A stretch of DNA of 64,000 nt from Gemmatimonadota bacterium (GTDB taxonomy: Bacteria > Gemmatimonadota > Gemmatimonadetes > Palauibacterales > Palauibacteraceae). Position numbers and translations under genes: made by a program. The stretch lies in assembly GCA_039588275.1 (NCBI GenBank), contig JBDHAC010000017.1:42246-106245 (forward strand), written 5' to 3'. Under the pieces are notes generated by a model. It was given only the letters and a program-made list of their open reading frames with translations. It did not search any database and had not been told where the DNA came from. This document shows, one piece after another, positions 1 through 64,000 of this stretch (its first letter is position 1; each line of letters begins with the position of its first letter).

Positions 1-91
1 CTCGAGACCTTCTCCGAGCCTCGACCTCCTCGAACCGATGGCCTACGTTTACGAGGGCCTGATCCATACCCCCCGACGGGCCGCGCTGGTC

Positions 92-2938
92 ATGGACGCA
101 ACTGACTGGGAGCCTCTGAAACGGCTGTTCGAGCGGGCCAGCGCGTTGCCTGCGGAGGAGCAGGCTGCCTTCCTTGAGAGCGCCTGCGCAGACGACCCCA
201 GTAAGCAAGCCCAACTCGAGTCGTTGTTGGCTGCCGCCCAGGAAGCCAACCCCTTTTTCGACAGCCTCGCCGATGCCGTCCTCTCGCTCCCGCAATGGAC
301 GGACGATTCAACCCCCTCTGCGGCTGCGGAACCCGATCCCTTGATCGGTCGGACGGTCCACCAGTACCGGATCGACGAGAAGCTCGGAAGTGGCGGCATG
401 GGGGTCGTGTACCGCGCACTCGATACCGGTCTCGACCGAACGGTCGCGCTCAAGTTCCTCCCGCACCACCTGCGTGCGGACGACGCAGCCACGGAACGCT
501 TCCTGGTCGAGGCCCGGGCCGCGGCGGCCCTGGACCACCCGAACGTGTGCACCGTGCACGAAATCGGGGAGGACGAGGACGGGCGGCAGTTCATCGCGAT
601 GGCCTGTTACGAGGGTGAGACGCTCAAACAGAAACTCGAGCGGGGGCCGCTCCCGATCGACGAGGCGATCGATTACGCGCATCAGATGGCGGCTGGGCTC
701 GGGGCTGCACACGCACACGACATTGTTCACCGAGACATCAAGCCGGGGAATGTGATCGTCACGCCGGAAGGTGTCGTCAAGGTCCTGGACTTCGGCCTGG
801 CGAAGCTGACCGATGTCACCCTCACTGGCACGGGCACCACGCTGGGCACGGTGGCCTACATGTCGCCGGAGCAGATCCAAGGCGAAGGAGTGGATCGGCG
901 CACGGACCTGTGGTCACTGGGCGTGGTGCTGTACGAGATGCTGACTGGCGATCGCCCGTTTAAAGGGGACTCGACGGCGGTCGTGCTTCACGCCATCCAG
1001 CACGAGGATCCGCTCCCGCCCTCCGTTCTGCGGTCGGAAGTTCCACCGGAGATCGATGCGGTTGTCGGGCAACTGATCACAAAGGACCCCGAGCAGCGGC
1101 CCGAGAGGGCCGAAGCTATGGGCCTGGGCAGCGGCGAGACGACCGTGCCCAAAGGCGTGTTCGGCAGGCCGACCGGGTTGGCGCGGCTCCGCTCGTGGCA
1201 GACCGTGGCGGTTCTGCCCCTCCTCGCCGTGGCCATCATCGTGGGCTGGGGGCTCACCCGCCCGTCGGGTCCGTCTCTCGCGGTGCCGCGGACGGCGATC
1301 GCTGTGCTGCCGTTCGAGGACTTGAGCGTCGAGGCCGAGCATGCCTACTTCGCGGCCGGACTGCACAGCGAATTACTGACCCAGCTCATGAAGGTGGCGA
1401 TGCTCACCGTCACGGCGCGCACGTCGGTTCTGGGCTATGCAGATACGTACAAGCCACTCTCGGTGATTGCAGACGAGCTGGGCGTGGGAAGCATCGTCGA
1501 GGGCAGCGTCCAGGTCCTTGGCGATCGCTTGCGGGTGAATGTGACGCTCTTGGATGGCGAGACCGGCGGGGACCTCTGGGCCGACAGCTATGGCGGCACG
1601 TTGGAGGACGCCTTCGCGGTCCAGAGCGCCATCGCCCAGCAGGTGGTGGTGGCGATTGGAGGGGTCCTCACAGAGACCGAGGCGAGCGCGATTGCCACGC
1701 CGCCGACCGCCAATCCCGAGGCGTACCTGCTCTACTTGCAAGGCGAGGAGTACCGCACGCGGCGGACGAGTTTCGAGCCAGACCTCGAGATCGCACAGCA
1801 GTTTTACGAGCGGGCTCTCGCCATCGACTCGACGTTCGCGCTCGCGTATGCCTCGCTGTCCCAAGTCCACGCATTTCTCTACTGGATGGGACACGACCCG
1901 TCCCTCGGGCGGCTCGAGCGCCAGCGTGAGGCGGCGGAGGCGGCGCTCCGACTCGCCCCCGATCTTCCGCAGGCACGCTGGGCCATGGCGCTGGTGCACT
2001 ACTATGGTGAGCGGGACTACACCCGGGCCCTCGAGGAGCTAACCGCCGCGGTTGAGGAGCTCCCGGGATCCGCCGAGCTGTGGATCTTTGTCGGTGCCTT
2101 ACACCGCCGTTTGGGCCAATGGGATCATGCGGTGGCCGCGTTCGAGAAGGCCACGGCGCTGGACCCGCGCAACGCGAGTTCCATCGCCGAGGTCGGTAAT
2201 ACGCTCGAGTTCCTGCATCGCTATGAGGAGGCCATCGCGGCGTTTGACCGGGCATTGAGATTGGCCCCGGACACTTGGTGGTGGCAGTTGACCAAGGCCA
2301 CGATTTATCTCCGCTGGCTTGGTGAACTGGATACACTACGGAACACCCTACTGCGTGGACCCGAGGACTACGGCCCTTATGGCAGCCGGAACCTGTGGAG
2401 GGCGCGGTTGGCGCTCTGGGAGCGGGAGCCGGACACGGTGTTGGCGCTGCTCGCTGCGCCCGAGTCGGTGACGTTTGAGACGCAGGGTTCACGTGAGCCA
2501 GGGTTGCTGTACGTCGCGTGGGCCCACCAGCTACGTGGGGATCGTGAGGCCGCAGCTCGAGCCTTCACGGGTGCGTTGGCGCAGGCGGATTCGTTACTGC
2601 GCGAGTTCCCCGACGATTGGCGTCTGCGCGTATCACGGGGTCTGGCATTGGCCGGCGTGGGGCATGGAATGGAGGCACGGGCGGAAGCGGAGTGGCTTCG
2701 TGCGAATGTGCTGGGTCAGCATTACGACCGATCTAGGCGGTCCATCCATCACGGGCGTGCACGACCTACGGCTCGATCCACGGTGGGATCCGATCCGCGA
2801 CGATCCACGGTTCCAGGCCCTCCTGGAACGCTACGAGTAGCAGCCGAGTCACCGAGGCACCACCGCCGAGCCGATCGGCTGACCCATCAGATTCCTATGC
2901 CGCGTAACAGCCCGACGCACAACGCGAACTCGAGATAG
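92..2938 (+). CDS. Hanks-type Ser/Thr protein kinase with TM segment, TolB-N-like and TPR domains; C-terminus disrupted by frameshift/deletion
   Basis: Kinase motifs LGSGGMGVVY, VALK, HRDIKPGN, DFG, YMSPEQ; hydrophobic segment; IAVLPF motif; TPR-like helices. Start ATG 92 (MDATDWEPLKRLF) preferred over 38. The family-typical end LRLDPRWDPIRDDPRFQALL is in another frame ending at TAG 2840. Confidence 0.85.
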   Translation: MDATDWEPLKRLFERASALPAEEQAAFLESACADDPSKQAQLESLLAAAQEANPFFDSLADAVLSLPQWTDDSTPSAAAEPDPLIGRTVHQYRIDEKLGSGGMGVVYRALDTGLDRTVALKFLPHHLRADDAATERFLVEARAAAALDHPNVCTVHEIGEDEDGRQFIAMACYEGETLKQKLERGPLPIDEAIDYAHQMAAGLGAAHAHDIVHRDIKPGNVIVTPEGVVKVLDFGLAKLTDVTLTGTGTTLGTVAYMSPEQIQGEGVDRRTDLWSLGVVLYEMLTGDRPFKGDSTAVVLHAIQHEDPLPPSVLRSEVPPEIDAVVGQLITKDPEQRPERAEAMGLGSGETTVPKGVFGRPTGLARLRSWQTVAVLPLLAVAIIVGWGLTRPSGPSLAVPRTAIAVLPFEDLSVEAEHAYFAAGLHSELLTQLMKVAMLTVTARTSVLGYADTYKPLSVIADELGVGSIVEGSVQVLGDRLRVNVTLLDGETGGDLWADSYGGTLEDAFAVQSAIAQQVVVAIGGVLTETEASAIATPPTANPEAYLLYLQGEEYRTRRTSFEPDLEIAQQFYERALAIDSTFALAYASLSQVHAFLYWMGHDPSLGRLERQREAAEAALRLAPDLPQARWAMALVHYYGERDYTRALEELTAAVEELPGSAELWIFVGALHRRLGQWDHAVAAFEKATALDPRNASSIAEVGNTLEFLHRYEEAIAAFDRALRLAPDTWWWQLTKATIYLRWLGELDTLRNTLLRGPEDYGPYGSRNLWRARLALWEREPDTVLALLAAPESVTFETQGSREPGLLYVAWAHQLRGDREAAARAFTGALAQADSLLREFPDDWRLRVSRGLALAGVGHGMEARAEAEWLRANVLGQHYDRSRRSIHHGRARPTARSTVGSDPRRSTVPGPPGTLRVAAESPRHHRRADRLTHQIPMPRNSPTHNANSR

Positions 2939-3055
2939 GCGGATTGGGCACTCGAGCGTTGGGGGGTAACCGCGAGCCGACTTGGCACCGGAACGCTCAG
3001 GTGGGACCCCAACGAAGACCACCGAAGGTCGGCTAAGTACAAGCAGGTCTTGAAA

Positions 3056-3140
3056 TGCCGGAGGAGGGACTCGAACCCTCAAGGGACTATGTCCCACCGG
3101 ATTTTGAGTCCGGCGCGTCTGCCAGTTCCGCCACTCCGGC
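3056..3140 (-). tRNA. tRNA-Leu(CAA), intact, CCA not encoded
   Basis: Reverse complement GCCGGAGTGGCGGAACTGGCAGACGCGCCGGACTCAAAATCCGGTGGGACATAGTCCCTTGAGGGTTCGAGTCCCTCCTCCGGCA folds as a cloverleaf with a long variable arm and CAA anticodon. Confidence 0.97.
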
Positions 3141-3229
3141 GTGTCGTCAGAAACAGCTTGCACGCTACAACCCAGCAGCGTTCGGCCACTTTCGGTTTCG
3201 GCGTGCTGGGCGGCTCTGCTGGGCGAGGT

Positions 3230-3385
3230 TTACTTGACCTCCCGCAGCTCCACCCCGTGTGTCACGACCTTGAGCATCGTCGCATCGTCGGGCTGTTGAT
3301 ACGCCTGCTTGAGCGCCTCCAAGCTACTCCAGTCTACCGCCTGTGCAACGTCCAAACCGGGCAGGCCCTTCCGCAACTTGCCCAC
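3230..3385 (-). pseudogene. C-terminal fragment of a tyrosine recombinase/integrase
   Basis: Manual translation VGKLRKGLPGLDVAQAVDWSSLEALKQAYQQPDDATMLKVVTHGVELREVK*, resembling the RK.LP..DVA...W.S...L...YQQ region with the catalytic Tyr. In-frame stop just upstream (3416-3418). Not in the ORF track. Confidence 0.7.
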
Positions 3386-3758
3386 AGCGGAGTCTCTGGG
3401 AGCTCTCCTGCCCTCCTAGCCCCGAACGCCCGTTCTCCGCCCGAACCCGCCCAGAGAACCCGTCCATTCGAGACCGATCGCGTCAGCGGTCGCGCTATTA
3501 CGCGGCAGAGGAATCGTCTGGGTCAGCAGAAACGGGTGTAGGCGCGTCAGATCGGAAACGTATCGGACCACCTGTTGGACCCACATCCACAGGCGGTCGC
3601 ATCGTGAACGTCACGGCGGGACCTCATTTGACCCCAACCGCTCACGCCCCGCTCCGCCACGACCTGCTGCAGTCTGCGCTGTGCCGCGACGCCATGCGCG
3701 GCGCCCGAATCTGGCCCGCGCCTCTGGGGCAAGCCCCTTGTCGTGGTGATCTGAGCCG

Positions 3759-4250
3759 TCAGCGGCGCGTTGCCGCGAACACGCCAGCCCGGGGGAAGTA
3801 CAGACGGTCTGAGAACGTGCCGGTCGCCGTCTCGTTCGAGATCACCCCGGCTAGGCTCAGGACCTCGGTACCGGAGGGGGAGCCTCCCTCCTCGAACAGG
3901 ACGATCAGGAGCTCGCTCCCGCCGGAGCCGAGCCGGAACTCCGCGGCGCCTTGACGTGGCTCCCGGTCGGGGTCTCCGTTTTCGGCCGTCCAAACGCCCG
4001 ACACCGCCTCTCCCGGCCGGAGCTCCGCTGACGCGACCGAGAACCTCGTCGGCAAGCCCGTCGGGGTCGGGTTCTGGCTGGTCTGTGTCAGCTCGATGCC
4101 GAACGTGATGGACGGGCTCGCGCCCGGGGTCCCGCTCGAGAAGTCATCGCCCGAGGCCACGTCGCCGAGCGGTTCGGGCGTCCCTGGCCCACACCCGATC
4201 ATGAGGCTGATCAGGCCGAAAGCCACAAATGAGCGCCCCACATATCCCAT
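3759..4250 (-). CDS. Hypothetical lipoprotein (islet cargo)
   Basis: GGAGGAG SD 6 nt before ATG 4250; hydrophobic N-terminus ending in lipobox-like LMIGC. Confidence 0.65.
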   Translation of the reverse strand: MGYVGRSFVAFGLISLMIGCGPGTPEPLGDVASGDDFSSGTPGASPSITFGIELTQTSQNPTPTGLPTRFSVASAELRPGEAVSGVWTAENGDPDREPRQGAAEFRLGSGGSELLIVLFEEGGSPSGTEVLSLAGVISNETATGTFSDRLYFPRAGVFAATRR

Positions 4251-4404
4251 GGCCATCTCCTCCTTCCTCGGTCTCCGGTACCCCCGGGCTCGGTCAATGA
4301 TTCGACCCCGGGAATGTGTTCCGGGGGGGTCACCTGCCGCACAAACGGCGGCAGGTGACCGACCCGCGAGGCGCCCCGTTTCGATGGGAACGGGACCACC
4401 CAGC

Positions 4405-5967
4405 TCATTTCTTCTTGCCCTGGAATCTCACTTCACTGAAGAAAACGTCGGGATCACCGAGGCGGCCATCCCCCCAAACCGCGAAGGTCCGATTGCCGCT
4501 CGTGGAAATGTCGTTGTAGTCGCCGAAGTTGGGAATGATGTCGGTGGCCGTAGCCGCCCAGTCTGTCCCGACATCGCTGACTCGCACATTGGGGCCGAAG
4601 GTGACCCCGCCATCCGTCGACTGCGCCATGAACGTGTTCGTGATCGACGTCCCGGCGTTGAGCCGCCGATCATACCACATCACATCTACGTTGCCCCCGG
4701 GCTCGACATGGACCATCGGCCAGAATTGGAGGGCCCCAGGGCCGTCGTCGTTCACCAGCACGGGCGTGCTCCAGGACGCACCGCCGTCGTCCGAGTAGCT
4801 GAGGAAGACGTCGGCGTCCCCCAACACGGCGTCGTGATACGTAACGTACACCCGTCCCCGGTGTACCCCGGTCTGCGCGACGGCAATGCGTGGGAAATCG
4901 TTGATCGTGGGCCGGTTGTATCCCGAGGGCGGACTGAAGGCGATGGAGCTGATGGTAGACACGAGGCTGGGCGGGCCGAAGCTCGCCCCGCCGTCCGTCG
5001 ACGTGGCGACCACGATGTCCGGGGTTGGGGACGTCAACCAGCCTCGTTCCCATACCACGTAGACATCACCGTTCGGCGCAACGGCCGGCTCCGACCCCTG
5101 GTTGACCGTTCCGGCGATGATCGGACCCGCTACCACGGGCGCCCCGAAGGAGGCGCCGCCGTCGTGGGAGGCGACTACATCGATCTGAGAATTGGCAAAC
5201 CCTACGAACCGTGTGTAGGTCACGTACACGTCGGTTCCCGTGTGGTCCACGTCGATGAACTCTTTGTCAAGGAAGTCCACCGTCGAACTGGCAGCGTAGA
5301 TGGGCGTGGCCCAGTTCACGGTGACCGCATCCGCCAGCCCGGTCGTGACGCAGATGCCGCTGATCGCCCCGTCGAAGCAGAGGTCCGCAAACAGGAAGTC
5401 CTTGTCGTTGTTGACGGCCAGGGCTGGATCACCGCCGTGGATGAACCCCGCTGTGGCCATCCGAGGGAATCCGCCCCCATCTGTCCACGTCTGTCCCCGG
5501 TCGGTGGAGACCCCCCACCCAGAGAGGCCGTCAGCGGGGACGTAGAAGCCTGCCGCATCGTTCCAGGCCGCCACGAGCGTGCCCCCGGACGAGGCTATGC
5601 TGACTTCGCTCTGGCCCAGCCCCGGTTGGGCGCGGTTGTTCACGAGGACATCGGCCATGTCCGTCGGGCCGCTGGCCGCGGCGACGCGGGAGAACGAGGG
5701 CATGCCGATCGAGATACCGGAGCTCCGCCCGCGGCTGGTCCGAGCGTCCGCCGCGTCCGGCCTGCCGAACAGGAGCCGATACGACGCGGCCCCCAGGTAG
5801 TCCTTGTACGGTTCAGCACGTTCGGCCATCTGGTCCAACAGATCACTCTCTACGACGCTGAGCGCGGGAGCGGCGCCCGGCTGCAGCGGCCCCCCCGAAT
5901 CCTCGCAGGCCGCCATGGCGAACAGGGCCAGGCCCGCTGCGAAAGCGGGGATACGTTTCCTAAACAT
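4405..5967 (-). CDS. Secreted sialidase-like/BNR (Asp-box) beta-propeller lipoprotein
   Basis: SD GGAGGA before MFRKRIPAFAAGLALFAMAAC; repeated Asp-box motifs STDRGQTW, SHDGGASF, STDGGASF, SDDGGASW, STDGGVTF. Confidence 0.85.
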   Translation of the reverse strand: MFRKRIPAFAAGLALFAMAACEDSGGPLQPGAAPALSVVESDLLDQMAERAEPYKDYLGAASYRLLFGRPDAADARTSRGRSSGISIGMPSFSRVAAASGPTDMADVLVNNRAQPGLGQSEVSIASSGGTLVAAWNDAAGFYVPADGLSGWGVSTDRGQTWTDGGGFPRMATAGFIHGGDPALAVNNDKDFLFADLCFDGAISGICVTTGLADAVTVNWATPIYAASSTVDFLDKEFIDVDHTGTDVYVTYTRFVGFANSQIDVVASHDGGASFGAPVVAGPIIAGTVNQGSEPAVAPNGDVYVVWERGWLTSPTPDIVVATSTDGGASFGPPSLVSTISSIAFSPPSGYNRPTINDFPRIAVAQTGVHRGRVYVTYHDAVLGDADVFLSYSDDGGASWSTPVLVNDDGPGALQFWPMVHVEPGGNVDVMWYDRRLNAGTSITNTFMAQSTDGGVTFGPNVRVSDVGTDWAATATDIIPNFGDYNDISTSGNRTFAVWGDGRLGDPDVFFSEVRFQGKKK

Positions 5968-6913
5968 CCCATCCTCCTTCCTTCTTAGGTAGGCCGGCGG
6001 AGCTTGGGCGCTCCGCCCGACGGGGCTGACGACCGGGAAGTCGGTTCTCCCGGTCTGCGCTTTGATCCTGCTGCCAGACAGGATCGTGGGCGCGATCGCC
6101 CGCGGTGAACGGTGGGGACGCACGAGAACCCTCCCGGCTTTCCCTCCCTCGCGCCGTCGTCGCGGCGCTCGGGAGGAGTGGCTAGGAGACAGATTTCGTG
6201 GGCTCCAAGGAACGATCGGTCGAATATGCGAGGAACATCCGGACTCGTTCCCTGTAAGTTGGACTTGCCAAACACGTGCGCCCCCTGTGGGTGTCGTGTT
6301 GCGGTAGCTGTCAGCTGGTGAGTTCCGTCACAGAGCCGCCAGCTGGCAGCTTTCTTGTTCTATGGTCGCCCGTCCCGCTCATCCCCGCTGGGAACTAGGC
6401 AGTCGCCTCCTTATATCCGCCAAGAACGAGAAACGGGACGCAACCCACAGGCTACGCCCCGCTATTACTTTTCGTGGCTGTTCGAATTGGTCGGGTTAGA
6501 GAGTCCGCGAGACGTGAGCCGAGTTCGGTGCGAAGGGAGAGCTACGGGAGCGGCAAACCACTCAGGAGGTAGGCACCGTAGGATCCTGATGCTCATGCCC
6601 AAGACCCGCGCAAAAGACCACTTCCGCCCCGAGCCACAACCCACCAACTCTTGCAGTCTACCAGACCCGCACACGCACCGGCAAGAGGCGTTCGGCAAGA
6701 GGGGGACTAGACACCGCACCACCGACCTCGGGCGAAGGGGCGTCAGCTAACGAATTGCGCGTCAGGGGAGTTGGTTGTCCGGAAGAAGAGCAGCATAGGG
6801 GGCCTTCTGCTTCGCTAGGTCAGCCCATCCGAGCTCGAGCTATACGCTGGGATAGCGAAGAAAGGCTCGTGGCGTATGGCGTTCCAGCGAAATACGCCGG
6901 AGTGGCGGGCCGC

Positions 6914-6952
6914 TTTTGAGTCCGGCGCGTCTGCCAGTTCCGCCACTCCGGC
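6914..6952 (-). repeat. Orphan 5' half of tRNA-Leu(CAA) (att-site duplicate)
   Basis: Identical to tRNA positions 3102-3140, from the 5' G through anticodon loop CTCAAAA, then diverges. Confidence 0.93.
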
Positions 6953-7095
6953 GAGTGGAGTGATTAGTAAGGCCGAGCGAGCGCGTTCGCTACTGTCGGT
7001 TGTCTCGGGTTCTGCCCCCTCAACTCTCTGAATCGCGCACTGCAATCCACGCGTACGCATGGGTGAACCTGACACGGTTACCTGGAGGCCCCCGC

Positions 7096-7431
7096 ATGGA
7101 CATGGACCTGGCGCTGATTCTGGCATTCGTCGTGACATCGCTCTTCATCGTCGTCGGGGGAATCGTGCTCTTCCCGATCGCCCGACGGCTCGGCGCGTAC
7201 CTGGAGACGTTGGCCCTCGAGCGCCGCAAGCCACAGGCGCCAGCCCTCCAGGATCCCACTGGCTTGCAGGAGTATCTCACGGGCGTGTCCGCCTCGCTCG
7301 AATCCATCGAGGGCCGTCTCGACCTGATCGACGAGCGGCAGACCTTCCTGGAGCACCTCGTCGAGAATCGCTCGCCCGAGCGGTTGGCCCAGGGCGTGGC
7401 GCCGAAGGATGCCCGGACGCCCACCGCCTGA
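7096..7431 (+). CDS. Small membrane-anchored coiled-coil hypothetical protein
   Basis: GGAGG SD before ATG 7096; N-terminal TM helix; coiled-coil tail LESIEGRLDLIDERQTFLEHLV. Confidence 0.75.
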   Translation: MDMDLALILAFVVTSLFIVVGGIVLFPIARRLGAYLETLALERRKPQAPALQDPTGLQEYLTGVSASLESIEGRLDLIDERQTFLEHLVENRSPERLAQGVAPKDARTPTA

Positions 7432-7478
7432 AGGGGTTTGCTCGTGAGCGGCCGCCCGACCTAGGTTGGGGATAAGAG

Positions 7479-7564
7479 AATGCCGGTGCGCGCGGTATTT
7501 GAGCGGCGTGATTGCCGTCATGTCCTTGCCACAGGAGGGTGCCGCGACGCACCGGCATTTTTTT
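7479..7564 (+). terminator. Branched stem-loop with U-tract (terminator or structured RNA)
   Basis: AATGCCGGTGCG (7479-7490) pairs with CGCACCGGCATT (7548-7559), enclosing two small hairpins, followed by a T run. Confidence 0.6.
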
Positions 7565-7783
7565 CGCCTCGGGACTTCGCCCGGGCATCTATCTGTAATA
7601 CGGAACTCGGGACCAAATTTGTTTCCCAGCCCGTCCGAGTTCTAAGACACCCGCCACCGTCGTTTGGTTGCTTTTCGGCGTCCCTCACCAGAACGAGGCC
7701 AACGGTGAATGGGTGCCGCGGACGCGAGGAACCGAGCGCGCCCTCGACACGCGCCGGGGCGCGACGGTCAACCGAGGCGAGGG

Positions 7784-8890
7784 TTAGACGGGCAAGTAGA
7801 AGAACACCAGCCCGAGAATCAGGTAGATGGCGAGCAACAGGACCCCTTCCATCCAGTGCGTGATTCCATCGTCCGCAATGCTGGAGATCGCGAGCACGGA
7901 TAGCCCTACCGCCACCACCTCGAGCGACGTGAAGCGCAGATCCATGGGCGCTGGCCCGATCGCGTAGCTGAGGAAGACGAGCAGCGGCGCCACGAAGAGT
8001 GCGATCTGTACAGAAGAGCCGACCGCGATCTGGACGGAGAGATCCATCTTGTTCTTGAGGGCCATCAGCACCGCGGTCGAATGCTCGGCCGCGTTCCCGA
8101 CGAGCGCGACCACGATCACGCCGATGAACACCTCGTTCATGCCCAACGTGTGCGCAGCGTCCTCGGCGGCGCCAACGAGGATCTCGCTCATGAGCCCGAC
8201 GACCGCTGCCGCAGCGAGGAGCACGCCCAGCGCCTTTCTCGCGGACCACGTCGGGGTGTCTTCGCCCGCATGGTCTCCGCCGTCTCCGGCCTCATGGTGG
8301 TGACGCTCGCCCACGTACAGGTGTTGGTGTGTGCGAAGCGTGAACACGAGCGCCAGGACGTAGCTGGCCATCAGGACGACCGCGATCGTCAGGCTGAGAG
8401 GCTGCTCGTTGGCTAGGCTGGTGGGCGCGATCTGGTGGTACACGGCGGGGACGACGAGGCCGATGGCGCTCAACAGCAACATGGTGGACCCGAGGCTCGC
8501 CGCGGTGCGGTTGAACTCTTGCCGCCTGTAGCGCAGGCCGCCAAGCAAGGCGCTCAGACCGAACACGAGCAGGATGTTCCCGATGATGGACCCGGTGAGC
8601 GAGGCCTTGACCAGATCGGTCAGCCCCGCGCGGAGCGCGAAGATCGCGATGATCAGCTCGGCGGCGTTGCCGAACGTGGCGTTCAGCAGGCCGCCCAGCC
8701 CCGTGCCGACCCGCACCGCCAACATCTCGGTCGATCTTCCCATCAAGCCTGCGAGCGGGATGATCGCGAGCGCCGAGCACGCGAAGATGGCGACGGCGGA
8801 CGCATGCCAAACGTATTCGATGGCCAGCGTGACGGGGATAAAGACCAGCAGGATGGAGAGTGCGTTTTCTGCGCTGAGCCGCCGTGTCAC
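7784..8890 (-). CDS. cax: Ca2+/H+ antiporter (CaCA family, CAX/ChaA-like)
   Basis: Two alpha-repeat signatures GNAAE; many TM helices. GTG start at 8890 with GGAGA SD; the upstream ORF extension overlaps tRNA-Cys. Confidence 0.92.
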
Positions 8891-8933
8891 CGCCGCGTCT
8901 CCCGGTCCACGCACCAGAGTCCGATGGGTAAGA

Positions 8934-9004
8934 AGGCGCCGTCCGGATTCGAACCGGAGTAGGGGGCTTTGCAGGCCCCTGCCTAGCCGCTCGGCCACGG
9001 CGCC
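8934..9004 (-). tRNA. tRNA-Cys(GCA)
   Basis: Reverse complement GGCGCCGTGGCCGAGCGGCTAGGCAGGGGCCTGCAAAGCCCCCTACTCCGGTTCGAATCCGGACGGCGCCT; cloverleaf with GCA anticodon and U discriminator. Confidence 0.97.
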
Positions 9005-9132
9005 ACGACGGACGAAAGCCTAATCGGTTTTCGGTCACCGGTAAAGACCGCGATCGGCCTCGCGCGGGCACATTCTACCCCCGAAGGTGACCCGGGGTCG
9101 CCGGGGCGACCCCGCCGGTCTATACTCGCCGC

Positions 9133-11082
9133 ATGCTGACCCGAATCTCTGGCCCGGACACCGGGTTACGCGGCCTCATGCCGCCGGCGCGACCGCCTGT
9201 GATGCACCCCGCATCGCGCGCTCCAGGGGCGCCGGGGGCATGGCTGGCGATCGTCGGGATGCTCGCCGTGCTCGCCTTGCCTGCCGGAGCCGCCGCCCAG
9301 TTCCGGGACGCGAGGCTGCCACCCAAAGGCGAGCTCTGGTTCGACCTTACCGGGTCGTTGCTCAACTGGGATTCGCAGTTCGCCCTGGACAGCCCGGACT
9401 CGGAGCTCGGGGACGGGGCGCGCGAGCCGCTGTTCAGGGACTTCGACGGCCCGATCGCGGACCGCTTGTTCCCCGGTGCGACCTCACTGATCGACGGGCT
9501 CAACGCGGATGCCGATGCCCTCGGCTTCGACCCGGTCGCGCCGGAGGGCTTCTCCATGGGCAACCTCGAGTTCGGGACGATCAACGCCCAGCGGCGGCGG
9601 CTCGAGTTCGGCTTCGAGCTCGGCTTCTTGGACCGGATAAGCCTCGAAGCTCGGGTTCCGCTGGCGTCCGCCGAAGTCGAGCCCTGGTTCGCGTTCGATT
9701 CAGCCTCCGCTACGATGCTGCCGGCGGCGAACGCGATCCCCACCGGCTTCTTCACGGGGTTCCGAACGGCCGTGGCGGACCTGGATGGACTGATCGCGGC
9801 AGGTACGCTGTCGCCCGGCGATATGGCGATCGCCGTCGGGCTACGTGACGGAGCGACGGTGTTCGTCGATGCGCTCGAGCGCCGGGTCATGGAGCTGCTG
9901 CTCATCCCGACGGGCCTCAGCCCCGCGGGGATGCAAATGATCTCGCACGTGGACTCGCTCGTTGCAGGGTTCGGGCTCTTCGATGTCACCCTGCCGGCGC
10001 TGCCACTTCCCGAAGTGGCAGCCGCCGCGGACATGACACGCCTGTTCACCGACCCGCCCCTGTCGGGAATGGTGCCGGGGCCCAGCGATCGAGCCTGGGC
10101 GTTGGGAGAGATCGAGCTCGGGGCTCGTTTCGGCATCCTGGACCAGATCACGCACACGCTCACCCTGGAGGCTCCGAGCCCGGCGGCAGAACCGCCCGTA
10201 GAGACACCCACCGAACCGCCCCTAGAGACACCCACCGAACCGCCCGCTCAGGACCCAGCCGCCGAGGCCGGCGAGCCGGAGCAGCCGGGGGAGGAGCCGG
10301 CGCCGGAGCCGGCGCAGGAACCGGTCATCGATACATCGCCCGCGAGCGATGTCAGCTTCCTCCGACTTCGCACGACCGTCGGGGCAAAGGTCCGCCTGCC
10401 GGCCGGATCTCCGAACGCGCTCCCGTACGAGAACCCGTCCGACTTCATCGGGATTCCGATCGGCGACGGTCAGATGGATGTCGAGGTCGCCCTCTACCAG
10501 GACATCGCCTTCGGCAAGCGGCTCCTGTTCAGCGTCGCCGCACAGTACGGTCTGCAGCTCGCGGATGAGCTCACGCTGCGGATCCGCCCGCCGGATCGTC
10601 CGTTCACGTTCGAGGGCACCCAAGCGTTGGTTCAGCGGGACCTGGGCGATTACGTGCAGGTGCGTCTGGCGCCGCGGTTCCAGCTCTCGGGTGGGATGTG
10701 GCTCGGGTTCGAGTACGGGGTGTGGCACAAAGGGGTCGACCGGTACGAGTTCGGGCCGACGCTCCCGGGGATCGAGGACGCCACTTCCCTCGAGATCGAA
10801 TCCGAGCAGCGGCGCAACCGGTGGGGGATCACGTTCCTGTTCGAGCCGGGCCAGGGCGCCCGGCGCCCTGAGACGCCCCCTCGCCGCGAGTCCGCGGGCG
10901 ATGCAGTCGCCGAAGGCGGTCCGGAGACGGCGGGACGGGAGGCAGTCCAGCGCCCTCAGCGCCGAACCAGTGGTTGGCGGTTCGCGATCACCCTGCAGCG
11001 CGCGGCATCGGGGTCGGGGGGACAGACTCCGGCCTCCTCGCTCGTGGCGGTGACCGTGCGAGCGCCGATCCGGATCTTCTAG
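9133..11082 (+). CDS. Hypothetical exported protein, probable outer-membrane beta-barrel with Pro/Glu-rich insertion
   Basis: Signal-like segment ending AGAAA-Q; amphipathic beta-strand pattern; C-terminal Phe. True start may be downstream (9178 or 9202). Confidence 0.65.
   Translation: MLTRISGPDTGLRGLMPPARPPVMHPASRAPGAPGAWLAIVGMLAVLALPAGAAAQFRDARLPPKGELWFDLTGSLLNWDSQFALDSPDSELGDGAREPLFRDFDGPIADRLFPGATSLIDGLNADADALGFDPVAPEGFSMGNLEFGTINAQRRRLEFGFELGFLDRISLEARVPLASAEVEPWFAFDSASATMLPAANAIPTGFFTGFRTAVADLDGLIAAGTLSPGDMAIAVGLRDGATVFVDALERRVMELLLIPTGLSPAGMQMISHVDSLVAGFGLFDVTLPALPLPEVAAAADMTRLFTDPPLSGMVPGPSDRAWALGEIELGARFGILDQITHTLTLEAPSPAAEPPVETPTEPPLETPTEPPAQDPAAEAGEPEQPGEEPAPEPAQEPVIDTSPASDVSFLRLRTTVGAKVRLPAGSPNALPYENPSDFIGIPIGDGQMDVEVALYQDIAFGKRLLFSVAAQYGLQLADELTLRIRPPDRPFTFEGTQALVQRDLGDYVQVRLAPRFQLSGGMWLGFEYGVWHKGVDRYEFGPTLPGIEDATSLEIESEQRRNRWGITFLFEPGQGARRPETPPRRESAGDAVAEGGPETAGREAVQRPQRRTSGWRFAITLQRAASGSGGQTPASSLVAVTVRAPIRIF
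10189..10245 (+). repeat. 24-bp in-frame tandem repeat (EPP[V/L]ETPT, about 2.4 copies)
   Basis: GAACCGCCCGTAGAGACACCCACC / GAACCGCCCCTAGAGACACCCACC / GAACCGCCC. Confidence 0.9.
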
Positions 11083-11154
11083 ACGGTACTCCTTCGCGCG
11101 GCGCCCACCTCCCGGTGCAAGGTACGCTCGCCCTCACATCGACCGGCGAGCGGC

Positions 11155-12822
11155 TCAGGCGCTCGCTACCCCCAGGAGCTCCTCCGCGTGCGTGCGTGAA
11201 GCCTCGCTCTCGGGATCCCCACCCAACATGCGAGCCAGCTCCCGCACCCGGTCGCCGCCCTCGAGGGCCTGGACCCGAGTCCGCGGGCGCTCCCCCTCCG
11301 TGAGCTTGTCGACGGAGAGGTGAGCCGTGGCGCGCGCCGCGATCTGCGCCAGATGCGTCACGACGAGGACCTGGTGGGAGCCCGCGACCCCTGCCAACCG
11401 TTCCGCGACCCGATGGGCGACTTCGCCCCCGATGCCCACATCCACCTCATCGAAGATGAGGATCGGCACCTCGTCCACCTCCACCAGCGCCGTCTTCAGC
11501 GCGAGCATGAGGCGGCTCATCTCTCCCCCGGACGCGACCCGGGCGAGAGGAGCCGGCTCGAACCCCGGATTCAGGGAAACCCGGAACTCGACCCGTTCCC
11601 TGCCCCCGGGCGTCACCTCATCCTGAGGCTCCAGGCAGACGACGAATCGACCTCCCGCCAGCCCGAGCTCGGGGAGCGACCGGCCGACCATGTCCTCGAG
11701 CCGTCGTGCGGCGCTTGCCCGCGCTTCGCTCAGGCTTCGCGACCTGGCATCCAGTCGGATCGCGCACGCCGAGCGCTCCGCTTCGAGCCGCTCGATCTCA
11801 TCGTCGGACCCTTCGATCGAGGCGAGCTCGGCACGCGCTGCGGCGCCCGCCGCGATGACCTCCGCCAGAGTGTCGCCGTACTTACGCTTCAGCCGATACA
11901 ACGCATCGATGCGCTCGCGTACCTGGCTGAGCCGGGTCGGATCGTGCTCGACGCCCGTTCGGTATTCGCCAACCCGGCGACCGAGCTCCTCGAGGGCCCT
12001 GAGCGCCGTCTCGTGCAACTCCTCGAACGCTGCTCCCTCGGAATCGATGCGAGTCACCTCGGTGAGACTGCCCGCGAGCTCCCCGAGGCGATCCACCACG
12101 GACCCCTCTCCTTCGTAGATCCCCTCGTACAGCTTCCCCGTCAGGGCGAGCAATTCCTCGGAGTGCGTGAGGCGTCTCGCCTCTCGCTCGAGCTGGTCTT
12201 CCTCGTCAGGATCGAGGGCGGCTGTCTCGATTTCCTCCGCCTTGAAACGCAGGTAGTCGACCCGCTCTCGACCTTCCGACGCCCTCTTTCGCGCTTCGGC
12301 GATGCGCTCATCGAGAGCTCGTAGCTCACCGTGCGCCCTAACCACGTCGGCCGCGAGCTCGGTGACACCTCCGAAGGCGTCGAGGATCTTCCGCTGCTCG
12401 GGTCGGTGCAGCAGATGTTGGTGTTCGTGCTGCCCGTGCAGGTCGAGGAGGCGGTCACCCAACTCCCGCACGAGCGACATCGTGGCGGGCGAGGAGTTGA
12501 TCCACGCGCGGTGGCGACCCTCCCGCCGGAGCTCACGCTTCAGGACGAGCCAGCCATCTTCCGCCTCCAGACCGGCCCTCTCGCAGCGCTCGACGATATC
12601 GGAGCGCGCTTCGATCTCGAACCGGCCCTCGATGCGTGCTCGCTCGGCTCCGGCGCGGATGTAATCGGCGGACGCACGTTCCCCCACGAGGAGCGATAGC
12701 GCCTCCACGAGTATCGACTTTCCAGTCCCGGTTTCTCCGCTTAGTACCGTGAGGCCCGGTCCGAACTCGACGGAGAGCTCGTCGATGACGGCAAAATCGC
12801 GGATACGGAGCTCGCGCAGCAT
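11155..12822 (-). CDS. recN: DNA repair protein RecN
   Basis: Walker A GETGTGKS, coiled coil, SGGE signature, FDEVDVGIGG. Confidence 0.97.
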   Translation of the reverse strand: MLRELRIRDFAVIDELSVEFGPGLTVLSGETGTGKSILVEALSLLVGERASADYIRAGAERARIEGRFEIEARSDIVERCERAGLEAEDGWLVLKRELRREGRHRAWINSSPATMSLVRELGDRLLDLHGQHEHQHLLHRPEQRKILDAFGGVTELAADVVRAHGELRALDERIAEARKRASEGRERVDYLRFKAEEIETAALDPDEEDQLEREARRLTHSEELLALTGKLYEGIYEGEGSVVDRLGELAGSLTEVTRIDSEGAAFEELHETALRALEELGRRVGEYRTGVEHDPTRLSQVRERIDALYRLKRKYGDTLAEVIAAGAAARAELASIEGSDDEIERLEAERSACAIRLDARSRSLSEARASAARRLEDMVGRSLPELGLAGGRFVVCLEPQDEVTPGGRERVEFRVSLNPGFEPAPLARVASGGEMSRLMLALKTALVEVDEVPILIFDEVDVGIGGEVAHRVAERLAGVAGSHQVLVVTHLAQIAARATAHLSVDKLTEGERPRTRVQALEGGDRVRELARMLGGDPESEASRTHAEELLGVASA

Positions 12823-12849
12823 CAGGTCGAGGATGTCCGGGCCGGCGTG

Positions 12850-13725
12850 CTAGACGTCGCTGGGGCGCACGTCACCCCACCGCAGCTTGCGACGCAGCAC
12901 CGAGAAGAAGCTGTACCCCGGGAGCCGAAAGAGTCGGACGGGGTGCTCGGAGCGGACGACCTCCACGCGGTCTCGGGCGCTCAGCTCGGTTCCGGGCTGC
13001 CCGTCGACGGTCAGGGCCAGGTCGTCGTGGCCCCCGAGGATTTCGACTGTGACCTTCGTCGTAGCCGGTAGCACCACGGGTCGAACAGCGAGCGTGTGGG
13101 GCGAGATGGGAGTGGCGATGAGCCCGTCCATCGTGGGGACCAGGATCGGCCCGCCTGCCGAGAGACTGTAGGCGGTGGAGCCTGTGGCGGTCGCCACGAT
13201 GATGCCGTCCGCGCTGTACTGACCGATCGGCTCATCATCGGCCCACAGGCGTAGCGTGATGAGGCGCGCCGTCCCACTCTTGTGTACCACGGCATCGTTG
13301 ACCGAATAGAAGGCGCGCATCGGATCCGGCGGACCGTCGTCGTCCTTCTGCCGGACAGTCACCTGTAGCGCGAGGCGCTGTTCCTCGTCGCAGTCGCCGG
13401 ATGCGATCACGCGGAGCGCTTCCTCCAACTCGTCCCGCGCCACCACGGTCAGAAACCCGAGCCGACCCAGGTTGCACCCGAGGACCCGGAGGTTGCGAGG
13501 TCCGGCGATCCGCGCACCGCGCAGAAAGGTCCCATCGCCCCCGAGTGTCAGGATCCAATCGAGCTCGTCGAGTGACTCCTCGAGCGAGCCTCGGCCCGGA
13601 AGCGAATCAGCTCGGTCTTGCTCCAGGTGGAACTCCATACCGAGCGGCCGGGCCACTTCGACGAGCCGCTCGAGGAGCGACTCCATCCCCTGGTAGTGCG
13701 GGTTTGTGACGACGCCTACATGCAT
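12850..13725 (-). CDS. nadK: NAD kinase
   Basis: GGDGT, NLGRLGFL, ND motif, TGSTAYSLSAGGP. Confidence 0.96.
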   Translation of the reverse strand: MHVGVVTNPHYQGMESLLERLVEVARPLGMEFHLEQDRADSLPGRGSLEESLDELDWILTLGGDGTFLRGARIAGPRNLRVLGCNLGRLGFLTVVARDELEEALRVIASGDCDEEQRLALQVTVRQKDDDGPPDPMRAFYSVNDAVVHKSGTARLITLRLWADDEPIGQYSADGIIVATATGSTAYSLSAGGPILVPTMDGLIATPISPHTLAVRPVVLPATTKVTVEILGGHDDLALTVDGQPGTELSARDRVEVVRSEHPVRLFRLPGYSFFSVLRRKLRWGDVRPSDV

Positions 13726-13730
13726 GCGGC

Positions 13731-14669
13731 TCAGCTCTTTCGCTCGACGACGAGGTGCACCATAGCACGCAGTTGGCCTGCTCCCTCGAGCCCCACCAGC
13801 TCGGTGCGGGCCCGGGCTGCCAGCTCTCGCCCCAGGCGCGTCGCCTCCCGAACGCCCACAATCGATGGCACGGTGGCCTTCCCGAGGGCCGCGTCTCTCC
13901 CTCCGGCCTTCCCCATCTCTCGGGACGAGCCGGTGACGTCCAGGATGTCATCTACGACCTGGAACGCCAAGCCCAGGTTCCGGCCGAAACGCTCGAGTCG
14001 CTGCTCCGTCTCGGTCGGGGCGTTCGCTGCAACCGCCCCCATCACACAGGCGGCAGCGATCAGCCGGGCGGTCTTTCCCAGGTGAATCTTCTCCAGCTCC
14101 TCCGGGGTCACGGCCCGTCCCTCGGCGTCCAGATCCCGGAGCTGGCCTCCGACCATCCCGGACCCGCCCGCGGCGACGGTCAAGGCGCGAATCAGGCGGG
14201 CTACTCGATCCGGTTCCAGTCGCAGCCGAGCGCCCGCGACCGCGATCGCCCGAATGGCGAGCGGCATGAGCGCGGCCCCGGCCAGCGTCGCCGTCTCAAC
14301 CCCGAATTCCACATGTAGGGTAGGCCGGCCGCGGCGAAGCAGGTCATCATCCATGCACGGCAGGTCATCGTGGATAAGGGAGTAGGCGTGGACCAACTCG
14401 ACACTGCACGCCAGCAATTCGACGCCCGACCGCGGCACCCCCGCCGTGCGCGCCTCACCCCCGGCCGCGCGATAAGACGCTACGAGGAGCAGCGGCCGGA
14501 TACGCTTGCCCGGCGCGAGTACGGCGTGGCGTAAGGCCGCGGATACGGGCGGTGCGGCCTCCCGCAGCTCTCCATCGAGGAAGGCGGCCAGCTCGGTGTC
14601 GACCGCCTCCCGTACGCTCGCGAGATCCGCGTCGTGGAGCCGGGTCTCAGGACCGGTCCCCGTCGCCAT
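13731..14669 (-). CDS. ispA: Geranyl/farnesyl diphosphate synthase
   Basis: GKRIRP, DDLPCMDDDLLRRG, FQVVDDILD; follows xseB. Confidence 0.93.
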   Translation of the reverse strand: MATGTGPETRLHDADLASVREAVDTELAAFLDGELREAAPPVSAALRHAVLAPGKRIRPLLLVASYRAAGGEARTAGVPRSGVELLACSVELVHAYSLIHDDLPCMDDDLLRRGRPTLHVEFGVETATLAGAALMPLAIRAIAVAGARLRLEPDRVARLIRALTVAAGGSGMVGGQLRDLDAEGRAVTPEELEKIHLGKTARLIAAACVMGAVAANAPTETEQRLERFGRNLGLAFQVVDDILDVTGSSREMGKAGGRDAALGKATVPSIVGVREATRLGRELAARARTELVGLEGAGQLRAMVHLVVERKS

Positions 14670-14919
14670 CGGATTCGTCCTCGGGTTCGGGTGGACTGAA
14701 CTCGACCTCGCTCAGCTCGCCCGTCGATTGGGTGATCAGCTCTTCGACCTTGCCGCGCGTTTCCTCCAACAAAAGGTTCGCCGCCCGAACATGCAGGATC
14801 CCCTCCTCGAAGAGCGCCATGGCCTCGTCCAGTCCGAGCTCATCCGAGTCGAGTGCCGCCACGATGCGCTCGAGCTCTGCCAGCGCCTTCTCGAAGTCGT
14901 CCATAGGCTCGGGCATCAT
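14647..14919 (-). CDS. xseB: Exodeoxyribonuclease VII small subunit
   Basis: FEKALAELERIV..LD..L.LDEAMALFEEG motif. Confidence 0.93.
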   Translation of the reverse strand: MMPEPMDDFEKALAELERIVAALDSDELGLDEAMALFEEGILHVRAANLLLEETRGKVEELITQSTGELSEVEFSPPEPEDESDGDGDRS

Positions 14920-16184
14920 TCACTCCCGTGTGGCTCGACTCGATCGGAGCGGCAATGGACCGTTCCATCGCTCACGCGGAGCCGAAACTCTCCTCCCTCC
15001 TCGAACATGCCGGTGGTGCGCAGCACGCGCCCATCGGGTGCGAGCGGTACCGCGTATCCACGACGAAGCGTGTGCAACGGGCTGAGCGCATCGAGACGCT
15101 CCGCGAGCCGCAGCCACCGCGCGCCGTCACGCTCCAGTCGATACCGCATGTAGGCGCGAAGTCGTTCCTCGAGCCGCGCGGCGCGCCTGGCACCATCACG
15201 TCCGCGGCGGCGTAGCCCCGTCACCATTCCGGCGGAAAAGCGCCGGACTCGGGTCCGCAGGGCCTCCCGATCTGGCACCGCCATCTCCGCCGCAGCGGAG
15301 GGAGTGGGGGCGCGGACATCGGCGACGAGATCGACGATCGTCACATCCACCTCGTGCCCGACCGCTGCGATGACCGGAACCGGACACGCCGCCACCGCGC
15401 GCGCCACGGTCTCTTCGTTGAAACACCAGAGGTCTTCGACCGACCCACCACCCCGCGTGAGGATGATCAGGTCGAGGCCCGGGTACCTCCCGAGCGTTTC
15501 CAGAGCGCTTCGGATCTCGACGCCCGCGCCCTCTCCCTGTACCCGACAGTCTCGCACCAGCACGCCGGTCCACGGAGCGCGACGCCGTACGACGGTGAGG
15601 ATGTCCCGCAGCGCCGCGCCGCCACGCGACGTGACGACCCCGATCCGACGTGGGACCATGGGCAGCGGTCGCTTTCTGGCGGGGTCGAGCAGGCCCTCGT
15701 CCTGGAGCAGGCGCCGAAGACGCTCGAACGCCAGGCGCCATAAGCCTTCCCCTCTCGCCTGGAGGTTCCGCACGATGAGCTGGTAGCGGCCTCGCTGTGG
15801 GTACAACGAAACCTGCCCGAACGCGCAGATCTCCATTCCCTCCTCGGGATCGGTGGGAAGGCGCCACGCATCACCCTGGAACAGCACGCATTGAATCTGC
15901 GCCCGGTCGTCTCGCAGGCTGAAGTACCGGTGCCCGGACGCCGCGACACGCCAGTTCGTGACCTCCCCGAGGATCCAAAGCGGTTGGAAGGTACCCTCCA
16001 GGACGTCCCGTGCCGCATCGTTGAGCGCGGAGACCGGGAGTGGTCGTTCCGGGGAGCTTCCGAGCGGCAGTCGCTCGAGGTCATCCGCCACGCGGCCGTC
16101 GCCCTGCTCGACGGACTCGAGGGTCGCGTCGGCGCGCTCGGGGGCGCGCCCGTCGAACAGCGAGAACTGTCGTCTTTGGCTCAT
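14916..16184 (-). CDS. xseA: Exodeoxyribonuclease VII large subunit
   Basis: SGHRYFSLRD, RGGGSVEDLWCFN, AVGHEVD, APTPSAAAE; start MSQRR overlaps the folD stop. Confidence 0.95.
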   Translation of the reverse strand: MSQRRQFSLFDGRAPERADATLESVEQGDGRVADDLERLPLGSSPERPLPVSALNDAARDVLEGTFQPLWILGEVTNWRVAASGHRYFSLRDDRAQIQCVLFQGDAWRLPTDPEEGMEICAFGQVSLYPQRGRYQLIVRNLQARGEGLWRLAFERLRRLLQDEGLLDPARKRPLPMVPRRIGVVTSRGGAALRDILTVVRRRAPWTGVLVRDCRVQGEGAGVEIRSALETLGRYPGLDLIILTRGGGSVEDLWCFNEETVARAVAACPVPVIAAVGHEVDVTIVDLVADVRAPTPSAAAEMAVPDREALRTRVRRFSAGMVTGLRRRGRDGARRAARLEERLRAYMRYRLERDGARWLRLAERLDALSPLHTLRRGYAVPLAPDGRVLRTTGMFEEGGEFRLRVSDGTVHCRSDRVEPHGSE

Positions 16185-17095
16185 CCGGTCGCCACCGGCC
16201 CGCCCGCGTGAATCTCGAGCTGGCGGGCGGCGGCCGCGACCGTGTTGCGCAGGAGCATGGCGATCGTCATCGGACCCACACCTCCCGGGACCGGAGTAAT
16301 CCACGCGGCGCGCTCGGCCGCTTCCTCGAAGGCGACATCGCCGACGAGGCGGTAACCCTTCTCCTTCGAGTCGTCCGGAACGCGGTTGACGCCCACGTCG
16401 ATCACGACCGCACCTTCGCGCACCATGTCACCCGTCACCATCTCGGGGCGGCCTACCGCGACGATGAGGATCTCCCCTTGCCGCGTAACCTCCCCCAGGT
16501 CATGCGTACGGCTGTGCGCCACGGTGACGGTGGCGTTGGCCCACGGTTCTTTCTGCAACAGGATCGCGGCCATCGGCATGCCGACAATGTTGGACCGCCC
16601 GACGATGACCGCGTGGCGGCCGGTCGGGTCGACGCCGGTGTGCTTGATGAGCTGTTGGATCCCCGCAGGTGTCGCCGGCCTGAAGGCGAGGGGATCGCCG
16701 CTCGCGACTCGCCCCACGTTCGTTGGATGGAAGCCGTCGACGTCCTTCGAGGGGAGCACTCGCTCCATCACCTCGGTCTCGTCCAGGTGATCCGGTAGCG
16801 GGAGCTGGACCAGAATCCCGTGTATCCCCGGGTCCTCGTTCAGCCCGTCGACGATGGCGAGCAGCTCTTCGCGCGAGATGTCAGCCGGGGGCTTGATATC
16901 CCGAGCCATGATGCCGGCCTCCTCACAGGCGCGGGTCTTCATCCGAACGTACACCTGCGACGCCGGGTCCTCGCCGACGAGGACGACGCCCAAGCCCGGC
17001 TGCACCCCCTGCTCCGCGAGCCCCGCGGCACGTTCCGCGACCTCGGCTCGAATGTCGGCCGCGATCGCCCGACCATCGATCAGCTTCGCTCCCAT
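16181..17095 (-). CDS. folD: Bifunctional methylenetetrahydrofolate dehydrogenase/cyclohydrolase
   Basis: GILVQLPLP, KDVDGFH, GRSNIVG, TPVPGGVGPMT. Confidence 0.97.
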   Translation of the reverse strand: MGAKLIDGRAIAADIRAEVAERAAGLAEQGVQPGLGVVLVGEDPASQVYVRMKTRACEEAGIMARDIKPPADISREELLAIVDGLNEDPGIHGILVQLPLPDHLDETEVMERVLPSKDVDGFHPTNVGRVASGDPLAFRPATPAGIQQLIKHTGVDPTGRHAVIVGRSNIVGMPMAAILLQKEPWANATVTVAHSRTHDLGEVTRQGEILIVAVGRPEMVTGDMVREGAVVIDVGVNRVPDDSKEKGYRLVGDVAFEEAAERAAWITPVPGGVGPMTIAMLLRNTVAAAARQLEIHAGGPVATG

Positions 17096-17126
17096 GATAT
17101 GTCCTCCAAGAGGCGGCTCCGCTCGG

Positions 17127-18677
17127 TCAGCGAGCGAAGTCGACCGTGCGTGTTTCGCGAACGACGACGACCTTGATCTGCCCCGGATATTGGAGCTCGT
17201 TCTCGATCCTTCGTGCGGTCTTCTCGCTCAGCTGCTCCATCTCTTCATCGGTAATCTTGTCCGGCGTGACCATGATGCGGATCTCTCGCCCAGCCTGAAT
17301 CGCGTACACCTTCTCCACGCCCTCATATGAGCTGGCGATCTCCTCGAGCTTTTGCAGCCGCTTCACGTAGTGCTCGAACGACTCGCGGCGTGCACCGGGG
17401 CGTGCGCCGGAGATGGCATCGGCCGCGGTCACGAGGAACGTCTCGGGGAAGCGCGCAGGCTCGTCTCCGTGGTGCGCTCGGATCGCGTTCAGCACCGCTT
17501 CGCTTTCCTCGCAGCGCTTGCAGAGCTCGTATCCGATCTCGACGTGGCTGCCTTCCTGTTCGTGGGTGAGCCCCTTCCCGATGTCGTGCAGCAAGCCCAT
17601 CCGCTTCACGAGCGCCGTGTCCAACCCGAGCTCGGTTGCCATGTTCGCGGCGATCAGCGCTACCTCTCGCGCGTGCATGAGCTGATTCTGTCCGTAGCTG
17701 GTGCGGAACCTCAGATGGCCGAGCACCTCGACCAGGTTCCGGTGCAGGTCATGGATCCCCAGCTCGTACAGGACCTCCTCGGCCGCCTCCTGCATCGATT
17801 TCTTGACGTCTTCCTGGGCTTTTTCGACCACCTCCTCGATGCGGCCCGGGTGAATCCGACCGTCGGCGACCAGACGCTCCATCCCGATCCGCGCGACCTC
17901 GCGCCGGACGGGATCGAAGCTCGACAGGATCACGGCTTCCGGGGTGTCATCGACCACGACGTCGACGCCGGTGGCCGCTTCGAAGGATCGGATGTTCCGG
18001 CCTTCGCGCCCGATGATCCGACCTTTCATGTCATCGCTCGGCAGGGCGACGACGGACACGGTGGCCTCGGAGGAGTGATCCACGGCCAGCTTCTGGATCG
18101 CCATGGAGATGACTTTTTTTGCCTCGCGCTCGGCCTCGCGCCGCGCTCGCTCACGCATCTCGCGTACGTGCTGGGCGGCCTCGGCGCGGGCTTCGTCCTC
18201 GATCTGACTGATCAGTTGCCGGCGGGCTTCTTCGCGGCTCAATCCCGACAGGGCTTCCAGCTTTTGCCGCAGCTCTCGAGCTCGATCCGCGAGCGCCGCG
18301 GCCTGCTTCTCCGCTTCCTCTTTCTCACGCTCCAGCCCGTCCCGACGCTCATCGAGTCGGACCTGGCGGCTATCCAGCATCTCGAGCTTCCGATCGAGCA
18401 GTTCCTCGCGCTCGACTGCGCGCTTCTCCAGGCGCTCTGCCTCGGCCCGACGGCGCTCGGCCTCACGAGTCCACTCCTCACGGAGCTTCTGTGCCTCCTC
18501 ACGTCCGGCGAGCTCGGCCGAGCGTCGAATTCCGTCAGCGTCCCGCTGCGCGGCGTCCAGGATCGCCTGGGCATCCTGCTCGACCTTCCCGCGATGCCGT
18601 CGAATCGCGACCCGCGCGGCGAACGCACCGACAACAGCGGCTGCGATCGCGACGAGCGCGACGGTCTCAACGTTCAT
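17127..18677 (-). CDS. rny: Ribonuclease Y
   Basis: N-terminal TM, coiled coil, KH motif KGRIIGREGRNI, HD motif LLHDIGK. Confidence 0.97.
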   Translation of the reverse strand: MNVETVALVAIAAAVVGAFAARVAIRRHRGKVEQDAQAILDAAQRDADGIRRSAELAGREEAQKLREEWTREAERRRAEAERLEKRAVEREELLDRKLEMLDSRQVRLDERRDGLEREKEEAEKQAAALADRARELRQKLEALSGLSREEARRQLISQIEDEARAEAAQHVREMRERARREAEREAKKVISMAIQKLAVDHSSEATVSVVALPSDDMKGRIIGREGRNIRSFEAATGVDVVVDDTPEAVILSSFDPVRREVARIGMERLVADGRIHPGRIEEVVEKAQEDVKKSMQEAAEEVLYELGIHDLHRNLVEVLGHLRFRTSYGQNQLMHAREVALIAANMATELGLDTALVKRMGLLHDIGKGLTHEQEGSHVEIGYELCKRCEESEAVLNAIRAHHGDEPARFPETFLVTAADAISGARPGARRESFEHYVKRLQKLEEIASSYEGVEKVYAIQAGREIRIMVTPDKITDEEMEQLSEKTARRIENELQYPGQIKVVVVRETRTVDFAR

Positions 18678-18732
18678 CTCGGCACCTCAACGATCTATCA
18701 AGCGATGGGTGATCCGAACCTCGTCACACCCC

Positions 18733-18769
18733 AAAACAAGAAAAACCGGTGGTTACATCGTCCACCGGC
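18733..18769 (-). terminator. Rho-independent terminator after 6S RNA
   Basis: Minus strand GCCGGTGG-loop-CCACCGGT followed by TTTTCTTGTTTT. Confidence 0.75.
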
Positions 18770-18780
18770 ACGCTTCGATC

Positions 18781-18937
18781 GAGGCACGGCCTCGGAGCGA
18801 AGGTCCGTCGGCATTCCGATCGAGCCCTCGCCATCTATCTTTCACGCCAGTATAGGTTTGCGGCACACCGCAGACGACGTTGCTGCGATCAAGTTGCCGG
18901 GGCCTATCGCGCACCGCAAGCGAGCCCTCCGTGCGAT
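18781..18937 (-). ncRNA. ssrS: 6S RNA (putative)
   Basis: Located between zapA and rny, a known 6S synteny. Minus strand forms a rod by eye: GCACGG/CCGTGC, CTCG/CGAG, GCGA/TCGC, CGGCA/TGCCG, TTGATCG/CGATCGG. Ends approximate. Confidence 0.7.
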
Positions 18938-18940
18938 GTC

Positions 18941-19237
18941 CTACGACTCGAGCGCCCCCTCGAGTCGGGCCGTGACCTCCGCCAGTCGCTCGCGCACCTT
19001 CTGATCCAGCCCGGCCGCCTCCGCTCTGGCCCGGAACAGCTCATCGGTGATCTTCATCGCGGCGAGGATCGCGGCTTTGTGAGGCTCGGTGATGTGCCCG
19101 CCGATGTGCGCAGCCTGTATCGCATCGTCCACGTAACGGGCACACTCTCGGGTGTACTCCTCGCCGAGGTCGGTGCGAATCTGGTAATCCTCGCCGAAGA
19201 TCGTGACGCGAACCGCCTTGCGATCCTGGGCGCTCAT
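18941..19237 (-). CDS. zapA: Cell division protein ZapA
   Basis: VRVTIFGEDYQI, A.YVD, AILAAM.I.DELF, C-terminal coiled coil. Confidence 0.92.
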   Translation of the reverse strand: MSAQDRKAVRVTIFGEDYQIRTDLGEEYTRECARYVDDAIQAAHIGGHITEPHKAAILAAMKITDELFRARAEAAGLDQKVRERLAEVTARLEGALES

Positions 19238-19554
19238 AGCTCGTCCTCCACGACCTCGAGTCGAGTTCGAATCCGGTTCGCGCGCTCACGGGCTTTCTCG
19301 AGCACGTCCCGAAGCCGCTGGTTCTCTTCGTTCAATTGGGCGAGCCGCTCTTCGACGTTGGCCGGCACGGGCGCGCCTTCCGCGCCCTTTACGGCCTTGC
19401 GGAGCTTCTCGTATGCGCCCTCGCAACTGGCGGCGCGCTCCGTGACGGACTCCAGCTCCGAAGCCACGCGGCCCACGGCTTCGCTCAGCCGATCCAGTAT
19501 CGCGTCGACTTCGCTCACCCTGTCAGGCACTTCAAGATGTTCGGATTCGGGCAT
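19234..19554 (-). CDS. Coiled-coil protein, ZapB-like
   Basis: All-helical heptad pattern; position between pheT and zapA. Confidence 0.7.
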   Translation of the reverse strand: MPESEHLEVPDRVSEVDAILDRLSEAVGRVASELESVTERAASCEGAYEKLRKAVKGAEGAPVPANVEERLAQLNEENQRLRDVLEKARERANRIRTRLEVVEDEL

Positions 19555-21982
19555 CGAACTGCTCCTCGAGTGCCGATGTGATCGCCGTCATCTCGGCGTC
19601 CACTTCCTGATCCGTGAGCGTACGGTCCCCGGCCCGGAAGCGAAACGCCCAGGCCAGGCTCCGTCGCCCCGCGTCGATCTCCTCGCCGGCGTAGACGTCG
19701 AACAATTGTACGCTCTCCAGCAGCTCTGACGCGCGCTCCCGGATGGCGTTCTCGATCGCACGGGCCTCGGCATCCAGTCTCACCGTTACGGCCAAGTCGC
19801 GCCGCACCGCGGGGAAGGGTGAGAGCGGTCGGTGCGACGCCGCCCGCCCGAGGGCCACGCTCGCGAGGTCGAACTCCATGGCCCAAACGCTACCGCCCCA
19901 CGGAGGCGCATCCACGGCGCCGTCGCGGACCCGACCCGCCACACCCACGGTCTCGCCGTCCCGAACCAGGCGAAAGCGCTCCGCACCCAACCATGCGCCA
20001 TCCCACGGCGCGGCGATCGGCTCACCGTCGGGTAGGGGCTCCAGCATCGCGCCACACAACCGGGCGGCCGTCTCAGCCGCCAGACCCTTCAGGTCCCACA
20101 GCCCGACATCTTCCGACTCCGTCGACCAGTGTGCCGGATCCCGCTCGCCCGTGATCAGAACGCCCACGCGGAGCTGTTCGTGGAAACGGTCGATCCCATC
20201 GGCGGCGGCATCCGACTCGCCTGCCCCTCGCCGCGCATCCGAATACCGGAAGACCGTCCCGATCTCGAACAGGCGGATGTCGCGGCGACCCCGGGCGTAG
20301 TTGTGCTCCGCCCGGCGCAGTAACACGGGAACGAGGGCGGCGCGCAGATAGCTCTCTTCGGCCGACAACGGATTCGGGACCGCCACCTCCGCTCGATTCC
20401 CTCGGTGTTCCTCGGGCATGAAGCTGAGGCTACGGGCCTCGAGGAGCCCCCGCGCCACGAAGAACTCTCGGACGCGGTCGGCCTGCGTCCAGGCCTCGTC
20501 GTTCGGCACCACGCTTGGCCGGAAACGCCGATCTTCGTGCGGAAAGTTCTCGAACCCGAAACGGCGCGCGACTTCCTCCACGAGGTCGATCTCACGGGTC
20601 ACGTCGCGGCGCCAGCCGGGGACCCGGAAGCCGGATTCCTGGCGAGTGAACCCGATCGGCGCGAGCAAGCGCTCGAGGTCTTCGGGTCCGGGGTCGATCC
20701 CCAGCACCTGTTTCACCCGGGCCGGTCGGAGCGGGATCACGGCGAGATCCGGAGCCCCGACTCCTACGCGAATCCCGTCCGGGTCCGCGGTACCGCCCGC
20801 GATCGCGAGGATCAGCTCGACACACCGCGTCAGGGCGGCCTCGAGTCCATGCTCGTCGATGCCGCGCTCGAAGCGGTATGACGCATCGGTGTCGAGGGAG
20901 AGCGAGCGGCTCGTCGCCCGTACAGCCGCGGGCGCGAAGGCGGCGCACTCGATGAACAGATCGGTCGTCTGCTCCGTGACCTCGGTCTCCTCTCCACCCA
21001 TCACGCCCGCCAGCGCCACCGCCCGGTCGCGATCGGCGATCACCGTGACCGACGGATCGAGCGTCCGAGCCTCGCCATCCAATGTGACGAGTCGCTCTCC
21101 CGCGGCACCCGCTCGGACGCGGATCTCCGACCCACTCAGCGTCCGCAGGTCGAACGCGTGGATCGGTTGGTTGAGCTCGAACAACACGTAGTTGGTGGCA
21201 TCCACCACGTTGTTGATCGGACGTGCGCCGATGGCGAGGAGTCGACCCGCGAGCCAGGACGGAGAGGGACCGACCGTCACGCCGCGAATCATGGCACCCA
21301 GGTATCGACTGCAGCGGTCAGGCGCCTCGATCGCGACCTTCACACCCGCTGCGGAGGCCTCGCGCTCGCCCTCCAGCCACTCGGCCGTCCAGCCGGGGCC
21401 GCCCACGTCGCGGAGTACGATCTCGGCCGGGTCTTCGCGCACCAGCTCGCGCGCGACCCCGACATGACTCGCCAGATCGACCCGATTCGGATTCAGATCG
21501 AGGGACAGCCGCACGTCCGGCAGCCCGAGCGCCTCGACCAGCGGTCGTCCGGCCTCGAGCCCGTCGGGGAGCCGCATGATCCCACTCTTGTCGCGCCCCA
21601 GGTCGAGCTCCGCCTCCGAGCACAACATCCCGTGGCTCATCTCTCCGCGGATCTTCCGGCTCTCGATCCGGAAGCCGCCGGGGAGCGTGGCGCCGGCGGG
21701 TACGTAGGGATACAAGGCACCCTTCTCCACGACCGGGGCGCCGCACACCACGTCGATCGGCTCCCCCTGCCCTACGTCGACCTGGCACAGCGTGAGCCGG
21801 TCGGCGTTGGGGTGCGGGTCCGCTTCGAGTACCCGCCCCACGACGATCTCTTCGAGCCCGGTTCCGACGGGTTCGGCCGACTCGACGGCGGCGGCCGTCA
21901 TGCTGAAGCGGTGCGCGAGTTCTTCGACCCCTTCCGAGAACTCGGGCAGGAGTTCCCGCAGCCAGTTCACCGAGACGTTCAC
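19532..21982 (-). CDS. pheT: Phenylalanine-tRNA ligase beta subunit
   Basis: HPNADRL, VVCGAP, GMLCSEAEL, INNVVDATNYV, RFERG, FDX-ACB C-terminus. Confidence 0.98.
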   Translation of the reverse strand: MNVSVNWLRELLPEFSEGVEELAHRFSMTAAAVESAEPVGTGLEEIVVGRVLEADPHPNADRLTLCQVDVGQGEPIDVVCGAPVVEKGALYPYVPAGATLPGGFRIESRKIRGEMSHGMLCSEAELDLGRDKSGIMRLPDGLEAGRPLVEALGLPDVRLSLDLNPNRVDLASHVGVARELVREDPAEIVLRDVGGPGWTAEWLEGEREASAAGVKVAIEAPDRCSRYLGAMIRGVTVGPSPSWLAGRLLAIGARPINNVVDATNYVLFELNQPIHAFDLRTLSGSEIRVRAGAAGERLVTLDGEARTLDPSVTVIADRDRAVALAGVMGGEETEVTEQTTDLFIECAAFAPAAVRATSRSLSLDTDASYRFERGIDEHGLEAALTRCVELILAIAGGTADPDGIRVGVGAPDLAVIPLRPARVKQVLGIDPGPEDLERLLAPIGFTRQESGFRVPGWRRDVTREIDLVEEVARRFGFENFPHEDRRFRPSVVPNDEAWTQADRVREFFVARGLLEARSLSFMPEEHRGNRAEVAVPNPLSAEESYLRAALVPVLLRRAEHNYARGRRDIRLFEIGTVFRYSDARRGAGESDAAADGIDRFHEQLRVGVLITGERDPAHWSTESEDVGLWDLKGLAAETAARLCGAMLEPLPDGEPIAAPWDGAWLGAERFRLVRDGETVGVAGRVRDGAVDAPPWGGSVWAMEFDLASVALGRAASHRPLSPFPAVRRDLAVTVRLDAEARAIENAIRERASELLESVQLFDVYAGEEIDAGRRSLAWAFRFRAGDRTLTDQEVDAEMTAITSALEEQFDARIRTS

Positions 21983-23016
21983 GAGAACTGCTCCAGAAAG
22001 CCGACATCCCCCTCGTAGAGCAGCCGCATGTCAGGGATCCCGTGTCTCACCATGGCGATCCTGGCCGGCCCCATTCCGAACGCGTATCCGGTGAACCGCT
22101 CTGGGTCGTAGCCCACGTTCTCGTACACGGCCGGGTCCACCATGCCGCTGCCCATGATCGTGATCCAGCCGGTCCGCTTGCAGGTGGAGCAGCCGCTCCC
22201 CCCACACACCGTGCACGAGACGTCAACCTCGGCGGACGGTTCGGTGAACGGGTAGAACGACGGACGGAAACGACTTCGCGTCTCGGAGCCGAAGAAGCGT
22301 CGAACGAAGTGCTCGATCGTGGAGCGGAACTCGATGAAATCGATCCCCTCGTCCACGGCGAGCCCCTCGATCTGCTCGAAGGCCGGCGCGTGCGAGGGGT
22401 CGAACGAGTCGCGACGGTAGGAGAGCCCGGGCACGACGACGCGCACCGGGGGCTCGAACTCCTCCATCACGCGTGCCTGAACGGGCGACGTGTGCGTGCG
22501 CAGCACCACGCCCTCGTCCAGATAGAACGTGTCCATCATGTCCGCGGCGGGGTGATCGAGCGGGATGTTCAGCGCGGTGAAGTTGTACCAGGTCGACTCG
22601 ATCTCGGGGCCTCGGATCTTCGTGAACCCGAGCTCCGCGAAGATGTCGCAGATCTCGTCGATCACGCGCGTGATGGGGTGCACGGCCCCGGCCCATCGGC
22701 GTCGACCGGGCAGAGTCAGATCGTGATCGGCCTCCTTCCCCGAGGACGCCGTACGCTCTATCTCGGTCGCGCGCTGGGTGTGGGCGGCGGTGAGCGCCTG
22801 TTTCACCGCGTTGGCCCGCTGGCCGACCCGCGGTCGCAGGTCGGGCTCGACCGCGCCGATCCCGCTGAACGCATCCGCGAGTCGGCCGCTGCGACCCAAG
22901 AACTCGATGCGAACCGTCTCCAGCGCGCCGGCGCTGTCCGCTCCCCCGATCGCGGCCAGTCCCTGCTCCTCGATCTCGGTCAGGAGATCGAGCAGAGACG
23001 TGCCGACGGGGCTCAT
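21979..23016 (-). CDS. pheS: Phenylalanine-tRNA ligase alpha subunit
   Basis: [36 protein letters not shown]. Confidence 0.98.
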
Positions 23017-23369
23017 GGCGCGTGCTCTTTGGCGACCTCGGCGAGCTCGGTAAAGGCGGCTGGATCACGGACCGCGAGGTCCGCGAGCATCTTCCTGTTT
23101 AGCTCGACCCCCGCGTTCTTGAGGCCGCTCACGAAACGCGAATAGGACAGCCCGTTCGACCGCGCCGCCGCGTTGATCCGCGCGATCCACAGGCGTCGGA
23201 AGTCGCGCTTACGCCGGCGACGGTCCCGGTAGGCGTACGCCCAGCCACGCTCGACCGAGTTCTTTGCGGTTCGATACAGCTTCGAGCGCCCGCCGAACTG
23301 GCCGCGCGCCTCTTTGAGCGTCTTCTTCTTGCGACGGTTTCTGGCTACGCTGCTCGTTACGCGTGGCAT
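23013..23369 (-). CDS. rplT: 50S ribosomal protein L20
   Basis: [33 protein letters not shown]. Confidence 0.98.
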
Positions 23370-23407
23370 GGCCGTTCCTCCTCGCTCCTACTTTTCATCA
23401 CCGACCA

Positions 23408-23602
23408 TCACCGGCCGAGCAACCGTCTCACGCGCTGCTGATCGGCCTTCGCCACCAACGTTCGCTGGCGAAGGCGCCGCTTTCTCTTGGCGCTCTTCTT
23501 GGTGAGGATGTGGCTGTGATACGCCCGCTGTCTGCGGAGCTTTCCGGTCCCGGTCTTCCGGAACCGCTTGGCCGCGGATCGATTCGTCTTCTGCTTCGGC
23601 AT
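23408..23602 (-). CDS. rpmI: 50S ribosomal protein L35
   Basis: [26 protein letters not shown]. Confidence 0.98.
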
Positions 23603-23619
23603 GTTCTCTCTCTTCGCTC

Positions 23620-24132
23620 TCAGCGCCGCGGGGCGAGCAGCATCGTCATCGTCCGACCTTCGTGCGAGATGTTGGACTCGACGCCCGCGATGTCTTCGAG
23701 CTCGGTCAACACTCGCTCGAGGACGCGGGCCCCCAGCTCCGGATGGGTCACTTCCCTCCCCCGGAACATCAGCGTGAACTTCACTTTGTGCCCTTCCTCG
23801 AGGAACTTGCGGGCGTGGCGCAGCTTGAAGTCGATGTCGTGCTCCTCGATCTTCGGGCGCAGCTTCACTTCCTTGACGTGGATGATGTGCTGCTTCTTCT
23901 TCGCTTCGCGCGCCTTCCGCGCCTGCTCGTACTTGAACTTCCCGTAGTCCATGAGACGGCAGACCGGGGGCCGTGCGCCCGGCGCGACCTCGACCAGGTC
24001 CAATCCGCGCTCCGAGGCGAGCGATCTCGCCTCGTCCGTCGCTACAATTCCAAGCTGTTCGCCGTCCTCATCTATGAGTCGAACCGGGCTGATGCGGATG
24101 CGATCGTTGATTCTCAGTTCTTCCGAACTCAC
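23620..24132 (-). CDS. infC: Translation initiation factor IF-3
   Basis: [33 protein letters not shown]. Confidence 0.97.
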
Positions 24133-24149
24133 TTCACCTCTCTTCCAAC

Positions 24150-24312
24150 AGAAAAACCCGGTACGGCACAGCCGCCCGGGTACGCGCTCCGCTCCCCGTT
24201 GGGGATGTCCAGCGCGCTTGGTATTGACCCGGCAGCAACGTCTCGCGCCCCCCCGGGGGCGACGGCGAGAAGCGCCGTGAGGTGGGAGCCCTGGGCTCCG
24301 CTTTGGACTCTA
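24150..24312 (-). promoter_or_regulatory. Putative infC-rpmI-rplT (L20) leader with terminator-like hairpin
   Basis: Minus strand AAGCGGAG...CTCCCACCTC...GCCGGGTC resembles L20-leader motifs; CCCGGGCGGC-TGT-GCCGTACCGGG-TTTTT lies just before the infC SD. Confidence 0.55.
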
Positions 24313-24358
24313 TTTGGGCGCGAAATTAGACCTCATGCGCTGCGGTGTCAACGAGCGT

Positions 24359-26311
24359 TCATGGCGCAAGCGCCTTCTCGGCAACCTCGGCGCTCACGCG
24401 CTCCACAAACGCGTTCAGAGACATGCCGACCTGCTTCTCCTCGGCTCCGCGCGCCCGTACGGCCACGGTTCCCGACTCGACCTCCCGCGCGCCAATGACG
24501 AGCAGGTACGGGACCTTGTGCAGCTCTCCATCCCGGATGCGGTATCCGAGCGTGTCCGATCGCGCGTCGAGGCCCGCCTGCAAGCCTGCCGCGCGAAGCC
24601 GCTCGACGATCTCGGCGGCTGGCGCGGTCTGGGCGTCGGTGATCGGGAGCACACGCGCCTGCTCGGGCGCGAGCCAGACGGGGAACGCACCGGCGAAGTG
24701 CTCGATCAGCACACCGGTGAACCGTTCCAGCGTGCCGAAGATGGCCCGGTGGATCATGACCGGTCGGTGCGGCTGGTTGTCCGCCCCGATGTACTCGAGC
24801 TCGAACCGCTCGGGAAGATTGAAGTCGAGCTGGATCGTCGCCCCCTGCCATTCACGGCCGATCGCGTCATCGAACTTGATGTCGATCTTCGGACCGTAGA
24901 ACGCACCACCACCGTCATCGACGCCGTACTCCACGCCGACACGTTCGAGCGCCTGCCGGAGCGCGGCTTCGGCCCGGTCCCATACCTCATCAGATCCGAT
25001 GCGCTTCTCGGGATCATCCGGTCGCGTGGCTAGATCGAACCGGTAGGTGAGCCCGAGCGTGGTCATCACCTCCTCCACGAGATCGAGACAGGTGAAGATC
25101 TCGTCCTCGACCTGTTCGGGCGTGCAGAAGATGTGCCCGTCGTCCATCGTCAGCATGCGGACGCGTAAGAGCCCGTGCAGCGTTCCGGATCGCTCGTACC
25201 GATACACGTTGCCGATCTCCGACAGCCGCAGCGGTAGGTCCCGATAGCTCCGCTGACGGGCCGCGTAGATGACGGTGTGGCCCGGGCAGTTCATGGGCTT
25301 CACACGGTACGCTTCCTTGTCTCCGTCCCCGTGCATGCCCGGATACATGTTCTCGGCGTAGGCCCCGAGGTGGCCCGAGCGCTCGAACAGCGCCTCGCTG
25401 CTCACGTGCGGCGTATACACGAACTCGTAGCCGCGCTCATCGAGCAGGTCCTCGATCCACCGCCGTAGCGTGAGCTGGACCCGCGCTCCCTTCGGATGCC
25501 AGCAGACCAGCCCCGGGCCGATGTCGTCCTGGATGCTGAACAGGTCGAGCTCCTGGCCCAGCTTGCGGTGATCGCGCTTCTTCGCCTCCTCGAGGCGGTG
25601 CAGGTGCTCGTCGAGCGCGTCCTTCGTGTAGAAGGCCGTCCCGTAGATCCGCTGGAGCATCTGGCGGGACTCGTCACCCCGCCAGTACGCCCCGGCCGCG
25701 TGCAGCAACTTGAAGTGCTTCACCTCCGCCGTGCTCGGGGCATGTGGTCCACGGCACAGATCCAGGAAAGGACCATCACGGTAGATGGAGATGGTCTCGC
25801 CCTCGGGGATCTCGGCGAGTCGCTCGAGCTTCAACGGGTCGTCCGAGAACAGCTCCTCGGCCTCGGCGCGCGACACTTCTCGGCGCTCGAAGGCGTGCCC
25901 GGCCTTCACGACCTCGCCCATCAGGCGCTCGATCTCCTCCAGGTCCTCGGGCGTGAAGGGCTCCGGCACCGCGAAGTCGTAGTAGAAGCCATCCTCGATG
26001 GGAGGACCGAATCCGATTCCCGCATTCGGTTGCAGCTCGCGCACGGCGGTGGCCAGCGTGTGGGCGGCGGAGTGCCGCAGCACGTACAACGCGTCCGGGT
26101 CCTCGTCGCTCCTGGTGACGATCGAGACCTGTGCCCCGTCCGGGAGAGGCCGGCCGAGGTCGAGCAGCTCATCGTTTACCCGTGCGGCCACCGCGGCGCG
26201 GGCGAGGCCGGTCCCGATGGAAGTGGCCAGATCGGCACCCGTCGCCCCTTCCGAGAGTGTGGTCGGAGTGCCGTCCGGTAGTCGAATCGAGATCTCGGAA
26301 TGGTCGTTCAC
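24359..26311 (-). CDS. thrS: Threonine-tRNA ligase
   Basis: TGS domain, RHSAAH, DLCRGPH, KPMNCPGH, GLLRVR, AFYGPKID, HRAIFG. Confidence 0.98.
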   Translation of the reverse strand: MNDHSEISIRLPDGTPTTLSEGATGADLATSIGTGLARAAVAARVNDELLDLGRPLPDGAQVSIVTRSDEDPDALYVLRHSAAHTLATAVRELQPNAGIGFGPPIEDGFYYDFAVPEPFTPEDLEEIERLMGEVVKAGHAFERREVSRAEAEELFSDDPLKLERLAEIPEGETISIYRDGPFLDLCRGPHAPSTAEVKHFKLLHAAGAYWRGDESRQMLQRIYGTAFYTKDALDEHLHRLEEAKKRDHRKLGQELDLFSIQDDIGPGLVCWHPKGARVQLTLRRWIEDLLDERGYEFVYTPHVSSEALFERSGHLGAYAENMYPGMHGDGDKEAYRVKPMNCPGHTVIYAARQRSYRDLPLRLSEIGNVYRYERSGTLHGLLRVRMLTMDDGHIFCTPEQVEDEIFTCLDLVEEVMTTLGLTYRFDLATRPDDPEKRIGSDEVWDRAEAALRQALERVGVEYGVDDGGGAFYGPKIDIKFDDAIGREWQGATIQLDFNLPERFELEYIGADNQPHRPVMIHRAIFGTLERFTGVLIEHFAGAFPVWLAPEQARVLPITDAQTAPAAEIVERLRAAGLQAGLDARSDTLGYRIRDGELHKVPYLLVIGAREVESGTVAVRARGAEEKQVGMSLNAFVERVSAEVAEKALAP

Positions 26312-26418
26312 CGGCCTACCCGTCGATGATCGATGGAAGAATGTCGCAGTGGAAGGAGCAAGCTAGCCGGTCGGTGCAGGTCTGCCTAGGCAGGCCTCCG
26401 AACGACTCCAGCGGCCCG

Positions 26419-26961
26419 CTACAAGGGATCGCGGAGAACTCCGTAGCGCGCGACGCCACCGTTCGCGTCGAGGATTACCCAGATGAGGCCGCCGGTACTC
26501 CCGGCCAGCGCTTCTGAGACGGACCCCAGTCGCGCGATCTCCCGGCCCCGCATCTCCAGGTAGAACCCGTCCTCGTCGCGCCCCAGCATCCCGAGGGACG
26601 GACGCTCCCCGTCCACCGAAGTGATCTCGTAGGATGTCGCTTCGAGCGTCGGGCCCGGGAACTCGCGCTCGGTCACCAGCCGGCCCGTGATGCGCACCTC
26701 CGCGCCCGCCAGACGTCGCAACTCTGGCTCGTACGGGCCGTCGATTACGACGCCGTCACCTCCATCGACGATCGTGCGCGTGAACGGTGCGTTTCCCACG
26801 CGCCGCACGACCCCCTCGATCGCATCCGGTCCGATCACTCCGATACGGCCGATGTCGTCTCCGATTCGAGCTTCGCTCGTACAGCCCCCGGCCCCCGACA
26901 GGAGCTCCAGCACGAGAACGAACGGGGCGACGGCTCCGGCGCGACGTCTATGCGGGCTCAC
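26419..26961 (-). CDS. Hypothetical exported/lipoprotein
   Basis: Hydrophobic N-terminus ending GAGGC; co-oriented behind the two peptidase genes. Confidence 0.65.
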   Translation of the reverse strand: MSPHRRRAGAVAPFVLVLELLSGAGGCTSEARIGDDIGRIGVIGPDAIEGVVRRVGNAPFTRTIVDGGDGVVIDGPYEPELRRLAGAEVRITGRLVTEREFPGPTLEATSYEITSVDGERPSLGMLGRDEDGFYLEMRGREIARLGSVSEALAGSTGGLIWVILDANGGVARYGVLRDPL

Positions 26962-26990
26962 TACCTCACCGAACGGGATGGCTCGGTCCG

Positions 26991-28904
26991 CTAACGGACC
27001 CGGATCACCGTAACCTGCAAGCGCACCGACCCCGGCACCTCGGCTCCCGACTGGGTCGTGACCTGCAGCACCACGTCAGGGGTGGTCGACTCGCCCGTCA
27101 TGGTGAAGTACCGGCCCGTCGACGAGCGCAGGGTGAAGTTGGACGAGGTATTGGTGCTCGAGGTCAGGCTGATCGCGGTTGGCGTCAGCGGGTAAGGCTT
27201 ATCGAACGGCGGACTCGTGCCCAGGTTGCTTTCGTTGAGCCCGAGATACATGCCTCGCATGTTCCAGGTCTCGAACTGGGAGACGGGATCGAGCCCGCTG
27301 CCGTGGTCGTCCGCAACCACCGCAGAGAGGTATTCGGCGATCAATTGTTGCCATGTACGCGATTGCCCCGACGCCACCTGAACCGCGCGGGTCACGTTCG
27401 CGGTGCCCCGCAGGTGGTTGGGGCCGCCGCTCGACAGCTCCCGAAACATGACGTGCTCCCCGCTACCGGGGAGAATCCCGACCGGTGTAGCCGGACCGTA
27501 TTGATCGGCCAACCAGCGGAAGAAGCCCCACGCGAAGCCACGCATCTCCAGCGATTGCGCACCACCGGGATCGTCTCCCCCCGTTTCCCCCAGCGCGAGC
27601 GTCCCGTTCGGGTTGTTCAGGAAGTCCCCGAAGCGTGAGAAGTTGAACAGGTGGTACGCGTTGAAGGCGTCCAAGGCGGTCTGGTTGGGCACCGTCTCCT
27701 CGAACCCGAGGTTCGTTCGGAGCCCGATCCCGGCGAGCGCGAGCCCGCTGATCTCCTCTGCGATGTGCGCGAGGCCCTCGTCCGACCAGGAATCGTCCAG
27801 GTCGGAGAAATCGCCGTTACCGATGACCGTGCGCTGCACCGTGTTCAGGAGGTGGAGGAACTCGTGCGAAACCGTCCCCTTGGCGACGCGCTTCGCGAAG
27901 TCGACCTCCACCGGATCACCGAACTCGCCTGACGGATCGGGAGCCTGCAGGTAAAGGAGCTCGGCCTGGTTGCCGGCCGGGCACGTGGCCTCATCCGCTA
28001 CATCACCGGAAAAGAAGAACCCCGCGATGAACGATCCGCTTCCCGGCTCGGTCATCTCGTTCACCGACGCGGTGAACAGGACCAGCACATGCTCGTTTCC
28101 ATCGATGTCCGAAGGACTGCCGAAGTATTCGACGTCCAGTGGGAAGACCACCGCGTCCAGAGCCTGGTTGAGCTCCTGGTAGTCCGCCGCCGAGTAGTTC
28201 CCGGCGACTCGGACGTCTTCGAGCAGCGCGAAGTTGTCACCGACGAGCTTGACCTCGGCCGTGATCGTCTCGTCGCTGCTGCAATCCACGGTCAGGTTCT
28301 GCTGCACCGCCATCGACAACGTGAGCCTCTCCCCGACGCTCGGCGGCGCTGCTCCCGCCACCGAGAGACGAGGAGCCGCCCCACCGGATGGCCCGCGGTA
28401 CGGCCGGGCACCCACGCGCCGCAGCTCGCTGCGCATGTTCTCTCTCAGACGGGTCTCGGTGAGCAGCGCCTGCTCCTGGCGCTCGAGCGCACGATACGCC
28501 GCACTCCGCCGGATCGGTGGAGCGCCGATCCCCACCACGTTCCCCGATGCACCGTCGGCTTGCACGCTCAGCGAGATCGGACTGGAAGCCCCCGAGGTCG
28601 TGCTCGCGCTGTGTACGATGACCTCATACTCGCGGGACTCGGAAGCGCCCGCCAGCTTGAACGCGCGTACCTCCGCCGCGTCGCTCAGGGTCACGAGCTC
28701 ACCCAGCGCCAGGTTCAGCGTGGTCGCGGGTGGCGGAGGAGGCGGTGGCGGGGGTGGTGGGGGCGGCGGCTCGGTCGATCCGTCACCACCGCACGCGGTG
28801 GCACCCGCGAACAACAGGACCGGCAGCCAGGCCACCTTCGACCGTCGCCGTCGGATCGAATTACATGTCGATTTGATCAATGCGTCGCCGTTTCGCTGTG
28901 TCAT
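26991..28904 (-). CDS. Zinc metallopeptidase lipoprotein (M30/hyicolysin-like), paralog 2
   Basis: Lipobox ATAC, poly-Pro linker, DIDGN, AGFF, HEFLH with downstream DEGLAH. Start MTQRNG approximate; the 811-aa ORF extension overlaps the upstream gene. Confidence 0.8.
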   Translation of the reverse strand: MTQRNGDALIKSTCNSIRRRRSKVAWLPVLLFAGATACGGDGSTEPPPPPPPPPPPPPPATTLNLALGELVTLSDAAEVRAFKLAGASESREYEVIVHSASTTSGASSPISLSVQADGASGNVVGIGAPPIRRSAAYRALERQEQALLTETRLRENMRSELRRVGARPYRGPSGGAAPRLSVAGAAPPSVGERLTLSMAVQQNLTVDCSSDETITAEVKLVGDNFALLEDVRVAGNYSAADYQELNQALDAVVFPLDVEYFGSPSDIDGNEHVLVLFTASVNEMTEPGSGSFIAGFFFSGDVADEATCPAGNQAELLYLQAPDPSGEFGDPVEVDFAKRVAKGTVSHEFLHLLNTVQRTVIGNGDFSDLDDSWSDEGLAHIAEEISGLALAGIGLRTNLGFEETVPNQTALDAFNAYHLFNFSRFGDFLNNPNGTLALGETGGDDPGGAQSLEMRGFAWGFFRWLADQYGPATPVGILPGSGEHVMFRELSSGGPNHLRGTANVTRAVQVASGQSRTWQQLIAEYLSAVVADDHGSGLDPVSQFETWNMRGMYLGLNESNLGTSPPFDKPYPLTPTAISLTSSTNTSSNFTLRSSTGRYFTMTGESTTPDVVLQVTTQSGAEVPGSVRLQVTVIRVR

Positions 28905-29022
28905 CCCCACCGTTCCTTCGCTCGATCCCGTATTCGGACCACTCATATAACGCGGACCGCCCTCCTCTGTTCCTACTCGGCGCACGAGCCTCATGGGCAT
29001 GACGTACTCCGCCACCCTCAGG

Positions 29023-30990
29023 TCACCTCGTCCGTACGAGGGTAAGCTGTGGGCGGGCCGACAGCGGCACTTCGGCCCCTGTGGGCGTGGTGAGCTGGAT
29101 AGACACTGCGGGATGCGGGCCATCACTGCGCAGGATGAAGTAGCTGGCCGTGGAGGCTCCGAGGTCGAAGTCAAAGGCCCGATTGATCGAGCGCACAAGC
29201 GTTTCCGTGGTCGTCGCAAGTGGGTACTCGACGCGGAAGGGCGACAGGCTTGGGAAAGTCTCGTGCAACCCGCCAAAGATCTCTGGCAAATCGAAGCTCG
29301 GCACCTGCAGTCTCTGAGGTACCTGGCTCGGGACAGCGTCGTCTGTGACCGGCGACACGGCGTACTCGCCGAACAGGTCTCCCCATTGGATCGGACCCGC
29401 CAGCACCTGTACCGCACGCTCCACATTCGCGGTTCCGGTCAGCAGCTCCGGTCCGCCTTCGGTAAGCTCGCGGAAGAGCGCCGCTTCCCCGCTGCCGGGG
29501 AGGACCCCGACGGGGGATTCGGGACCGAAGTGATCTGCCAGCCAGCGCAGGAACAGCCACCCGAATCCCCGCATCCTGAGAGATGGGAGCCCCCCGGGAT
29601 CGTCCCCTGTCGCGTCCCCCAGCGCCAGCGTACGGGTCGGATCGGCAAAGTATTCGCCCAAGCGCCGGAAGTTCGCGAGGTGGTAGGCGTTGAAGGCCGA
29701 CGTCGCTCCCATGAGTGCGCCGAACGACAGGTTGGCCCGTGTGGACAGACCCTGGAATTGGAGGCCGGCTATGGTCTCCGCGGTGTGCGCCAGACCCTCG
29801 CTCAACCAGGGCTCCTCCAGATTCGCGAACAACGTCCCGTCCCCGAACACCGTTCGTTGCTCCGCAGCGAGCAGGTGCTGGAACTCGTGCGCGGTCGTAC
29901 CGCGTGCGTTGCTCATCGCGAACGCGGGGGGTACGGCATTCGAGAACGCTCCGCCCGGGTCGGCGGCGAGCAGATACAGCACCTCTCCCTGGTTGCTGGC
30001 CCTGCAGCCCGTCCGGTCAGCGAGGTCGCTGGGGTTGAAGAACCCCGCCACAAACGTGCTGGACCCGCGAGGCGTGACCCGGTTCACGATCTTGGTGAAC
30101 AGCACCCATACGCGTTCGTTGCCATCCAGATCCGCCGGCGGGCCGAAGTACGCACGATCCACGGGGAAGACGATGTCGTCGAGCTCCTGGAGCAACGAAC
30201 CGTAGGCGGCATCGCTCACGACTCCACCTCCCTCGAGGTCTTCGGCGATGGCGAACCTCTGTCCGACGGCCCGCACCGTGGCCGCGATCGGTTCGTCGCG
30301 GTCACACTCCACGTCGAGTTCCGGGGAAACGCTGTTGCTGAACGTGACCACCTCGCCGACGGTGGGCGGCACCGAGAGGGCACGCGCCAGGGCGGGGTCC
30401 GGCGGACCGGCCGGCTCCCCTTCCCCCGCCGCGGGCCGGTGCACGCGCGCGCCGACTCGGCGGAGCTCTCGCCGCGCGTTCTCCCGGAACTTGAGCTCGA
30501 GGCGAGAAGCCGCCTCGGCGCTCATCTGACCGACGCCGGGAGAGCGCAGTGGAGATAATGGGGGTCCGACGGTCGCCGACGCGTCTGTGGCGTCTGGACC
30601 CAGAATCGTGAGTCGCATGGACGAAACGGCCCCCGGGACTTCGCTGGCGCTCTGTACGGCCAGGCGGTACTCCCGCGCTTCGTTCGCGGAGGCGAGGTCG
30701 AGGGATCCCGCGTCGGAACCGCGTAGCACACACACCTCGCCCAGATCCAGGGATGCTCGACCCGGGAAGCGGGCGCCCAGTCGGATCGCGACCGTCGGAT
30801 CGAGCGAGCGATTCGCGCACGATGAAGAGTCGAGTCCGGTACCATCGCCGCACCCCAATGCGAGGAAAGCCGCGAAGCCCAGGTAGCGGGCGGTACCGCG
30901 CCCTCGGCGCCCGGAACGCGCGGCCTGGGGCCGTGCGGGCCATGGCACCTGGGCCCCGGGGGCATCGATCGTGGTAACCTGTTCCGGCAT
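29023..30990 (-). CDS. Zinc metallopeptidase lipoprotein (M30/hyicolysin-like), paralog 1
   Basis: Lipobox ALGC, DLDGN, AGFF, HEFQH and SEGLAH; start approximate. Confidence 0.8.
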   Translation of the reverse strand: MPEQVTTIDAPGAQVPWPARPQAARSGRRGRGTARYLGFAAFLALGCGDGTGLDSSSCANRSLDPTVAIRLGARFPGRASLDLGEVCVLRGSDAGSLDLASANEAREYRLAVQSASEVPGAVSSMRLTILGPDATDASATVGPPLSPLRSPGVGQMSAEAASRLELKFRENARRELRRVGARVHRPAAGEGEPAGPPDPALARALSVPPTVGEVVTFSNSVSPELDVECDRDEPIAATVRAVGQRFAIAEDLEGGGVVSDAAYGSLLQELDDIVFPVDRAYFGPPADLDGNERVWVLFTKIVNRVTPRGSSTFVAGFFNPSDLADRTGCRASNQGEVLYLLAADPGGAFSNAVPPAFAMSNARGTTAHEFQHLLAAEQRTVFGDGTLFANLEEPWLSEGLAHTAETIAGLQFQGLSTRANLSFGALMGATSAFNAYHLANFRRLGEYFADPTRTLALGDATGDDPGGLPSLRMRGFGWLFLRWLADHFGPESPVGVLPGSGEAALFRELTEGGPELLTGTANVERAVQVLAGPIQWGDLFGEYAVSPVTDDAVPSQVPQRLQVPSFDLPEIFGGLHETFPSLSPFRVEYPLATTTETLVRSINRAFDFDLGASTASYFILRSDGPHPAVSIQLTTPTGAEVPLSARPQLTLVRTR

Positions 30991-31181
30991 TGGCCGCTCC
31001 CTGCCGTCAAAGAACGCCTGGACTATTCCAGGCGTGACGGTCGCAACGCTCCGACGCGAGCGCCGGGGAATCTCGCGGACCCGAGGCAGATGTGCCAAGG
31101 CCCGGCGCATGGCCGGGCCCTGGCGTCCGGCGGCAGAAGGCTCTCACCCTGCCCGACCGGCTTCGAGAGGGAGATGGGGAC

Positions 31182-32813
31182 CTAGTACATGCCACCCATA
31201 CCGCCGCCGCCCGGCATCGGCATGTTCTTCTCCTCCTCGGGCTTGTCGACGACCACCGCCTCGGTCGTGAGGAGCAGCCCCGCGATCGAGGCCGCGTTCT
31301 GGAGCGCCGTGCGCGTGACCTTGGTCGGGTCGATCACGCCGGCCTTGACCAGGTTTTCGTACTTATCGGTCGCGGCGTTGTAGCCGAAATTCAGATCCCC
31401 GTTCACACGGACCTTTTCGACGACGATCGATCCCTCGGCACCCGCGTTCTGCGCGATCTGCCGGATCGGCTCCTCGAGCGCGCGCCGCACGATCTGGATC
31501 CCGATCAGCTCGTCCGGGTCCTTACTCTTGAGGTCCGCCAGCGCGGTTTGGCACCACAGGAGGGCAACGCCGCCGCCGGGCACGATCCCTTCCTCGACCG
31601 CCGCCCGCGTCGCGTGCAGCGCGTCCTCGACGCGCGCCTTCTTCTCTTTCATCTCGGTCTCGGTGGCCGCGCCCACATTGATCACGGCGACACCGCCGGC
31701 AAGCTTCGCCAGCCGCTCCTGGAGCTTCTCGCTATCGTAGTCGGACGTCGACTTGTCGATCGCGACCTTGATCTCGCTGATCCGCCCCCTGATGGCATCC
31801 TCTTCGCCGGCGCCGTCGACGATCGTCGTGTTGTCCTTGTCGATCACGACACGCTTGGCCTGTCCCAGATCGCTCACGACCGCGTTCTCGAGCTTGAACC
31901 CCAGCTCCTCGGAGATCATTTGGCCGCCGGTCAGGATCGCGACGTCCTGGAGCATCTGCTTGCGGCGATCGCCGAAGCCGGGCGCCTTCACCGCGCACAC
32001 CTTGATGGTGCCCCGGAGCTTGTTCACGACCAGCGTCGCGAGCGCCTCGCCCTCGACATCCTCGGAGATGATCAGGAGGGGCTTGCCCATCTGGGCCACC
32101 TTCTCCAGAGCGGGCAGGAGGTCCTTCATGGCCGAGATCTTCTTGTCGTGGATCAGGATGAGCGGCTCGTCCAGGACCGCCTCCATCTTGTCCGGATCCG
32201 TAACGAAGTACGGAGAGAGATAGCCGCGGTCGAACTGCATCCCGTCGACCGTCTCGAGCTCGGTCTCCAGACCCTTGGCCTCCTCGACCGTAATCACGCC
32301 GTCCTTCCCGACCTTCCCCATCGCGTCGGCGATCAGGTCGCCGATCTCCATGTCGTTGTTCGCGGAGATGGCCGCCACCTGGGCGATCTCCTTCTTGCCC
32401 GTGGTTTCGACCGAGATGTCCGCCAGTTGGCCGACCACCGACTCGACCGCCTGCTCGATGCCACGCTTGAGCGCCATCGGGTTCACGCCCGCCGTCACGC
32501 TCTTGAGCCCCTCCTGAAAGATCGACTGCGCGAGCACGGTCGCGGTGGTGGTGCCGTCGCCGGCGGCATCCGACGTCTTGGTGGCAACTTCCTTGACCAT
32601 CTTGGCGCCGAGGTCCTCCACCGGATCCTCGAGCTCGACCTCCTTCGCGACCGTCACGCCGTCCTTCGTGATCGTGGGGCTCCCGAACTTCTTCTCGAGC
32701 ACTACGTTCCGACCCTTCGGACCGAGCGTCACCTTGACCGCCCTCGTCAGCTTGTCGACCCCCGCCTTGAGGCGCTGCCGCGCCGCGGTATCGAATTCCA
32801 GATCCTTTGCCAT
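31182..32813 (-). CDS. groL: Chaperonin GroEL
   Basis: [28 protein letters not shown] tail. Confidence 0.99.
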
Positions 32814-32914
32814 CGTCTTCTCCCTTTGATACGCGGGATTCGCGTCTCTCTAGCTATTCTATTCGACTCGTGTATAACGAGTTATGTGGCGTTACATTAA
32901 TGTGCTCGTGAAGC

Positions 32915-33229
32915 TTATGACTCGAGGATCGCGAGAACGTCGCTCTCCTTGATGATCAGGAGCTCCTGGCCGTCCACGGTCACCTCGGTCCCCGCGTACT
33001 TCCCATACAGGACGCGGTCTCCTTCCTTCACTTCCATCGGGATCCGCTCGCCGTCGTCGTTCAGCCTTCCGGGCCCGACCGCCACGATCTTGCCCTGCTG
33101 CGGCTTCTCCTTCGCGGTATCGGGGATATAAAGACCACCCCGCATCTCCTCGGTCTCCTCCAGAGCCTCTATGACGACCCGGTCCGCCATGGGCTGAACG
33201 TTCACCTTCTTCTTCGAAGCGGTAGCCAT
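32915..33229 (-). CDS. groS: Co-chaperonin GroES
   Basis: P..DRV, GGLYIPDTAKEKPQ.G, GKYAGTEV. Confidence 0.99.
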   Translation of the reverse strand: MATASKKKVNVQPMADRVVIEALEETEEMRGGLYIPDTAKEKPQQGKIVAVGPGRLNDDGERIPMEVKEGDRVLYGKYAGTEVTVDGQELLIIKESDVLAILES

Positions 33230-33304
33230 CTCCGCGTCCCTCCTTGTGTTGTGTCAGGATCTCCCCTGCCGGCCGGCAGGCGGGATGCTCTCTCTCCCTC
33301 TCCG

Positions 33305-33331
33305 TTAGCACTCAAGAAAGGCGAGTGCTAA
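33305..33331. promoter_or_regulatory. CIRCE element (HrcA operator)
   Basis: Exact TTAGCACTC-N9-GAGTGCTAA upstream of groES. Confidence 0.97.
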
Positions 33332-33340
33332 CAGGACAGG

Positions 33341-33369
33341 AATATGATGTCCCCGGCCGCTTTAATCAA
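33341..33369 (-). promoter_or_regulatory. sigma70-type promoter of groESL
   Basis: Minus strand TTGATT-N17-CATATT, 9 nt upstream of CIRCE. Confidence 0.7.
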
Positions 33370-33535
33370 GTGCACCGGTCGGTCTCGTAAGAGGCGGTCG
33401 GCGCGAGGCGTTATGGGGTGCCGGGGGCGCACCGTGAAACCCCGACCCTGGGAGTCGCGTATTCAAGCATGACGGCGGGTGGACCGGACCCCGATGTGGC
33501 TCCGGACGCGGCTTTCGAGTCTCAGGGAGGCTTAG

Positions 33536-33745
33536 ATGTTCAGATCGCTTCTGGTCCTACTGACGGTAGGCTTCGTGGGCATGGCGGTGAGCGGAATCGT
33601 ATTCGGGCTTCTATTCCCGCTCATCATGGTCGCGCTCAAGATCCTGTTCTTCGTGCTGATCGGATACCTGATCCTGCGGCTCGTGAAGCCGGATCTGGCG
33701 GACAATCTCAAGAACTGCTGCACGGGAAAGAACTCCGGGGACTAG
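33536..33745 (+). CDS. Small two-TM membrane protein
   Basis: GGGAGG SD before ATG; two hydrophobic helices. Confidence 0.7.
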   Translation: MFRSLLVLLTVGFVGMAVSGIVFGLLFPLIMVALKILFFVLIGYLILRLVKPDLADNLKNCCTGKNSGD

Positions 33746-33755
33746 GGAGCGCCAG

Positions 33756-33793
33756 CCCTCAGTCGCGACCCTCAGTCGCGACCCTCAGTCGCG
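33756..33793. repeat. 13-bp tandem repeat x3 over the M28 peptidase stop codon
   Basis: CCCTCAGTCGCGA CCCTCAGTCGCGA CCCTCAGTCGCG. Confidence 0.9.
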
Positions 33794-35944
33794 GGCGAGT
33801 AGGTCCGCCGCCGAGGCCAGTTCAGCGGCCGCCGCGTCGATTCGCTCGGTCAACTCCCCCAACCTCCCTCGAACCTCGCCGACATCCATCTCCCGGATGG
33901 CCAACCGTACCGTGGGGAGCCCCAGCGTCGCATATCCGTTCGCCGGATCCGACACGAACAGCAGCTGTCGTGTCCACGGATCTCCGGGCAAACCCCGCGA
34001 AGTGAGAAACGCCAGGTTCGCACGGCGGAGGCGGCGGTTCACCTCTTCCACTCGCTGATCCACGCGCCCCGCTCCCAGCCACGAGTCGGCGGCGGCGTGG
34101 AGGCGACGCGCCTGGAGCTGAAACTCTCGCGCGGAAGCTTCCAGCGCGTCGAGCGATGCCTCGAGCGATCCGTCCTCGTCGCGCGTGTCCCACGAGACCG
34201 CCCGGACTTCTTCCCGCAAGTCGACCACCATGCGCCCGAGCTGGTTGCCGGCTCCCGCGAAGTCGTAGGGGTGGATATCCGCGTTCGCGAGACGCGCGGC
34301 GGCGATCGCCGCGATGCGAGCGGACGTCGCGTGGTACCGGTACCCGGGATCGCCGAAGCGCTCCAACCAGGTCGAGGTGTCGTACGCAGAGTGATATACT
34401 CCGCCCTGACCGCCGAAGCCGAAGCTCGCCGCCGGAACCCCCGCGTGCTGATAGAAGGGCTTGTGATCGGATCCTCCACCCAGGTCGCCGACCGGCGCCG
34501 GGCGCCCGGAGTCATCTCCCGAAAGGCTGCGGGAGCGCCACTCGTCCAGCACCGATCCAGACCCTCGCGGATCCGGCACCGCCCCGGCGGCTTCCCTGAT
34601 CAGCGCTTTGAGGGGCGGTGAAGCCGCGGCGCCGAAGTTCGAGCCGCCCGCAGACACGTCCTGATTGATGTAGGCGACGCCACCCGCGCGCAGCGCCTCC
34701 GCGTGTCGCTCGACCCACTCCGTCGAGCCGATCAGGCCCCACTCCTCGGCATCCCACGTCGCGAACACCACGCTTCGCCGCGGCCGGGTGCCGCGGGCTG
34801 CGAGCGCGGCGAATGCGCGGGCGGCCGCCACCACGCTCACGGTTCCGCTGACGTTGTCCACGGCCCCGGGGCCCCATGCGTCCCGGTGCCCGCCGACTAC
34901 GATCCACTCGTCTGGCCATTCGCTGCCGCGCACGACGGCGATCGTGTTGAAGATGCGGTGATAGGCGTCCTCGCCTCGCTCGAGCGCGACCTGCAATCGC
35001 GCGCGCGCGGGTCCAGGACCCAGGTGGTAGAAGATCGGGAGCGCCCCCTGGAAGGCGCCCGGTGCGGCCTGTCCCTGCAACCCGCGCAACAGATGCGAGG
35101 CGGCGCCGTATCCGAGCGGCACGACCGGGATGCGGGCGACGCCCGCCATCGCCGACTCGGGGATCCGGACCGCGCCCGGAACGGACGGTCGCCCCGGTGT
35201 CGATGGATCTCCGGTCGCGTTGAGTATGCTTCCACGCTGTACGCCCGCCGGCGGACGCATGGGGCCTTCCGGATATACGTCGCCCCTGCGGAACCCGTCC
35301 TCGGCGGGGTCCGAATAGATGATCAGCCCGATGGCACCCCTGGCCTCCGCCTCACGCGCCTTGATGCCCCGGTAGGACCGTCCGTAGCGGGCGAGCACGA
35401 TCTTCCCGCGAACATCCACTCCGAGCGAATCCAGGATCCGGTAGTCGGCGGGGAGCCCGTAGTTCGCGAATACGACCGGCCCCTCGACGGTTCCTCCGGC
35501 GCCGTACGCGTTGAATGCGGGCACCCGCTCCGTCCGCGTGACGGGGTCACTCGTCAGCTCCGGCTCGACCTCGTACAGAGAGCGCGTGGTCGGAGCGGTC
35601 TGCTCGACGGATATCGATAGCGGCTGCGGCAGGTAGACGAGGAAGGTGTCGTACGAGGTTTCGATGCCGGCACCGCTCAGCCAGGCGAGAACCGAATCGC
35701 GCGTCGCGGCCTGCCCGGGGGTTCCCGCCACGTGGGGCACCGCGCCCAGCGCGCGCGCCCAGCGCGCAATCGAATCCTCCACGATCCCGGTCAACAGCCG
35801 GCGCTCGAATGTTTCCTGCTCGGCGATCCGGGTTCGCTCGAAACCGGGGAACTGGCCTCCACCCGGTTCCTGTGCGAAAGCGCCCGTGCACGGTGCGGCG
35901 CAAATGCCGAGCGCGACCGACAGGCTGACGTGGACCCGGGTCAG
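33785..35944 (-). CDS. M28 peptidase (glutamate carboxypeptidase II-like; PA and TfR-dimer domains), secreted
   Basis: PHVAGT, YRGIK, GHRDAW..GAVDN, WDAEEWGLIGS, GSDH, YHS.YD. Start proposed at CTG 35944 (see findings). Confidence 0.9.
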   Translation of the reverse strand: MTRVHVSLSVALGICAAPCTGAFAQEPGGGQFPGFERTRIAEQETFERRLLTGIVEDSIARWARALGAVPHVAGTPGQAATRDSVLAWLSGAGIETSYDTFLVYLPQPLSISVEQTAPTTRSLYEVEPELTSDPVTRTERVPAFNAYGAGGTVEGPVVFANYGLPADYRILDSLGVDVRGKIVLARYGRSYRGIKAREAEARGAIGLIIYSDPAEDGFRRGDVYPEGPMRPPAGVQRGSILNATGDPSTPGRPSVPGAVRIPESAMAGVARIPVVPLGYGAASHLLRGLQGQAAPGAFQGALPIFYHLGPGPARARLQVALERGEDAYHRIFNTIAVVRGSEWPDEWIVVGGHRDAWGPGAVDNVSGTVSVVAAARAFAALAARGTRPRRSVVFATWDAEEWGLIGSTEWVERHAEALRAGGVAYINQDVSAGGSNFGAAASPPLKALIREAAGAVPDPRGSGSVLDEWRSRSLSGDDSGRPAPVGDLGGGSDHKPFYQHAGVPAASFGFGGQGGVYHSAYDTSTWLERFGDPGYRYHATSARIAAIAAARLANADIHPYDFAGAGNQLGRMVVDLREEVRAVSWDTRDEDGSLEASLDALEASAREFQLQARRLHAAADSWLGAGRVDQRVEEVNRRLRRANLAFLTSRGLPGDPWTRQLLFVSDPANGYATLGLPTVRLAIREMDVGEVRGRLGELTERIDAAAAELASAADLLARD

Positions 35945-36753
35945 GGCCCGCCTCCCAGGTATCGGTCCGCGACCGCCAGGCCTTTGATCGTCAGGAACGG
36001 CTCGACCTGGTCGACCCTCCGGCAATAGGGGGCGATGACCTCCGCTAGCCCACCCGTAGCGACGACGAGCGGATCCGATGGGGCCCACTCCGCCAAGATC
36101 CGGTCCACGATTCCGTCGATCGCGTCCACCGTGGAATAAAAGACGCCCGAGTCCACGCAGTCGACGGTACGTCGACCTATGACGCGGGCGGGGGGGTGGA
36201 TCTCGACTTGCGGCAGTTGCGTCGCCACGGTGGTGAGTCGTTCGATGCCGGCTCTCGGTCCGGGAGCGATCACTCCGCCCAGAAAGGCGCCGTCGGCCCC
36301 GATGCAGTCGAATGTCGTGGCCGTCCCGAGATCCACGACGATGGTATCACGCCCGAACAGCTCGGAGGCCGCGAGCGTGTTGGCGATCCGGTCCGCTCCT
36401 ACCTCGAGCGGGGCATCCACCTCCAATCGAATCGGGAGCTCGCTGCTGCCGTTTACGAAACGGGGCTCGAGCCCGATGGCGTGACAGGCCTGGGCCCACG
36501 CCCGGTCGAGGACGGGAACGACCGAGGCCAGGACTGCCCGCTCCGCCGACCCGGCTCGCGACGGCTCCGCCCCTCCGGCAGCGGTCGGACCCGGTTCGGC
36601 GTCCAATCCGGAGAGGAAACCCGACACCTGGAGTGCCAGCTCGTCCCCCGTCCGGCGGCGATTTGTGGCGACGCGCCAGCAGCGCACCGCCTCCAAATCG
36701 CTGAGCAGACCGATTACCGTCTCGGTGTTTCCGACGTCAACCGCCAGGATCAT
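35941..36753 (-). CDS. coaX: Type III pantothenate kinase
   Basis: MILAVDVGNT, GADR, VDLGTATTFD, GGVIAPG, ATGG. Confidence 0.95.
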   Translation of the reverse strand: MILAVDVGNTETVIGLLSDLEAVRCWRVATNRRRTGDELALQVSGFLSGLDAEPGPTAAGGAEPSRAGSAERAVLASVVPVLDRAWAQACHAIGLEPRFVNGSSELPIRLEVDAPLEVGADRIANTLAASELFGRDTIVVDLGTATTFDCIGADGAFLGGVIAPGPRAGIERLTTVATQLPQVEIHPPARVIGRRTVDCVDSGVFYSTVDAIDGIVDRILAEWAPSDPLVVATGGLAEVIAPYCRRVDQVEPFLTIKGLAVADRYLGGGP

Positions 36754-37580
36754 CGCTTGGCCAGGTTCCCTTCCGCGGCCACGAGCTCTACCGAGGCCGT
36801 CGTGATTCGGCGAAGCGCGCCACGGTCGGGCCGGAAGAGCAGCGCGCCGTCCGGCGCGACCCCGGCAGCGACGCCACTGAGGGCGGCCTCCTCCTCGGAA
36901 AGGGTCGCGCGCACCCTGCGGTTCTTCAGCCAGTCGTATTCGTCCAGGAGGTCGAGGGCGGCAGGATCGAGGGCGGCCGGCGGGTCGTGGAGCCAGCGCT
37001 CCAGGCCCTCTATCACGGCGTCGGCGACCTCGGGCAGCTCGGTGTCCGGTCGTCGCTCCTCGATCCAGGTGGCCTCCTTGCGAAGCCGCGGGGACATCGT
37101 TTTGGCCATGGACTTCACGTTCACACCGACCCCTACGATGAAGAAACGCGGACCCGAAGTGGCCCAGCTCGCCTCCGCCAGCAGGCCACCCAGCTTCCGG
37201 TCGCCCGCCATCAGATCGTTCGGCCACTTCAAGCCCGGTTCGAGACCCGGGAACCGCCGATCGAGCGCGGACACGACGCCCAGCCCCGCGAGCACCGAAG
37301 CGAGTGGCGGCAACACCGATGCTTCGGGACGGAAGATCATGGTCAGATACAGACCGGCGTCGGGGGGCGAGTGCCAGCGACGGTCCTGTTGCCCGCGTCC
37401 CGATGTCTGCTCGCGACACACGACGATGCTTCCGGCTTCGGCCCCCGCTTCCGCGAGGTCCTTCGCCGCCGCGTTGGTCGAGTCGATCTTTCCGTACGCC
37501 GTAACGTTCTCGCGACCCCAACGACGCTGGAGACCCTCGAGCGGCAAGCCCGCCCACGTTCGCGCTCGCCGCCTGCTCAT
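36750..37580 (-). CDS. birA: Biotin-protein ligase lacking the N-terminal HTH
   Basis: DSTN, QTSGRGQ..R.W.SP, KWPND, KLGGLL, GVGVN. Confidence 0.93.
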   Translation of the reverse strand: MSRRRARTWAGLPLEGLQRRWGRENVTAYGKIDSTNAAAKDLAEAGAEAGSIVVCREQTSGRGQQDRRWHSPPDAGLYLTMIFRPEASVLPPLASVLAGLGVVSALDRRFPGLEPGLKWPNDLMAGDRKLGGLLAEASWATSGPRFFIVGVGVNVKSMAKTMSPRLRKEATWIEERRPDTELPEVADAVIEGLERWLHDPPAALDPAALDLLDEYDWLKNRRVRATLSEEEAALSGVAAGVAPDGALLFRPDRGALRRITTASVELVAAEGNLAKR

Positions 37581-38470
37581 TCGAGCACCAGCAGCGAAAC
37601 GTCGAACCACGGGGCCGAATGCGTAATCGCCCCTACGGAGACCAGATCGACGCCCGTCTCGGCGATGTCGCGCACATTGGCGAGCGTGACGCCTCCCGAT
37701 GCCTCCAGGAGAGGCCATGGCGGAGGCGCCGCACGCACGAGCTCGACGGCGGCGCGCAACTGCGGGACCGTCATGTTGTCCAGCAATATCCGGTCGGCTC
37801 CTCCGGCCAACGCTTCGTCCAGCTCTGATTCGTTCGTGACCTCCACTTCGACCTCGATGCCCTCCCGGCCGGCTTCCCGGCGGGCGGCCCGGAGCGCCGC
37901 CCCGATCCCACCGCTGGCGGTGGCGTGATTCTCCTTGATCAACACCATGTCGTAAAGGCCGAGCCGGTGATTCAGGGCTCCACCGGAGGCGGCCGCGGCC
38001 TTCTCCAGCCCCCGCCACCCCGGCGTCGTCTTTCGCGTATCCGTCACCTTGCAGCCCGTCCCCTCCACGGTGGCCGCGTACGCGGCGGCGAGCGTCGCGA
38101 TCCCGGACAGGTGACCCAGGAAGTTGAGTGCCGCCCGCTCACCCTCGAGGATGGCGGCCAGCGAGCCTTCGATCCGGGCGAGCTCGTCACCCGGCCCCAC
38201 CCGCTCTCCATCGGCCACGCGCCACTCCACCGTAAGGCTCGGATCCAGCCGACGGAACACACGGGATGCCGGGTCGGCCCCCGCCAGAACACCGGCCGCC
38301 TTCGCCACGATGTGCGCCTCGCCCGTCGCACCGGCCGGTACGGTCCACAGGGTCGTCCGATCCCCGTCGCCGAGATCTTCGGCGAGGGCCCGGTCGACCA
38401 GCTCATCGATGGTCGGCAGCGCGGGATTCGGCGCGGCCGCGGGTCCCGGCGAGCCTGCCGTGCTTCGCAC
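37577..38470 (-). CDS. nadC: Nicotinate-nucleotide pyrophosphorylase (carboxylating)
   Basis: ER.ALN, DTRKTTPG, HRLGLYD..LIKENH, LLDN, EASGG. Confidence 0.97.
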   Translation of the reverse strand: MRSTAGSPGPAAAPNPALPTIDELVDRALAEDLGDGDRTTLWTVPAGATGEAHIVAKAAGVLAGADPASRVFRRLDPSLTVEWRVADGERVGPGDELARIEGSLAAILEGERAALNFLGHLSGIATLAAAYAATVEGTGCKVTDTRKTTPGWRGLEKAAAASGGALNHRLGLYDMVLIKENHATASGGIGAALRAARREAGREGIEVEVEVTNESELDEALAGGADRILLDNMTVPQLRAAVELVRAAPPPWPLLEASGGVTLANVRDIAETGVDLVSVGAITHSAPWFDVSLLVLE

Positions 38471-38476
38471 CGTGAC

Positions 38477-39274
38477 CTACCGAAGCCCGGGCACGAGCAG
38501 CGCGGCCCCCAGGTACGCGAGCCCCACGCCCCAGCAATAGTACGAGAACCGATGGAACGTCCCTCTGCTCAGCATCGAGAGGAAGATACGGATGGCGAGG
38601 ATGCCCGACAGGCAGGCGGTCACGAATCCGACCACGAGCGGTACCGTTCCGATCGCGCTCAGCCCCGAGTCTGCACCTCCGAGTCGAAGAAGACCGGCCC
38701 CCAGGATGGCGGGTAGCGAGAGCAGGAAAGAGAACTCCGCCATCCGATCGACCTTGACCCCGAGCCATGCCCCCGTCGCAACGGTCGATCCGGAACGCGA
38801 AATGCCGGGGAGGATCGCGAGCGCCTGAGCGACGCCGATCGCGAGCGCCGCGCGGACTCCCGGACGGGTGTCGCGAGCGCGGGCGCTGGACCGGCGAATC
38901 GTCCAGATCCAGAGTCCGGTGACGAGCAACAGGGCGGCGGCGACGGTCGGGCGTTCATACGCGCCCTCGAAGGCACCCGCCGCGAGGGTACCCGCGAGCG
39001 CCGCGGGCACCGAGGCGACAGCCAGAAGACCCGCGTACACCAGGCTCTCCCGATCACCTCGGATCACACCTCTGATCAGGCGGGACACGGCCGCCCGGTA
39101 TACCCACAGGATCGCGCACACCGTCGCGATGTGGAGCACGATCTCGAAGGCCACGCCGGGGAGCTCCAGCCCGAGCAATGCCTGCCCGAGGACAAGGTGA
39201 CCGCTGCTCGACACGGGAAGGAACTCGGTGAGGCCCTGCACGAGGCCGAGCAGCACCGCCTCGAAGACCGTCAC
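38477..39274 (-). CDS. uppP: Undecaprenyl-diphosphate phosphatase
   Basis: QGLTEFLPVSSSGHL, PGISRSGST, FSFLL. Confidence 0.96.
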   Translation of the reverse strand: MTVFEAVLLGLVQGLTEFLPVSSSGHLVLGQALLGLELPGVAFEIVLHIATVCAILWVYRAAVSRLIRGVIRGDRESLVYAGLLAVASVPAALAGTLAAGAFEGAYERPTVAAALLLVTGLWIWTIRRSSARARDTRPGVRAALAIGVAQALAILPGISRSGSTVATGAWLGVKVDRMAEFSFLLSLPAILGAGLLRLGGADSGLSAIGTVPLVVGFVTACLSGILAIRIFLSMLSRGTFHRFSYYCWGVGLAYLGAALLVPGLR

Positions 39275-40443
39275 GAAACGGGCTGCGCCTCTTGCGACTC
39301 CAGACTCGCGAGCGCGCCGCTCGCGACCTCTTCGTAGAACTGCTCGTACTCGGGCACGATGCGGTCCGCGGAATACAGGGAGATCGCGCGTTCACGCGAA
39401 GCGAGCGAGGCGGCCTTCCAGCGGGCCTCATCCCGCAGTAGTGCCACGGCCCCCTCCGCCATCCCATCGATGTCGCCGACGGGGTGGAGCGAGCCCGTCA
39501 CGCCATGCTCCACGACCTCGGGCAGTCCCGAGTCGCTCGAGCCGACGACGGGCACCCCCGACGCCTGGGCCTCAAGCGCCACCAGACCGAACGACTCCTG
39601 TTCACTCGGAAGGACGAAGAGGTCGGCGCACGCGAGAAGCTCCGCCACCGATTCCAGCTTCCCCAGGAACACCACGTAATCGGAGATCCCGAGCTCGTCC
39701 GCCAGATCGGCCGCCCGCGGGCGCTCGGGTCCGTCGCCCACCAGCACCAGCCGGGAGGGTACCGAGCGCCGAACGCGCGCGAACATGCGCAGGAGGTCCC
39801 CAATGCGCTTCACGGGGCGGAAGTTCGAGATGTGCATCAGGATCTTCTCGTCGGGCTCCGCCAGGGCCGCGCGGTGACAATCGTGCACCTCGCGGTGGTA
39901 GAGCGTCGGGTCGATGAAGTTCGGGATCACTCGGATCGCGCAGTCGTCGCAGGCGAAGTCCTCCAGGGTGCGCGCGCGGAGCCACTCGGACACCGCGGTC
40001 AGACCATCTGATCGCTCGATGGAGAACTTCGTGATCGACCAGTAGGAGGGATCCTGTCCCACCAGGGTGATATCGGTCCCGTGGAGCGTGGTCACCACCT
40101 TCACGTCCCTACCCGACCCGCGCAGCATGTCGCGTGCGATCCACGCAGCCGTCGCGTGGGGGACCGCGTAATGCACGTGCAGGATGTCCAACTCCGCCTT
40201 GGTGGCCACCTCGTGCATCGTCACAGCCAGGGCGAGTGAATACGGGGGGTACTCGAACAGTGGATATCGCGCCACCTCCACCTCGTGGAGGAAGACGCCT
40301 TCGATGAAGTGGGTCAGGCGGAACGGCTGCGCGTAGGAAATGAAGTGGATCTCGTGTCCGCGTTGCGCGAGCTCCAGACCCAACTCGGTCGCGACCGCGC
40401 CCGAGCCTCCGTAGGTCGGATAGCAGGTGATGCCGATCTTCAT
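39271..40443 (-). CDS. bshA: N-acetyl-alpha-D-glucosaminyl L-malate synthase (BshA-like GT4)
   Basis: MKIGITCYPTYGGSGAVATELG, HVHYAVPHA, TTLHGTDITLVG, HISNFRPVKR, ESFGLVALEA. Confidence 0.9.
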   Translation of the reverse strand: MKIGITCYPTYGGSGAVATELGLELAQRGHEIHFISYAQPFRLTHFIEGVFLHEVEVARYPLFEYPPYSLALAVTMHEVATKAELDILHVHYAVPHATAAWIARDMLRGSGRDVKVVTTLHGTDITLVGQDPSYWSITKFSIERSDGLTAVSEWLRARTLEDFACDDCAIRVIPNFIDPTLYHREVHDCHRAALAEPDEKILMHISNFRPVKRIGDLLRMFARVRRSVPSRLVLVGDGPERPRAADLADELGISDYVVFLGKLESVAELLACADLFVLPSEQESFGLVALEAQASGVPVVGSSDSGLPEVVEHGVTGSLHPVGDIDGMAEGAVALLRDEARWKAASLASRERAISLYSADRIVPEYEQFYEEVASGALASLESQEAQPVS

Positions 40444-41441
40444 GCCTTCTCCGCGCCCGCTCGGCCCGATCTTCCGCCCGTCGGATGTTTCCCCATGACC
40501 CGCCAGTCTTTTACGATGGCCCCGGCAAGTTGTGCCGTGGGTAGGAGCGCGTCCAGCCTGATCGTGTCGGCAGGCAACCGGTGCCGGAACCAGGTCCGCT
40601 GCCGGCGCGCGTATGACCACGTCGCGGCCACGATCCGGGTCACCGCCTCCTCGTCCGAGATCTCTCCCTCCGTGAGTGCCAGGACGTCACGATATCCTAC
40701 CGCGTCGAAGGCCGGGGCGACGTGGGACCCTCGGGCCTTGAGCTCTCGCACCTCATCGGCCCACCCCTCGCCCAGCTGCGCACGTGCCCGCCGCTCGATG
40801 CGCTCGCGGTGTTCGGCCGCGGCTAACTCCAGGGCGAAGCAGCGCACCGCCAGCGGCTCGTGCTCGGGCTCACCCTTTGAGAACCATTCGCTCAAAGGCC
40901 GGCCGGTCAGGATGGCGAGCTCCAGCGTCCGCATCGCACGTTGACGGTCGACCGACTCCAGGCGTTCGGAGAGTCCCGGGTCCAGCCTTTCGACCCACTC
41001 CCGGAGGTCATCCGTCGGCCGTTTCTCGAGCCAACGGCGCAGGGCCTGGCGGCGGTCGGCATCCATGGGTGGCTCACGAAAGATCGGGCGCAGGAGCGCA
41101 CCCAGGAAGAACCCCGTTCCGCCCGCGAGTATCGGTACCCTCCGACGGGCGCGGATCGAGTCCATCCAGTCGTGCGCCAGGCGGACGAACCGTCCTGCTC
41201 CGTACCTTTCCGCCGGATCCAGGAAACCGACGCCGTGGTGTGTGGCGGCTGCGAGCTCGTCGGCCCGGGGCGAGGCGGTGCCGATCGCGAAGCCCCGGTA
41301 CGCCTGTCGACTGTCGAGCGAGATCACCTCGCCACCCAGCTCGCGGGCAACGGCGATCGCGAGGCCGGTCTTCCCCGTCGCGGTCGGCCCGACGATCGCG
41401 ATCGCGCGCGGACGATCCGCGGACGCCTCGGCGGCAGTCAC
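40440..41441 (-). CDS. miaA: tRNA dimethylallyltransferase
   Basis: GPTATGKT, DSRQ.Y, GGTGF, YARRQRTWF. Confidence 0.96.
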   Translation of the reverse strand: MTAAEASADRPRAIAIVGPTATGKTGLAIAVARELGGEVISLDSRQAYRGFAIGTASPRADELAAATHHGVGFLDPAERYGAGRFVRLAHDWMDSIRARRRVPILAGGTGFFLGALLRPIFREPPMDADRRQALRRWLEKRPTDDLREWVERLDPGLSERLESVDRQRAMRTLELAILTGRPLSEWFSKGEPEHEPLAVRCFALELAAAEHRERIERRARAQLGEGWADEVRELKARGSHVAPAFDAVGYRDVLALTEGEISDEEAVTRIVAATWSYARRQRTWFRHRLPADTIRLDALLPTAQLAGAIVKDWRVMGKHPTGGRSGRAGAEKA

Positions 41442-41448
41442 GGCCGGC

Positions 41449-43257
41449 TCATGCCCGGCGGAAACGCCGGTCCAGCTCGTCGATCGAAAGGCGTATGATC
41501 GTGGGGCGGCCGTGCACGTCGTGACCGGGGAGCTCCGTCGCGAAGAGTCGATCGAAGAGCTCGTTCATCTCGTGCGAGGAGAGCGGCTGACCGGCCTTGA
41601 TCGCGCCCTTGCACGCCATGCTCTTCGCGATTCGTTCGTGCTGGTTGCGCGCGGAATTGACCAGCGGAGAACCTTCGGTCAATTCCTCGATCATCGCCCG
41701 GAGACACAACTCGGCGTCGAAGCGAGGATGCGGTTGGGGGCTGGCGTGCAGGATAAACGTCCGGTCGCCGAACGCCTCGATCTCGAACCCGATCCGACGC
41801 AGCAGGCCGGCAAGCTCGTCGACCGCCGCCGCCTCGGCAGGGGACAGGCGCAGCGTGACGGGGAACAGGAGACGCTGGGCATCACCGCCTTCGGCGAAGC
41901 GATGCATCACTTCCTCGAACAGGACTCGCTCGTGTGCGGAGTGCTGATCGATGATCAGAAGCCCGTCTCGGGTCGACGCCAGGATGTAGCGATTGTGCAG
42001 CTGCCAAAGCTGGAGTCTCGCGGTGTCCGTGCTCCCCAGCGAGTCGAGGGCGTCGTCTTCGGGCCTCGCTTCACGCGCCGCATCGCTCACGGCACTCGCG
42101 CCCGACCCCTCCGCGCTGGAAGGTCGGTCCGGGACGAACAGGGCAAGCTGTGGCATCGTCTGTCGGTGTCCGGCCGCAGCGGGCCGTCCCAGCCGTCGGC
42201 CGACTTCCGGCGACCCGACGGACAGACCTGGTCTGCCCGGATCCAGCGGGCGGGCGCTATCTAGCCGGCCCAGCGCTTCGCGCACGGCCTCCCGCACTGC
42301 CTCTTCCACCACCGCTCGATCGCGAAACCGGACCTCGATCTTCGCGGGGTGCACGTTCACATCCACTCGGTCCGACGGCATATCGAGGAAGAGGAAAAAG
42401 GAGGGGTGCATGCCCTCCTGAACCGTCGTCCGGTAGGCATCGTCGACGAGGCGCGTGAGGCCCGGATCCCGGAACGGCCGGCCGTTGATGAACGAGTACC
42501 GTTTCCCGCCGCGCGGGCGGGCGGCGTCAGGCCGCTGGATGAGCCCGCTCACCCTCAGCCCACCATCAGGGGCGTCCAGCGGGATCAGTGTGTCGGCGAG
42601 GTCGGGCCAGATGGCGGCGACCCGCTCATCGAGCCGGGCCGTCGGCGCCAGGTGGAGCAACTCGCGACCGTTGGACTCCATCCGAAACGCGACGGTCGGG
42701 TGCGCCAGCGCCAGATGGAGCAGCGCCTCGCTGGCGGCCCGGGTCTCCGCTGCCGCGGCACGCAGGAACTTGGCTCGGGCGGGTACGTCGTGGAACAGTG
42801 ACCGTACGGTGACGGTCGTCCCGCGGCGTCGCGGGGACTCGTCCACACCTCGGATGCGGCCCGACTCCACGCGAATCCGCGTCCCTTCCCCCTCGGTGGT
42901 CGATGTATGGAGCTCGAATCGGCTGACGGCGGCTATGGCGGGCAACGCCTCGCCCCGGAACCCGAACGAGGACACCGCGTGCAGATCCTCGGCGACTCGG
43001 ATCTTGCTCGTCGCGTGGCGGTCGAGCGCGAGGACGGCGTCCTGCGGATCCATGCCGTGCCCGTCATCGATGACCCGCACCTCGCTCTTCCCGCCGCTGC
43101 GCAGAACTACGTCGACGCGGGTGGCACCGGCGTCGAGCGCGTTCTCCACGAGCTCCTTGACCGCCGAGGCCGGACGCTCGACGACCTCACCCGCCGCGAT
43201 CTGGTTCGCGACGTGGTCCGGCAGGATCTCGACCCGTCTGCTCTCGTCAGACGCCAT
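41449..43257 (-). CDS. mutL: DNA mismatch repair protein MutL
   Basis: IAAGEVVERP, ELVENALDAG, GFRGEAL, DVNVHPAK, DQHSAHERVLFE, ACK. Confidence 0.97.
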   Translation of the reverse strand: MASDESRRVEILPDHVANQIAAGEVVERPASAVKELVENALDAGATRVDVVLRSGGKSEVRVIDDGHGMDPQDAVLALDRHATSKIRVAEDLHAVSSFGFRGEALPAIAAVSRFELHTSTTEGEGTRIRVESGRIRGVDESPRRRGTTVTVRSLFHDVPARAKFLRAAAAETRAASEALLHLALAHPTVAFRMESNGRELLHLAPTARLDERVAAIWPDLADTLIPLDAPDGGLRVSGLIQRPDAARPRGGKRYSFINGRPFRDPGLTRLVDDAYRTTVQEGMHPSFFLFLDMPSDRVDVNVHPAKIEVRFRDRAVVEEAVREAVREALGRLDSARPLDPGRPGLSVGSPEVGRRLGRPAAAGHRQTMPQLALFVPDRPSSAEGSGASAVSDAAREARPEDDALDSLGSTDTARLQLWQLHNRYILASTRDGLLIIDQHSAHERVLFEEVMHRFAEGGDAQRLLFPVTLRLSPAEAAAVDELAGLLRRIGFEIEAFGDRTFILHASPQPHPRFDAELCLRAMIEELTEGSPLVNSARNQHERIAKSMACKGAIKAGQPLSSHEMNELFDRLFATELPGHDVHGRPTIIRLSIDELDRRFRRA

Positions 43258-44014
43258 AGAATCGTCGTGCGTTCGCCCGCGTCAGGTTCGCGATCTCAAC
43301 GGACTCCCTACCCCGTAGCCGTGCCACCGCCTCGCAGGTGAACGGGAGGAAGGCGGGCTCGTTGCGGCGGCCCCGCTTGGGGACGGGCGCCAGATAGGGG
43401 CTGTCCGTCTCGATCAGCAGACGGTCGTCCGGGACGAGGGTCGCGAGGCGTCCGAGCTCCTCGGCGAAGCTGACGATCCCCGAGAACGAGACGAACCAGT
43501 CGAGGCCGAGCCCTGCGCGCAACAGGGTCTCCTCCGCGGTGAAGCAGTGCAGCACCCCCGTCACCCGTCCGGCGAACTCCGACAACAGCTCGATGGTGTC
43601 TTCGTCGGCCGATCGCGAGTGCACGACGACCGGCAGCCCGATCTCACACGCGGCCTCGAGGTGCACGCGGAAACTGGCCATCTGCGCGTCGCGGGACGCG
43701 TGCTCGTAATGGTAGTCCAACCCGGTCTCCCCCAATGCCACGACCGTCTCGCTCCCGGCGAGCTCCAGGATCTCGCGCACCAGGTCGTCGGAGAACCGGT
43801 CGGCGTCGTGCGGGTGCAATCCCGCCGTCGCCCACACGCCGGGCTCGGACTCGGCCAGACGGATCGCGCGACGCGCGTCTTCGGGATCGGTGGCGATGGT
43901 GACCATCTCGGTCACCCCGGCCGCCCGAGCTCGATCCAGCGCCTCGCTCCGATCCTCGTCGAAGCGCTCGCTGGTGAGGTGCAGGTGTGAATCGAAGAGT
44001 GGCGGGGTCTCCAC
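43247..44014 (-). CDS. tatD: TatD-family DNase
   Basis: DSHLH, GLHPH, GETGLDY, HSR, HCF, ETDSPYL. Confidence 0.93.
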   Translation of the reverse strand: METPPLFDSHLHLTSERFDEDRSEALDRARAAGVTEMVTIATDPEDARRAIRLAESEPGVWATAGLHPHDADRFSDDLVREILELAGSETVVALGETGLDYHYEHASRDAQMASFRVHLEAACEIGLPVVVHSRSADEDTIELLSEFAGRVTGVLHCFTAEETLLRAGLGLDWFVSFSGIVSFAEELGRLATLVPDDRLLIETDSPYLAPVPKRGRRNEPAFLPFTCEAVARLRGRESVEIANLTRANARRFYGV

Positions 44015-44032
44015 GACGGACCGCGCCGGGGG

Positions 44033-44983
44033 CTAACCGGCGGCGTGGGCCGCCCGCGCGGACCGGCGGCGTTCCGCGTCGTGGATCTCCAACAGGGCGG
44101 GAGACGCGACGAAGATGGACGAGTAGGTCCCGATGAACACACCCAGGATCAGGACGAGCGCGAACGGGCGGATCACAGCCCCACCCAGCAGGAAGAGCGA
44201 CCCGAGAGCGACGAGCGTCGTTCCGCTCGTCAACACGGTCCGCGGGAGCGTCTCGTTGATGCTGCGGTTCAGCGTCCGGTCGTAAGGCTCCTTCCTCTTC
44301 TTCCGAATGTTCTCACGTACGCGGTCGAATACGACGATCGTGTCGTTCAGCGAATACCCGACAATCGTGAGGAGCGCTGCGACCGTGGCGAGCGTGATCT
44401 CCAGGTTGAGGAGCGAGATGAATCCGAACGTGATCAGGATGTCGTGCACGGTTGCGATCACCGCCGCGACACCGAACCTCCACTCGAACCGAAAGGCCAG
44501 ATAGATCAAGGTGAGGAGGAACGAGAGCAGGATCGCCCACGTGGCTTTGACCTGGAGCTCGCCTCCGACTCTCGGCCCCACGGCTTCGACCCGCACGATC
44601 TCGTATCCGTCGGCGCCATAGCGCGACTCCAGCGCTCCGCCCAGACGCGCACCCACACCCGTGTCGCCCGCGCCCTCGAACGTCTGTACCCGGAACAGGA
44701 ACTCGGTCCCCTCCTCCGTGCCGCCGATGCCGGCACCGCGCAGCTGCTGGATCTGGCCGCCGCTGAAGCCCACTTCGGTCAGCGCGCCGCGCAGGTCACC
44801 GGTCTCCACCTGTTCGGTGAACCGAATCTGGAGCAGCGTACCCCCCGTGAACTCCACCCCCGCGTTCAGCCCGCGGTGCAGGACGATCGAGATCAGACCG
44901 ATGACGATCAGCGTCGCGGACACGACGTACGCTCGCCTCCGACCGCCGAGAAAGTTGTACTTCGCGTCGTGAAAGAGCCTCAT
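44033..44983 (-). CDS. secF: Protein translocase subunit SecF
   Basis: GVEFTGGT, VGP.VG, HD, GYSLNDTIVVFDRVRE. Confidence 0.97.
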   Translation of the reverse strand: MRLFHDAKYNFLGGRRRAYVVSATLIVIGLISIVLHRGLNAGVEFTGGTLLQIRFTEQVETGDLRGALTEVGFSGGQIQQLRGAGIGGTEEGTEFLFRVQTFEGAGDTGVGARLGGALESRYGADGYEIVRVEAVGPRVGGELQVKATWAILLSFLLTLIYLAFRFEWRFGVAAVIATVHDILITFGFISLLNLEITLATVAALLTIVGYSLNDTIVVFDRVRENIRKKRKEPYDRTLNRSINETLPRTVLTSGTTLVALGSLFLLGGAVIRPFALVLILGVFIGTYSSIFVASPALLEIHDAERRRSARAAHAAG

Positions 44984-45060
44984 GCCGCCTCTATACAGAT
45001 CGCTGGAGGAACCAGCGGTTCGCGTCGTCAGGCAGACCGCAGAACAACTTCAGCGGCCTG

Positions 45061-46776
45061 CTAAATGCTCACCGATTCGCTCGTGCCGCGTCTGTTCAGA
45101 TAGAGCATGAACAGCGTGCGCGTCACGTAGACTGCCGAGAAGAACGAGGCCAGGATCCCGATGCACAGCGTCACGGCGAACCCTCGGACCGGCCCCGTGC
45201 CGAACTGGAACAGGATGATGCCCGTGATCAGCGTCGTCAGATTCGCGTCCACGATCGCCGAGAGCGCGTTCGCGAACCCGGCGTCGACCGCCGTGCGTGG
45301 GGTCTTCCCCGCGTCCAGCTCCTCCCGGATGCGCTCGAAGATGAGGACGTTCGCGTCCACCGCCATCCCGACGGAGAGAATCAGCCCCGCGATCCCCGGG
45401 AGGGTCAGATTAGCGTTCAGCCCGGCCAGCCCGCCCAAGACGAAGACGACGTAGCCGGCCATCGCGGTGACGGCGAGAGCTCCTGCCAGGTGGTAGTACC
45501 CGATCATCAAGATCACGACCGCGATCACGCCGATGGTGAAGGCGGTGCGGCCCTGGCGGATCGAGTCGGCACCCAGCGACGGACCGACGCTGCGCTCCTC
45601 CACGATCCGGATCGGCATCGGAAGCGCACCGGCTCGCAGGACGAGCGCCAGGTCCTGGGCCTCCTGGAACGACGCCCCCGGCGCGAGCTCGATCTGGGCG
45701 CGACGTCCCAGGGTGCTGCGGATCACCGCGTAGCTCTGGACACGCTCGTCGAGCACGATCGCCATGTTGTCGCCCACGTGCCGGCTGGTGCCCCGCTCGA
45801 AGAGGCGAGATCCCCGGCGCGTCGTCTCGAACGGCACGATCGGGCGGTTGAACGTCGGGTCGCGGTTGGCCGGGCCGGCGTCCTGGAGGAACTCACCCGT
45901 CAGGAGCGGCTCGGAATCAAGCGCATACAGGGGCCGGTACGATGTCCCACCGGCGGCGAACTGCTCCACGCCCCAGTGGAGCGAGATCTCGCGCGGCACG
46001 AGAGCCTGTACCGATTCGAGGGCGAGGTAGCGCTCCACGGTTGGCACATCCTGCTCGGCCACGAAGAACTCGCCGGCGATCTGCCCCTGGCTCAGGAGCG
46101 CCGCGAGCGGGCGGAGCTCGGCGCCCGTGACGGGGCTGTCGACCGAGTCGGCTGCCTGAGCGCTATCGGCCGGGACGGCGGCGGCGCCCGCGTCGGCAGA
46201 GTCCGGAACGCTCGCATCGGGAGCCCCGGTCGTGTCGTCCGGCTGCGCCTGCTGCGAGTCGACCGCCGCGGCACCCTCTAGAATCTGCGTGAGGTCGACA
46301 TCCGTAGTGATAGGCGTACGCTGGAGATTCTCCTCCCCTATCTCGTTCACGACTGCCCGATCCATGCGGGGCAGCGCGTCCACGAACGCCGATCCATCCG
46401 TGACGATTTTGAACTCCATGAACGCGGTGCGCTCGACGATCGCCTTCGCCCGATCCCGATCCTGGATCCCGGCCAGCTCAACGATGATCCGATTGCCCGC
46501 CCGCTGAATCGTGGGCTCTCTGACACCGAATTCGTCGATCCGGTTGCGGATCGTCGTCAACGTCCGCTCGAGGGCGTCATCGCCCGCGTCGGCGGCGATC
46601 GTCTCATCCGGATCGTCGATCTCGATGGCGAGGTGCATCCCGCCCTGGAGATCGAGACCTAGATTGAGCGGCGAGATTCGCTCGCCGTCGGGGCCCTCCT
46701 TGGGGAGAAGCGCGAAGCCACAGAGCGCGAGGAGCCCAATGATCACCCCCACGCGCCACTTCAGGGTGCTGAACAT
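45061..46776 (-). CDS. secD: Protein translocase subunit SecD
   Basis: LGLDLQGG, RIDEFGVREP, LRAGALP, GMAVDANVLIFERIREE. Confidence 0.97.
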   Translation of the reverse strand: MFSTLKWRVGVIIGLLALCGFALLPKEGPDGERISPLNLGLDLQGGMHLAIEIDDPDETIAADAGDDALERTLTTIRNRIDEFGVREPTIQRAGNRIIVELAGIQDRDRAKAIVERTAFMEFKIVTDGSAFVDALPRMDRAVVNEIGEENLQRTPITTDVDLTQILEGAAAVDSQQAQPDDTTGAPDASVPDSADAGAAAVPADSAQAADSVDSPVTGAELRPLAALLSQGQIAGEFFVAEQDVPTVERYLALESVQALVPREISLHWGVEQFAAGGTSYRPLYALDSEPLLTGEFLQDAGPANRDPTFNRPIVPFETTRRGSRLFERGTSRHVGDNMAIVLDERVQSYAVIRSTLGRRAQIELAPGASFQEAQDLALVLRAGALPMPIRIVEERSVGPSLGADSIRQGRTAFTIGVIAVVILMIGYYHLAGALAVTAMAGYVVFVLGGLAGLNANLTLPGIAGLILSVGMAVDANVLIFERIREELDAGKTPRTAVDAGFANALSAIVDANLTTLITGIILFQFGTGPVRGFAVTLCIGILASFFSAVYVTRTLFMLYLNRRGTSESVSI

Positions 46777-47019
46777 CTAAGAGCACACCACCGGTTGATT
46801 ACGTTCGTTCGATTCCGTCCTGGCGGTTCGGCCTGCAGATACCCGCCAGAGTGCGAAGTCGTTCACATCAAAGCGCCCAAAGGTACCCTCCGCGCGTTAT
46901 GGGGGAAAGCTGGCCAACGGGGGCTCACCTGTCCACGGACAGCGCCGCCGGTGGGCAGCCCAGCCCATCGGCGAGCGCTCGAGGTCGACGACGTGCGCTC
47001 GAGCCCCCGGGCGATCTGC

Positions 47020-48483
47020 CTACCGCGCGAGGTCGCCGAACACCAACGGCATGAGCGCCATCGCGAAGACAGTGATGAGCAGGGTCATGAGGGCGTTGAG
47101 CCAGGCACCGGCACGCGCCATCTGAGGCACCGTCACCTCGCCGCTGCCGTATACGATAGCGTTCGGCGGGGTCGCGATCGGAAGCATGAACGCGCAGCTG
47201 GCGGCCAGTGCCGCGGGGACGGCGAGAAACCGCGGATCCCACCCGATCTCGATCGCGGCGGCTCCGAGGATGGGCAAGAACGCAGCGGCGGTGGCCGTGT
47301 TGCTCGTGAGCTCCGTGAGCAGGATGACCACACCCGTGACAACGAGCACGAACAGGAACGGCGGCCAATCGGCGAACGTGGCCGCGCCTTGCCCCAGCCA
47401 TGCATTCAGTCCCGTTCGGTCGATCGCGGCCGCCAAGCTGAGCCCTCCCCCGAACAGGATGAGCACGCCCCACGGGAGTCGTTCGGCCCATTCCCAGTCC
47501 AGCACGCGTCCGCGCCCCTTCCCCGCCGGCAGGATGAACAACAGAAGCCCGCACGCGATCGCGATCCCGGGATCCGAGAGACCTGGCAACCAGCGGCTGA
47601 ACAGCGGACGCGTGATCCACAGGATTCCGGCCGCGGCGAAGACGGCGCTCACGAGCTTCTCGGGCCTCCGCATCGGACCCAACGACTCCACTTCGCGTCG
47701 GATCAGATCACCCGCACCACGCAGCTCCACGTGCCGGAGTCGAAACGTGAGCCGGGTGAGGATCAGGTACACGAGCGGGAGCGCGACGACGACGAGCGGG
47801 AGCCCGAGGAGCATCCACTGCCCGAATCCGACCTCGAGACCGTGCGATTCAGACAGATAACCCGCGAGCAAGGCGTTCGGGGGTGTCCCCACCAACGTGG
47901 CTATGCCCCCGATGTTGGCCGCGTACGCGATCCCCAGCATCAGGGCCACGCCGAACACTCCTTCCCGACCGGTCGCCGCCGCCTCCAAATCGGCCGAGGC
48001 GCCGTCGGCCTCCCCCGCCTTGTTGAACTGGATCACCGACAAGCCGATCGGCAGCATGAGGAGCGCCACCGCCGAGTTGCTCACCCACATGCTCAGAAAC
48101 GCCGTGGCCCCCATGAACCCCCCGATCAGCGCGTGCGGACGGGAGCCCACCCGTGAGAGGATGTTGAGCGCGATGCGCCGGTGCAGTCCCCAGCGCTCCA
48201 TGGCGAGCGCAATCAGGAATCCGCCCAGGAACAGGTAGATGATCGGGTTGGCGAACGGCTCCGCCGCCTCCCTGATCGTGCCCGCGCCGACGAGCGGGAA
48301 CAAGACGAGCGGGACGAGGGCGGTGGCGGGAATCGGGATGGCTTCGGTGAGCCACCACACCGCCATCAGCACGCCTACGGCGGCCGTGCGCCACGCGGGT
48401 GCCTCCAGCCCCTCCGGCACGGGCAGGACCAGCATGACCGCGAGCAAGACGGGCCCCGCCAGCAGCCCGATTCGTCTCTTCAT
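47020..48483 (-). CDS. SLC13/DASS sodium:dicarboxylate/sulfate symporter
   Basis: WWLTEAIP, SMWVSN, GTPPN, SNTAT, FMLPIATPPN. Confidence 0.92.
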   Translation of the reverse strand: MKRRIGLLAGPVLLAVMLVLPVPEGLEAPAWRTAAVGVLMAVWWLTEAIPIPATALVPLVLFPLVGAGTIREAAEPFANPIIYLFLGGFLIALAMERWGLHRRIALNILSRVGSRPHALIGGFMGATAFLSMWVSNSAVALLMLPIGLSVIQFNKAGEADGASADLEAAATGREGVFGVALMLGIAYAANIGGIATLVGTPPNALLAGYLSESHGLEVGFGQWMLLGLPLVVVALPLVYLILTRLTFRLRHVELRGAGDLIRREVESLGPMRRPEKLVSAVFAAAGILWITRPLFSRWLPGLSDPGIAIACGLLLFILPAGKGRGRVLDWEWAERLPWGVLILFGGGLSLAAAIDRTGLNAWLGQGAATFADWPPFLFVLVVTGVVILLTELTSNTATAAAFLPILGAAAIEIGWDPRFLAVPAALAASCAFMLPIATPPNAIVYGSGEVTVPQMARAGAWLNALMTLLITVFAMALMPLVFGDLAR

Positions 48484-48664
48484 GGAAGGGAATGGAGCCG
48501 CCGCACGGTGCTTCTCGCAAGCACCCCGGGCGCCGCATCGAAGTCCGATGAGCCACGCGGCCGCCGCGGGCTTCCTTCACCAGCCCGGCAGCGACCGCGT
48601 CGAATCGCTTTCCGCTCTTCTACTCCACGGGGCGCCCGGCCTCGAGCGGGACGAATCCCGGCTC

Positions 48665-49597
48665 TCACATGGCAGGCATCGGCACCGCGTTAGTGAGTCC
48701 CCAATGGAGCTTCCACGACCCGTCATCCATCTCGCGACACAGGACCAGGTACGTCCCCGTCCGGGTCACGCTCTGGCCCTCGACGGTTGCCTCGACCGAC
48801 CAATGACCGCGGTCCACGGCCCAGCCCTCACCGAGCACCAGGGTCTCGGCATCCATGATCGCGAGCTGGGGGGACCCTTCCGCCAGCTCTGCCGCAACCG
48901 CCGCCTCGATCGCCGTACGTCCGCTCGACGCCGGCACCTCGGCAAACATGGCGACGCCGTCCTCGGTCCACAGGTCGGCCACCATCGGCGCGTGGCCCGC
49001 GCTGTAATGCTCGGCGTACGAAGCGATCAGATCCGCGAGCGGCCCACCGCTCACCGCCTCGGTCTCCACGGTCTCCGGCCCCGGCATCGGGATCGGGGGC
49101 GGCGCATCGCCGTTCACGGCCAGCCGGTGCAGCCGCAGGCCGTCTGCGGTCAGGCGAGAGAGGCTCATGTAGTAGCCGCTCAACGTGACGGCCTCACCGC
49201 CCTCCGGAGTAACCTCTTGCGAGTAACTGCCCCGGTCCACCACCCAGTCCCCCACCATCACCTGCTCGGCCGGGTTGATCGTGAGCGTCGGCGAAAGCGC
49301 GGCGATCGACGCTTCCGTGGATGCGATGATCGCCTCGCGGCCCTTGCTCACGGCCGAGTTCGCACCGAGGACGATCGCGTCGTCGGCGTACAGGTCCGCG
49401 ACCATGGTCGCGTGACCGAGGTTGTAATGCTCTTCATAGTTGGCCGCGAGGGTGGCGATCAGCGCACCCGCGTTTGCGTACTCCTGCGTGGTGGCCTCCG
49501 CCGTTTCGGCTGCTCCTTCGGCCGCCTGCTCGGTGTCGGGAGCGCACGCTCCGACCAGGAGACCGAATACGACAGGAATGGCTGAACGAAACTTCAC
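48665..49597 (-). CDS. Lipoprotein with two SnoaL/DUF4440 (NTF2-like) domains
   Basis: Lipobox VGAC; internal duplication YEEHYNLGHATMVADLY / YAEHYSAGHAPMVADLW and WVVDRG / WAVDRG. Confidence 0.8.
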   Translation of the reverse strand: MKFRSAIPVVFGLLVGACAPDTEQAAEGAAETAEATTQEYANAGALIATLAANYEEHYNLGHATMVADLYADDAIVLGANSAVSKGREAIIASTEASIAALSPTLTINPAEQVMVGDWVVDRGSYSQEVTPEGGEAVTLSGYYMSLSRLTADGLRLHRLAVNGDAPPPIPMPGPETVETEAVSGGPLADLIASYAEHYSAGHAPMVADLWTEDGVAMFAEVPASSGRTAIEAAVAAELAEGSPQLAIMDAETLVLGEGWAVDRGHWSVEATVEGQSVTRTGTYLVLCREMDDGSWKLHWGLTNAVPMPAM

Positions 49598-49848
49598 GGT
49601 ACACCTCCTTGTGGGGACACGACGGAACCAGCCAGGGGGGATCCGGATGGGCGAACGCTAGCCGGCTCCGTGGGCGGCGTCAATCTGGCGCGCCCCCGCG
49701 TGCCCGCGTGAGCGAGGGTCGGCCGGCATTTCTGGCACGGCCCACCACCGCCATCTACTTTCCGGCCCGTCCGCGGCAGGTCGCTGAAGGCACCCCGGCC
49801 GGCGCGGTGATGACCGCTGAAAAACTCAACCGGATCTCGAGGAACGGC

Positions 49849-52386
49849 ATGAGCGAAGGACGTAAGATCATCCGAGCGGCGCGGCGCGGAGTCGCGGTCG
49901 CCATCTGGCTACCGGTGGTCACCCTGGCCTCGGCCTGCGTCGCGCCACGGCAGGGGCCCGCCCTAACGGGTCCGCAGGCGGCGCGCCAGGGGGCTGCAGG
50001 ACCCGGCGCACGTGGCAACCAGGAGCAGGAGAAGAAGCCCTACAGCGAAATGGTGACCGAGGAGGCGGTCACGGACTCGGGCCTGTTCATCCTGCACCGG
50101 GTCGATGACAAGCTGCTGTTCGAGATCCCCCGACCGATCCTCGGGCGTGAGATCCTGCTCGTCTCCCGAGCTGCGCGCACCACGGCCGGCCTGGGATACG
50201 GCGGGATGAAGACCAACACGCAGACGCTCCGCTGGGAGGAAAACCACGACGACCAGATCCTGCTGCGGATCGCTTCGCACGTGAACGTGGCCAACGACTC
50301 GCTACCCATCTACGAGGCGGTGAGGAACTCCAACTTCGAGCCTATCGTTCGCTCCTTCGCCATCCGGGCGGAGAACGAGGACAGCACCAACGTGGTGATC
50401 GACGCCACCGACCTGTTCACGAAGGACGTCCCCATGATCGGACTGAGCAGTAGCAGTCGCGAGACGTTTCGCGTCCGCTCGCTCGACGAGAGCCGATCGT
50501 TCATCGAGTGGAGCAAGAGCTTCCCACGGAATGTCGAGGTCCGTCACGTTCTGACGTACAACGCGCAGCGCCCGCCTACGAATCCGACCACGGGTGCCAT
50601 GTCGATCGAGATGAACCAATCAATGATCCTGCTCCCCGATGAGCCCATGCAGCCGCGGATCTGGGACGAGCGCGTGGGATTCTTCCGGGTTCAGCAGGTG
50701 GACTACGGCCGCAGCGATCAGAAGGTCATAACTCGCAGGTACGTGACGCGCTGGCGCCTGGAGCCGAGCGACACGGCGGCGTTCCGGCGCGGCGAGCTGG
50801 TCGATCCCGTCAAGCCCATCGTGTACTACATCGACCCCGCCACCCCGGAGAAATGGCGCCCCTATCTGAAAGCCGGCATCGAAGACTGGCAGGCGGCGTT
50901 CGAGGCGGCCGGGTTCAGGGACGCGATCATCGCGCGCGACCCGCCCTCGCTCGAGGAAGATCCGGAGTTCAGCCCCGAGGACGTGCGATACTCGGTGATC
51001 CGGTGGTTCCCATCACAGGTCCAGAACGCCTTCGGGCCGCACGTGCACGACCCGCGCACCGGCGAGATCCTGGAGAGCGACATCGGGTGGTTCCACAACG
51101 TCGCGAACCTGTTGCGCAACTGGTACTTCATCCAGACCGCGGCCGCCAACCCCACGGCGCGGCGAGTGTTGTTCGACGACGAGGTGATGGGGAGGCTGAT
51201 CCGGTTCGTGTCGGCGCACGAGGTCGGACACACCCTGGGGCTGCCCCACAACATGAAGGCGAGTGCCGCCTTCCCCGTGGATTCGCTCCGCGCGCCCGGG
51301 TTCGTGTGCCGGGAAGGCGTCGCGCCGTCCATCATGGACTACGCGCGCTTCAATTACGTCGCGCAGCCCGAGGACGAGGGCGCCTGCTTCGACCCGAGAA
51401 TCGGGACGTACGACAAGTACGCCGTCATGTGGGGCTACCGGCCGATCCTCGACGCGGGGTCTGCGGATCAGGAGCGTGAGACGCTCGACGAATGGATCCG
51501 CGAGCACGAGGGAGATCCGGTCTACTACTTCGGCGACCCGAGCGGGATCGACCCTACTTCGCTGACCGAGGCGATCGGGTCGGATGCGATGGAGGCGTCG
51601 GCGCTCGGGATCGAGAACCTCAAGCGGATCCTCCCGAACCTGATCGAGTGGACACGAGACGAGCAGGAGTTGGAGGACTACGCGGAGATCCAGGAGCTGT
51701 ACAACGCCGTCATCGGTCAGTGGAATCGGTACATGGGGCATGTCGCGGCCAACATCGGCGGCGTGACCCGCACGCGAAGAGCGGTCGGACAGGACGGACC
51801 CGTGTACGAGTTCGTGGATGAGGCCACCCAGCGTCGCGCCATGCAGTTCTTCGCGGATCAAGCCTTCCAGCCACCGACCTGGATGATCGACGAAACGATC
51901 CTGTCGCGCATCGAGAACCCCTCCACGGTCGAGCGCATGCGTGGGCTCCAGGTCGGCGTCGTGAACCGCATCCTCGACCCCGGCCGTATGCAGCGGCTGA
52001 TCGAGGCGGGCGCTCGAAACGGCCCCGACTCGTACGAGCTGGTCGAGATGCTGGACGACCTGAGGGGAGCCATCTGGAGCGAGCTGCAAAGCGGAGAGTC
52101 GGTGGGCGTGTACCGCCGGAACCTCCAGCGCGGCTACCTGGAGCGCCTAGAGTTCCTCATGGATAACGACCTCCCGCCCGTCGTGTTCGCGTTCGGAGGT
52201 ATCGGCAACTTCCTCACGCGGGTGGATGTCTCGCAGTCGGATATCCGGGCGTTCGTGCGCGGCGAGCTCGAGACGCTCAAGCGAGAGATCCAGCGCGCGC
52301 TGAGCCGTGGGCCGGATCGAGTGACTCGCCTGCACCTGCAAGACGCCATCGTCCGCATCGACGATACCCTGGATCCGAGCGACTGA
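49849..52386 (+). CDS. Zinc-dependent metalloprotease (DUF5117/DUF5118/EcxA-like), lipoprotein
   Basis: Lipobox ASAC; PIVYYID, DPRTGEI, HEVGHTLGLPHN, SIMDY Met-turn; GAGGA SD before ATG 49849. Confidence 0.9.
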   Translation: MSEGRKIIRAARRGVAVAIWLPVVTLASACVAPRQGPALTGPQAARQGAAGPGARGNQEQEKKPYSEMVTEEAVTDSGLFILHRVDDKLLFEIPRPILGREILLVSRAARTTAGLGYGGMKTNTQTLRWEENHDDQILLRIASHVNVANDSLPIYEAVRNSNFEPIVRSFAIRAENEDSTNVVIDATDLFTKDVPMIGLSSSSRETFRVRSLDESRSFIEWSKSFPRNVEVRHVLTYNAQRPPTNPTTGAMSIEMNQSMILLPDEPMQPRIWDERVGFFRVQQVDYGRSDQKVITRRYVTRWRLEPSDTAAFRRGELVDPVKPIVYYIDPATPEKWRPYLKAGIEDWQAAFEAAGFRDAIIARDPPSLEEDPEFSPEDVRYSVIRWFPSQVQNAFGPHVHDPRTGEILESDIGWFHNVANLLRNWYFIQTAAANPTARRVLFDDEVMGRLIRFVSAHEVGHTLGLPHNMKASAAFPVDSLRAPGFVCREGVAPSIMDYARFNYVAQPEDEGACFDPRIGTYDKYAVMWGYRPILDAGSADQERETLDEWIREHEGDPVYYFGDPSGIDPTSLTEAIGSDAMEASALGIENLKRILPNLIEWTRDEQELEDYAEIQELYNAVIGQWNRYMGHVAANIGGVTRTRRAVGQDGPVYEFVDEATQRRAMQFFADQAFQPPTWMIDETILSRIENPSTVERMRGLQVGVVNRILDPGRMQRLIEAGARNGPDSYELVEMLDDLRGAIWSELQSGESVGVYRRNLQRGYLERLEFLMDNDLPPVVFAFGGIGNFLTRVDVSQSDIRAFVRGELETLKREIQRALSRGPDRVTRLHLQDAIVRIDDTLDPSD

Positions 52387-52466
52387 GCTGCTCGGGTCCA
52401 AACAGACAGCCTCGGCTGCACTGGCGCGCTCCGGCTGCGCTGGCGAGCGGTCCGGCTGCAGGACGA

Positions 52467-52495
52467 GAGAGGGCCGGGACCTTCCCGGCCCTTTC
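52467..52495 (+). terminator. Hairpin terminator
   Basis: GAGAGGGCCGGGA-CCT-TCCCGGCCCTTTC. Confidence 0.6.
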
Positions 52496-52636
52496 GACAT
52501 GTGACAAAGCGCGCGGAGGGCTTGTCCAAATGGGCGAGCTCGGGCCGGACGCGTCGAATCAAAGCGGCGCCGTGGCAGGGCCCGATCGGGGCGCGTACGT
52601 TGAGATTCCGCCCACAACAGAACCCGGAGGACTTGC

Positions 52637-53236
52637 ATGTCTTCGACACTTTCTTCGCTACTCGAGCAACTCACAGGCGACTCGCTCGGCCCGTTGTCCC
52701 GGCAGTTGGGTGCCGACCGCTCCTCTACCAAGGCCGCCCTCGGGGCCGCCCTGCCACTTCTCTTTCAAGGCCTGGCTCGCAACGCTACGCAACCCGAGGG
52801 GGCCGCGTCTCTACACCGCGCGCTGGAGCGCGATCACGACGGGAGCGTGCTGGACGACCTCGACGGTTTCCTGAGTCAGCCGGACACGGATGACGGGAAC
52901 GGAATCCTGGGGCACATCCTCGGTGACCGACGCTCGGCGGTCGAGGGCGGCGTCTCGAAGTCCAGCGGTCTCGACCTCTCCAAGGTCACGCAGCTCATGG
53001 CGATGGTCGCCCCGCTCGTGATGGGTGCGCTGGGTCGTCAACAGCGGCACGGACAACTGGACCAGGGCGGACTCACCGACTGGCTGGGATCCGAGCAACG
53101 GCAGGCGGCGGCAGCGGCACCCGAGCTGGGCGGGCTCGCCCGCTTGCTCGATGCCGACAACGACGGGAGCATCGCCGACGATATCGCGGGGCTCGGCAAG
53201 GGTCTGCTCGGCAGCCTGCTCGGCGGACGCCGGTAA
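52637..53236 (+). CDS. DUF937-family protein
   Basis: GA..L..AL..DHDGS.LD, GILGHILG, LD.D.DG...DD motifs; GGAGG SD. Confidence 0.85.
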   Translation: MSSTLSSLLEQLTGDSLGPLSRQLGADRSSTKAALGAALPLLFQGLARNATQPEGAASLHRALERDHDGSVLDDLDGFLSQPDTDDGNGILGHILGDRRSAVEGGVSKSSGLDLSKVTQLMAMVAPLVMGALGRQQRHGQLDQGGLTDWLGSEQRQAAAAAPELGGLARLLDADNDGSIADDIAGLGKGLLGSLLGGRR

Positions 53237-53326
53237 TCCACGAACGACCGCGAGAGGCGTCTACTGACCGCCAGGCCTGCGTGGCCGTCGGTTCGGGACA
53301 CAGACTAGAAACCAACGGAGGAATCA

Positions 53327-53800
53327 ATGGGTCTATTCGATTTCGTGCGCGACGCCGGCGAGAAGCTCGGCATCGTGAAGGACAAAGAGAAGGAAGCGGT
53401 CGAGGAGTACATCGAGGAGCAGCAGAAGGCGAACGCGCTGTGGCACATGGTGACGAATCTCGGGCTGGAGGTGGAGGATCTCCAGGTTCTGTACGATGAT
53501 GGCGTCGCGACTCTGCACGGGAAGGCACCGAGCCAGACCGAGAAGGAGAAGGTGATCCTCGCGATCGGGAACACCCAGGGCGTCGGTCAGGTCGACGACC
53601 GCATCCAGGTGGTGGAACCCGAGCCCGAGGCGGTCTTCTACACGGTCGAATCCGGAGACACGCTGTCGAAGATCTCGCTCCAACAGTACGGAGACGCGAT
53701 GAAGTATCCGCTGATCTTCGAGGCGAACAAGCCGATGTTGAAGGACCCGGACCTCATCTACCCGGGCCAGGTGCTGCGCATCCCCGCGCTCGAAGCCTAG
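53327..53800 (+). CDS. BON-LysM protein (Kbp/YgaU-like)
   Basis: MGLFDFVRDAGEKL, BON domain, LysM YTVESGDTLSKI...IYPGQVLRIP. Confidence 0.92.
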   Translation: MGLFDFVRDAGEKLGIVKDKEKEAVEEYIEEQQKANALWHMVTNLGLEVEDLQVLYDDGVATLHGKAPSQTEKEKVILAIGNTQGVGQVDDRIQVVEPEPEAVFYTVESGDTLSKISLQQYGDAMKYPLIFEANKPMLKDPDLIYPGQVLRIPALEA

Positions 53801-53850
53801 CGTCTATATTTTGGCCCGGGGGTGCCGCACGGTCTCGAGCCATGGAGAGC

Positions 53851-53890
53851 GATAACGAGAGGGCCGGCAGCCGCCGGCCCTCTCGTTATC
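53851..53890. terminator. Perfect 18-bp hairpin between convergent genes
   Basis: GATAACGAGAGGGCCGGC-AGCC-GCCGGCCCTCTCGTTATC. Confidence 0.8.
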
Positions 53891-53914
53891 AAGCCAGGTG
53901 AGTTTCCCCCTAGC

Positions 53915-54367
53915 CTACTTCGTGGTGACCTCAACCCGGTGAGGCTTCGCCTCGGCCGCCTTTGGCAGGCGGACCGTGAGCACACCGCTCTCCAGCTCGG
54001 CGACGACGCCCTCCGAGCTCACGGACTCGGGCAGCCTGAACCCGCGGCTGAAACGCTCGACGGAGCGCTCCCGCACATAGTACTTGGCGCCCTCGTCCTC
54101 CGATCGCTGCTCCTCGTGTGACCCCGATACGGTCAGCACGCCGCGCTCGACGGTCACCTCGACGTCCTCCTTCGTGAACCCCGGTACCTCGAGCTCGAGC
54201 ACGAATTGCTCATCCGTCTCGTAGAGATTCGCGGCCCCGGCCCCGCGCGTCGGGACACGCGGGGCAAGCGCGGGCCCGAAGAAGCCGTCGATCAATCGCT
54301 CGAAACCGAAGTCGGAATCGACTCGGTCCCGCAGGACGGGCGTTCGATATCTGATGGTTGGCAGCAT
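53915..54367 (-). CDS. Hsp20/alpha-crystallin small heat shock protein
   Basis: E.PG..KED, LTVSG, RER...FSRGFRLP, GVLTVRLPK, C-terminal V-E-V. Confidence 0.95.
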   Translation of the reverse strand: MLPTIRYRTPVLRDRVDSDFGFERLIDGFFGPALAPRVPTRGAGAANLYETDEQFVLELEVPGFTKEDVEVTVERGVLTVSGSHEEQRSEDEGAKYYVRERSVERFSRGFRLPESVSSEGVVAELESGVLTVRLPKAAEAKPHRVEVTTK

Positions 54368-54498
54368 GTGTGTCTCGCTCCTTGATCCTGTGTTCGTTTC
54401 TGGTCCGTTCCTGATTCGTTCCTGCGATCCCCCGTCACACCATCAGCCCGGTGGTGCGAGGTCACGCGTCAAGCGCTGATCGCCCGTGACCCTTTTGG

Positions 54499-54514
54499 GC
54501 AAGCAGTATGCCGG
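54499..54514 (-). promoter_or_regulatory. sigma54 (-24/-12) promoter upstream of hsp20
   Basis: Minus strand CCGGCATACTGCTTGC = GG-N10-GC with GGCA and TTGC cores. Confidence 0.65.
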
Positions 54515-54710
54515 TTTCGGAGCGTATCATCTTGCCATTATTGCAGTTAGGTCGTGGGGAGTCCGCTGGATCGGCAGACCCGTCTGCAACTTCGACGGCG
54601 CCAGACCGGCAGCCCGCCGGCCTGGCACTCGACGTCTGCTGAGACGGCATACGAGTGGCGGGACGGGTGCGCCGCGGGCCCACACATTGGAATCACGGGG
54701 ACCAGAGAGA

Positions 54711-54740
54711 AGGCCGGGGCGGTGACCACCGCCCCGGCCT
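54711..54740 (-). terminator. Terminator of the TonB-dependent receptor gene
   Basis: AGGCCGGGGCGGT-GACC-ACCGCCCCGGCCT, pyrimidine run on the minus strand. Confidence 0.65.
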
Positions 54741-54817
54741 CGGTTGCCGGGCGTCGCCCCCAAAAGCCGGGGGCCCGGCCCGGAGCCGGCGGACCGGCTC
54801 CGGGCACCCATCGCAGG

Positions 54818-57800
54818 TTAGAAGTGGAAGCGCACGCCGAGTTGAGCTCGTCGCGTGTCACCCAGACCGCTGCGGATCGTCCCGGAAAAGTCGAACAGGA
54901 GCGAGCCCGTCGCCGTGTCCAGGAAGTTGTCGGCGTTCGTCAGGTTGAAGACCTCCAGGATCGGCTCGATCGTCTGGCCCGACCCGAACTCGAACTCTCG
55001 CGAGATCCGGAGATCCCACGTGAACAGCCCGTTGTCCTTACGCAGCGTATTCCGCAACAGGATCGAGCCGTCCGCGCAGATGCGATCGGCAGGTGCAGCG
55101 GCCCTTCCTCCCGTGGTGCAGTTTTCGGACACCGGCTGTGCCGATGCGAACCGGAGGATGTTATTGAACTTCACGTCGCCGGGAAGATCGAACAGGAAAT
55201 ACCCGTTGAGCTGGTGCCGACGGTCACGGTCCGACCAGTGGTACTCCCGGTCGAGCGCATCCGCGCGCGCGTACTTGTAGACGAACGGGTCGCGCTCGTT
55301 GTCGTCGTCCGATTTGTCCCACGAGAGCGTGTAGTTCGCCTCGTACGTGAGCACCCCGTTGAAAGCGCCTCGTCCCTTGGCCCCCAGCGTAATGCCGTTG
55401 TAGCGCGAGAACGCGGTGCTCTCTGTCGTGATCAGATTGCCGATTCCGTTGAAGCCGTCGATTGCCGGGACGCCGAATGGGTCGCCGAACACCGGGTCCG
55501 TGCGGTTGATGAACCGGAACAGGTTGTCCGTTCTCGCATGCTGGTATGTGATGCTCGCGGCCAGCTCGTTCGAGAACAGGTGCTCGAACCCGCCGCTGAA
55601 CGACCAGGTGCGCGGTAGCTGCAGATCCGTCGATGCCACCTGGATGTCGGGCAGGAACGGCGAGGCCCCGGCCGGATCGATCAGCTGACCGTACTCGGGC
55701 GGCGTCGGGAGGAATCCCTTTCCGCCGGTGAAGCTGTTCCGGAAGATGATCTGCTGGAATGCGGCATTCGTGGTCCGGTGCTGCGCGAACACCAGCATCG
55801 GGATGCGGGCGTAGTACGAGCCCGCGTTCAGCCGAACGACGTCCCGACCGTCGTTGTTCACGTCCCACGCGAGCCCGAAGCGCGGCTGGAAATTGTTCAG
55901 GTCGTCCGGAATGGTCCCGTCCGAGGGGAACCCGGGCTGGCCGATCAAAGACGCATAGAACGTCTCGGACGGCTGGATGAACTGGTCGGGGTGCCAGGTC
56001 CCCTCCCAGCGGACGCCCAGGTTCAGCGTCACGTTCTCGACCGGCTTCCAGGTGTCCTGGATGAAGAACCCCAACTCGTTCACTGTGGCGTCCTGGCGCC
56101 CGAGCTCACTCGGACTGAACGGCGGGACGGTCGCCGACTGCAGGTAGAGCTGGAGGGGGCCCCAGTCGAACTCGTTGTCCCCGCAATCGATGCCGATCCC
56201 CGACATCCCGACGTTCGGCCCCCCGATGCACTCGATCCAATCGGGTCCCTGCGTCACGTAATTGATGAAGCCGTCGACGCTGGAGAAGATGTAACGGGCG
56301 GCCGCGAAGCCGATGAACTGCTGCTCGAACTGCGTCCGGTTCCACTCGGCACCCACCTTGAACAGATGGTCGCCCACCAGGAACGAGACGTTGTCCAGGA
56401 CCTGGAATCGCTTGTCGACACCGGGGTCGATCGGCAGGAAAAACGGGAGCCCGATCCGGAACCCATCCACGAAGTCCATGCCCGTGTCCGGGAACGGTTG
56501 CCCTCCGATATCCGCGAAGGCCGGCTGAGCCGGGAGCGGCGCTCCTGGTACCAGCGGTCCCTCGTAGCCTCGTGGGCGGTCCTCGCGCGCCCACTGGAAG
56601 CGGAACTCGTTCGACACGGTGCTCGAGAGCTGCGAGGAGAGCATGCCGTTCACGGCGTGCGAGAAGTCCTTCTCGATCCCGTTCGAGCTCGCTCCCCAGG
56701 CATCCACGTCGAACGTCCCGTTCCGTTGCTCCGACCACGTGTAATTGTACTTGAGCGACAACTTGTGCTTGTCGGAGAGGTTGAAGTCCAGCTTCGCGAT
56801 CAGCGCCTTGTTGTCGTCGGTACGCTCGATCGGCCCGAACTCGTTGTCGAACTGACCGGGCCACTGCGTCTGCAGGAAGTTCTCGAGCTTTTGCAGCTCG
56901 GCGAAGTTGGCTATGGTCGCCGCCCGGTCGAACTGCTTGGTCTCGCTCGCCTCCTGTTGGTCGTACGCGAGGAAGAAGAACGCCTTGTCGCGCACGATCG
57001 GCCCACCCAGCGTGAGCCCGAACTGGCTCCGGGTGAAATCGGGCTTTCCGCCGCCCCGGTCACTCGGGAACTCGGCCGAGATCCCGTCGAATTGCCCGAA
57101 GTAGTGGGCGGAGCCCTCGAATTCGTTCGTGCCCGACTTGGTGAGCACGTTCACGAACCCACCGGAGGAGCGGCCGTACTCAGCCGTGGCTCCCTGGGCC
57201 ACGACCACCATCTCCTCGATCGCGTCTTGATTGAACGTGAAGGCGGGCCGCTGACCTCCACGCTGCTCACCGAAGAACGGGTTGTTGAAGTCGGCGCCGT
57301 CCACGATGACGTTGTTGAAGATCCCCCGCTGACCCGAGATGGAGAGCTCATCGCCATCCGGCCCCTGGACGATCGTCACGCCCGGCGTGAGCTGCGTGTA
57401 CTCGAGGAAGTTCCGACCGTTGTTCGGCAGACCGTCCACCACCTCTTCGGCCAACCGCTGAGAAGACGTCACGTCGGTCGGGTCGACCAGCACGGCCTCC
57501 CCAGTCACCGTGATTTCGGTCAAAGCGACCGGCTGAAACGCCAGAACCAGATTCACCGCCTCGCCGAGACGGACGATCACGTCCTGGTTCTGGATGTCGC
57601 CGAATTGCCCGATGGCACGAACGGTGACGTCGTAGCTGCCCACGGGCAGGAGCGTGGCCACGAAAACACCCGAGTTGTTCGTGGCGAGCTGGCGGACGAG
57701 GCCCGTCTGGTCGTGACGGATCATGACCTGGGCGGCCGCGACCGGGCTTCCGGTCGGGTCGACGACGCGGCCCCGGATCACGCCGGTGGTCGCCTGCTCC

Positions 57801-57907
57801 TGCGCGGTCAGTTCCGCAGTTCCGGCGAGGCCAAGTGCGATCAGGGCGATGAAAGCCGAGAGAGGGGACGAGGTTTTCAAGCGGCGTGCGCGGAATCCGA
57901 AGCCCAT
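54818..57907 (-). CDS. TonB-dependent receptor (Oar-like, N-terminal carboxypeptidase-regulatory-like domain)
   Basis: Signal peptide, G.I.G.V.D..G, LP.NGRNF, AEYGRSSGG.VNV.TKSGTN, PRFGLAWD, C-terminal QLGVRFHF. Confidence 0.93.
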   Translation of the reverse strand: MGFGFRARRLKTSSPLSAFIALIALGLAGTAELTAQEQATTGVIRGRVVDPTGSPVAAAQVMIRHDQTGLVRQLATNNSGVFVATLLPVGSYDVTVRAIGQFGDIQNQDVIVRLGEAVNLVLAFQPVALTEITVTGEAVLVDPTDVTSSQRLAEEVVDGLPNNGRNFLEYTQLTPGVTIVQGPDGDELSISGQRGIFNNVIVDGADFNNPFFGEQRGGQRPAFTFNQDAIEEMVVVAQGATAEYGRSSGGFVNVLTKSGTNEFEGSAHYFGQFDGISAEFPSDRGGGKPDFTRSQFGLTLGGPIVRDKAFFFLAYDQQEASETKQFDRAATIANFAELQKLENFLQTQWPGQFDNEFGPIERTDDNKALIAKLDFNLSDKHKLSLKYNYTWSEQRNGTFDVDAWGASSNGIEKDFSHAVNGMLSSQLSSTVSNEFRFQWAREDRPRGYEGPLVPGAPLPAQPAFADIGGQPFPDTGMDFVDGFRIGLPFFLPIDPGVDKRFQVLDNVSFLVGDHLFKVGAEWNRTQFEQQFIGFAAARYIFSSVDGFINYVTQGPDWIECIGGPNVGMSGIGIDCGDNEFDWGPLQLYLQSATVPPFSPSELGRQDATVNELGFFIQDTWKPVENVTLNLGVRWEGTWHPDQFIQPSETFYASLIGQPGFPSDGTIPDDLNNFQPRFGLAWDVNNDGRDVVRLNAGSYYARIPMLVFAQHRTTNAAFQQIIFRNSFTGGKGFLPTPPEYGQLIDPAGASPFLPDIQVASTDLQLPRTWSFSGGFEHLFSNELAASITYQHARTDNLFRFINRTDPVFGDPFGVPAIDGFNGIGNLITTESTAFSRYNGITLGAKGRGAFNGVLTYEANYTLSWDKSDDDNERDPFVYKYARADALDREYHWSDRDRRHQLNGYFLFDLPGDVKFNNILRFASAQPVSENCTTGGRAAAPADRICADGSILLRNTLRKDNGLFTWDLRISREFEFGSGQTIEPILEVFNLTNADNFLDTATGSLLFDFSGTIRSGLGDTRRAQLGVRFHF

Positions 57908-58076
57908 TTCCGACTCCTTCCTGCGGACTGTTCCAGTGGATCCTGCAGTGTGTGCGACGTGCGAGTCGAAGCCGGGTGGCTCGACCCGTCGCTGTTCGAC
58001 GCAGACTGCCGAGCCAGAGTAGGGGGCTCGGCAGTCTGCGGCAACGGGTGCGGTGCTTCCTTACACCGCCCTCTCG

Positions 58077-58817
58077 TTATTCGGCCTCGGCCCTCTTCGC
58101 GAGCGACTCGATCAGCGTCAGGACGTCGGTGGGAGTCTCGGCCAGACAATCCGGCGGGACCGGCCAGGGGCCGTCGGGGACGGCGGTGCCGTAGGCCGCC
58201 CCGATCGTATGCACGCGCGCCGTAGCACCGCGCTCTGAGAGAGCGGCGTTCGCGTTGGCGCCGCACTCGGCGTCGACGGGATGATCCCCCACGTAGATGA
58301 CGGTCGACGCCTCCAACGCATCGAACTCTTCAATGCAGTGGAGCAGCCCGTCGGGCGCGGGCTTCTGGCGGTGATACAGAACCTCCTCACACCCGATCAC
58401 GAGCGCGAACGCCTCCGTCAAATCGGCTGCTCGAAGGCCGTCGTGGATGTTGTCTCGCGTGTTCATCGAGACGATAGCCTGTGGAAGGTGGGCGAGAGCG
58501 CGGACGACGTCGACGATTCCCGGGAACCAGTGCGTGGGCGTCGGATCCGTGAGCTGGTACTCGGTCCATAGCCCTCCCGCTTGCTCGACCTGCTCGGGCT
58601 CGAGGCCGAACTCCACCCTGTACAGCGTCTGCCAGTTCTGCGTGTGATGGATGACCGCGTCGTAGGCGGCCAGCGAACCGAGGGGGGCGAACTCATCAGC
58701 CGACCGCCGGGTCACGTTCTCGATGATTCGGCGCGTCACGCTCAGGTTCCTCGCGCGCGTGTCGACGAGCGTGTTGTCGAAGTCCCAAACGACGGCGCGA
58801 ATCGGTCCGGACGTCAT
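58077..58817 (-). CDS. HAD-superfamily hydrolase (phosphoglycolate phosphatase-like)
   Basis: DFDNTLVDT, KPAPDG, YVGDHPVD. Confidence 0.9.
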   Translation of the reverse strand: MTSGPIRAVVWDFDNTLVDTRARNLSVTRRIIENVTRRSADEFAPLGSLAAYDAVIHHTQNWQTLYRVEFGLEPEQVEQAGGLWTEYQLTDPTPTHWFPGIVDVVRALAHLPQAIVSMNTRDNIHDGLRAADLTEAFALVIGCEEVLYHRQKPAPDGLLHCIEEFDALEASTVIYVGDHPVDAECGANANAALSERGATARVHTIGAAYGTAVPDGPWPVPPDCLAETPTDVLTLIESLAKRAEAE

Positions 58818-58820
58818 GCG

Positions 58821-59351
58821 CTACCGGGGCTCCTCTTCCGCTTCGTACCAGCGCTTGTCCGGACTCGTGGGCTCCGCCTGGTCCGGCCCGAGGTTCGCGT
58901 CCGTGATCGCGGCTTCGATGAAGTTCTCGGGCGGGATCGGATTCCCGGCGAGCCGTCGCAGCATGGCGAGTTGCCCGGCGTGCGTCATCGCGTCGGCGAA
59001 CGGGCCCTGCAGGAGCCGCGCGGGCGTCGTGCCGTGGAAAGGCGTTCCCTGTGTAAGGTGCTGGCCGAGGTCTTCGAGCATGTGATGGAACCGCTCGATC
59101 TCCTCCGCCAGGGTTGGCTTCGCAGCGGGCCGGTAGTCCCCGCCGATGAAGTGAGTGCGCGCGTATCCCAGCACGCTCGTCATGTGGAACAGCACTTCGT
59201 GCGGCGTTCGCACCCCCGGGGCCGCCCGGAATGTCGCGTACGATGGGGGGGCGTCACGCAGCGCCTTCTGCGTGCGATACGCAATCGCCGCCAGGAAGTG
59301 TTTGAGCAATTGCCGTTTGTCGTCCACGATCAGCGCTCCTGCGACAGCCAT
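58821..59351 (-). CDS. DinB/YfiT-superfamily protein
   Basis: TP.EVLFHM and DAMTHAGQLAMLRRLAG.P motifs. Confidence 0.8.
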   Translation of the reverse strand: MAVAGALIVDDKRQLLKHFLAAIAYRTQKALRDAPPSYATFRAAPGVRTPHEVLFHMTSVLGYARTHFIGGDYRPAAKPTLAEEIERFHHMLEDLGQHLTQGTPFHGTTPARLLQGPFADAMTHAGQLAMLRRLAGNPIPPENFIEAAITDANLGPDQAEPTSPDKRWYEAEEEPR

Positions 59352-59445
59352 CCCTCGGGCCGGGGCGAGGGTCGGGAGCGATCATAGCACGGGGATGGTC
59401 GGGGCGGCCAACCGGGGGTCAGGTGGCTCTGTGTTGGTGGTCCGT

Positions 59446-60117
59446 TCAGTCGCGGGGAGGGCGCGCCCATTGGCCGGCGGTCTCGGTCCGCGCCAGCCTG
59501 TCGGGTGAAGGCGGCCCCGGCGCGATGGCCTGCTGGGCGAAGTGTTGCACCTCGCTCAGCGTCCACCAGCACCAGGTGGTTCCGTCGACCGATACCACGA
59601 TGAACGGGTGTCGGAGACGCTCGGCCGTCTCGATGTCGGTGTCGGACAGGACGCACAGCCACCGCGCGCGCCGCTCGGGGTCGTCGAGCAACCCACGGGC
59701 GATCGGGCGGATGCTGCCTGATCCCAGCTCGGCGGGATGGTTGTGCCACGAAGCGAGCGTGGTGCGGGGGCAGGCGTCGAACGACGAGCGCGTCGGCGTG
59801 GAGAGCCGCGGCGTCGGCATGACGAAATCGCTCGCGTACGCGGTGTCACCCGCGAGGCGCCCCGTCAGGCAAAGCACGATCTCGTTGTGCAGCCCATCGG
59901 CGAGGGTCTGGATCTTGGCCAGCAGATCGGGCTCCAGGACGAGCTCCACGGGTCGTCCGGCTTCGGCGCCGCCGAAGCGTGACACGACCAGGAGAAAGCC
60001 GGCGACCAGACCTGCGCTTCGGGTGAAGCGGTGGGGAGTAGGCGAGCGCCCAATCGAGACGCGGCGTCGAACAACGCGCCTTCTAGGGGTTGTCCCGTGT
60101 TCTCGGATCTCCTCCAC
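59446..60117 (-). CDS. Hypothetical protein with JAB/MPN+-like motif and signal-like segment
   Basis: NEIVLCL ... WHNHP ... LSDTD; hydrophobic AGLVAGFLLVV near the N-terminus; start uncertain. Confidence 0.6.
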   Translation of the reverse strand: MEEIREHGTTPRRRVVRRRVSIGRSPTPHRFTRSAGLVAGFLLVVSRFGGAEAGRPVELVLEPDLLAKIQTLADGLHNEIVLCLTGRLAGDTAYASDFVMPTPRLSTPTRSSFDACPRTTLASWHNHPAELGSGSIRPIARGLLDDPERRARWLCVLSDTDIETAERLRHPFIVVSVDGTTWCWWTLSEVQHFAQQAIAPGPPSPDRLARTETAGQWARPPRD

Positions 60118-60344
60118 CGCTCCTCCCGACCCAACCGTCCGAGCCAGTGCTCGTCATCGGGTATGATCGGCAGGAAACGGGCCGGATCGCTGGCACGCGA
60201 GCTCGTCCAACTCGTCCCGTCGCGGGAACGCAACCTGTTGTCCGTGTGGGCGATACGAAGTCGGTCCGTCGGCTGGCTACCGGTGCGTCGAAAGCCGGTA
60301 CGCGGAGAACGCGACACACCCGAGCAATCTGCCTTGCGGGGCGG

Positions 60345-60890
60345 CTACCCCCCAAGATAGAAGGACGTCCCGATCAGAAAGCGGAGCTCGTGGGCAGCGT
60401 CGAGTCGACTCGTCTCGAACGTCCGCAGGTAGTCCGTCTCGAGTCGGATCCCCACCACGCGCCGGATCGGCAACTTGACCCCGAGACCGCCGAGCACGAA
60501 TCCCTGGCCTGTCGTGTCGTCGTCGACGTGCACGAAGCGACCACCTCCACCCACGATGAGGTACGCTCGCGCGTGGGTCGCGTCGCCGGTGAAGTGATAC
60601 GAGACCGAAACCTCACCGTTTCCGGATGAGACGGTCTCACCGGAGACGTCGATCAGTCTGAAGCCGAGTCCCAGCTCGACGAGCGTCCGGTCGCTCGCGT
60701 AGGTGCCGAACCGGAAGCGGCCGAACGGGACATCTACCGTCGTGGTGTTGTCACCGTCGTCGGGGATCGAGATTGTGACGCCCGCATCGATCCCCATCTC
60801 GACGTCCGGGGATTGCGCGGCGGCGCTTCCACCCACGGCCACCAGCCCCAGGATGGGGATGCAGTATGCCGCCATCGGAGGTGATCTCAC
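60345..60890 (-). CDS. Small outer-membrane beta-barrel protein
   Basis: Signal peptide ending SAAA-Q; alternating beta strands; C-terminal GTSFYLGG. Confidence 0.75.
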   Translation of the reverse strand: MRSPPMAAYCIPILGLVAVGGSAAAQSPDVEMGIDAGVTISIPDDGDNTTTVDVPFGRFRFGTYASDRTLVELGLGFRLIDVSGETVSSGNGEVSVSYHFTGDATHARAYLIVGGGGRFVHVDDDTTGQGFVLGGLGVKLPIRRVVGIRLETDYLRTFETSRLDAAHELRFLIGTSFYLGG

Positions 60891-61099
60891 GATAGCCTCT
60901 CCTTCCGGTCCGAACCTTTTCGTCAGGTCGAAGGTTCTCGAAAGGTACCGAGTGGAGACGCGGGTGGCATCAAGAAAGCCTTAGGTCCGGCCCGGAGAGT
61001 ATTGGGTCTGGCCTGGAAGGAGGTGAGGAACGCATGTTGGCGCCTTCGTCTTCGTCAATGTATCGACGTTCCGTATCTCAAATGCCGTAGGAGGTAGCA

Positions 61100-62566
61100 G
61101 TGCCCCGTCCTCTCAGCATGACCAGTTGGCGTTTCGCATCCGTGGCCCGGTGTCTGGCCGCGACGCTCACCGCCGTGGCAGTGATCGGCGCGCTCCCGCA
61201 GCCCGGGCAAGCCCAGGCCCAGGACGCGCGTCTGGAGCTGACCACATCGTCGGACGTCGCCAAAGAGCACTTCTGGGCAGGAGTCCGCGACCAGAGAAAC
61301 GTGTTCCCCGCCGGAGCCGCGGCGCACTTCGAGCAGGCGCTCGAGGCCGACCCCGGCCTGGGGCTCGCGATCGTATTTCACGGCTTCGTCAAGCCCGGGC
61401 TGACCGGTGCCGAGCGACAGGAAAGAATCGGAGAAGGCCTCGCTGCCATGAGCGGCGTCTCGAGCAACGAGATGTTGATCGGGCTCGCGATCCGGGAGTG
61501 GGCCTCCGGGAACGCTCCGATCGCCGGCCGGCTGTTTCAGACGGCGAGCGAGCTGATGCCTGCCGATCCATACGTGGCGAGTCTCGCGACTCAGCTGGCG
61601 GGGGCGCGCGGCGACCAGACCGACGTCATCACCCGCCTGCAGAACCTCGCGACCCAATTCCCCGAGCTCGCGTCGCCTCACAACAACATCGCGTACACGC
61701 AATGGGCCCGTGGAAATCAGGGGGCAGCCATCGCGTCCGTGCGGACCTACGTGGAGATGCTGCCCGATCATCCGAACCCGCGCGACTCGTACGCCGAGCT
61801 GCTTCAGTGGGGCGGGCATTACCGACAAGCCCTGGACGAGTACCAGAGGGCAGCCGAGCTCGACCCGACGTTCGACCAGGCATACATGGGGGCGGCAGAG
61901 ATCCTGTACCTCGTGGGGCAGGCGGACGCCGCGCGAGAGCAGATCGCGCTCGGCATCGAGCACGCGCCCGCGCCCGGGGGCCGGGTGGCCGCCATGCGAG
62001 CGATGGCGAACACGTACATGCTCGACGGCGATCGCGACAACGCGATGGGATACCTCGAACAGGCGGTCGCCGCTGCGGAGGCTGCCGGGCTCAACGGCGC
62101 GGCGGCCTTCTCGCACGAACAGGCGGCCCTGACCAACTCGGTGATCGGAGACGGTAGCTTCGTGGAGGAGCACCTGGAGCAAGCGGCCGGGCTGAGGAGC
62201 TCACCCGCTCCGGTCAATCTCGGAGCGGCGGGTCTCGCATACGCCGCGTCGGGCGATGGCGCTCGCGCCCGTGAGGCCTCGGCGGCGCTCGCCGAAGCAT
62301 CCAGCGGAGCCTTCTGGCAGAGCATCTCGCACGCCATCAACGCGATGGTCCTTCTGGGGGAGGGTCAGACCGAGATGGCCCTGGAAGAGCTCAACCAAGC
62401 GAATCCCAACGACCCCATCGTGCAGTCGCTGTTGGCGGAGTGCTACGAGAACATGAACCTGCCGATGGCCGCCGCCGCCCAGCGCGAGAACGTGACGGGC
62501 AACCGGCAGATCAACCTCGCCAATCCGTTCTGGGCGTTCGGCGTGTCTAGAGCGCGCGGGGATTGA
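61100..62566 (+). CDS. Exported tetratricopeptide-repeat protein
   Basis: AGGAGG SD; signal peptide; TTSS..A motif; TPR-like repeats (P.HPNP.DSYAE, A..LDP.F). Confidence 0.85.
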   Translation: MPRPLSMTSWRFASVARCLAATLTAVAVIGALPQPGQAQAQDARLELTTSSDVAKEHFWAGVRDQRNVFPAGAAAHFEQALEADPGLGLAIVFHGFVKPGLTGAERQERIGEGLAAMSGVSSNEMLIGLAIREWASGNAPIAGRLFQTASELMPADPYVASLATQLAGARGDQTDVITRLQNLATQFPELASPHNNIAYTQWARGNQGAAIASVRTYVEMLPDHPNPRDSYAELLQWGGHYRQALDEYQRAAELDPTFDQAYMGAAEILYLVGQADAAREQIALGIEHAPAPGGRVAAMRAMANTYMLDGDRDNAMGYLEQAVAAAEAAGLNGAAAFSHEQAALTNSVIGDGSFVEEHLEQAAGLRSSPAPVNLGAAGLAYAASGDGARAREASAALAEASSGAFWQSISHAINAMVLLGEGQTEMALEELNQANPNDPIVQSLLAECYENMNLPMAAAAQRENVTGNRQINLANPFWAFGVSRARGD

Positions 62567-62790
62567 GCAGCCGGCCGGCGGCGCGGTAGGACTTCCTCGC
62601 TCGCAGCGGACGCACGCGGCGGGAGCGGCGGAACGTGCCGTCACGTTCCCGGCTACGACACACACCGCGCGCGTCGTTGGGGGCGTCCGAGCGCTCGCTG
62701 CGGAGTCCTACCATCGCCGCTTGTGAGCGCCCCGCATTCAGCCCTGTTCGCGGCCGTCGATGACGACTGGTCGCTCTCATGGACCGATGT

Positions 62791-62822
62791 GCGAAGAGCC
62801 CCGGGTTTCCGGGGCTCTTCGC
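62791..62822. terminator. 14-bp hairpin downstream of the tRNA 3' fragment
   Basis: GCGAAGAGCCCCGG-GTTT-CCGGGGCTCTTCGC. Confidence 0.75.
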
Positions 62823-62845
62823 GTTTCCTGACGTGGGCGCAGGAA

Positions 62846-62887
62846 TGGGCCCGGCAGGACTCGAACCTGCGACCTTGGGATTATGAG
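62846..62887 (-). repeat. 3' fragment of a CAU-anticodon tRNA (probably Ile2), att site
   Basis: Reverse complement CTCATAATCCCAAGGTCGCAGGTTCGAGTCCTGCCGGGCCCA has anticodon loop, T-arm and 3' acceptor strand; no D-arm or 5' acceptor strand upstream. Confidence 0.88.
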
Positions 62888-63049
62888 CCCACGTCCCCCA
62901 CGGAAACAGGACGCGGGTTCTCGCGCGATTCATAGCGGTTTCCGGCGGATGCCGATTCGGCCCGTTTTCCGCCCTACCCACTGATTTCCGGCAAAGACAT
63001 GGCAAAGACAAAGCCCGGCGTGGGGCCGGGCCGGAACCAGGTGTGTGGG

Positions 63050-63835
63050 ATGGGCAGCAGCGCAAACGTGAAATACAAATGGCTGGACCGGATCAAATCG
63101 GATCACGGGCCACCAGACGCTAAGGACCGCTGGCTCCTGGTTTGCTTGGGCGGTTGGATGCGAACGGATGGTGCGTGGTCCGACAAGCTGCCGACGTATG
63201 CCGTGTTGGCCCGGCAGACCGGGTTCAGCCTACCTACGGTCAAGGAGCGCATGGGAAGGCTGAACGGCGTCTGGTTCCAGCGCCAGAAGGAAGGCCGCCA
63301 ATATCGATACCGGCCGCGCTTCCCCAGACCAGACGAGGTCCAGACGATGCCATCGCTCGGCACCATCAGAGAACGGAAAAGGGCTACCAGTTCGTATCCC
63401 TATCAAAAGGGCTACCAGTCTGTAGCTGTATCGGAAACGGATAGGGCTACCGAAGCGCCGGATAGGGATACCAGCTCGCACCCCATAAACGGCTACCAGC
63501 CGGTATCCCCTATACCTATCCCTAAGGATAGACCTAGCACGCCGACGCGCTCGCCCTCGATGGGCCGCGCGCGCGCGGCGCTTCCAGAACGAGCTGCCGA
63601 CGGCCGGTGTCTCGAGTGCGGAACGTTCGCGACCTGCCGTCCCTGCCAGACACAGCTCCGCGAAGATGCATCTCGGGGGGAGCCTGAGGCTGACACCGAA
63701 GCCGCGCCCGAACCCCCGGACCAGCCCCCGGCATCGGATACGCACACGACCTGCCCGAGCTGTGGGGGCGGGATGCGTGCCGGCCCTGACCGATGTGAAA
63801 CCTGCACGGCCGTTGCGGCAGGGATGGCGGCGTGA
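63050..63835 (+). CDS. Phage/plasmid-like HTH replication initiator candidate with C-terminal Cys clusters
   Basis: PTYAVLARQTGFSLPTVKERMGRL winged-HTH pattern; internal DNA repeats; CLECGTFATCRPC and CPSC...CETC. Start 62999 or 63050. Confidence 0.6.
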   Translation: MGSSANVKYKWLDRIKSDHGPPDAKDRWLLVCLGGWMRTDGAWSDKLPTYAVLARQTGFSLPTVKERMGRLNGVWFQRQKEGRQYRYRPRFPRPDEVQTMPSLGTIRERKRATSSYPYQKGYQSVAVSETDRATEAPDRDTSSHPINGYQPVSPIPIPKDRPSTPTRSPSMGRARAALPERAADGRCLECGTFATCRPCQTQLREDASRGEPEADTEAAPEPPDQPPASDTHTTCPSCGGGMRAGPDRCETCTAVAAGMAA

Positions 63836-63851
63836 TGGTTGGGCTGGAAAA

Positions 63852-63880
63852 GGGGGCGGCCCCCCGAAGGAACCGCCCCC
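63852..63880 (-). terminator. UUCG-tetraloop terminator
   Basis: Minus strand GGGGGCGGTTCC-TTCG-GGGGCCGCCCCC followed by TTTT. Confidence 0.7.
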
Positions 63881-63915
63881 GTCACGCACCGATTCAAGCT
63901 GGGCCTATTCCAAAG

Positions 63916-64000
63916 CTACTTGCATTCGACGCTGAAGTTGTCCACCAAGGCGGTCACGTCACCGTTGGCATTGATGGTAATGTGGGAGTTCTGGTGGACG
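63916..64000 (-). CDS. C-terminal end of a hypothetical protein (partial, runs off the window)
   Basis: Minus frame VHQNSHITINANGDVTALVDNFSVECK*, followed by a terminator. Confidence 0.55.
   Translation of the reverse strand, partial: VHQNSHITINANGDVTALVDNFSVECK

Follow-up and report, generated by a model that had tools for sequence, protein, structure and literature searches.

The question raised by this locus is why a 5' half of tRNA-Leu(CAA), apparently left behind by the integration of a mobile element, is followed after a five-nucleotide linker by an antisense copy of its own first 13 nucleotides. The original prediction, made on the same 64,000-nt stretch of Gemmatimonadota DNA (the window), had offered either a symmetric or hairpin recombination substrate or an RNA device acting on the truncated tRNA.

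An element that restores tRNA-Leu(CAA) from its 5' side

To all appearances, the locus is a decayed 3.8-kb tyrosine-integrase island that restores tRNA-Leu(CAA) from the 5' side (Table 1). The tRNA was called by ARAGORN at 3056-3140 on the minus strand, and an exact 40-bp direct repeat (3102-3141 and 6914-6953), reaching from nt -1 to the last anticodon-loop base, is common to it and the orphan half. Two genomes of the same genus (G001 and G002) have an uninterrupted tRNA locus, and the DNA upstream of the orphan half is in synteny with it; this places the half at the host end and makes the 3,772 bp from one repeat to the other the element. The geometry is that of a full tRNA with a same-orientation 5' fragment upstream, the fragment lying in its native host context. 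The original prediction was right that the junction is an att site and that the arm belongs to the element; the arm heads a conserved element end, termed E here. The three dyad-like motifs within E are probably accessory-protein sites, and the AT-rich box on the host side is probably a host promoter element.

The integrase remnant alone gave no Pfam hit; its identity to PF00589 proteins reaches 85%, two of these proteins being labelled Gemmatimonadota, and W387 and Y397 are invariant in the alignment. The 8-bp repeat of 3206-3226 flanks both ends in related elements, and the paired arm-type-like repeats that close E in six other copies are absent from the window copy. With its integrase apparently reduced to a remnant and its host-side arm-type-like repeats gone, the window element is evidently defective; no intact integrase linked to an E end was found. 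The integrase clade is present in 30 of the 145 genomes of the order, an intact member lying upstream of tRNA-Leu(CAA) in G486 C46, and at the 30 loci examined the full tRNA was co-directional in 10, convergent in 9, and not called in 11. Across these loci (L401-L430), the tRNA gene ~100 bp from this one clade is of many types and may point either way, which suggests repeated flips between 5'- and 3'-restoring use. A large-serine-integrase reading of the locus was discarded, since the enzyme concerned is a tyrosine integrase and the identity of the junctions stops at the loop, not at the dyad center.

Two further features adjoin the island. Window positions 2875-2927 and 3478-3530 form a 53-nt inverted repeat (77%), each copy shortly past the end of a kinase gene or remnant. 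Downstream of the same tRNA-Leu(CAA), a second island, of the 3'-fragment type, occupies G000:C17:41875-45385 (the window up to 3055 plus the 370 bp before it; G000 is the genome of the window); it holds an inverted, D-loop-truncated E copy and then the kinase gene at window 38-2938.

Table 1. Positions, within the window, of the features of the island and its two junctions
Feature	Positions	Strand	Remarks
Restored full tRNA-Leu(CAA)	3056..3141	-	3102-3141 is the 5' half supplied by the element
Two direct 8-bp repeats	3206..3226	-	Putative arm-type-like integrase sites of the element's other end
Tyrosine integrase remnant	3230..3385	-	Last 47 of ~419 residues; conserved Trp and presumed catalytic Tyr kept
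Pair of arm-type-like repeats	3437..3454	+	Inverted orientation; remnant of another end
Remnant of a Ser/Thr kinase-TPR gene	3604..3688	-	3' end; resembles C21:45593-48970
Cargo ORF, 165 aa	3759..4256	-	N-terminus lipoprotein-like, judged from sequence
Cargo gene, 520 aa	4405..5967	-	BNR/Asp-box repeats (below the Pfam cut-off)
Conserved element end E	6790..6894	-	Three ~17-bp dyad-like motifs: 6875-6891, 6843-6859, 6811-6826
U-rich tail	6887..6894	-	Right behind the stem; U in 4 of the first 5 bases; identical in 7/8 copies
Antisense arm	6895..6908	-	6896-6908 antisense to tRNA nt 1-13; one more base pairs with nt -1; 7 whole homologous arms
Linker NCGGC, 5 nt	6909..6913	-	Predicted to pair with the 5' strand of the anticodon stem
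Orphan 5' half of tRNA-Leu(CAA)	6914..6953	-	Nt -1 to anticodon-loop end (loop 6914-6920); host-side junction; 40-bp exact repeat, synteny with G001 and G002
AT-rich box	6961..6970	-	Also present upstream of the native tRNA-Leu(CAA) in G001 and G002

The inverted repeat and its predicted fold

Sequence comparison reproduced to the base both repeats of the original prediction, namely a perfect 14-bp inverted repeat (6895-6908 and 6940-6953, spacer 31 nt) and a perfect 15-bp inverse between 6894-6908 and 3128-3142 at the other junction. Thirteen of the 14 pairs correspond to tRNA nt 1-13 and the fourteenth to nt -1. Perfect 14-bp inverted repeats with 20-40-nt spacers occur only six times in the 4.1-Mb genome, and the probability that the 13-mer of the arm would occur by chance no more than 60 nt from a particular tRNA half is ~1e-5. 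Half plus arm is predicted to fold at -37.7 kcal/mol on the tRNA-sense strand (z = -5.0, with 0/200 shuffles equally stable) and at -24.5 kcal/mol as a DNA hairpin. No Rfam match was obtained at an E-value <= 1 over 6790-6953, the arm plus E.

The dyad is centered within the anticodon stem, 14 bp away from where symmetry about the 7-nt loop would put it. When register was tested about a 6-8-bp overlap, the best match fell at a shift of -14 and the in-register identities (6/26) were those of background; a dyad this far out of register with the anticodon loop argues against a recombination palindrome. The idea of a tRNA half inside a palindrome, serving as a symmetric recombination substrate, is thereby weakened, the more so as the tyrosine integrase has separate arm-type-like repeats. 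If nt 14-26 are left out of the half, linker and arm together are its reverse complement. Identity of the direct repeat between the two junctions stops exactly at the anticodon-loop edge; any point within the 40 bp fits the crossover, whose position is unreadable from polymorphisms because the two tRNA halves are identical.

Recurrence of the arm and its match to the target tRNA

The arm heads the conserved ~130-bp end E in eight copies from 4/145 related genomes of the order. BLAST with E over the 145 genomes gave seven strong places in four genomes, and the eighth copy (G001) came from other searches; three weak matches (G503, G004, and G053) were rejected as chance. A second intact case is found in the same genome at tRNA-Leu(UAA) (C21:49107), likewise at the native host position. 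Its element carries, ahead of the restored tRNA, a ~25-bp close mimic of the host tRNA promoter region (G000:C21:52030-52064 versus 49075-49106).

The eighth copy is cut inside the arm; the seven whole arms, set against nt 1-13 of their cognate tRNAs, gave 84 Watson-Crick pairs, 7 G·U pairs, and 0 mismatches over 91 positions. The three distinct departures from Watson-Crick pairing are all G·U on the tRNA-sense strand only, the C21 copy folding at -35.1 kcal/mol as sense RNA versus -31.5 on the other strand; by a hand estimate, three such G·U-compatible changes would arise by chance with a probability of roughly 0.04-0.33. Opposite tRNA nt 6 the arm has T in 2/2 CAA copies and C in 6/6 UAA copies (the target of one of these, C21b, being assigned from its location), and a UAA-type arm would mismatch the CAA tRNA at that position. 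The switch is a single base and may represent one or two events, between which the E tree does not discriminate. Recurrence and covariation with the target, put forward at the outset as the check on the arm, are thus both observed, and eight copies with a CAA/UAA switch refute a one-off template-switch duplication.

An intact half is kept in only two of the eight E copies, both in this genome. The other six retain arm sequence with a decayed or missing partner: one partner is decayed, four copies are cut at about nt 12-22, and one is cut inside the arm. Hairpin cleavage by SbcCD (PMC4787754) is a lead, nothing firmer, for the origin of the cuts. Such cleavage falls on the loop side. Conservation is 87% in the arm, 88% at the start of E, and 78% in its middle, and the linker is CAA-like even in UAA copies. 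Kinase genes behind five E copies, and the window cargo, run in the read-through direction, whereas the C21 cargo is antisense. In 5/8 copies (window 38-2938, C21:45593, L003, L008, and L446), what comes after E is a gene of one and the same Ser/Thr kinase-TPR family, often with no tRNA-Leu nearby.

Orphan tRNA-Leu halves in other lineages

Pattern searches covered the order, the class, an alphaproteobacterial order, a second phylum, metagenomes, and viral contigs (30/64 viral parts). Together with earlier loci they yielded 111 distinct orphan Leu(YAA) halves in 56 lineages; 175 native-like genes, 26 matches without a recognizable 5' start, and five that were too short were set aside. An arm to nt 1-13 (shift -14) was present in only one of the 56 lineages. 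Among the truncated copies set aside, L228 (G049), which has a different end, carries an 11-nt arm and then a T-rich tail, its cognate 5' end being taken from relatives. The expectation that a half with an antisense arm would be found in other genomes therefore held within the E lineage and, the truncated L228 apart, failed beyond it, with 1/56 lineages positive and the arm absent from sister lineages of the integrase clade. The arm is lineage-specific and not a general att architecture.

Three other lineages have extended dyads in register about the anticodon loop. Such dyads are what would be expected of DNA core sites, and the window arm is at background in register. In L112, L132, L248, L249, L251, and the L260 viral group, the element mirrors the tRNA side in register to ~20 bp, with 8-12-nt perfect blocks and with 15-16/26 identities in most of the L260 group; these are unusually long, core-like dyads. 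A general degenerate foldback across 5'-fragment elements, suggested by eye, failed both tests applied to it. Duplex energy versus shuffles over 21 clusters gave a mean z of -0.29 (p 0.06 versus native flanks; strand asymmetry p 0.78) in a test to which even the perfect arm is invisible (z -1.3). By local matching, 6/56 representatives reached p <= 0.05 versus 2/100 native flanks, mostly in-register dyads; here the window lineage was represented by its C21 copy (p 0.12), the window copy itself scoring p 0.005.

The arm pattern, run over 401 genomes of the phylum, found G000, G015, and one chance match in a coding region. Among the 120 matches listed from 5/64 parts of a GTDB-wide pattern scan, nearly all were native tRNAs, and the one orphan half (L040) had no significant arm. 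Metagenomes gave 0 matches to the E pattern and, with a second pattern that was one base over-long, 35 loci, mostly indel-damaged tRNAs or chance, with five usable orphans; viral scans for arm or E gave two and three matches, respectively, all chance. Orphan Leu(UAG) halves numbered 0 in 145 genomes, and the covariation data thus concern Leu(CAA) and Leu(UAA) only. In L395 (G481:C254:9308), an integrase remnant separates tRNA-Leu(UAG) from a D-loop-truncated Leu(UAA) half with another end type, which lies 850 bp upstream. At L378-L386 and L393 (G460, G461, G484, G486, G030, and G483) and at G000:C21:45392-52150 there are units of 2-8 kb, most of them giving no integrase hit. Each ends in a conserved promoter-like stretch and a tRNA-Leu 5' half, and several are in tandem; they look like arrays of cassettes at tRNA-Leu(UAA/CAA).

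Terminator-like hairpins that follow orphan halves

A custom scan of one representative per lineage recorded hairpins made of element sequence only that lay no more than 90 nt from the half, reached <= -12 kcal/mol, and had a U-tail. Such a hairpin was found in 18/56 lineages, versus 7/56 on the other strand (p 0.02), 22/280 shuffles, and 4/101 stretches further in, the lineages being not fully independent; with at least 6 U required, the counts were 11, 1, 5, and 0, respectively. Eleven of the 32 viral (phage-contig) lineages and 7/24 cellular ones contribute to the 18, the excess being stronger among the viral ones, and in 38/56 lineages the scan detected none. This strand-specific excess lends indirect support to the RNA-device branch of the original prediction. 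In the L165 group (12 copies), the element has its own terminator-like stem with a T-run, and the loop of this stem contains 6-7 nt antisense to the tRNA D arm.

In none of the eight copies does E alone form such a hairpin within its first 100 nt. The two half-plus-arm stems (-37.7 and -35.1) are the strongest of the set, and that of the window is followed by UAUUUCGC. Terminator-like tails behind 12/46 native tRNAs of the genome have 4-6 T of 8, so the 4-T tail of E is within range; it is nevertheless weak, failing a setting of at least 5 T, and the window hairpin (4 T of 8) passes the lenient custom scan but not the stock scan (3-8-nt loop, 5 T). Conservation of the tail may have another cause because it overlaps the first dyad of E. 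Intrinsic (Rho-independent) terminators consist of a GC-rich stem and then an immediate U-rich run, on the transcribed strand only. The window hairpin is similar in its predicted stem with a weak U-rich run directly behind it, and differs in that its 5' strand is the first 13 nt of the host tRNA, its tail has 4 U, and its structured 31-nt loop is large for a terminator.

Possible function of the arm and alternative explanations

The explanation we favor, and to which we give about an even chance, is that arm, host half-tRNA, and U-rich tail form a terminator, or a decay signal, built from the host half-tRNA. It is preferred because E lacks a hairpin of its own, because half and arm make the strongest stem with a U-tail, and because other lineages bring terminator-like hairpins. 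A tyrosine-integrase element would insert in tRNA-Leu, likely by crossing over at the anticodon loop, and supply a new 5' half; integration would leave the host tRNA promoter pointing into the element, and in the transcript made from it the arm would pair with the leftover host half. If it folds so in vivo, the hairpin with its U-rich tail would stop the transcript or mark it for decay, insulating the element from the host tRNA promoter, and in the excised form, RNA that starts at the tRNA promoter of the element and runs across attP would make the same hairpin.

It is rather unlikely, though the most serious of the alternatives, that the arm is a functionless relic: the tRNA 5' half would have been duplicated in inverted orientation, with the anticodon loop as its pivot, and the copy would later have lost the 13-nt D-loop part. 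The copy could have arisen by template switch or by an old integration in the opposite orientation, been carried in attP, and been kept matched by quasi-palindrome correction. Such a history fits the shift of -14, with linker and arm complementing a half that lacks nt 14-26, the use of the integrase clade in both orientations (10 co-directional and 9 convergent among 30 loci), the survival of the arm after loss of its partner in 6/8 copies, and the CAA-like linker of UAA copies. It sits poorly with conservation of the arm at the level of the start of E (87% versus 88%, against 78% in the middle), with the 0 mismatches in 91 positions, and with the terminators that other lineages commonly have at the position of the arm, E being without its own.

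That the site acts as DNA is less probable again. Here the two arms would be symmetric protein sites or would make a single-stranded hairpin attP of the integron or CTXphi kind, with exchange near the D loop; the 15-bp perfect inverse in the reconstructed attP, the DNA hairpin at -24.5 kcal/mol, the in-register dyads about the loop in three other lineages, and the cuts between tRNA nt ~12 and 22 in four E copies and L228 are all compatible with it. Nevertheless, the arm is 14 bp off loop register across a 31-bp spacer, the two junctions are identical exactly as far as the loop edge, the integrase belongs to PF00589 and has direct repeats of arm-type-like character at both ends, the matching far ends (element plus nt 1-17) were not found in G000 or five relatives, and sister lineages of the same clade lack the arm. 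Least probable, in our judgment, is an RNA device of opposite sign, in which the hairpin stabilizes or processes read-through RNA (as a 5' stem-loop or as an RNase III or RNase P substrate) and the host tRNA promoter drives cargo in the manner of an integron promoter. The weak U-tail, the read-through orientation of the window cargo and of the kinase genes behind five E copies, and the integrase-free 2-8-kb units in tandem arrays at tRNA-Leu would suit it, whereas the C21 cargo is antisense, the first window cargo gene is ~900 nt away behind a terminator-like site (6463-6432), and no 3' CCA follows the stem.

Returning to the terminator, we tentatively extend it, at somewhat less than an even chance, to 5'-restoring elements at large: they would have to silence a strong host tRNA promoter aimed at them, many by bringing a terminator, and this lineage, like the G049 end independently, by making one from the host half with a target-matched arm that seals a potentially harmful fragment. 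The att site would then be a co-evolving RNA part, retuned when the target changes. The counts suggest that a terminator behind the half is the common answer and a terminator made from the half the rare one. Integration of this kind would carry a cost neglected so far, in that the host tRNA promoter fires into the element and makes half-tRNAs, and this is now testable. If true, att sites would be under RNA-level constraints on target choice, which bears on the prediction of attP boundaries and on integrases as tools; if the arm is a relic, this is of course an ordinary decayed island.

Comparison with known systems

Integron attC and the CTXphi attP are att sites folded from a single strand, with an imperfect foldback, a looped-out part, and small integrase-free units in arrays. 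The window end resembles them in its predicted imperfect foldback with a looped-out part and in the small integrase-free units in arrays; it differs in its phage-type integrase with arm-type-like repeats (PF00589 homologues).

What is new here is the terminator-like hairpin behind the half in 18/56 lineages and a recurrent target-matched arm within a known kind of island. The original prediction had not recognized the att architecture as a described one: its 5'-restoring geometry is known (PMC4383910; 10.1101/410191), and the antisense arm was the part for which no description was found in the open-access literature searched. The available portions of PMC4383910, 10.1101/410191, PMC8776855, 10.1101/2020.12.28.424599, 10.1101/2020.11.02.365908, PMC2951348, and PMC10865867 do not mention it.

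In Islander, as far as the available text goes, 159/3919 islands have 5' tDNA fragments, with the anticodon loop as subsite A (PMC4383910). Like the window, these have the full tRNA at one end, a displaced same-orientation 5' fragment upstream, the integrase beside the restored gene, and identity that ends at the anticodon loop; unlike the window element, they come with no mention of an antisense arm or terminator in that text. The window element would fail Islander's integrase filter because its integrase is a remnant. Pelagiphages restore tRNA-Leu/Cys from a partial 5' end, according to the accessible text of 10.1101/410191, and there and in that of PMC8776855 the attP of pelagiphages and T7-like cyanophages in tRNA-Leu/Cys is downstream of the integrase, as here. 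The word "terminator" occurs 0 times in either main text, and "inverted" 0 times in that of 10.1101/410191; the phage contigs surveyed here mostly have their own terminator or an in-register dyad and not an arm to nt 1-13, and Fig. S2 of the pelagiphage preprint, with its att alignments, could be relevant to the in-register dyads. PMC2951348, in its accessible part, cites the suggestion that being coupled to tRNA promoters may be of advantage to elements. Tycheposon islands are tandem elements split by partial tRNAs (10.1101/2020.12.28.424599, in the part available); they belong to another phylum with other integrases, and a hairpin or terminator has 0 occurrences in that part, whereas tandem units, fragmented integrases, and scattered partial tRNAs are what they share with G000, G460, G461, G484, and G486.
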